Source of the DNA: Cyanophora paradoxa CCMP329
Taxonomy: Eukaryota; Plantae; Glaucophyta
DNA length: 64,000 nt
Assembly: GCA_004431415.1 (NCBI GenBank)
Contig: QPMI01000227.1
Span: forward strand, 92,645 to 156,644
Direction: 5' to 3'
The notes under the pieces are model-generated. The model searched no databases, was not told where the DNA came from, and worked only from the letters and a program-made list of their open reading frames with translations. Below are positions 1 through 64,000 of this stretch, in pieces. Position numbers and translations under genes: made by a program. The stretch's first letter is position 1; each line of letters starts with the position of its first letter.

Positions 1-1386
1 AATTGCACCAAACGATAATCACTTACAGCACGACTTCTTTCTCGTCCACGGATATCCCGCCAACAAGCATATGGATTCCAAAACGATACTCGCCTTCGAC
101 CCTGCAAAACCTTTGGTCGACGAACGAGGTATGCAGCATTGTGCGCACGCTGAGCAAATTTGAAGAACCGGCGTAGTAACTGCAGAGAGAGATATTTGGC
201 TGGGGCCCGAGATCTGGCGCCACTCGTAGTTGACGGGCAGCCCAAATTTCCCGATCTCGGCCAGCGAGGACGAAGGGGTCGCCCGAATCTCGTAATGCTC
301 CCCAAGCGGAAGGTCTCGGACTTGTTTCTCTGCAACAGACAACGCGCCAGACACAACCAAGACTTTTACCATCTTGGAGACAGCTGCCTGGGTCTTGTCC
401 TTGCACTCGAAGTGAATGCGGTAAACTGGTGGCGGTCAGCGTCCTTACTGCAGTAATGTCTGGCATGGAGCAGGTACTGAGCACTTACTTCCAGGGAGGG
501 CGAAGGTGGCAGTCAGCGTCGAAGTGTCTGACCCCGCCAAAACTACGCCGTTTTCGGGGCCCTCAGCAACCATCCACAAGTACCTGAGCTTAGATTAGCT
601 TCCCTTCCATGCAGCCAACTGTTCGTTCCCTACCACTTTGAACCTCCTACCACTCACCGAGAGATGAACCCATCGGCATCGGGATCTTTGCACGATCCTG
701 AAATCTGCACCTGCCCTTCCGGGAGTTTTACGACGAGGTGATCGGGTACTGAGAGCTCCACGATGGGTGGTGCCCCGGAAGCTGCTACAATGACATGCAC
801 TTCGGCAGAGGCTGATTCGCCGCTGCTGCTTGTTGCTGTGAATCTGAAGACGTACTCCCCAGCGATGCTGCCCGGCTTAAGCTTTGATTTGGATTCGGAC
901 CTTATTGATTTCGCTGGAGCGGGAGGTTTGGAAATCGCTTACGGTTGGAAGATCTTCAATATGTATTCAACGCCTGTCGAGGCTGGCGTTTCCGCCTGGA
1001 CGTAGCCTGTCGGCGACGAAATTTGATCCCATCTCCCGCTGGTGATCTGACCTGCGCGTGTGGAGCGTCAGCCTCGCAGCTGCGGCACGCCGCCGTGAAG
1101 GGAGCCCGTCAGGCGGGCTGGCGCTGCATCTCTCTGCACGTCTAGCATCTACCATAGCACGCGAGTGCATGCATGCATCTAGACTCAAAGATAGTGCGTT
1201 CGAAACGGTAGTACCGTCGCCGTCGTCCGCGGCCGTCGCCTTGAGCTCGAAGGTCTTCGCAACCGGGAAGTGAAGGGGCCCCTTCTCCACATAGATGACA
1301 GGCCGCGCGTAGGCTGCTCGGCGTTTAGCTAGGTTTTCGGGCATCGGAACCGAGAGCGCGCGTACCGCCGACGGCGAGAACCGCAA
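1..1386 (-). CDS. PKD/K319L-like Ig-fold repeat protein (multi-exon; 5' end uncertain, runs off the left edge)
   Basis: Minus-strand segments 'FELKATAADDGDGT', 'IAGEYVFRFTATSSSGESASAEVHVIV' and 'VNYEWRQISGPSQISLS' resemble PKD/KIAA0319-type repeats. Confidence 0.6.
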
Positions 1387-1501
1387 GCACAGCTAGCGCT
1401 AGCGGGAAAGCGCTAGCGAGCGCCGCCCGCATTGCACGTGCGGCAAAGCCACGGCCGAGGGCGGCACAGCAGAGTTAACTGCAGCCAGCGGGTACGTCGA
1501 T

Positions 1502-2026
1502 TTGGGAGAGCGTTCGTCTGCCCAACGCGGAGGCAAGCGCAAGCGGTCCAGCTCTGTGGGGCGTCGCGTTAAGCGCGGTGTTACTGGCCGTCGCACGCGG
1601 TTGTCTCGGTCTATGGTCGTCCCTCGCAACATCTATCGTTTCGCCAGGTACGGGTTCTCGAACGACGTCTCGTTCGCCCTCAACGCCGACGGAAACCATT
1701 TCGGATCCATTACGGCGTACGGTCTCGGCACGGTCGGTGCCATAGGTAGCGCGAGCCCGGTGATGCCGGCGGTTGCGGAGTTCGCCAACCTCTTCGATTC
1801 ATACAAGCTGAACCGCGTCACCATCGAGATCATCAGTCCGTATGATGGTAATCTCGGACCGCAAAACAATTCGACTAGCGCTACGGCTAGCGGTGCATGG
1901 GCCCCGACCCCGAAGATCTACTGGTATTACGACATCGACGACAACACCGCGCCGGCCGATAGTCTAGATCTCCACGAGCGCATTGATAACACAGGCATGC
2001 TAGCTGCGGACATCGCAGAAGCTTGA
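1502..2026 (+). pseudogene. Endogenous CRESS-DNA (circo-like) virus capsid fragment
   Basis: Arg-rich N-arm (KRKRSSSVGRRVKRGVTGRRTRLSR), then NIYRFAR, EFANLFDSYKLNRVTIEI and PKIYWYYDIDDNTAP, typical of ssDNA jelly-roll capsids. No ATG start; C-terminally truncated. Confidence 0.7.
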
Positions 2027-2099
2027 GCTGGGTCTGTGCTACCTACGGGGGCGACAAGCCTGCGGGCAACGCAGGCAGGGCCCGCTGAAGGGGGGTACG

Positions 2100-4146
2100 C
2101 GGTCCCCCTATCCTGCCCAAACTACGACGCGGCCTGCGCCGCAGCTATCCCGTTGCCCTCCCAGATGTACTTGCGATCCGGCCCGCGGCCCGTGCGATCG
2201 ACTTCATTCCCGTGCCTGTGCATGCGCTTAGCCTTGTTAAGAACGCTTGCAAGTTGTCCTCCATGCCTGCACTCGTCCGGTTCCTCATGAACTCGGTGCA
2301 GCTTTCCGACCTTACACTCCGCCCGCTGCCACCGTCGTCTTCCCGTACGTTTGCGTTCTACTCTGACCGCGAGAACATCAACGATCGTTCAAAAGAAGAG
2401 CTGCGCCTTTCTAAATCGGTTGCGCACAAGCTGCCTGCTGCCCCGTCGCGTTTCACGGTTCACGGCGTGTACAAGTACCTCGCCTCCCACGCTTTCATGG
2501 CACCGACGACCGCTGAGGCTAAGTGGCGTGCTGATCTCTCTTCTAAGTTCTTCTGGCCGCCAGGCTACGATGCTCGTGTCGATCGCTTCCCCTGGTTCAA
2601 TACGGTTATTCCCGACCTGCGCTACGCTCTCACGCAGCGCGTCCTTGACGGCTACTTTGCTCTGCGCTACAACGCCCTCCGCACATCGTCCCGCATCGCT
2701 GCTATGGCTGCGCGTGATCTTCAGCGTCCCGCTTCGGCGAATTTGCTTGACAGTGAGCTTCTCTCTTCGCTATGTCCGGTCTGCCACCGGCACTGCAACG
2801 CGCTGCACGTCTTTGCTCTTTGCCCCGTAGTGCAGCAGTTCTGGTCGCTTCTCTTCCATGCCCTGCGGCTCCAGCCGATGCCCATCCCTTCTGCACGCTT
2901 TGTTGCCTGGCTGCTCACTGGCTCGGTCCGTTTCTCTGATACTTGGATGTTTCTCCAGAACTGGGAGTGGCAGGTTGTTCGGATTCTTGGTCTGCACGTC
3001 ATTTTCCGCTCGTATTCTCTAGCCTATCGTACAGGTCGATCTGAAGCTGCTGCTACGTTTGCGATGGACCCTGACATACAGCTGCCCCTTACACCTTCCT
3101 CCAAAACCGGTTTGAAGACGGCCACTCTGATGTCTGCCTTGTTTCGCGAGCTCGATGATTTCATGGACATGCTTCCTCGTCGTTTACCTCGATTCAAAGT
3201 CACTTATGTCCGTGGGGATTTCCGTTTCATTTCTACGGTTGATCCATCTCACTCCTCATTTTGCGCTAATCTCTTGGACGCTGCTCGTGCTTATGACCAT
3301 TCCCTAGCCTCTTATGAGCATTGCGAACATATCGCTCAGCCTGCTCCTAGCCCCGATCTGGCCCCTAGCCCCCTTGTTGCTCAGTTTGCCTATGCCAGTG
3401 TGCGGCCTGTCCTGCTGCAACGCCTTGAAAAGGAAGATCTTGCAGGGTATATGTCCCCCCCTGATGATGGTTCGGACCCCTCTGACCTTTCAGACCTGGG
3501 CCCTGATGCTCCTGATGACTCTTCCACTAGCACCTCTTCGGACGACGACGACCCTCCTGGGGCACCAGATCCTGCTCCTGCTCCTGACCCTATGCTTCCT
3601 CCGTCTCCTTCGCCCCCTCACACTCCCCCTCACCCTCCGCCGGATTTTGACACTGAAGACGAACGGCCTCTTCGTCGTCGCCGTGTCGATGATTTGGGAC
3701 CCCCTGTGCCAGCGTCTGACGTTGTCGATGACACGGTTGATGATACCAGTTCGCCTCCACTCTCTCCTCAAGTGATTATTGACCTCTTTGATCCCGAACA
3801 CGACGCTGAATTACCTCTGTCTTCTCCTGTAGTTGCTGCTGACATCACTGATGATGCTCACGATGTTGGGAGCCATTCGTCATCTCTTCCTTCTCCCTCT
3901 GTTCCTATGGACACTGACCTTGATTTGCCCCCTGGTTTCACCCTGAAGCGCCGTCGACCCTCTTCCCCTGCTCTTCCTTGCTTCTCTGATGGTTTCACGG
4001 ACGGATCCAGTGACCCATCTTTTCCTCCTTCCGTTAAACGTTTGCATCTTTCCTCTCCTGCTGACCTTTCAGTTCTCAGTGACGATTCTGGTTCTCCTGT
4101 TGTGCTCATTGACTGTGTTGATGATGCTGATGACATGGTTCTTTAA
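2100..4146 (+). mobile_element. 5'-truncated LINE (L1/Tx1-like) ORF2 C-terminal part
   Basis: zf-RVT-type motif LCPVCHRHCNALHVFALCPVVQQFW; strongly CT-rich coding strand; long Pro/Asp/Ser tail; no RT core in view. Confidence 0.7.
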
Positions 4147-4230
4147 TCTTTCTCTCTCTATCACTACAATTCGGGCTTACAAATGTGAACGGGATCGGGA
4201 ATACCCCAGGCCGGCATTAGGAAGAGGCCC

Positions 4231-4446
4231 GCATTGGGATTTCGCCGATTGCTTACCAGGTTTGCGTGTATGAGCGCCGGACCGCCGGGGCATACATGGT
4301 GAACTGTATAGGCGCATGTCTGCGCCGCCACTACCCTTGTCTGGTTGGTTCACTGTCGATTGTGCCTTGGGCCTTCAGGTCCTTCGCCTTTCGTCACAAC
4401 CGTACAGCTGGCTTGGGCGTGTCTTATACATACTCTTCTTCTTCTT
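4231..4446 (+). mobile_element. Short retroposed element family D (SINE-like or LINE 3' end) with (CTT)n tail
   Basis: Near-identical to copies at 36349-36544 and 54153-54372; ends GTGTCTTATACATACT(CTT)n. Confidence 0.8.
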
Positions 4447-4669
4447 TGGGGGGCGGGGGCGGCCCGCAGCGGGCCGGAGCCGGCCAGCAGAAGGGGCTTG
4501 AGGCGGAGCCCCGCGTCCACGCCCGAGAGGAACCGCAGGAGGATGTTCCTGCGATTACAGACGGTCAGGTTGCGACTTGTTCCCGCAGGCTCATCTCTCG
4601 ACTTGACACAGATGGACACTGCAGTCATATCCCTAGCCATTTGTCTCGGTGTGTGCGAATTTTTGTAAG

Positions 4670-4885
4670 GTCAGGTTGCGATTACGAGACATCGATCGCG
4701 ATTAGATTTCAATGGGTTAAGATTAGGATATAAACTTAATGTTTACTGGGGTGACCTCGAGCGGAGGGTTGCGATTACGATTCTACTGGTTCAGATATAG
4801 CGGAGGTTGCGATTACGATCGCGATTTAAGGAGGTTGCGATTACGATTTCAGGAGCGGAGGTTGCGATTACGATTCTAGCGGAGG
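4670..4885. repeat. Cluster of GGTTGCGATTACGA(TT) motifs
   Basis: About 5 copies with variable spacing; related TGCGATTACGAT copies at 49010-49065. Confidence 0.7.
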
Positions 4886-5794
4886 TCGCGCCCCTCCCGG
4901 CCGGCGCCAGCGCCGCGGTCCGGAAGAATCCGAGCCATCCGACCTCCGAAAGTATGATCGTCCTAGCTTTGTATGCGCAAGAAGAAGAAGAAGAAGAATT
5001 CGAAGAAGAAACCCTTTAAATTTGTACCCCTCTATAGCTACACCCTTTCACTGGCTTTCAGCCTTCACGCTTCAACTGCGTTCAGCGTAGACAGGGCCGC
5101 GTATTTCGCTGTCGCCCACTACGTAGTGAAAATTAACTGCGGGGAAAAAAGTGTGATGCCATGATGATGCAAGTGCCGCCTCGGTGCCGCCTCAATTCCT
5201 CCGAGCTCGTAGTGTCTTGATACTTTGCGTACCCGTCCTCTACTGGCATCCCATTGGCTGTTTCACTAGATTTCCTAAGAACGTAGCTTACGATGACGTA
5301 GCTCGAGCTAGCTAGCTGTGTACTACGCCAGCCTGGGCTATAGCTACGCATAGGAAGGTGGGGCCCTCGCCGTTGCCGGCCCAGCGCGAGCCGTTGCCCC
5401 CCCGGGGCCGAGCCTCGGAGGCCCGTAAGGGGAGTAATCGCAGATCATCGGATCTCTAAACCCTAAGGACTCTTTAAAAGTCGTAGCTTTAAATTTGTGT
5501 ATAGCCAGGAAGAAGAAGAAGAGCTCTGTACCCCTCTGCACCTGCCTTGCAGTGCCTTCAGACTTCAGCCTTCAGGCATCAGGTTCGCTGCTGGTGCACA
5601 TCGCCAACTAGCCGCTCTCTTAGAGCTGCGTACGAAGCAGAAGCCCTTAGCACACGCACGCGACCCCGCGATCATCGCTGCGTTCAGCGGGGGCTCAGTC
5701 TCGATCAGCGTTCAGTCTCGCAGTGCAGTTCTTGATTAATCACTAGTAATAGTCAGCTCAGTCGCGCAGCACCGGGTAGAACCCGCATAGCAGC

Positions 5795-6852
5795 ATGCCG
5801 CAGAACGAGTACATAGAGCTCTTTCGGAAGAGGCATGGCTACAGACTGGACTACTTCGAGAGGCTGTGCGTGCATGCCGCGCAGAGCGTATGCGTTCGAA
5901 GGCCGATCGTGAAAAGCGCAGACGCAAGAAGGAAGCCCGCGCGCCGCACAAGCTCTCGGAGCATGTGCGCAAGATCCACGGATTGAAGGCGAAGCTCTTC
6001 GCGAAGAAGCGCTACGCGGAGAAGGTCCTCATGAAGCGCACGTATGCACACGAGCCCCTCTGGCGCGCATCGCGCAGCTCACACGCAACGCAGAATCCAA
6101 GCCCATCAGGAACGCACAAACAAGCACGCAAACAAGGATGCCGTGCCCGCCGGCGCCGTTCCCGCGTACCTGCTTGATCGTGAGGGCGTGTCTCGGGCGA
6201 AGGTCTGTCGACCCGCTCAGCGCGGATGTGAAGCCTCTGGGTCAAACGTGGTTATGTGCGCAGGTTCTTAGCAACACTATCAAGCAAAAGCGCAAGGAGA
6301 AGGCCGGGAAGTGGCAGGTCCCGCTTCCAAAAGTCCGCCCCATGGCCGAGGCAGAGGTTTTCAAGGTCATGCGCACTGGAAAGCGGAAGAGTGATCACCA
6401 ACGCCGCCCGTCTGCAAAAAACTGCTCTCATTTATTGTGCAGATAAAATGTGGAAGCGTATGATTACCAAGGTCACATTCGTGGGACAGGGGTTCACCCG
6501 CAAGCCTCCCAAGTACGAACGGTTCATCAGGCCTATGGGCCTCCGCTTCAGTAAAGCGCACGTAACACACCCGGAGCTACAATGCACGTTTCACCTGGAC
6601 ATCCTTGGTGTTAAAAAGAACCCCTCATCTGCCCTCTACACGACTCTTGGTGTCATCACAAAGGGAACCGTCATTGAGGTGCTCTGCCTGTAGTTATGTT
6701 CAAATTCGCCCCTGTAAATCTCTACGCGGCAGGTGAACGTCAGTGACCTGGGGCTCGTTACTCCTGGTGGCAAGGTTGTCTGGGGCAAATACGCACAGGT
6801 GACCAATAATCCCGAGAATGATGGCTGCATCAATGCCGTCCTCTTGGTGTAG
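5795..6852 (+). CDS. NSA2: Ribosome biogenesis protein NSA2 (6 exons)
   Basis: [22 protein letters not shown]...[11 protein letters not shown]...[16 protein letters not shown]...[17 protein letters not shown]; five short GT-AG introns. Confidence 0.97.
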
Positions 6853-7111
6853 AGACGGTTGCATCATTGCTGTCCTGTTGGCTTTTCACTGATCAAAATC
6901 CACCCCAGCCGCCAAAAGTGCGAAGCAACTGATTAAACTTTTCTACCGCCCCGCCAACTTTTCTAAAGCTAGCCTCAGCATTTGGACACGTACTATAAAA
7001 CTGCAATTCGAATTCCGGGCTAGAAGTGCAGGGTGTACACTGGCCAGCTGGGCCCTGCGTAACCCCCTATAGTTAAGGGCACTCTATTAAGCAATTGCAA
7101 TAGCGGCCTCG

Positions 7112-7255
7112 CCTCAGATGCGCATTTGGACACATACTGAAAACGCAGGTCCGGGCTACAAGTGTGGGATGTACACTGCGGCCGCCGCGGCCGCGGGCCC
7201 AGCCCACCAGCGAACTGGCCGGCCGGACCCTGCGTGGCCCCCTAAGGAGAGTAAC
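7112..7255 (+). repeat. Dispersed repeat E
   Basis: Inverted copy at 13523-13683; partial copy at 9679-9733. Confidence 0.75.
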
Positions 7256-7465
7256 GTGGCCCCCATTTCACAGTATCAGCTTTGGAATTCATCCCCGATG
7301 GAAAAAAATGCTTGACGCGGTTAAGAAAAAAAGGATTCCTGGGCAAATGGGACGGCAAACTGTATGTACAACTTGTTTTTTTCTCTACGTTAGCCCTGCA
7401 TCCCTGATGGCGAAGCGGATCAAAAAAGACAAACACCAGAAGGGTATAGGGATGGGGTGTGGACT

Positions 7466-8340
7466 TCAATTGAGAAGCTTACCAACAGCCTGAGGCATGG
7501 TGGGCATTGTGGTGGCAGCCTTTGCCTCGGCACTGTTGGGATCGAGTGGCCGGCGGAAAAGAAGGATATGCGGCTCGGGCCTGTGAATCGCATCTAGTGA
7601 ATGCGTAGAAATCACAAGTCAGCAAAGGGGCATGTATCAAAGAAAAAGAAACAAATTGCGCCGCACAATGAATCCCTGTTAAGACCGAACGCGAGCGCGA
7701 GTTAGTGCACGGATCTGAAAAAACAGAAGAGGAGGTCGCGCACAGCCACGGCTCTGCTGAACACCAAGACTACGCCATTCTGCCTCCGTCAAAAGCCGCC
7801 CCTTGTAGGTCTGCTGGTAGATCTTCGCGATGTCTGCGAGGCGGTTGGCGCCGAATGCCACGAGCTAAGAGCATCGCACCCTGGGGCAGGATGACATGGC
7901 TGTGCGTCCGGGCGCAAATGCGCAGCGTCAACTTCTCGCACTTGGGCAGCAGGAACGGCAAGCGGTATGCCAAGCGCTCACCGATACTGTGCCACGCGAT
8001 GCAGAGCCGGCCAAGCGGTCAGATACTGCGGATTATCTTACTAAACAAACACACCTCGAACACATCGTCTGCAACAACACGGTCAGCGCATGCAGGGACC
8101 GCGGCATTCTGAAGGCGGACCGAAGTACTTCTCGGAGTAAGATATCTGCGCAATAGAAAGATAGAGAGTTTACTCGTCTAGCAGAGCCTTCGTTCAAAGG
8201 GGGGGGGGGCCCGGGGAGAGTGCTCTGGATGGGGCTTGTTTGAAGTGCGGAACGTTCTAGCTGAGAGCCCACACACGCAGCGGGCGAGCCGAAACTGTTG
8301 AGCGCTCGGGAGGGCGCATGCGGACCGTGTTCTGCGGCAT
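7466..8340 (-). CDS. CKS1: Cyclin-dependent kinase regulatory subunit CKS1 (microexon-rich)
   Basis: Spliced product MPQNT|ISYSEKYFD|DVFE|YR|HVILPQD|IAKIYQQTYKGRLLTEAEWRSLGVQQSRGW|IHY|AIHRPEPHILLFRRP; all introns GT-AG; 3' end uncertain. Confidence 0.92.
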
Positions 8341-8731
8341 GGTGCCCGCTGGCCGGTGTCAGCGCTGTGTTTTGCCTGAACCGCACCCAAGCAGCTCGTC
8401 CTGCGCCTGCGCTGCACAAGCCCGAAGGTGAACGATGAGCCCCACGGGCCCCTAAAGCAGCCGGGGATTGATCGGTGCGCGTACACTTTTCGGGGGGAGG
8501 GGTATCGGCTCAACCCGCAGGGTACATGATCTTGAAAGCGGTCTTCCTCGGGCGCGCGCGCCCGTCGCGATGTGCTTAAGCTTTGCGCGCTAATGTATGC
8601 ATTGCTTAAGTCACGCACGATCCGCGTGGAGCGCAGTCTCGCGAGCCAGCGCTTGCCGCGCGCAGTGCGATTTCGAAGGAGGCCCGGCCGCGGGCCGGGC
8701 CGGTACATACGATAGCGCTCGAAATGCATGT

Positions 8732-8825
8732 AATCTTGGTCCTATGAGCATGATGTCGTTCCGCTGTGCGAGAAAGAATGCGAACGCGCACCGCTGAACG
8801 ACATCATGCTCATAGGAACAAGATT
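8732..8825. repeat. ~94 bp near-perfect inverted repeat (hairpin)
   Basis: AATCTTGGTCCTATGAGCATGATGTCGTTC...GAACGACATCATGCTCATAGGAACAAGATT. Confidence 0.85.
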
Positions 8826-8999
8826 CAGCTATAGCTATAGAAAGCGACACTTAGCTATAGAAAGGTGCGTCCATCGCTGTTGTTGTTGCCGCCTGGCCGT
8901 TCCCCCCAACACCCGGAAGGGCCGTTCCCCCGAGGCCCGGAAGTGAAGTAACGCTCCACCCCTGCAAGGCCAAAGCCGCTCAGTTTAAATCGCGAGGGG

Positions 9000-9675
9000 A
9001 TGCTAGCGCTCAGGGCGGCGGCGTTGGGAATCCGTCGCGCAGCTACAGCTAGCGCAGCAAGGTTTCAGGTCCTGCCAAGCCAGCATGACGGAGACTGCAC
9101 GGCGCGCTGGAACGCATGTGTAATGCCGCGCCGGCGCTACGGTGCGGACCCCAGCTCCTACGTTCAGCAGAAATGCTCAATTAGCGCTTCGCCCCTCCGT
9201 TGCGGACTTCTCTCGCGCGCTAACCCGCCCGCGCCGCAGCGAGCAGCGGCGGCGCGGGTTGGCCTTCAGATCGCATACATATCCGCGGTATGCTGTGCTA
9301 CGGCAGGCACGGCGTGTTCGTCGAGGAACAGCGGCTGGGCCAGAAGTTCCTCGTGGACGTGGAACTGGCTGTTGATCTCGAGCGCGCTGGATCAACCGAC
9401 GACCTCAGCCTGACGGTAGACTACTCGCGCGTGTGCGAGCAAGTCAGGAGCGTCCTTGAAGGGCCCCCGCGACAATTAATCGGCATGTCGTCGTTTCTAC
9501 TGCGAACCCCGTGCGATCTGACTGATCGCCAGAAACCGTGGCGACCGAGATCGCTGATTCGGTGCTTCGGGAGCACAAGCTGGTTCAGGGCGTGCGTGTC
9601 GCTATCCAGAAACCACACGTTGCTGTTCCTCATGTTCTGGAGAGCCTGGGGGTGGAAATCACACGCTCTCGCTAA
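9000..9675 (+). CDS. folB: Dihydroneopterin aldolase with probable organellar transit peptide
   Basis: DRIHIRGMLCYGRHGVFVEEQRLGQKFLVDVEL...TDDLSLTVDYS...QLI|ETVA...VAIQKPHVAVP...GVEITRSR; GC-AG intron at 9483-9532. Confidence 0.92.
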
Positions 9676-9789
9676 TCACCGCGGGCCCAGCCCACCAGCG
9701 TACTGGCCGGGCGCCAGACGGGCCCTGCGTGGCACACTACAGAGAGCAACGCGCCTCCCCATGGACGGGCTTTTAAGTTGACTAATCCA

Positions 9790-10400
9790 TCGGGCTTTTG
9801 AGTTGGATCTGAGGGCGCCCGGCTTAAGCTTTTGATTTGGAATTGGACCTTTGACCGCGACTTTGATTTGGATCTGATGATCTGACGGCTGCAGCTGGCA
9901 GACGGTCGGACTCTGATCATGAGAGCTGAGGCCGAGAGCTGATCATGAGGGTGGCACGGCTCGCGCTTAAGCTTTCAAGTTTGATTTGGATTTGGACCGT
10001 CAGACCCTTGATCTCGACTTCGATTTGGATCTGAGCCTCGGAGGCTGGCAGACTCTGAGAGCTCAGCGGCTGAGGCCGGGGCGGCCGCGGGGGCTTTGAG
10101 TTGGATCTGAGGGCGCCTGGCTCTGAGGCTGGCAGAGCTGCAGCTGGGGCGGGGCTTTGCTACAGACTCTGAGATGCGGCATCGGGTCCCGGAGTCCAGG
10201 GGCAGCGGGGCCGTCTCATGGCAGTGGGGGGAAGCCTGCACCTGACGAGCTCAGAGAGACGATTTGAGGTCGGATGCCTCGGCGAGGTTGAGTTGGATTT
10301 GGGCCATTGGTTGCGACCGTTGGACTTTGACTTGGATCTGAGGACTCTACAGCTGCAGACTCTGAGGTGAAGCTTTAAAAATTTACTATAGCTATAGCTA
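9790..10400. repeat. Degenerate short-motif repeats (TTTGAGTTGGATCTGAG, GCAGACTCTGAG)
   Basis: Motifs recur several times; probably a decayed non-autonomous element. Confidence 0.5.
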
Positions 10401-10663
10401 TAGCTACAGCTGCAGTTGCGGCATCGTGTCCAGCCTGGCAGGTGCCACGGTGTGGTGGCCACATGGGCCCGGGGGCGTTTCATGGCTATGAGGGCGTTGC
10501 ATTAGCACATCAGTACAACAATGAAGTTGTAACGTCGCCGTCGGACCATATATATACCCTTATGATCAATGAAAACTAAATCCAGGCCTAGGAAGAGAAT
10601 ATGCATATGAGGACACTCGTGTGCTGCATATGCATGCATGTGCTGTGCCTATATATAGCTAAT

Positions 10664-10942
10664 TAGCCCTGCCAATTTCGGAAATCCGGGTCGGCGAACG
10701 AAATTCCTGTTCTCTCTCTATAATGTCCGTACCCCGTGTTCATCGTGGATCAATTCTCGCACACACCTCGACAGTGACGTCACGCAATTTTCCATCGAGT
10801 TCTAGCCCTGCCAATTTCGGAAATCCGGGTCGGCGAACGAAATTCCTGTTCTCTCTCTATAATGTCCGTACCCCGTGTTCATCGTGGATCAATTCTCGCA
10901 CACACCTCGACAGTGACGTCACGCAATTTTCCATCGAGTTCT
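10664..10942. repeat. 139 bp tandem duplication
   Basis: Two essentially identical units starting TAGCCCTGCCAATTTCGGAAATCC. Confidence 0.95.
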
Positions 10943-13077
10943 CTCATGGATCAAATCTCAGACTTCTACGCCGACATGTCCGGACGTCTCGAGGAATTCC
11001 GATCGTGGCTTCTCGAGGGAGACCGCTCTCCCATGGCCGCAGGGCTGTCAAAATTTTACCCCCCCAAAATGGACCAGAAAATTTTGAGGAATATTCCGGG
11101 AACGTTCCCGGAATATTCCACCATACAAAATCCTGGAAAATTCTCAATACCGTGCGCTGCGCACCGCAGACGCCCTTTCAAAGCTGCGAAGCACTAAGAT
11201 AACATCACAACAAGCATTCTGAGAGACAGTATACAGCCATCTGGAGCTTGGAGACGGAAATGCAAGGCCCGTGGTGGGGTCAGAAGGGGGGGAGGGGGCG
11301 CAGAAAAGGGATGAAAATGAATAAAATAATCATTAAACTATATTCAATTTCCTAAAATTTTCCCCCTGCAAACGGGACGCGAAAATTTTCCCAAAATTTT
11401 CTAATATTCCGGGAACGTTCCAGGCTGGAATATTCCGGCTGACAGCCCTGCATGGCCGTCGCGCGAATATCGAATTTCGGCTCTCCAGTGGGCGTCACGC
11501 GAAATCGAATTTCTCTCGCGAACTAATCCCGGTATTTATACCCCGGTTCGATCGCGAAACTCCAAAAAGTGGGACCCGGTCCCGCCCGGTCCCGCGACGA
11601 AAGCGCGCCAGGAACGCCCCAGAGCGGTACAGAATGAGAGCCGACGGCGCGCGCACCGCTGCAAGCTCGATTTCGGGCGCCGCCGACACTGCAGTGCGAA
11701 GAGTCGGCGGAAACTTTGACCCAGCCGGTCCCGCCCGGTCCCGCGACGGGCGCAATCGATGCGTACTCACGCGCATAGACATAGCACGGCCTGCGCACTC
11801 CAGCGATCTGCTTTTCGGAGCCGGAACAGTGCAGCAAGGCACCCGGCGGCGAAAATTCGATCCTGCACAGGCCCGGACATCTTTCCGCGCGCCCACGCCG
11901 CGGCGCATGCGCGGAACAATAGTATAAGCATTCGAGATGTAGACAAATCCTTCCGCGCGCTTTGCAGATGCGCCGGACCGCGAGGACCCAGCCGACCCCA
12001 AGAATTCGATCCTCGACAAACCTGCCCATCTTTCCGCGCGCCCTCGCATCCTCACGCATGCCCATTGGTACAGTATTCATTTGAGAGCTTTTCCAAGCTC
12101 TCTGGGGGCGAAAGAGCACAAGAACCCAGCCGATGCCAAATTTTCGATCCTGCACAGGCCTGCACATATTTCCGTGCGCCCTCGCCTCCGCAGCCCTCCA
12201 CGTTGATAGTATATGCATTCTAAGAGATTCGCAAGCTCTACGCATGTGCATGCGCCTGGCCGCGGGAACCTCGCTCCTCCCCTTCATATGCATAATGAGG
12301 AGCTCGAGCGCTAGCTATAGCTCGAGGTGAGACCTATAGCTAGGCCTGAGGGGGGAAATATATATATATATATTCCCCCCCTAGATCTCACCTAGCTAGA
12401 GCTCGAGCTCCGCCGACCAATATATATATTCCCCCCTAGATGTCACCTCGAGCTCGAGCTCCACCTACCAATATATGGCGGCGATGAATAAGGTGGCGGC
12501 GGGCCCGGGGGGGGGGCTTCGAAAAAGCCCAACCTTTCGGACACGCAAGCTTAATTATAAGGGCCCACAGCTTATATAATTATTCAGTTAGGCCCGGCTC
12601 GGCGGTGTATACGTACATGCATATATACATGTACACATGTAGAGGCGCGGCGAGGGGCTGCGACTCTAGCCTGCGAGGGCCTGGCGGAAGCGCGGCGCGC
12701 AGCTGCAGCCGCCGGCCGCCCTGGCTGCCGGGCTCGCCGGGCGGAGCGCAGCCTCGGAGCACGGCGGCCTGGCGGCATGACTTGGTGGACGGGGTGGGGG
12801 CTCGCCGGGCGGAGCAGAGGCGCGTGGGGCAGCCGCCGGGCGCCGTGACTCGCCGGGTGGGGCGCAGCCTCGGAGCGCGGCAGCTCGCGGGGGGGCTCAG
12901 CCATGGCAGAGCAGAGGAGGCCCAGCACGGAGGCGGCGGATCCGGAGCAGCGTGCAGCCTACGGTGCAGGGCCAGGTCTACGCCTACCAAGCGCTGCAGC
13001 TGCCCGCTAAGCCTCATTGACGCTAAGACACTCGGACAGACAGGGAGGCTGAGGGAGCAGGCATGCATTGGCAGGGC
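10666..13077. mobile_element. Candidate non-autonomous PIF/Harbinger-type element
   Basis: 11 bp TIR GCCCTGCCAAT...ATTGGCAGGGC flanked on both sides by TTA; 139 bp tandem duplication of the left end; internal imperfect repeats at 11560-12170. Confidence 0.55.
11040..11450. mobile_element. hAT-type MITE
   Basis: TIR CAGGGCTGTCA...TGACAGCCCTG; 8 bp TSD CATGGCCG at 11032-11039 and 11451-11458; subterminal GGAATATTCC palindromes. Confidence 0.88.
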
Positions 13078-13716
13078 TTACCACACGTGAGTGTGGGCTT
13101 GTTAAACATCTAGTTAGACTAATTGCAACCGTTGAACTGTATTTAAAAATTTCTACTTTACTAAGTTAATTTTAACCGTTGAACGGCCGGGCTGGGCCTG
13201 CGCATGCACTGCGGCAACGCGTACGGTACTGTACATGTGGCATGGGCAATTGCAAGAGCTGCAGTCCAGCCTGGCACTGCGGCAGCCGCTGAGCCCATCG
13301 TGGCACTAGCACTGTTACGTACTATAAAGACCTTTAAATTCGATTTCGATCTGAACCTTTTCGCCTCCCGTCCGCAGGCTGACTCCATGTCGGGCCCCCC
13401 AGGGCCTGTAGGGGCTCCCGACACCTCCCCGAGACGACCCCCGCCGCCACAAGACGCGATGCAGCACCACGCCGTGCGGGCACCTGCATCTATAGCTAGC
13501 CAGAGTGTCCGCGGGGAGGCGCATTACTCTCCTGAGGGGCCACGCAGGGCCCGGCTGTCCGAGCGTGAGCTTGGTGGGGGCCAGTTCGCTGGTGGGCTGG
13601 GCCCGCGGCCGCGGCGGCCGCAGTGTACATCCCACACTTGTATCCCGGACCTGCGTTTTCAGTACGTGTCCAAATGCGATCTGCTCAATTTCCTCAGCCT
13701 ACATCGCCCGTCAACT

Positions 13717-15731
13717 TCAATCGGCATTCGAGGCTGGGCCAGCGTCCGCTGTGCCTTCGGGGGAAGAGGCAGGACCGCCCTCGAAGAGGACCAGCTTCGA
13801 GTGCAGCTCTGATGACGACACCCAAGGCCTACTCCAGTAATCCCCAGTGAATGCCCAGCCATCCTCGCCCTCCTTCTGCATATAATGGCTCGCTCAAACT
13901 GGAAAGGAAAAAAGGCTGCAATGAAAAAACCATACCTTGAACCAACGGGGCACCCACTGCTCAGCGGCAGCCTCACGGGCGCGACGCTCAGCACGTTGTT
14001 TCTCTTCAAGGCGATGCTTCTCAGAGCCCGCCAGCGAGGATTCTCCCTTTTGCAGAGCCCGGCGATCGGGCCGAATGCGGGAGTCAGTGGGAGGAAGCTC
14101 CTTCTCGCACTCGGGATCCAAAGCTGTAGGGGTAGATAAGTGAAAATTTCACAATGATATTTCCTGCAAAACTTGCGCACAATTGAGCTCTTCCGTGAAG
14201 TCGGTGAAACGCCACCTTCGGCTGCACTTAGCATCGCAAATCGCTGATTTGACCACACAGACATGCACTTGTTCTGTGTCTTGGGCTTGCCCTGCCAGAG
14301 TGTGAAGGGCTCGCCATCCGGGTTCCGACCATCATCCGCAACGCGCTGTGCTGTGAGCACCTCGTTCCAGCGCCCTTCCAGAGCGATCCTAGGTTATCCT
14401 TTTTAGAGTTTGGATGCAAAGAAAGGCAGAGGAGCTCACCGTGGCGCTCCGTTTTCATCGTAAACACCGCCCTCGATTGCGTGCCACTGCGCAGATCCCC
14501 AGCCGCACTTTTTGAAGTGCAGCACCGCCTTGGCAGCGTGCTTATCGCAGGTGACAGTAACAGTGCCGTAGTGATCGATCCAGGTCGAACCCAGCAAGAG
14601 GTTGTGTACACACGTACTGTTGCGATCAAATCAAAACCGGAATGAACGATACGCCCCACTTCGAAAAACTCACGTCGGAGTCGTCCATGTGAACGTTTCT
14701 GCCTCTTTCGTGAACGTAATGGATCTAGAGCCGGACTGGCTCGTATAGATTTCAATGGAGTTGCCAAAGAACTTGGTCTTTGGATTCGAAGTCTCCTTCA
14801 GCACCCAGCCTTCGCCAGTGCAGTGCGCGGCGCCAACCGGAGGATGGTGGCTAACCTGTGCGCGGCTTAAGGACAAGCGGGTCGCTGGAAGAGAACACCC
14901 GACCACGAACCTGCTCCGCAATGTAGCGGACCTTCTTATCCTTGCGAATAAACTCGAAGGTTTCTCCGAGGATGGGGTTGAACGGCTTGCCTGCAACAAC
15001 GGCGGCTCGGACTGCGCATCCGAGCCAAACAGAGAAGCAAGCAAACGAAATGAACCGAAGCGTTCAGTGTGGTGAAACACGGAGACCGCAAAGGCAGCCA
15101 CGTAAGCCAGCCGATCGATCGGCTTGTCGCATGCGGCAGCCTGGATGACGGCGACTTAGCGAGCTAACAACGCGGCAACGGAGCGCGCAAGCGCGAGCAC
15201 CTTGTCGAGGAGCTCTGAATACTCCAGCATCTCACACTGGCGCTGGAGCGCTGTCGTCGGCTCGAATGCCCAAATGGGGAGCGAAAAGGAGATTGCCAGG
15301 ACGTCGGTCCCAACAAACGATGACCATTTCTTCCACTGCTCGCGCACGTTCGCTTCACCAGCGGCGTGCAGCAACGCGTTGGCGGTCTCCTCGTTTGAGT
15401 CATCTGGATTCTCCACCTCCAGGTCCTCGTATCTGCGTAGCGGGTCGCTGTCGACAACCTGCGGCGGTCGCGCGCGCTGGGTGCAGCGCACCCGAGGTAC
15501 GACTTGACGGAGGGCGGCAGATAGTCCACTCCCGCCGAGACCGCGCCTTTCATCATGGAGAAGGCGCCGCCCGCCAGGCTCTTCCCGGCATTGACGAAAA
15601 ACGACATCGAGAAACGCTCTGCGCCTACAGCTACGAGATCGCCCGCTGTCGAACAGTCGATTCTGAGTCAAAGACGTTCGGGGTACAAGCCTTTTCTGGT
15701 GAACGTTCCGCAGCCCCGGGGGGCCCGACAT
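13717..15731 (-). CDS. Oxysterol-binding protein (ORP/OSH family), multi-exon; start approximate
   Basis: SLPIWAFEPTTALQR, KPFNPILGETF, EQVSHHPP signature, KTKFFGNSIEI, C-terminal WAFTGDYW. Confidence 0.93.
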
Positions 15732-16183
15732 GAAGTCAGCCTGCGGTGGGCGCCGGGGGGCGCGAAAAGGGGTCAGAACGGCCGGGCCGGCAACGGCGAG
15801 GGCCGCACTCTCCTATGCGTAGCCCAGACATGCGTAGTACACAGCTAGCTATAGCTCTGTCTACGCTGAACGCAGCCCCCTCTCGATCGAGGAAGCATGA
15901 CATGCACATGTGCAGCCCACATGTGGGTCACGGATGCAGCTAGCTATTTATAGCTGGCGCCGGCCGCTAGCTTGTGTGTCTTCCCTGAACGCAGAACTAG
16001 ACAATAGCGCTGTGTGACTCTCTTTGGGCATGCACTCGCCAAGCGCTTACATTCCTCGGGTGTCACGGGCGGGCCTTGCGGGGATGGAGCGTTACTTCCC
16101 TTCTGGGCGTTGTGGGGGGAACGGCCAGGCCGGCAAGAACATCAGCAATGTGAGGTCACAGATGCAGCTAGCTAACCAAATCT

Positions 16184-17622
16184 TTACAGATATCCTTTTG
16201 CACATGCAAGCTCCGCGTTCAGGATGGAGCCACCAGCAGCACCAATGACAGTGTTGTGCGAGAGGAGGACGAACTTGATGTCGAAGAGCGGGCACTCGCG
16301 AACACGTCCAACCGTCACCGTGTAGCCACTGTTTGCCTCTCGATCCAGGCGCGGCTGTGGCCTGTCCTTCTCACTGCGGACAATGATGTGCTGCTTTGGG
16401 AGAGATGGAAGGTTCATCTTTTCCAGGTCCGGTGTCGAGTAATTCCTCAACACCTGAATGAATATACAACATCACAGGTCGGCTTGACCTTGCCATGGGA
16501 AGAAGCAGACCTCTTCAACCTCCGCAGCAGTGGCCTTCTTCTTCAGCTTGAGAGACACACACTCCGTGTGGCCATCAATCACGTGAACTCGGTTGCAGTG
16601 TGCGCTGTGCAATACGAATTAATTGAAGTCGGAGGCGATTGAAGCTTGCACCTACCTGAGCTTCATGTTCGCATCGACGAAGGCATTGCCGTCCCATCCG
16701 CCAAGAATCTTGTTCGGCTCAGCCTCTACCTTGGGTTCCTCACCATCGATAAAGGGCACGACGTTATCTGTGATGTCGAGGGAGGCCACGCCAGGGTAGC
16801 CTGCCCCAGAAATAGCCTAAAGGCGCAATGTCGGACATCGGAGAACGATTCGCGGTCAAAAGCTCACCTGCATAGTAACAACGAAGCATTGATCGATGCC
16901 AAATGCCTCCGCAATCGGCTTCAGCGCAATGACGAGGCCGGTGCTGGAGCAGTTCGCATTGGTGACGATGAAGCCGCGCTTGTAACCATGGTTCTGGCGC
17001 TGCTTGACGACGGAGTCCACGTGCGATGCGTTGACGTTCGGAATGAGAATGGGTACGTCAGCATCGTAGCGGTGGTTCTTGGCGTTACTGAATACGGCAA
17101 TATCGCTGCGGAATCAAGCGGCAGGATCGGTTCCAGCGCGCAGCGCCTTCGACGGACGCTCCCGCACCTCTTAGCGAACGCCACCTCGACCTCGCCGGCA
17201 ACGTTGCTGTCGAGCCCTGAAAAGACGAGGTCGCAGCCCCGGAAGAGCTCGGGCTTGCACTCGCAGATCACGAGGTCCGCGACGGATGCCGGGATCGGAC
17301 TGGACTGCTTCCAGCGCACGACATCCTTGTACTTTTTACCCGCAGAGGCCTCGGACGCGCCGAGGTGCGTGACCGTGAACCTGCGGCAGCGGTCCACATC
17401 AGTCACGGCCAAGCTCGAGATACGTGCTAGCGCTCACCACGGGTGATCCTTGAGCAGCACTATGAACTGCACCCGAGCGCCTGGAGTCAACAACAGGAAA
17501 AACCGCGCAAAAAGGCAGCGCTCTAGGTCCACCGCTGCGACCCTAGCGGCGGCGGAAACACTCGCCTTCTGGCCAACCGTTCCTGTCGCGCCAAGGATTC
17601 CGACCGAGTACTTGCGCGTCAT
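16184..17622 (-). CDS. asd: Aspartate-semialdehyde dehydrogenase (HOM2/archaeal-fungal type)
   Basis: [19 protein letters not shown]|[10 protein letters not shown]...ASAGKKY...QPRLDR...[17 protein letters not shown]; first intron is GC-AG (17467-17565). Confidence 0.95.
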
Positions 17623-17832
17623 TCCCGCTCTTTCCGGAGGCTGAAGAGAATCGGCCCAACCCGCGGGGTACAGGGTCTCGAAGCCCCGGTCTTTGCTACA
17701 TGCAAAGCTGCGAGTGAGCCGTGCGTGTATCGTGAACAGCAAGCGCATTATCCTGCCGGCGTGCGGCGAGCCCTGTGGCGGTGCCGCGTTGGAACGGCGA
17801 GCCCCGCGCTACACGGCTCCGAGCGCGACGCG

Positions 17833-18567
17833 ATGGGGCATTTCTGGTCTCGCCAGAAGCCCTCGGAGACGGCCGATGAAGGCACTCAGCTGTGCGCACC
17901 GTCGACGCCCCCGCACCGCCGCCGCCCTCACGCGCTCGCCGACAGGCCGCCGATCAACCTGTACGACGGGCTCACGCTGAAGCGCATTCTCGACGACGCT
18001 GCGGCTCGTGTGGTTCTCGAAGCGGGCTACCCGGACGACCTCTCCATCAGCAACTGGAAGCTGGGTCTCGGCGTGTTGGCGTGCCTGTTCGCCCTTGTCG
18101 CCCACGTGTTTCCTGGCCCGTTCCCGACGAATCGCACGGCGCTTGCGCTCTGTTGCATCGGCTACTTCGCGTGCAGCTTCGGCCTTACGTTGCTGAGCAT
18201 GGCGAAGGAGCGCGACTGCATCCTGCTGACGGGCCCCAAGCGCTCGACGGCTGGCCCTACGAAGTACGGCGTGGACGCCGGCGTTGGGTTGCGTCTCCGA
18301 TCCCGCTTGCCTCGGTACAGCGAAACCTACTCTCTAGTCCTGGAACCGAACGACGGGCATGGCTGGCATATGCCCTCGCTGAACCCACTGCGGCTTCTCG
18401 GAATTTCCAGCGGTGGCGACGCGGGGCCGCTGGAGCCGGGGGCACCCTTCCGCCTCGAGAAGCGTGTCGGCAGCGTATTCGACGCTGGTGGGGGCTTCTG
18501 CGAAGTGGAGTTTGAAGCGGAGGTCGCCAAACTCCTCGCAGCTTTCGAAAGCAAGAAAGCGGCTTAG
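17833..18567 (+). CDS. SPCS2: Signal peptidase complex subunit 2 (SPC25); start uncertain
   Basis: INLYDGLTLKRILDDA...SNWKLGLG, two TM helices, SRLPRYSETY, SVFDAGG. Confidence 0.85.
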   Translation: MGHFWSRQKPSETADEGTQLCAPSTPPHRRRPHALADRPPINLYDGLTLKRILDDAAARVVLEAGYPDDLSISNWKLGLGVLACLFALVAHVFPGPFPTNRTALALCCIGYFACSFGLTLLSMAKERDCILLTGPKRSTAGPTKYGVDAGVGLRLRSRLPRYSETYSLVLEPNDGHGWHMPSLNPLRLLGISSGGDAGPLEPGAPFRLEKRVGSVFDAGGGFCEVEFEAEVAKLLAAFESKKAA

Positions 18568-18845
18568 CGCCCTTCTTGCAGTTTCTGTCAGCGCTTTTGA
18601 CTTCGATTTTGATTGGCGATTTCGATTAGGAAGTTGAGAATAGGACGATTTGAGAATAGGGGCAGGGCGGGGCCCACATGCACGCGGGGCAAAAATATTA
18701 CTCAATATCCAGACCCGTGCCCCAAGCTAAGGTCCAGCCCCCGCCCCGTAGCCCAAATCGATTCCGTTCACAAATGTGCTGCAGCAGGCGCATGTGCATT
18801 CGATTTCCAGTTGGATTTCACGTGTCACGATTAAATGCGAAGGCA

Positions 18846-21800
18846 TCAGACAATCTTCAAGGAGCTCAAAAGAGCAGCCATCTGGCGGTACTCTGCAAGA
18901 AGCGCCCCAATATCACCAATACGAAGGTCCTCTGCTCGGGCTGCATAGAACCGCTGCCCGAGGTTTGAGGCTGCATGTGCACCGTCTGGAGAAGGGAGGG
19001 AAAACACGCCATCCATAGCTTGAGTAGGGGTGGAAAGAAAGTTGCTCGGGCGTGCCGGAGGTGCAGCTGGAATGGCGACAAGGGGCTTGGGGGTGAAGTT
19101 CGGAGATGATCGTGGACCAGGAATGGGGGTCAAGGGCTGCAGAACAGTAGGGGCTTCCGGGCTCTCCTGAGGAGGCCAAGGAGTGCTGAGGTCCAGAAGA
19201 TCGCCCTCATCAGGCACATGATCTCCTGAGGCAGAAACTGCCACACTGTCTCGATCTACAGCTACTGGAGCTGTGTTCGTATCACCAAGGAGTCCATGAG
19301 CGGCTCCCTCAGTGACAGCTGGACTTCCATTGCTTGAGAAGAGGTTGGCATTGGCAGAAGACAGGGATCGGATGGTGTCGTCATCCGGAATGGGAGATGT
19401 ATCAGCATTGGCACTAGAAAGAGATGCAGAGAGGCCAGAGGGAGGTGGTGACGAAGGCTCGGTTGTGCCAGGTGGAACGGCAGGTGGTTCGCCAGAGGGG
19501 GCAGATGATGACGCTGTGGCATCAGCGACCTCTCCTGAGCAGTTCTTTAGCTCTCTGAGGAAACCCTCGGGGTCAAGAATGAAAAAGAAATGGATGGAAA
19601 GTTTTTGACCGTAGGTAAGTTGCATGTGGAATATCCAAGCAAGTCTCGTTAAGGGACTTCACGAAGGATGCAGCAGATGCTAATGCAGTCAGGTAATATG
19701 CAGACTCCCCGCCGAGACGCGCTGGATTCCGGTACCGGTTAATGAATCTGCCCTTCAGTGTGAGAAGCAGGGATTGGAGGAAAGAGTGGACAGGTCGCTT
19801 ACTCAATATTAGAGTGCAGTGCAGGCGGATTCGCCCGAAGAACAGCATAAATTAATGCCGGGAGAAACTCGTCAGCTCCTGTTCCAGATCCTCTCCGATG
19901 AGCAACAATCGCTCCAACAATCTGGAATGCCTCTCAGATCGCCTATGACTACAAACGTGGCCGATCATCACCTTGCAGCAGTTGAGAACGCAGACAATCT
20001 TGTCTCTTGGGCTCTTGTACTGACTCATCTGCCCACATGTGAACAGGATGCAGAAAGCCGGTGCATGAAGTTCGTACACCTTCTGTAACTCTGCTGCTGC
20101 ACGGGTCCAGTGAGGCTCGTCTGCAGGGCCGACGCCACGCATCTCAAGGTGCTCAGGCCTGACGAAAGCATGTCGTCGGATCTGCTCACGGATTAACGAA
20201 ATCAAAATCACAGAATCTCTGGGGAAACCTTCTCGCCTGTTGATCGAGTTTTGCATCTTCTTCAGCATCCTCCGGTGTTGGGCAAAACGCTCTACGTAGT
20301 CGGTCAGGGAAGGAATACCCAGCGAAATGAATCATCACCTGGGGTATATCTTGGTGCAGACATACTTCTCAAGCGACTCTGAAACGCCATCCAACTCCTC
20401 AGATCCAGCACCACGCATCATTGGAAGGGCAGCGATAGCTCGCTCAGTCTGCTGCAAGAACTCCCGGACACGTTCGTGCTCTTTGACACCGTACGGAAGT
20501 GGTGCAGCCCCGACGGGGCGCTCACAGAATGCTTTGGTGAAGCTGAGGAAAAATCGCTATTTGGCCCCAAAAGCATTAAAAATACGATCGCTTACTTCTT
20601 GATGGATATGACAATCTCTGATGCACTTCGGTCCCGCATCTTCTCAAGAAACGCTTGGAAGCTGCGAAAGAAGTGCACTTAAATAAACCATTTCATGCAA
20701 GAACTCCAATAAACCACTTAAATTTCAATGACCTTGCTCCAAAGGACGCGCCCCCCAAATTGCCAGCAGTCATGTCCTCCGTGCGTCTGTCGTCGATGTG
20801 CCCAACTGAGCCCTGAGCCAGCGTAGGTGGTGTGGTGAACTCAGGGTGCCTGTTGTCCACAGGTGAAGCAGCTGATTCACGTGTACTGACAGCGGTTGCT
20901 GAAGGTGGGGATTGTCCAACAATTTGAGGACCGCTGGAAGCAGGAGCCTGTAGTGATCCTCCAGATGCTGACTGGGGTGAATTTGAAGGGACCGAATTGA
21001 CGTTCTGGGCTTGAAACAAAGAACGTAGCTTCGAAGGGACAATGTAGCTCATTGCGGACCCGAAGATTTCTCCCCGCCCAGAAGAGCCTTCAACTGTGGG
21101 CGGCTGTGGCTGCGCCACGAATGACTCCGGAGAAGTGTTCGAGAAGCTGTTGCGCCGTGGGTGCGATTCATGCGTTTCTGGGGATTTTCCCCGGGTGAGT
21201 CTTCCATCTGCACTTCGCGGGCTCGAAGGCGCCGACTGAGCATGAGATGATTCACCCCCAGCCTGGGCCTGCTCTATGGGTGTTCGTGCTGATTTAGCTG
21301 GTTGCCAGATGAGTGAGCTTTCGTGTGCGCAGCCCGGTGTGTAAAGAGGCTCCGAGAGGAGAAATAGTGGGAAGGAAGTGCTCCGACCGCCAGCCGGGAG
21401 CTGAACCGTTGTCTCGCGGAGAAGGGTGTGACGCGACAACAGGGGGCAAGGGCCCTCGTCGAACATATAGCTCGAGGCAAAGGCCACGTGCACGTCGCGC
21501 AGCTCCTCAAGCTCTGCAGGGCCCCCAGCCAGCAGCTTCAATGTCTTCTCCTCCCGATCCAAAATACCTGTGCCTCGGAAGATCACTAGTTGCATTCGCA
21601 GGGGTTCTTTGCACGAACCATGCATGCCTGACAGCGTGATGAAATGCTGCTTGTTCGTGGAGCTCAGAAACCCCGCCTGCCCGTGCCCCTGGGGAATTAA
21701 ACGTTGCGTGCTAGCCCTAGCAGTCAAAAAATAGCTACACACATGAGAGAGCATCATGAGTTTCGTCACCCCATGAGTTTGCGGCTCTAAAGAGACGCTC

Positions 21801-21955
21801 TGTGGGATGAACAGGACTGGTACATGCGGTGCAAATCTCCGGTCGACGAGAAAATCAGGGAGGTTCCGATAGTTGGCGTTCTCTCTGATGGCCCGAAGCA
21901 AAGCGTTCTCGGCCTTCTCAAACCTTGGCGTGGGGCCTTTCACGTCAGCCTCCAT
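18846..21955 (-). CDS. VPS9: VPS9-domain Rab5 guanine nucleotide exchange factor
   Basis: FLEKMRDRSASEIV, LEKYVCTKIY, YKSPRDKIVCVLNCCK, ADEF, LHSNIE, FINRYRNPARLGGESAYYLT. Confidence 0.88.
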
Positions 21956-22560
21956 CTGCCCTGCGCGGGCTCGATGGCTTACGTACTCGACGAAGCTCGA
22001 TTCGCCCATAACGCGCCAGCGGAGCGACAATCTTTCGTTCTAGAGGCGGCGCACGGCGCGTGCGCATCTGCGCACGGGTCGAAATAAAGTGGAATCGATT
22101 GAGAGAGCGCGCGGGCGCTGTACGCACGCGTAGAGAGCCCGAGAATGTGAATGGAGGACGGGACCGAGCGGCGCTGACCGACGCGGCGCTGGCTATGGCC
22201 CAAACGGCGCTAAGGACTAAGGAACCGGCCCAAGTCGGCAAGCCCGGGGCTCGCAGCGTCAAGCTGCGCTGACGCTCTCGAGGCGAGCCGCGCTGTTGCG
22301 CGAGAAACCGCTCGAAGGTCAGGCACAGTTCAACCACAGTTGAACCACAGTTCAACCACTTTCTCTGGGGGTACAAGGGAATATTTCGGGTGCGGCTTTC
22401 CACTCTCCGGGCGCAGCTGGGCAGACGCGGCCGTGCAGGTTCTCTTGTGGCGTTGTGCACGTGATCTGAGTGCGCACGTACGGCTCCGCTCCGCTCAACT
22501 GAGCCGGTCCCCGCGGGTTGAGTTCTGCGCCAGCCCCCGGATTGAGCCAGCCCCCGAACC

Positions 22561-25063
22561 ATGGAGTCGTTCTCGGGGCTGGTTGAGGAGCGCGTGGCGG
22601 CTGAGGTCCGTCCCCTGCCGACTCTCCCGTTTAGCAGCCGCGTGCTAACGGCGTCGACGCCTCGCAGCTCCTCCGGCTCGGCTTCAGCACGCACGAGCTT
22701 GTTGTATCCGGAGTTAGCGCCGGTCTGCCGAATGCCGGCAGGGCCGTCCCTGTCTGTGATCCGGAGAACGTGATGCGGCTGATGCGCGGAGAGAACTTCA
22801 TCGTGCAGCTAGCGGACTCGCGCAAGCGCGAGCAGCTTGAGATGAATGTAGTTCAAGTGGTTAAGGACACAGCGACGGGCGAGCGCAAGCGGCACGTCAT
22901 CTCGGGCGTGCACGAGGTGTTGCAGGTGGCTGGAGTCATCGGGGACCTTGACCTCTGCGCCGAGTACGGCATACCGCCGCACATCGTCGAGACCCTGGAC
23001 TCCACGTACCAGCTCGCTATAGCTGCTGGACTCGAAGCGTTAGCGCATGCCGGCATCGAGCTCGACACGCACCACGTGCCCACAGAGCACGGCAACCCAC
23101 ATCTGAAGCATCCCAAGCGGCGGTGGGGCCCACTTCCAGCGGCTCTTCAGGCCTCGACCGGTGTGATTTTCGCGTCATCCTTCCCAGCTCTGGATTCGAT
23201 GGTGGAAGAGGTCTCGCGCTTCGTCGCTCACCGCCTGACGGAGTCGTCGAGGAAAGGCATCATTGAACGCTTGTCTGCATATTCGAAAACGCGCGCTGGA
23301 TCCGAGCAACCGTCCGATGCGACGGCGCAGCTCGAGTCGTACTTGCAGTCTCTGACGGTCGAGCCATCTGGGGATGAAGCGTCCATGCCCGGCTCTTACT
23401 CTTTCAACAGAAAGCTTCTTTTCCAGGTTCGCATAATTTGTTTTTCTCTTGGATTCTCTGTCCGAGAGCTTACGCCTCTTGCAGATCCTGGTCATGGCAA
23501 ATGCACAGTTAGCAGAGCTGATTCATGCTCGCGGGTAGCCTTTTTGGTTCTTGTTCGGATCGTTCAAGCGCTGACATTAGGTACACGTGCAGGCCAAACA
23601 CGCAGATCAATGCTGCCTGTGCATCGACTGCTCAGGCCATTGCTTTGGCTGAAGGTGAAGTGGGCCAGAGGGCTTGTCGTGTTCTCGTTGAATTTTTATA
23701 TTCTTGTTCCAGATTGGATTCGTGTTGGACGGTGCGAGCGGGTTGTCGTAGTTTCCGGCGACAACGCAACATCGGACAACCTTCTCCGCTACATAGGGAC
23801 TGGTGCTGCGCTGATTGCGCATATGACTGCACGCACTTCTCCTCACGAAGTGGTTCCAGGCTTCATGGCCCTTGGAGCTGCCTGCACACAGGCAGAAGTG
23901 GAGGCAGCCGCCCTTCCCTTCGATGCGCGGCGGTCGGGCATGGTCCTTGGAGCCGGTGCAGTTGGTCTCGTCATCGAAAGCGAAGTTGCAGCGCTACGGC
24001 GCGGCGCTCGGCCACTGTGCCGGCTGCTGGGAAGCCACATCGCCAATTCAGCATTTCATGCTTCACTTCTCGACGCAAAACACATCAGGTGCAACTGGAC
24101 TCCCTTGCGTTACCTTGACTCCTGCTGACCGAGTTTTCAGCTCAGAACTTGACGTGTTCTTGACACGCATGGAACGCCGTCACGGCATTTCGCGATCCGA
24201 CATCGCAGACAGGTGAATATATGATCTTCTCCTTTTTTTGCAGCATCCTTACGCATTGTCACAGCTGCATATACATGAGCCATGAAACTTTTACATGCGC
24301 ACGAGGTGGATGCGCCAAGGTGGAGATTGATGCTCTCCGCTCTGCCTTTCTGCGGTGTCCTGGTGGTATCTCCCGGATTACTATTGCCAACACCAAGGGC
24401 TTCACAGCGCACCCGATGGGTGTTGGGATTGAAGGTTGGCGCACCTCTGTCTTTGTCGGCGTACCATCTTGTTTACAAAGCTGCAGATGCTGTTGCGGTC
24501 GAGTGCTTGCATCACAAACTTGTACCTCCCATCGCAAATTTTAAGCAATCGTAAGAACGGTTTCCTTCTCATGGGCTTCGGGGTTGAACTTGATCTCGAT
24601 CTCAGTGATCCTTGTCTTGGGGGAGACCTTAATCTTTCGCATGGAGGCCACCTGGATGCACGCTTCTGCTTGCGGTTTGCAGCTGGTGTGTAGATTCCCT
24701 TCCTTCCGTTTTCGGGCTCATGCAACCTCCTTCAATGATCAATAACCGCCAGGATTTGGGTCTCACTTCGTATATCTTCTCTACGCGTCGTACTCTTCAC
24801 CGTCGCCTTCTGCTCTTCGGGCCCTGGCCGTAAGCATGACTCATTCTCGTGGATGTAATTTTCTCAGTTTCTCGCAGATGGAATCGACTGCTCCCCAAGG
24901 GGCAGCTGCCCTCGCTGCTGAGCCCGACTCAGAGCCAGAGCACAAGAAGCACGTGCGACATCACCACAAGCCTCACCACTACGATTCACATCATTTCCAT
25001 GAATCACATCTTAACCTTCAACCAAAAAGCTTCATTTCAACTCCAGGCCTGGCCCAGCCTTAG
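22561..25063 (+). CDS. Stand-alone beta-ketoacyl synthase (PKS/FAS-type KS), multi-exon
   Basis: [10 protein letters not shown], catalytic [51 protein letters not shown]. Confidence 0.88.
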
Positions 25064-25856
25064 CTCCTCAACGTTGGTGTTTTCATTTAAGCTGCTCTTT
25101 ACACTGTAGCTGTATCTCACCAGCAACATGGCTGTCGTTTCTGGAAAAGACAAGGTCGCAGCCATAGAAAAGCTCTGCTACAACAGAAATGCATGCATTC
25201 GACGTGCCACGAGATGTCAGCTGGCTGTTTCAATTCTTTGATCATGTAAATCTACTGCGGGCTGAGTAGGCAAATCGCCATTTAAACAGCTGCCGCAGTG
25301 CACCAAGTCCGAGATCGCTGAGAGAGTCGAAATCGAAAATATGAATAATATTCTCTACTTCCGAGTTCAATTCTTTGATCATATAATCTTGTCAGCATGC
25401 GCAGATCGACGCTCGCGATCGCGATCGAGCTCTACAGAACGATACTATGATAACTAAGTACCTGTGATCATGATCATCATGGCATGATCATGATCATGAG
25501 CGTGTGCCCTCTGAACGCTCTAGATCTAGCCGCCTGAGCTATATATACATATATAGAGAACGAGTTTTTGTGCTGCATCAAATCTATCAAGTTATTAGCC
25601 AGTAGAACGTTTCAAACTGAACGGAGTTTGCGTCACGCCCCGCCCATTGTTAACTTCTTCCGCCAATGAAATTAGCCCAGCGCAAACTTGAGCTCGAACT
25701 TGGCCTCGTACACAGTGGCGTACACACGCGGCCACAACGGTCACAGTAACGGTCAGCAGGCCGGCTTGCTAGTCAGCTTCCCTCGGCTAGGCCGGACTAG
25801 CTAGCTTCCCGCCATCGCGCACGCCCGAGCGCGAGCATTCCTGCACGCCGCCGTGC

Positions 25857-27761
25857 ATGAAGCAGTCAAAGCGAAAGGAACCCAGCCTCTGGGATGACGG
25901 CTTCGACGAGGCCCGACGTCGGCACCGCTGGCACGGCAAGCGACCCGACAGCAGCAGCTCGTGGGCCGGCAAGGGCAACATGAAGCGTGTCAACAAGATC
26001 ACTCAGCAGGCGCGCAAGGCGAAGGAGCCCAAGCTCCCTGACCTCGACATCCTCAAGGGCGAGCACCCCGCGGCAACGGTCCGCTGCCTGGACACCAGCG
26101 GCCGCGCCTACCACGTTCGCCTTGGCGACTTCGTCATCTGTTCAGTTAGCTCAGACACCCAGCTGTGTCCAGAACTCAGCGTCGTTCGCCCGAAGCCCTT
26201 CCATTTCCCGCGCCCAGGTGAAACGATTTTGGCGCGAGTCGAGGCGAGTTCCCAACACAGACGAAGGCGAAGCGCGGCGACTTCAACTACTCCGTCAACG
26301 GCGTCATCCTTCGGCGCTTCGTGCGCCCGGAGGACTCCGATGTGAAGGACTGCGGGCTCGGCAGCGTGATCATCAAGGCAGACGGGAGCAGGCAGCCGTG
26401 GCCATCGCAAACCACCTCATCTACTACTCGAACGTGACGGTCCGCCCGCCGCGCCCGCGCCCCGTTCCAGCGTCCGATGCCCGTGCGCGCAGGTTCACGC
26501 ACCCGCGAAGGTGGTGGCCGCGGACGAGTACAAAGCCCTCAACACGCCGATCCCCACATCTACGTCTGTAAGCAAATCATGACGTTCCCGGGCGACGGCT
26601 CCTTCCAGTTCGACGTCGCCCTCGCCTTCAACGCGAGGCTCAAGCGAGTGGCGAAGAAGAAGATGGCGTGCTTCCTCCGGCCGCTGTCGAGGCCGGAGGA
26701 GCGCGTGGAGGCGATTGGCTACCTTCAGGACGCCGCGCGAACGCCCTCAAGCGCCGGAAGACCGGACGCAGCTTGTCAACGTCAAGATCCCGGTGGCCGG
26801 GCCGGCAATGTTGGTCTGCGGCTCTTATGACTCGTTCGAAGTTCTTTTTCCTATCCTCTAACGGTGCGCATCGCAGGAGAACATCGTGGCGCAGGTCGCG
26901 CACGTCGCCACGCCCATCGACCCGAAGACGGGCCAGCCGATCCGGTTGACAAGCTGCCGGCGGCGAATCGCTTCGTTATCGAGCTTCCGGACCGCGAGAC
27001 CGCTGCTGGTGGAAGCCGCTTCCTTTTTCCCGCTCGCTGTTCTTTTTCCGACCTCTTTGCAGCTGTTCTCGGTCCCTCCGGCGTGGCGCAAGCGTCCAAG
27101 CGCGTCTGCAAGCGGGACGCGGACGGGAAGGCGATCCGGAAGCACAGCGAGATGCAGACGTCACCGTCGAGAAGGCGTACGGCGGCTTAATCGTGCCGCG
27201 CCACACGGGCTCCCATGACGTCGTCCAGTTCGACGAGCGTGCGCCCGGCCGCCCTCGCCGCGCCGCTCGCTTACGAAGCTCTGCTCCTTGGGCGCGGCAG
27301 GTCCCGGTCGGATCGTGGCCACGAAGCGCTCGGGCAGGAAAGGTGGGCACGTCACGCTCGAGCTTCCGAGCTACGAGTACGGCCCGACGGCGAGCGCATC
27401 GCCAGCCTCGCGGGGCCCTCGCGGCTGTCCCGTGAAGCGCCCGCGCCGGTGCCGCGCCGGCGCCAACACCGTCGCCAAGGCGCCGCCTGTCCCGAAGCAG
27501 CCCCTTCAGAACCTGCCGCCGCCGCCCTGCCGGCCCCGCCGCCGCCCTGCCGGCCCCCGCCGTCGCCGCCCCGCGGCCCCGCCGCCGCCGCCCTGCCGGC
27601 CGCCGCCGCCGCCGCCCGCCGCCCGCCCCGCCGGTCGCCGCCCTGTCGGCCCTGCTGCTGCTGCCCACCGGCCGCTGCCGCCCTACCTGCCCCCGCCGCA
27701 TCCGCCTCGGTCCCCAAGTGCGCCCCTCCCCTCGCCCCCGCTCGGCTACTTGCTCGCCTAA
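25857..27761 (+). pseudogene. BAH-domain protein, frameshifted (element cargo)
   Basis: YHVRLGDFVIC...GETILARVE...RRFVRPEDS...HLIYYSN...KVVAADEYKA...IYVCKQI matches the BAH pattern, spread across frames and introns; 3' end approximate. Confidence 0.6.
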
Positions 27762-27938
27762 TCCTGCAGCAGGAAGGATCGCGCGGCACAGCTCGCGGCC
27801 GCGGTGGCGGCGCGCAAGAGGGCAAAGTCGTGAAGCTGCTACTGAGAATCGCACTATCTAGGTTACAAGGTGCGCTATGTCTGGTCCAAATCCATTTCGT
27901 CTATTTCCCCTCCGCTAGATCGTCTGCTAGAACCTCTG

Positions 27939-30900
27939 CTAGGGCCTATCATCGAAATCGAGCATGTTGGCGCCCTCATCCTCCGCCTCCATCTCCTCCT
28001 CCGCCTCCTCCTCTGCCTCGGCGTCGTACTCGGCGGTCTCCTCCTCCTCCTCCTCCTCGTCCCGCTCTCCTCGGGCACTCGTCCTCCGGCACCGGATCCC
28101 CTCCTGCAGCTCAATATCCTCGTCGATCTCCTCCTCGTCCGCAGGCAGGGCACCGCTGCCACCTCCTCGCCCCCGGCGGCGCCGCCGCCGCCCCTTCGCC
28201 TGCATAGCCGCTGACCGGTGGGGACGGGCCGCAGGTCGGGGGATGAAGGGCCCATCTGGCCAGGCCTTGGCGGCGACGGGCGCGTCGTACTCGGCGTGGC
28301 AGCGTCCTTCCCGCCGGCGCTCGCCTCCGTCATGTTCCGCATCCACAGCGCCAGGCGCCGCCGCTGGTGCGTCATGATCTGCTTGAGCATGTCGAGGTCC
28401 TTGTTCCACCGCCACCGAGAGACGTGACGGTGTGTCGCAGGCGCCGAAGGAGGCCCATGTAGGACTCGATGACCTCGCAGCTCCAACGGCCGGGCGCGTT
28501 CGTGTTGTCGACGCGCGCCAGAACGCGAGGTGCGCAAGCGTCGAGTGCATGTAGCGTGTGAAGATCTTCCATAACGGGAAGTGTGTCTCCATCAGGCCCT
28601 GGAGCTCGGCGACGGCCTCGATAACTTGCTGCCGCGCCTCCTCGTCGGGCTTCATGTTCCGCTCGTACTGGTAGATGATCTGGCGGAGCTGCCAAATCTC
28701 GTGCATGCCCCTCGTCTTCTCGCTCCAGCTCTCCTTACTGTCGCCGAAGCAGATGCTGAGAGGGTGTCGGGCGCCTCGGGGTCCTCCAGGATCTTCTTGG
28801 CGGTGTTGGCGGAGATCTTCTGGAAGAACTTGTAGGTGGCCCCGTTCTCGGTCTTCTCGAACTTGATGTTCCGCGCGTATTTATCGCGAAGATGACGCTG
28901 CAGGTCTTCGATGCGCTTCTGCTGGTCCTCGGAGGCACCACAGGCGAGGGCGAGGAAGAAGTAGACGAAGAACCCGGCCACCCAGCTCTTGATGCCGTGC
29001 AGGGCGTCGTCGAGCCGGACCTGAGGTGCGCGTTGGCGTCCGCTGAGGCGAGGTGTCGCGGGCTTCTCACCTCGACGGCAGCGACGGGCAGCATGCTGTT
29101 CGGGAGCGGCTGCAGGAGGGCGTTGGCGTCGTGCTCGGGGTGCGGATTCTCTGTTCGCTGGCTGGAGGGAGGCCGTCCCGATCCCGCGGCCCTGCTGCGC
29201 GCACGACTTCGACCGCCGAGCACTCGGACCTGCAGTAACGTGAGCCCCATGCCGAATCTCAGCGCGTGTGACTCGGCGAACTGACCCGCGTCGGTGGACA
29301 GAATCGCAGTGCGGGCACAGGTCGAAGCCGAGGAGGACGCGGAGGAACTTGTAGTCGCCCGTCACCAAGAATTCGACCTCGACGGCTTGTCGTGCTCGTA
29401 CCCGGGGATCAGGGTGAGCGGGTTCTCGTTCAGGTACTCGACCATGTCGGCGAGGGGCTTGATGCGTGGGCGCAGGTTCTCCTCGCTGTCGCTACCGCCG
29501 AAGAGCATTAGGGGCAGGAGGGCGTAGCAGCTCTGAACGCCCTTCAGCGGGTGGTACGCCTGCGTCCCGTCCTCCTCGATGACGTAGTAGCCGTCGACGA
29601 TTGCCACGATGCAGGTCATGCCGTCGGTCGTGGAGACGCTCTTCCCGCGGAACGCGATCGTCCCGTCGCCCGCCAGGCGGACTCGAGGTCTGATCTTCTT
29701 CCCCCTGTGCTTGTGCAGCGGGACGAAAGCGCTGATGAGGGCCGACAGGGCGGGCGTCGGCGTGACAGCTCTGCGGGCGGCGGCGCTGCCGCCTCTCCGC
29801 CCGCCGCCGGCGCTGCCGCCTCTCCGCCCGCCGCCGGCGCTGCGCTCGACGGAGGCACAAAGAGCTCGAGCATGACGCCCGGCTTGCCCTTGTTCTCCTC
29901 GTCGCCGACGCCCGCCGCTGTTTCGACGATCTGCACGATCTGCACCGCTCGGTGAGCCTCGTCCCTCACCCCGCCCGCGCGCGCGCGCCGCGCCTTCTCG
30001 AGGTCATCGTTGACCTTGCCCGTAGCTTCGTGATGCAGTGCTTCGACGGGAGGAAGGCTCGCAGCCCCACGAAGTGCTTCTTCAGGGCCTTCTTGAGGAG
30101 CTTCGTGAACTCAAAGTACGTCGCCTGCCCGGGTCGGTTTAGAACGGGATGGGGGGTTAAAACATTCGAGAAAGGGCGCACGTCCGAGATGCAGTGGCGG
30201 TCCTTCCACTCTAGAATCTCGCAGTCGGGGAAGGTGTCCCGCAGCTTCCTGCAGGCGATGCTCATCGCCTTCTTCACTTGCAGCTGACCCGATTTGCTCG
30301 TTTCCAGGGCTCGTTGGGCCTGCGGACGGTGGTTCAGAAAGGTGCTCTTCTCCAACGATTTTGTAGCCTATTAAAGTACGATTCTCGGTAGCTCTTTTTA
30401 TGTATAATAACGCGCACTGCGTGTGGCCGATGATGCTCACGAGGCGGCGTGCCTCCGCCTCCAGCGCCTCCCTCCTCTTCTGATAGGCGCCCTCCTCCTC
30501 TCCTTTGTTCCTGGGGCGCCCTGGATAAGCATGCATATGCCTGCGCGCGCGCCGCCCCGCCTTGTACCTCGCGAAGTTCTTTTTAAACATGGGGAGGCGG
30601 ATCTGGATGTCCGGACTCGCAGCGTTTAGAATCGTCGAGAGCAGCATGCGGAGGAACCGCGTGCGCCGCTGCCTGGACGTATCCGAGCATCCCTTCCCAG
30701 GGACCTGCCTAGCTATGCGCGAGATGGTCGCTGCACGCTGTGCCGAAGTCCGCGGGACCTTGGCGCGCTTCGACTGGTGCTCCTCCCTAAGCTTCTTGTT
30801 CTCCGCCTCAAGCACTGCGATGCGCTCGTCGCGCGCTTTGAGCGTCGCCTTGCGGACGATCCGCTCCTCAGGCGGCACATCTTCCTTGCCGCGAGCGCGT

Positions 30901-31016
30901 TTCGGGGCGGTGCCGGGGCCGGGGGCCGGCCGCGGCGCCGGGCTCGGCGCCTCATTAAGAACTGCATTCGTCTGCTCGCGGCCGGGCAGAGAGCATACAC
31001 TCGTAAGCGCGGGCAA
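27939..31016 (-). pseudogene. RAG1/Transib/Chapaev-like DDE transposase with frameshifts
   Basis: VRLAGDG (D), PLMLFGGSDSEENL, FLVTGDYKFL (D), CPHC, DALH, YMHSTLAH, GRWSCEVIES (E); acidic C-terminal tail. Confidence 0.8.
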
Positions 31017-31017
31017 G

Positions 31018-31536
31018 TCAAGTCATGACATCGAATTTGAATGAGCGGCATACCACGTCGGCGCCGAACGCGCGACGACCGCGCTGCTGCTGCTGCTCTG
31101 GGCTAATCTGAGGCGATTGCGGGCTCGCTGGAGCCGATGGCGACCCGGGTGGCGAAGCTGGAGGGCTCTGCAGGATGCACTGGAGGAACACAGCCACTGC
31201 GGTGGCCTCTTGAAGCGCCGCCGTGCAAGCTAAGCTATGCGGATACAATGGAGACGCAATGCCGCGCGCCTCCAGTTCCAGGTGGGCGTTTCGGCTGTGG
31301 GTGAGCACTGCGATGATCCGCATAAGCGCCTGGTACGCGACCGACGCGTCCGCCATCTCTAAAACGACTGCTGCGGGCGCTGGAAACGTTTGGGGCGCGG
31401 GCTGGGCCGCGGGACGGGGCGCGATGGGTCGCTGCATCGCGCGGGCGGGTTCAAAACTCGGAAAAAAAGATCGCGTGTACCTCCCCTGCCATCTGCGGAA
31501 GCGGCAGCTCCGAGCGCCGCGAGCAAGCATACACAT
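31018..31536 (-). CDS. Hypothetical protein (element cargo)
   Basis: 172 aa ORF with a plausible helical core and Pro/Ser/Gln tail; no recognisable family. Confidence 0.3.
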   Translation of the reverse strand: MCMLARGARSCRFRRWQGRYTRSFFPSFEPARAMQRPIAPRPAAQPAPQTFPAPAAVVLEMADASVAYQALMRIIAVLTHSRNAHLELEARGIASPLYPHSLACTAALQEATAVAVFLQCILQSPPASPPGSPSAPASPQSPQISPEQQQQRGRRAFGADVVCRSFKFDVMT

Positions 31537-31838
31537 CCGCGACAGTTAGGCGCCGAAGAGCAGCAGGCGAGCCCAGCATGCGCGATAATGCGCAATTGCG
31601 ATGCATAGCTACCTTAGGCGAAGCGGCTGGTCCACCCGCGCGGTCCTTGCCGGCCGCGATGCTCGCTCGTCGATATGGGTATGACGCGCTAAGCAAGGGG
31701 AGCATGCCCAGACTGGGTACGCAAACTGCTGAACGTCCAACTCCAGCTGAACGCCCTGCAGCTGGTGGGCCTGAAGCAGCCTCAAGCGTTAGCTATGTCG
31801 CATCGACAGTGTAGCTATGTTAGCTGTGGAGCGAAGCA

Positions 31839-32571
31839 TATGCCCGCTGACTACGTGTCCGAGGAGGAGGACCAGGAGGAGACCATCAACGCGCCGTGCA
31901 ATCGCCCAATGACTTCGTCTGTCATCGAGATCAACAGCAGCGACTCGGAGAGCGATGGACCAGCGGCAGCGCGCCGAGCGCAGGGCGCGCATGAAGGCGG
32001 ACGAGGAGCGCGCGCTCGAGGAGGAGGATGAGATCAGGCGGCGCCACCAGGCAGCTTTGGAGGTCAACCTCGCAATAGAGCGCGACTCGGTGAGGCCATA
32101 CAAGCTGGCCGAGCTCAAGCAGTTGCTGGAGTACGCGCGCGCGTGGATGCGCGAGCACGAGCAGCTGTACGAGCAGTTCGAGGTCGCGCTGGCGCACAAC
32201 AACCTCCTCGAGGCCATTAACCTGCGGTCGGAGATCCGCAAGCACCGCAGCACGGCGCGCTTCTGCGGGCAGGACCCCTCGGGCTCTACGAGGAGGCGGC
32301 CTTCAAGCCTCTCTATGACAACGTGACGGCCTTGCAGCGGCGGGCGGGGCAGATGGAGCATTTCGGCGACAATCTCTTCAAGTGCGCGGAGCACTTCCAG
32401 CGGGTGCGCATCCGGCAGCAGCAGGCGGCGGCGGCGGCGGCGGCGGAGGCGGCGGAGGCGGCGGCGGAGGCGGACGGGGCTGCTGCTGCTGCTCGGTGCA
32501 AGCGCCGCCGCCTGCGTCGCGGCGACGGCGTGCTCGTCTCGCGGCCGGACGATGCCGACGACGAAGCGTAG
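31839..32571 (+). pseudogene. Coiled-coil/acidic hypothetical protein, frameshifted (element cargo)
   Basis: MPADYVSEEEDQEE...ERALEEEDEIRRRHQAALE...; coding-like codon use across three overlapping frames. Confidence 0.45.
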
Positions 32572-32848
32572 CGCCGTTAGCCGCCCCCGCCCCGCCGTTA
32601 GCCGCCCCCGCCCCGCCGGCCCCCGCCCCCGCCCGCCGGCCCCCGCCCCCGCCCCGCCGGCCCCGCCCCCGCCCCGCCCGCCCCGCCCCCGCCCCGCCCC
32701 GCCCCGCCCCGCCCCGCCCCGCCCCGCCCCGCCCGCCCCGCCCCGCCCGCCCCGCCCCCGCCCCGCCCCGCCCCGCCCCGCCCGCCCCGCCCCGCCGGCC
32801 CCGCCCCCGCCCGCCGGCCCCGCCCCGCCCCGCCGGTCGCCGCCCTGC
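32572..32848. repeat. (GCCCC)n GC-only low-complexity tract
   Basis: Nearly pure C/G; flanked by a ~34 bp direct repeat; similar tract at 27510-27740. Confidence 0.85.
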
Positions 32849-33805
32849 CGGCGACGGCGTCCTCGTCTCGCGGCCGGACGATGTCTGCAGCTAGAGTCAC
32901 CAGCTGCAGTCTGCACCTGGCTTGAATACGACAGATTTACTAGTTATTCTGCTATCGTGCGCGCACCGTGGCACCGTGGCACCGTGGCACTCAGTGACTA
33001 CCGAGAGTGGCGGGCGGGCTGGCGGGGCGGGCTGACAGGGCGGGGCGCCTGGCGGGACAGTCGGGGGCCTCCGGGACACTCTGGCAGTCCGGGGGCCTCG
33101 GGAGCCTATTTTCGCGCCATACAAGGCCTCCCCGACCCTGCAGCTGCATAGGAGGCCTTATATAGTGCTTTAAAAAGGTTCTCTAAGCTTTTTTCGATGT
33201 CTCCCAGCTCCTGGGGCGATGGGCCCAATTTGGAAGGGCCAAAAGTCAGCAGAAGACTAGCTGTAACGTAGTGTATAGGCGTATGATGAGTCATATGGTA
33301 TGACGGGTTAAATGGCCCATCGCGGGGCTTTGTGCAGGGCACTAAATAACGCCGTGTGACGCCTCTACATCTTGAATAAAAAGTTCTAATCAAGATACGA
33401 GGCTGCCGTGCTTCAATCGCAAGCCTCGGAGTGCAGATTCCCTGGCAGATCAAAAATTGCGAACGCGATACCGGGGGTCGCCGCGCGCTCGCAGCCTTGC
33501 GAAACCTTGAGAGCGGATAAGATTGCCGCCGACAGCGAGCCCAGCTCCCCGCTCGCAGTGCAGCCGCGCGCTTAAGGCGCCGGCCAGCCACTTGGCCCCG
33601 GCTGCAGCTGCTCCGGCACGGGCGGCCTCAGCCAGCCGGCACCATGCTATCGCAGCTTCAGCCATGAGCCTCGGAGAGGGCGGAAGTCTCCGAGGCTCGG
33701 TCCGCGATCCAGGGCAGGCGTGCGTATGTTCCAAGTTCGCGGGCGAGGGCGTTCCAAGTTATGTTGAGAGCTCTAGCTATGCAGGACGAAGCGAGCGGGC
33801 CGGGG

Positions 33806-35559
33806 CTAGCGCCCGATGGCGGGCGCCTCGAAAGGCGACGTCTCCGGCGGCACAGCAGCGTGTAGCTGCTGGACCGCGGCGACCCACCCTGCGACCCTAG
33901 GCCCCCGGGGTTCCCGCATGAGCACGTCCCTCATGTAGAGATACTCGATAACGGCCTCCAGCTCCTCCACCTCCTTTATGTACATGCGCTCCTCCTTCCG
34001 CCACACCTTCGCCTCACGCTCCAACTCCAAGTCCCAATTCCTCTTCATCCTTGAGACCTGCGCCGCGCCGCGTTACGCGCCAGCGGGCGCACGCACGCGT
34101 GTGGGCAATCGCGGACCTTGTTTTCCAAGTCATCCACCTTCGTCTGCAGCGCAGCGTTCTGGTTCTGCAGCTCCTCGCACTCCTCTTCGAGGTTTTTGAC
34201 CCGAGTCGCTCTCTGCGGGCGCCGGAGGGACCGCCGTCAGCAGCGCATTGCGGGCGCCGGCGGCGCGGGCGGCGCGGCGGCCGGCGGGCTCACCAGACTG
34301 GCGTTGAGCTGCATCATCTCCTTCTCCAGCTGAGCGATCTTCTCCTCCCGTTGAGCGATCTGCCGCTGCTTCTCCCTGTTGGCCCACCGCAGATCAGGGA
34401 GCTCCCGCTCCAGGGAGCTGCACTTCTGTTGGAGCTCCTCACGCTGCGCCGGTGCACGGAGGAACACGTCGACTTTCGCCTTCAGTTGATTGGCGAGCTC
34501 CGCGCCAGTTAGACCCTTGTCTAGGACATCCTGCGGCCCGAATCAGCGAGGCAAGCTGCGGGCGAAGCGCACGGCGGCGTGAAACGGCGCGCGCACACGC
34601 TGCTGAAGGTACTCGATCGCTTCAAGGAGCTTGGACGCCATGCGAACCGCATCGGAAACCCGCTTGCAGCCGGTGAGCCTCCGATAGAGTGCGGCGTCCT
34701 CCTCCTCGATGCGAAAGCGGTGCCGCCCGGCTTGTCCCAGGGGTGAATCGATCTTCCTCCTCGCCCGTCATCTCGACATCGCACTTGCGCCGCTTGCACT
34801 GCTGCTTGGTGGACGTGGCGGGCTTCTTCGGGGCTGGCTTCTTCGCGGCTGAGCTGGCAGGCGACGGCGCGACAGAGGGATCGTCCATATACCGCTCCAT
34901 GGCAACGAAGGGATCCTCATATTGCTCGCTCGGTGCCGCCGCGGGCGAAGGCTGGGAGGTCGCCGCCGCTGCCCGCTTGCGACTCACGCGCTTAGGCATG
35001 TCCACGGGGGTCGCTGGCGAGGCCGCTGCCGCCGGCGGCTGCGTGCGTGGAGGCGTGGCCGGCTGATCATGCGAAGGCTGCGATTGCGAGGGCGCAGCTA
35101 CTACCCGCTTGCGACGCGGGCGATCAGGCGTGTACACGGGGTCGCTGATGAGGCAGCTGCGACAGGCGGCGTACACGGCTGTACAGGCGTACCCCCCCCC
35201 AAAGGCGTCCCTGGCGTCTCACAGCAGCCGCTGCCGGGGCTCTGCTCGAGCTCTGAGCGTACTGGCGAGACTTGTGGGGAGTCGCTCCCGCCCGCCGGCT
35301 CCGCCGCGGGAGGCGCCAGCGCGACCGCGGCCGTCGCATGCGCAGCTGGCGCTGCATGCGCAGGCTGAACGACTTGCTCGCTCAAAGCTGCGTCGCCAAA
35401 GTCGTCTGGATTCACGTCCTCGCCGAGGTCGTCCTGGCTGCCGCAGGTGCTGCCGCCAATCTGGCCGTGCCGCGGCCTGCCATCGCTGGCGCCGCCCAGC
35501 CACGCTCTAATGGAACCGAACGCTGAGCCGACCTTGGCAGACAGCACAGAGAGCGGCAT
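33806..35559 (-). pseudogene. Coiled-coil protein with disordered N-terminus, frameshifted (element cargo)
   Basis: LQQKCSSLERELPDL...EKIAQLEKEMMQLN and MKRNWDLELEREAK...VEELEAVIE heptads. Confidence 0.45.
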
Positions 35560-36348
35560 CTCGATCGCCGAACGCTAAGCTATAAGCGCTTTTGCTTTTC
35601 CCGCGCAAGTCCGTGGCTGGCCGCAATCTAGCTGCAGCTGGCCGTGGCTTGGAAGGGGGGGAGATGGCTTGGGGGGGATATAGAATTTGGTCTAGCCAGC
35701 TCGAACTCGAACTCAGCCGGCTGATAGCCGCCGTGACACGGCCGTGTTCAAAATTCAAATTCCATCCATTGTTAAAGCTCGCGAACTAGCGGGATGTCCA
35801 AAAGGTCGCGCCGTTTTCGGCCCGTCGAGGTCCGTCCGGGGCCGTCTGCGACATGCGAAACAGCTCCTTACGGAACTTCGGAACTGATATCGATTAATAT
35901 TTCAGATATCGATGCACCTAGGCCGCGGCCGCCGCCGGCGCCTCGCTATCGTCGAGAACCTTGACCAACCTAGTCCTTGCCAAGTTGCTCACAGAGTCAC
36001 ACTGTGACAATCGTCAAGATCCTTGACACCCAGAGTTTCGGGCAAACTGCATTCAGCAACTTGCAGAACGTCGATGGACGGACATCACTAGCTAATATAG
36101 CCCATGCTGCCTCTTGACGCTAGCATGAACTTTGCCATGCTGCTGCTGCTGGACTTCGATTTGCGAGTCATTTAAACATATTCAACAATATTGTCTAGGG
36201 GTATGCCGCAGGGGATCACCGGCACACCCCGCTGAGATACAAAGGAAGATGAAGAAGAGACAGAGCGGAGTGCAGCGCAGGAGGGCACACACGCACGCCA
36301 TAAATTTCCCCTATTGCAAAAATTGGTCCCCTACATGGTAGACTGAAA

Positions 36349-36544
36349 AGAAGAAGAAGAGTATGTATAAGACACGCCCAAGCCAGCTGTACGGTTTTGA
36401 CGAAAGGCGAAGGACCTGAAGGCCCAAGGCACAATCGACAGTGAACCAGCCAGACAAGGGTAGTGGCGGCGCAGACATGCGCCTATACAGTTCACCATGT
36501 ATGCCCCGGCGGTCCGGCGCTCATACACGCAAACCAGGTAAGCA
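36349..36544 (-). mobile_element. Family D retroposon copy with 14 bp TSD
   Basis: TSD ATGGTAGACTGAAA at 36335-36348 and 36545-36558; further truncated + strand copies at 36563-36697 and 36735-36788. Confidence 0.9.
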
Positions 36545-36821
36545 ATGGTAGACTGAAAGGCGTTTGCGCGGCCACTACCCTTGTCTGGCTGGTTCACTGT
36601 CGATTGTGCCTTGGACCTTTGGGTCCTTCACCTTTCGTCAAAACCGTACAGCTGGCTTGGGCGCGTCTTACTAAGTTTTACATACTCTTCTTCTTCTCCT
36701 GTTGGTAGAGAGCAGTAGAGAGGGGGAGACGCTACAAAACCGTACAGCTTGCTTGCGGGGGTCTTATACATACTCTAGATCTTCTTCTACCTAACCCTCA
36801 CCCTCACTCTTTGCCCTTACC

Positions 36822-39800
36822 CTAGGCCTTACTCATTCCCCAATCCTTTTGCTGTAATTTGTTGATCGAGAGAAGGATTTGCTGTAATTTGGAGATGATG
36901 GACACAACTTCACAATAGGGAGGCTGCTGTGCTGCTGTCTGGAAAGAGAATAGGAAATTTGAATGAGGAGTGATGCTGGGATTACAGGAGTTGTACAGTC
37001 TTTTCGGAAGGTATGATGCTGTGATCACAGGAGCTTTTGCCATCCAGCATCGTGTTCTGAATTCTGTGTGGTCCAACCGCGGCCAGAATTCTCTCCTGTC
37101 TGTGGTGCAAGCACACGCCTGCGCAAGCTTTGCTCCGCACCTCTCACACGGTCACTGCGGGTCATTGTTCGATTCCGGCTTCGCATACTGGCCGATGCTT
37201 GCAGGCTGGGTCTGATGCGCATGCTCGTATTCTCTGTCGCAGCTGGCCTCATGCTGCCTTGAGAAGGTAACTGAACAGCCGAACTGTCATCTTCATCTTC
37301 CCCAGAAATGGGCCCGAAATGGACGCCACGGGCCCATTCTGCTGGTCGCAGGGAGACAGCTGGTACACGTTGGGCTGGCGTCTCTGCTTCTCCAACCGTT
37401 CCAGGGACAAGGTCCATTCGCAAGAACGCACTCATACCATCCGACTGAGGCTGCAAAGAGGGCGAGAAGAGGCTTGCAAGGAAATCCTCCTGTGTAGCAG
37501 GTACCTCTTGTTCCAAATCCTCAAGTGCGGCATCTCTGAACATGTGCGCGATGAAGGGGTCAGCAAATTGAGTGCTGGAAACAAAATATCGGCCACTTGC
37601 GTTTTCTTTGGAAGTATACCGTAATCGACACCCCGAATTGGATCGGTGAAAGCCCGTAAAGCAAGAAGTTTCAGAAGCAGACGACTTTTCCATGGCTTAT
37701 GCAAGAAAAGATCTGTTGTGCGCTGCTGGATACGCTTGCGGAACTGGGGAAGAATCCTCTGCAAAACCAGACTATTAGCCACACAACTGCGAAAAATTTA
37801 TTCACACATCAGCTGATACTAAATGAGAACCTGGAGAGGTGGGTAAGGCAACACAGTCTTCGAGAAATCCATGTGCTGTGCAAAGAGTCAAATCGTGCAA
37901 GTACGTGGAGGGCAAGAAGAGAACCTGGAGGAAAAGGAGATCCTCAAGTGCATCTTCAAGCGATCGCCGCAGGATGTGTAGGCGATCGCCAAAGATGGGA
38001 TGTTTCCTCAGTTCATCAGACCGCTCAATATATCTGAAGACCTTGTCAGGGCGCCAGAACTCTGGAATCTGTACGGGGGGTGTCAATGACCTCTATGTGT
38101 TAGCGTTTCGAAAATGCAAACCTGAAGGCGGAAGTTTGCGACCAGGTTACGAACATCCCGGCAAAGCTTGATGACTGGTTCAGACTCCGCCTCACATTCA
38201 AAAGCATCTGACCACTGCACAGGCCAACCGGGGCGATCATCGCCATCTAGACGCATCCAAGCAGGCATGCGGCTTTGAAAGCGCACAATAATCCCTGCGA
38301 GAAGTTTGAGACGCTGGCACCACTATCGATGCACAGAATATGGTCTAGGTTGCACCAATGGAGGGAATGTTCAATCGGTGAAACGGGATCAAGCGAATGA
38401 AGTAGAAAATGGACACGAGGATGCACACAGAAAGGCCAATGATATTAATGGCGCCCATCCACAAGATAATGTACTGCTCGCTGAAGAGGGCATTCGTAAC
38501 ACCACGGGCAAGCACGAAACCAGCAAATGCATTAATGATGTTCGCCCTGAGTTCTGTTCGTGAGAGTTGGCGGCGAATGATTTTATTGAAGATACCAATT
38601 GAGGGCAATGAGGAAGATGTTTGAGCTCATGCAGCGAAACGGGTAGGAGTGGTTAAGCAGCAACAGTCCAATAACCAGTAACAGAAAAACAGCAAGAGAC
38701 TGATATGATTCAGCGCTGAAACGATGAAGCAGTACAGAAATCGAACCTGTTCAATGACGTAGACATTGCTGCCTGTTGGTTGTATGTGCGATAACCAAGA
38801 GAACTTGCTGCTTTCCATATTTCCCAGGAAGAAGTAGAATATCACCGCAGAGAGCTTAATGCACATCATCCACACCTATTTCGTCTTAAGAGCTCTGCTG
38901 AAACCAAGGCACCATAGTGTACGCACATGAAACTGGGACATGTGCAACCTGAATGAGGAGAACATGTGGTAGTGGTAGGTGCCCCAATTGCCACTCAGAT
39001 GAAGCATATAAGTCATCTCGCGCCACTGAAGGTAGTCCTGGATGGCAACAATGAGGAGACTCAGTGTACAAAAGCGAATGTCTGGCTACCTCATGGTGAT
39101 CACTGTCGAGGTAGACAACATAGCGGCGCGTTCGCCAATAATGCCAGCAAGGAAAAGCAACATTCATGACAAACGCTGCAATTAAGCCGAGCACTTGCAT
39201 CGCTAGCTGAAAAGGGGCACTGCTTGCCCAGCACTGTGTTGCTGCTCATGCAATCAGCACTTCATCGTGTGGAAGAAAAGCAAATCTGCGAACTCGAATC
39301 CATGTTTGAAAAGACCGTCATCGGATAGTTGAACATCGTCATTTTGTTCCCGCAGAAAAAGAGGCGGAAGTAAGCCATCGCACAAGGCAGGAACAGCACC
39401 CGGGCTGAACGAGCTCTGTTACAACTTGGCCGCAGCAGAGCAGGGCCAGCGAGCACCTGCAACGATGCAACCACGCTGCACAGTGATACGCATCCTCACT
39501 TTCGTGTTGGGAAACATCCTCCTGACACCCCTGTAAATGCTGAAAAGCACAGCTGGGACTAGGAGCCATGCAATGGAGTACACCTCGTACGATATCTGCA
39601 TGGTTGCGGTCGCACAATGCGTTCATTGTGCTACAAAAGTTGTGAAATCTCACCAGGACTGGGTTCCCGAGTTCGTTCGACGACCCAGGCTCCCCCGAGG
39701 GCGACCGCATCCTCAGAAGGATTTTGTTGATTTGCTCGCTCATAAACAGAGCAGCATTGAGCGCTGGGATGTCGATGAGAAAGATAGGAGCGAAAGCCGT

Positions 39801-40537
39801 GTACCAGGAGAACCTGCAAGAGGACATGAGCACTTCTGTGGTTTATCGGGTGAGAGAAAACGATGCGTGGGCACCAGAAGGGCCAGTTCCACCGTTGACC
39901 AAACAGCCAGAGCAGCGAGAAAATTTGGAAGTAATCGACGACCAACAGAATCTTTTCCTCCCAGTACAGGGAAGGATCCCGGCGAAAAGGCCAACGCTTA
40001 TCAAGGGGGCCCGGGTCGTGGTACCACTTGTCGAGGAACCTTTTGACGAGTGCATATCTGGAAGGGCGTCAGGGCAGTTTCGCGGCGGTCGATTCGAACT
40101 CACTCTTCGGCAGAGTCGTCGAGCGACTCGTCCTCCTCCTCGTCCTCGAGCTGCATGCCAGCTACATTCTCGGCCTCGCGGTCGAAGTGCAGAGGCTCGC
40201 CGCCTCCGGCCGGTGCAGCGCCCTCAGCGCTCAAAGTCTCTCCGGCGCTGGTAGTCACTGCCGCAACCTCAACAATGAGATTCGACGCTGGCTCTGCGGG
40301 GCCGTCTCTGATATCTGCAGGTCCAGTTGCGGCACCGTCGCTGGCGACTACGCCGGCGCTCAGCGTATCTTCAACCTCGACCTCTCGCTGCGCTATTCGT
40401 GCATTTGCATCGCTGGCAGCTGCAGGAGGCAGCTTCACGCTCCTTGCGCTGCCGGAGTCGGCCGGAGGCAGCTCTGAGCTGTCATGCAAATCGAGGCTTC
40501 CCGGAAGGAACGCGCTGTCAAGTATACGCGATGACAT
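36822..40537 (-). CDS. Multi-pass membrane protein of unknown function, multi-exon
   Basis: Acidic N-terminus, then many hydrophobic exons (VVDYFQIFSLLWLF, IAWLLVPAVLFSIY, LWMGAINIIGLSVCILV); GT-AG intron pattern. Confidence 0.6.
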
Positions 40538-40925
40538 TGAACGAGGCGGCTCTAAACAATCTCCAGACGACTGCGTACGCAGCCGGGCAGCCAGGCGTAC
40601 GCAGCGCCCTCGGCCTGCTCACTACTAGGCAGTCAGCAGCCGCGGCATGCTATGCGGTGGGCAGGGCTCTAGCTCTCTAGCTCTGTAGTGTGTCGTAGCG
40701 CTATTAGAGTCACTAATAGAGTGGTTTGGAGGGGTACGGTCAACGGAGCGTAGAGCAGCGCGGCGAGCTAGCACCGCTGGCGCAGAGCACCGCTGGCACA
40801 GGCACCGCTGGCACAGAGCAGAGCACGCGGCGAGTCCGCCGCACCGGACGGGTCGACGACTGTGTAGAAGAGCGCGGGCGCGACGGCGACGCAGGCGACG
40901 GCGTAGCGCGGGCGGCCAATGTGCC

Positions 40926-42255
40926 ATGGAGCCGGTGCGAGCTAGCTAAAAGATATCGGAGCTCGCAGCTAGCCCATAACACAAAGCGCCCCCTGCTCGC
41001 GCTAACGCGCTCGCAGCGCTGCGCGACATCTAATATTGACAAGTTCTTGCGGCACACGTGCCCGCGCATCGAGGTGCACCTTCCGCGGACATCAGGTGCG
41101 CACTCTCTGGACCGCGGCGATTCTTTCCTGACGACGTGCCTGCGCAGCGGAGTTGAACGGCGGTTGCGCTTCGAGCTCTAGTTTAGACAGCAGCGCGGAG
41201 AGCAGCGCACGGCGCGGGCCATCCTCGGCGTTCTTCTTCTTGCGCGACCTGTGGCAGTTCTACAACCTCCCCTACGGGCTCGAGGTCCCCATTGTATCCG
41301 ACGGCACAGACACTTCCGTCTACTTTGTGCCCTACTTGTCGGCGATACAACTGTTCGTCAGCCGGCTCGCCGTTGGCGAGGGCCTGCAGAACGAATCAAG
41401 TACAGCGGCCCTCCCAGCAGATGGCGAAGCAGGGCAAGAAGCAGTGAGTGAAAACAGCGTTCCGGCCGCCAATCTTGCGGAAAAAGTGGAGAAAGCTTGC
41501 GAATTCTTCGAAACGGCGCCCCCGGACAGGAGGTTGCAGCTGCCAGATCAGATCAAACGGCTTGCAGAGATATGCCCCTTGGTTCTTTCGGGCCGGTCAT
41601 CGGAACTCCATCCCGATTCCTGGTTTTCAATTGCTTGGTATCCTGTTCTTGCCATCCCCCAGTCCTTGACAGCAGCACGGGGTTCTTTCTTGACCTACCA
41701 TCGATTCGTCTGTGGTGATACAGCAGATCCATCAGCAGCACCCTTCCAGCCCTTCGCGCAGCTAGCACCGCAGCTTCCATTGCATAGTTATGCGATGCCT
41801 CCTGCCCAGACCCTGGATCGAAGACCCTTTGCAACACCACTGGAATTGGGCTGCAGGCTACCCATCAGCACCCAGCATCTTTTGCATCCAAGCATGTATG
41901 CTGGCGATGGGATCCAACCTCAAGTGGAAGAGCATTGCGGTCTACCGAGGTCTTCGAATGAGGAGGAGTGTGCATCCTTGCTGAAATTCGTGCCTCTCTT
42001 CGAGGGCTATGTGCCATACAAGGTCCGCATGGATGTCTGGCTTGGACAAGGTGAAGACCTTGAGAGGAATGCCGTGCTTTCGTACGTCCGAGTCGAAAAC
42101 TTGCGAAAATTCTTGTCTAGGGTTGGGGCACACCACCCAGGTGCTTGCAGTCTCATTTGCCGAAATATGTTTGACGTTTCTGAAGCGATTTGGCAGATTT
42201 TATCCACTGTAGCGCCTTCATACACGACGCTTTTGGTTCGGGTAGCTTAAGGTAG
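40926..42255 (+). CDS. DUF789 family protein
   Basis: SNIDKFLRHTCP, LRDLWQFY..PYGLEVP, YFVPYLSAIQLF, LHPDSWFSIAWYP, FLTYH, HHPDF. Confidence 0.88.
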
Positions 42256-42846
42256 CTTTTGCGTGAACGGATATCGCAAAGCAACGTGTCACGTGTCACG
42301 TGCGGGGGAGGGGGGGGAGGAGGGGGGGGGGGGGGGAGGGGGGAATTGGGGGGTGTCGTGGGATCGTGGGGTTGTCAGCCTTCGGTCGTCCGGATCCGAG
42401 CACTAGCAGGAGGGTACGAGCAACGACCCAAGATTAGCTATTTAGCTATATGTATATAGCGAGGACGTCAACGTCGACGTCGACCCGGTGATCATGAGCA
42501 CCAGTCTACATGCATGTACCTCGACTCGAGCTGTATTGACTCGAGGCTTATGTGCCCCACTGCTGCTGCTGTGAACCCTGAAAACAAGTACCCCTCCTTG
42601 TACCTCTACGCGGATGATGGACTTCTCAGGCTAGTATCATGTGCGGAAAGTGTGGGATGCATACATGCACAGGGCTGGGCGCGGTCTGCTAGTCATCCCC
42701 CCTACGGGCCAGGAGGAGATGCCTGCTAGTGCAGAGCACGGTGGGTGTAGCGGGATAAGAAACCTGTGAGAGATAATAATATACAAGCTGTGTGCCACAA
42801 TCAATGTCGTTGGGCGCATCTGAAATGCAAATGCAGGCTGCTGCTA

Positions 42847-43734
42847 CTAAAGTGCCTTCTTCCCAGAGGACGCCAACTTCTGATTCTCCTCTTGCAACTT
42901 GATGTCCTCCCCCTCGTAGTCCTTGAGGGTGCCGCCGAGCTTGTCCCAGAAAGTAAAGAACTGCCCATAGTTGTAGCTGTTGACAGCATGGTGGACAGTG
43001 TGGTAGCGGGCGCCGAGAAGCCATCCATTGTTTGCTACATGAAGGCGGTCATGGATCGAGAAAGACCAGATGCTCATGAACTCCAGGAGGCCGAAGTACA
43101 CCCAAACGTTGACAGGGACAACGAACGACGCAAGGTGGAACGAGGCAGACTGGATGAAGCCATCGAGGGGGTGGAACGCCATGCTCGTGAACGGTGTGTT
43201 GATGGTGAACTGATGGTGATGCTTGTGGACGTACTTGTACAGGAACGGCGTGTGCAGGGCACGGTGAATCCAGTAAAGCGTCGTCTCGGCCCACAGAAGG
43301 AAGCCAATGAAGCTCAACGCGAGGTACGTGTAGCCGTACTCGTCTACGTTCAGATAGATCTTCCCGTAGCCGCGGATGTTAAGCCTAAAGATCATGGCCA
43401 CGACAATGGACTGGCCAATGCCGTTGAAGAGCGAGAGCGTCATCTCCTGCCGGATCAAGGGCCAGTCCGGCTTGTAGCCCGGGAAGTACTTCTCCCGCTT
43501 GTAGCAAAAGAAGTACAGGAACTCCAGCCCGCACACGAGGAAGTAGCTCGTCATCGTGATGAGCGGCGGGAAGACCCACGCCTGCATAAAGGAGATGTCA
43601 TCTAGGTTCTTGGGGATCTGCGCAGCGGCGGCGGCCGTTAGCTGGTGGAAAACTTGCGCTACAATGACGTGACGCGCCTTCAGCAAGGTCTGCGGGTTCG
43701 ACACCGTCGCAAGGATCTCCTTGAAGACCCCCAT
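42847..43734 (-). CDS. ERG3: Sterol C5-desaturase / lathosterol oxidase (intronless)
   Basis: His boxes HRALH, HKHHH and HTVHH; TPFTSMAFHPLDG; YNYGQFFTFWDK. Confidence 0.93.
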   Translation of the reverse strand: MGVFKEILATVSNPQTLLKARHVIVAQVFHQLTAAAAAQIPKNLDDISFMQAWVFPPLITMTSYFLVCGLEFLYFFCYKREKYFPGYKPDWPLIRQEMTLSLFNGIGQSIVVAMIFRLNIRGYGKIYLNVDEYGYTYLALSFIGFLLWAETTLYWIHRALHTPFLYKYVHKHHHQFTINTPFTSMAFHPLDGFIQSASFHLASFVVPVNVWVYFGLLEFMSIWSFSIHDRLHVANNGWLLGARYHTVHHAVNSYNYGQFFTFWDKLGGTLKDYEGEDIKLQEENQKLASSGKKAL

Positions 43735-44231
43735 GTTTCAGTGCGCGGGCCTGCGCGCTACGCGTCACGCGGCCAGCTGCGGTTTTGCGATCTTAGCCCG
43801 CAGCCGGAGCGCGCGGCGGAGCGCAGTGCCCGTGCCGCCGGCTGTGCGGACGCGGCGCGAGGCACGCGTCGCGCTCTCTGCCGCGGAAGAGCAGCGGCCA
43901 TCGCACCTTCTGCAGTAGCAGAGGAGGCGGCGAGGTTGCTGACGGCGGCGGCGGTCGGACGGCGCGAACTTGCTGAGCTCTTACCGTGACTCCCGAGGAG
44001 GGGGGTAGAGCCAACTGTGGCCTAATGCATCTTGTTCTTGCTCACCTAACCTACAATACACCGCTCCGGAGCGCGCCGCTGCCACCATTCACCTGACAGC
44101 CGAGCTTTTCCCGCGGACGCTGGCGCTAGCACTGTCGCCTTCCGAGGGGGGGGGGGGGGGGGGGGCCGAACGGGGGGGAAAGGCAGTCGGCTCTCAAGAA
44201 AGTTCAAGGGAGGCCCGTCAAACAGCCCAGC

Positions 44232-64000: not shown

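What the first reader, a model, noticed from the sequence alone, without database searches (positions are those of the whole stretch)
25857..31016. BAH chromatin-reader gene convergent with the RAG1-like transposase (ProtoRAG-like layout)
Seen: the + strand gene facing the transposase tail-to-tail encodes a BAH-pattern domain (YHVRLGDFVIC, ILARVE, RRFVRPEDS, LIYYSN, KVVAADEY, IYVCKQI) plus an unknown C-terminal domain. Known: ProtoRAG carries convergent RAG1L/RAG2L genes, vertebrate RAG2 reads H3K4me3 via a PHD finger, and BAH domains bind nucleosomes or methylated histones. Inference: an independent pairing of a RAG1-type transposase with a chromatin reader, possibly for target selection (e.g. 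subtelomeric heterochromatin) or anti-silencing. This is the best candidate for an undescribed system in the window.
Basis: inference. Interest (0 to 1): 0.9.

Follow-up and report, generated by a model that had tools for sequence, protein, structure and literature searches.

The report
Algal transposon with cage-less BAH passenger
A young jumping gene of the alga Cyanophora paradoxa carries an enzyme built like RAG1 (the antibody-gene shuffler) and, facing it, a gene for a much-changed BAH chromatin-binding domain that has lost the pocket for methylated histones, so it looks like an accessory gene rather than a stand-in for RAG2.

Summary
The layout is real, but the unit is larger: a 10,265-bp four-gene DNA transposon (25608-35872) with CGT...ACG ends and a 3-bp GAA duplication, shown by an empty site in this window. 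Host: Cyanophora paradoxa. About 22 near-identical copies of the + strand gene (g1) exist; all 9 other loci with a retrieved transposase model have g1 beside it. This copy differs from intact models only by 1-bp deletions (probably assembly error). The transposase has RAG1-spaced DDE and zinc motifs and its helical half best matches RAG1/BbRAG1L, but it has no sequence relative in 1.84 billion proteins, and RAG1-like folds mark the whole CMCT clade. g1 gives no Pfam, PDB or Atlas hit, yet five ordered BAH blocks score 35-40 bits against two disjoint Pfam-verified BAH sets (0/600 nulls): probably BAH (~80%). The three methyl-lysine cage positions read I/R/V, so a methyl-histone reader is unlikely. 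No kelch, PHD, RSS-like ends or 5-bp TSD: not ProtoRAG or Transib. Best reading: a new CMCT lineage with a chromatin-type accessory gene, as in Plavaka or VANDAL elements. The scan had noted this element on many other copies; the BAH test and the cage loss are this report's additions.

The parts
25608..35872 (.). Whole transposon, 10,265 bp, termini 5'-CGT...ACG-3', only weak terminal similarity beyond that (16/35 nt)
   Evidence: Self-BLAST shows the flanks joined in an inverted paralogue at 47158-48403
25605..25607 (+). Left target-site duplication GAA
35873..35875 (+). Right target-site duplication GAA
47594..47596 (-). Empty site: single GAA in the second copy of the 1.25-kb host repeat
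25857..27833 (+). g1: basic N-terminus, BAH-like domain, second unknown region with a small beta-rich part (aa ~400-470), Pro/Ala tail; several introns; 10 single-base deletions in aa 1-490 of this copy, no substitutions
26109..26581 (+). BAH-like domain (aa 85-225 of model P0024, includes a probable 78-nt intron 26142-26219); methyl-lysine cage positions I124, R154, V156
   Evidence: cage from PMC6013494
27834..27938 (.). Gap between the facing stop codons: 41-105 nt depending on the transposase end used, so 3' ends probably overlap
27875..31356 (-). g2: RAG1-like DDE transposase, ~950-1000 aa; D at 29665-29667, D at 29354-29356, CxxC, DALH, H-x4-H at 28547/28532, E at 28465-28467
31840..32571 (+). 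g3: small acidic/helical gene of unknown function, divergent from g2
   Evidence: no Pfam hit
33660..35559 (-). g4: multi-exon gene with coiled-coil part, convergent with g3 (lower end approximate)
   Evidence: only coiled-coil-type weak hits

Best explanation
An autonomous, recently amplified cut-and-paste DNA transposon of the CMCT clade (RAG1/Transib-like branch, own ends). g2 cuts and pastes it (shown: insertion with 3-bp TSD and DDE/zinc motifs; inferred: hairpin chemistry as in RAG1). g1 is a fixed accessory gene (shown: inside the element, beside g2 in every locus checked) whose N-terminal half is a much-diverged BAH fold (probable, ~80%) without the aromatic cage (shown in alignment). 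Inferred: it is a nuclear protein that binds nucleosome surface or host chromatin proteins rather than a methyl mark, and helps the element stay expressed or accessible in a host that CpG-methylates its transposons, as VANC, TET/JBP or Plavaka accessory genes are thought to. It is not needed as a catalytic partner in the way RAG2 is.
For: Boundaries, TSD, empty site. ~22 near-identical g1 loci and 9/9 other transposase loci flanked by g1. Ordered-block BAH score 38.4 bits vs shuffles 3.8+-4.7, 0/2000, 810 decoys max 16.5; motif-masked 31.7, 0/2000; same register with two disjoint BAH subsets on the whole protein, 0/600 in two nulls. Cage loss. BAH domains also bind unmethylated histones, nucleosome cores and other proteins (PMC13068663). 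C. paradoxa methylates DNA transposons (PMC12344493). Accessory chromatin genes in CMCT and Mutator elements (PMC12730594, bioRxiv 2025.02.11.637652, bioRxiv 2024.04.02.587720).
Against: No Pfam/PDB/Atlas BAH hit; HMMER local 4-5 bits, hhalign E 0.06; score is a third of real BAH domains; a rough extreme-value p of ~1e-4 would not survive correction over all Pfam families. AlphaFold model unusable (pLDDT 32). Copies descend from one master, so linkage shows no selection. No functional, expression or chromatin data were obtained.
Confidence: 0.45

Rival explanations
1. g1 is a RAG2 analogue: it binds the transposase and docks the transpososome on particular chromatin, steering target choice.
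Against: No kelch, acidic hinge or PHD; cage absent; g3/g4 form a second convergent pair, so convergence is not special; ends and TSD unlike RAG/Transib; subgroup I Transibs keep that region without RAG2 (PMC9435367); other copies reported in an exon and a viral-like gene (unchecked notes).
Confidence: 0.12
2. g1 is not BAH-derived; it is another beta-rich accessory, for example a TnpA-like protein that binds the element's weak ends, and the BAH motifs are chance.
For: No database-level hit by any standard search; invariant BAH W and E are lost; weak TIRs could need a second end-binding protein as in EnSpm (TnpA small beta-barrels).
Against: Five blocks in order with near-BAH spacing, the last two ungapped over ~45 residues; same register from disjoint BAH subsets; transposase and g1 C-half controls score at background.
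Confidence: 0.2
3. The protein is a relic or neutral passenger; what matters is the g1 transcription unit, whose read-through makes antisense RNA over the transposase and dampens it.
For: Stops only 41-105 nt apart; cage and conserved W/E lost; two earlier notes report mainly antisense RNA over the transposase (s1-534747, s1-607531; not checked here).
Against: g1 keeps an intact 560-585-codon multi-intron frame with GC3 0.85-0.89 in exons, unlike a decayed passenger; no host parent or close relative found.
Confidence: 0.2

Closest known systems
ProtoRAG / RAGL transposons (BbeRAG1L-RAG2L; AanRAGL of Aureococcus)
   Same: RAG1-type core spacing (D-D 104, D-E 262; RAG1 D-E 253), CxxC and H-x4-H, helical half best matches BbRAG1L/RAG1; a second gene faces the transposase
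   Different: Partner has no kelch, hinge or PHD; four genes; CGT...ACG ends without heptamer/nonamer; 3-bp not 5-bp TSD; no detectable sequence similarity
Transib (subgroup I)
   Same: RAG1-like DDE core without RAG2; occurs outside animals
   Different: No CAC termini, 3-bp TSD, three extra genes, D-E distance longer than 206-214
CMCT clade: EnSpm/CACTA, Plavaka, ESTA, Chapaev (PMC12730594)
   Same: C(2)C and H(3-4)H between second D and E; 2-5-bp TSD; large size with accessory genes (red-algal Plavaka: three accessory genes incl. SET, methylase, 2OG oxygenase); ESTA and TnpD also hit RAG1; PlavakaA ends TGT...ACA resemble CGT...ACG. From memory, not verified here: the Pfam Plavaka entry mentions a C-terminal BAH domain
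   Different: Ends not CA...TG; no Pfam hit to those transposases; motifs around the catalytic residues look closer to RAG1/Transib (from memory); BAH-like domain is a separate gene
SHL/EBS, BAHD1, RSC-type BAH domains
   Same: Five core blocks in order; GD-x-V, R-P-E-D, K-V...E-Y, Y-V-C; His88 equivalent kept
   Different: Cage Y/W/Y replaced by I/R/V, conserved E lost, longer loops, ~1/3 of typical score
VANDAL/VANC anti-silencing system
   Same: DNA transposon with an accessory chromatin-type gene in a methylating host (functional analogy only)
   Different: Mutator superfamily, MAIL1-like fold; no anti-silencing shown here

Membership tests
ProtoRAG/RAGL | RAG1-like core with DDE and zinc ligands | tested here: met
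ProtoRAG/RAGL | RAG2-like gene (kelch +/- acidic hinge, PHD) | tested here: not met
   no kelch/PHD in g1 by Pfam or sequence
ProtoRAG/RAGL | RSS-like TIRs starting CAC | tested here: not met
   CGT...ACG, no heptamer near ends
ProtoRAG/RAGL | 5-bp TSD | tested here: not met
   GAA, 3 bp; a 5-bp parse needs a mismatch
Transib | CAC heptamer TIRs and 5-bp TSD | tested here: not met
Transib | Phylogenetic placement of the transposase | not testable with these tools
   no relatives retrieved
CMCT clade | C(2)C and H(3-4)H between second D and E | tested here: met
   definition. Exact reading at the CxxC exon junction rests on gene models
CMCT clade | 2-5-bp TSD | tested here: met
CMCT clade | 5'-CA..TG-3' termini (most members; PlavakaA has TGT..ACA) | tested here: not met
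   CGT..ACG; not obligatory
BAH domain (PF01426) | Pfam gathering score 30.8 | tested here: not met
   no hit at E<=10
BAH domain (PF01426) | Core strands in order and register | tested here: met
BAH domain (PF01426) | BAH beta-barrel fold | tested here: inconclusive
   AlphaFold pLDDT 32, no fold match
Methyl-lysine-reading BAH | Aromatic cage (SHL Y41, W63, Y65) | tested here: not met
   I124, R154, V156
Methyl-lysine-reading BAH | Histone or nucleosome binding | not testable with these tools
   needs bench work

The most novel reading that the evidence does not exclude
g1 is a dedicated partner subunit of a RAG1-type transposase that docks it on nucleosomes through a cage-less BAH surface: an independent invention of the RAG2 role in a glaucophyte, in an element with non-RSS ends and 3-bp duplications.
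Probability: 0.12. Interest if true: 0.8.

Novelty: new variant of a known kind. Interest (0 to 1): 0.42.

Why it matters
A young, probably intact RAG1-fold transposase with different ends (CGT...ACG) and a 3-bp duplication gives an outgroup to test which features of RAG/Transib chemistry (heptamer recognition, 5-bp stagger, need for a partner) are tied to the fold. A BAH-like accessory gene would add a reader-type fold to the known list of transposon-borne chromatin genes. If it were a true partner subunit, it would show that RAG1-type enzymes recruited chromatin adaptors more than once.

Tried and rejected
Pfam on window pieces and on intact models, with and without intron 1 parts: no BAH, no RAG1 (only DUF1280 E 0.3). 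PDB sequence and profile searches: nothing. ESM Atlas features: nothing. HMMER over 1.84 billion representatives with the transposase profile: only Cyanophora models. Metagenome, viral and phage searches: no relatives. Motif scans for Transib references returned phage methylases and HNH proteins only. Single-sequence AlphaFold of g1 failed. hhalign and local HMM weak. P0035 (ENA member of the g1 cluster) is unrelated. A 4-bp GAAC or 5-bp duplication was rejected: the 3-bp parse gives matched ends without a mismatch. Iyer et al. 2014 (Plavaka-BAH link) is not held.

Full report
Observation. EukProt hits identify the genome as Cyanophora paradoxa; a TTAGGG array starts at 57255.

Boundaries. Self-BLAST shows that 24779-25608 and 35873-36311 are the two halves of a 1.25-kb repeat whose uninterrupted copy lies inverted at 47158-48403. 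The junctions give a 3-bp GAA duplication and an insert of 10,265 bp, 25608-35872, with ends CGT...ACG; beyond that the ends match at 16 of 35 positions (2.5% of random pairs reach this), with no CAC heptamer. The insert holds four genes: g1 (+, 25857-27833), g2 (-, 31356 to ~27900), g3 (+, ~31840-32571), g4 (-, 35559 to ~33660). There are thus two convergent pairs. The g1 and g2 stops are 41-105 nt apart.

Copies. 23 g1 gene models from about 22 loci were retrieved, nearly identical in sequence. At all 9 other loci for which a transposase model came up, g1 has the next gene number (8) or is two numbers away (1); orientation cannot be read from ids, and the remaining g1 loci were not checked for g2. 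The window's copy matches intact models at 480/480 and 363/363 aligned residues, with 10 and 6 one-base deletions and no substitution, which fits consensus error in repeats of a PacBio assembly (PMC6704402). The element is young. Linkage therefore shows that g1 is part of the element, not that the pair is under selection.

Is g1 a BAH? Standard searches say nothing, and the fold prediction failed. I therefore fetched real BAH domains from metagenomes by a DNA motif, confirmed ten with Pfam and aligned twenty. A local HMM ranks g1 models first among 938 targets but at only 4-5 bits; hhalign gives E 0.06; a glocal alignment gives z 3.3. Scoring five ungapped core blocks in order with free loops gives 38.4 bits, against 3.8+-4.7 for 2000 shuffles (max 24.4) and at most 16.5 for 810 decoy windows; with the motif used for fetching masked, 31.7 against max 26.0 and 27.2. 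Automatically cut blocks on the whole protein give 1/1000, the transposase control 179-339/1000. SHL-type and non-SHL subsets give the same register for the first four blocks, 0/600 under sequence shuffles and column-permuted profiles. Real BAH domains score 80-130.

What it can read. In SHL the cage is Y41, W63, Y65 (PMC6013494); the same spacing holds in a fetched SHL-like domain, and the aligned g1 residues are I124, R154, V156. Methyl-lysine-binding BAH domains use this cage; others bind unmodified histones, nucleosome cores or proteins. So the parallel with the H3K4me3-reading RAG2 PHD (PMC10629977) fails at the residue level, and g1 has no counterpart of the kelch core that RAG2 needs for cleavage.

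Mechanism. Shown: insertion, duplication, multiplicity, gene content. Probable: BAH fold without cage. Inferred: g2 alone or with other element proteins mobilises the element; g1 is a nuclear accessory that contacts nucleosomes or host chromatin factors and eases silencing in a host that CpG-methylates DNA transposons (PMC12344493). Comparable accessory genes are known in Plavaka (SET, methylase, 2OG oxygenase), fungal CMCT elements (TET/JBP), EnSpm (TnpA) and VANDAL (VANC). Rivals: RAG2 analogue (0.12), non-BAH end-binding protein (0.2), passenger whose transcription supplies antisense to g2 (0.2).

Novelty. Not a member of ProtoRAG or Transib (ends, TSD and partner fail); best filed as a new CMCT lineage with RAG1-like core, unusual ends and a probable BAH accessory gene. 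I found no paper on it. RAG1L and Transib outside animals are already known (PMC9435367). The scan had noted the same element on many other copies.

Limits. No fetched contig was taken for human. The Plavaka-BAH link and motif comparisons with RAG1 and EnSpm residues beyond the cited numbers are from memory.

Noticed in passing
window 57255-64000: TTAGGG telomere array; the element lies ~21 kb from it
   Followed up: no
window 1502-2026 (+): Circovirus-type capsid ORF (Pfam Circo_capsid E 1.6e-6, below cutoff), an endogenous CRESS-like fragment
   Followed up: partly
window 24779-36311 and 47158-48403: 1.25-kb repeat without terminal repeats, in two inverted copies; one hosts the transposon and abuts the 3' part of a ketoacyl-synthase-like gene (22770-24780)
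   Followed up: partly
window 52140-53079 / 54483-55422: 940-bp perfect inverted repeat next to the telomere, with related 120-400-bp pieces at 49939-50334 and 56403-56725
   Followed up: no
window 4231-4447, 36347-36546, 54157-54372: 200-bp repeat ending in a (TCT)n tail, like the 3' end of a non-LTR element
   Followed up: no
window 25608-25623: The element's left end is itself a near-palindrome (CGTT...AACG)
   Followed up: no
P0023 (tig00020848 g14527/g14528): Gene models show the C-terminal half of g1 repeated in tandem at that locus
   Followed up: no
window 25608-35872: This copy is ~600 bp shorter than the 10.9-kb copies in earlier notes; one-base deletions explain only a small part
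   Followed up: no
P0024 aa 400-470: Small beta-rich region in g1 with a GDxV-like start; no BAH or Pfam match
   Followed up: partly
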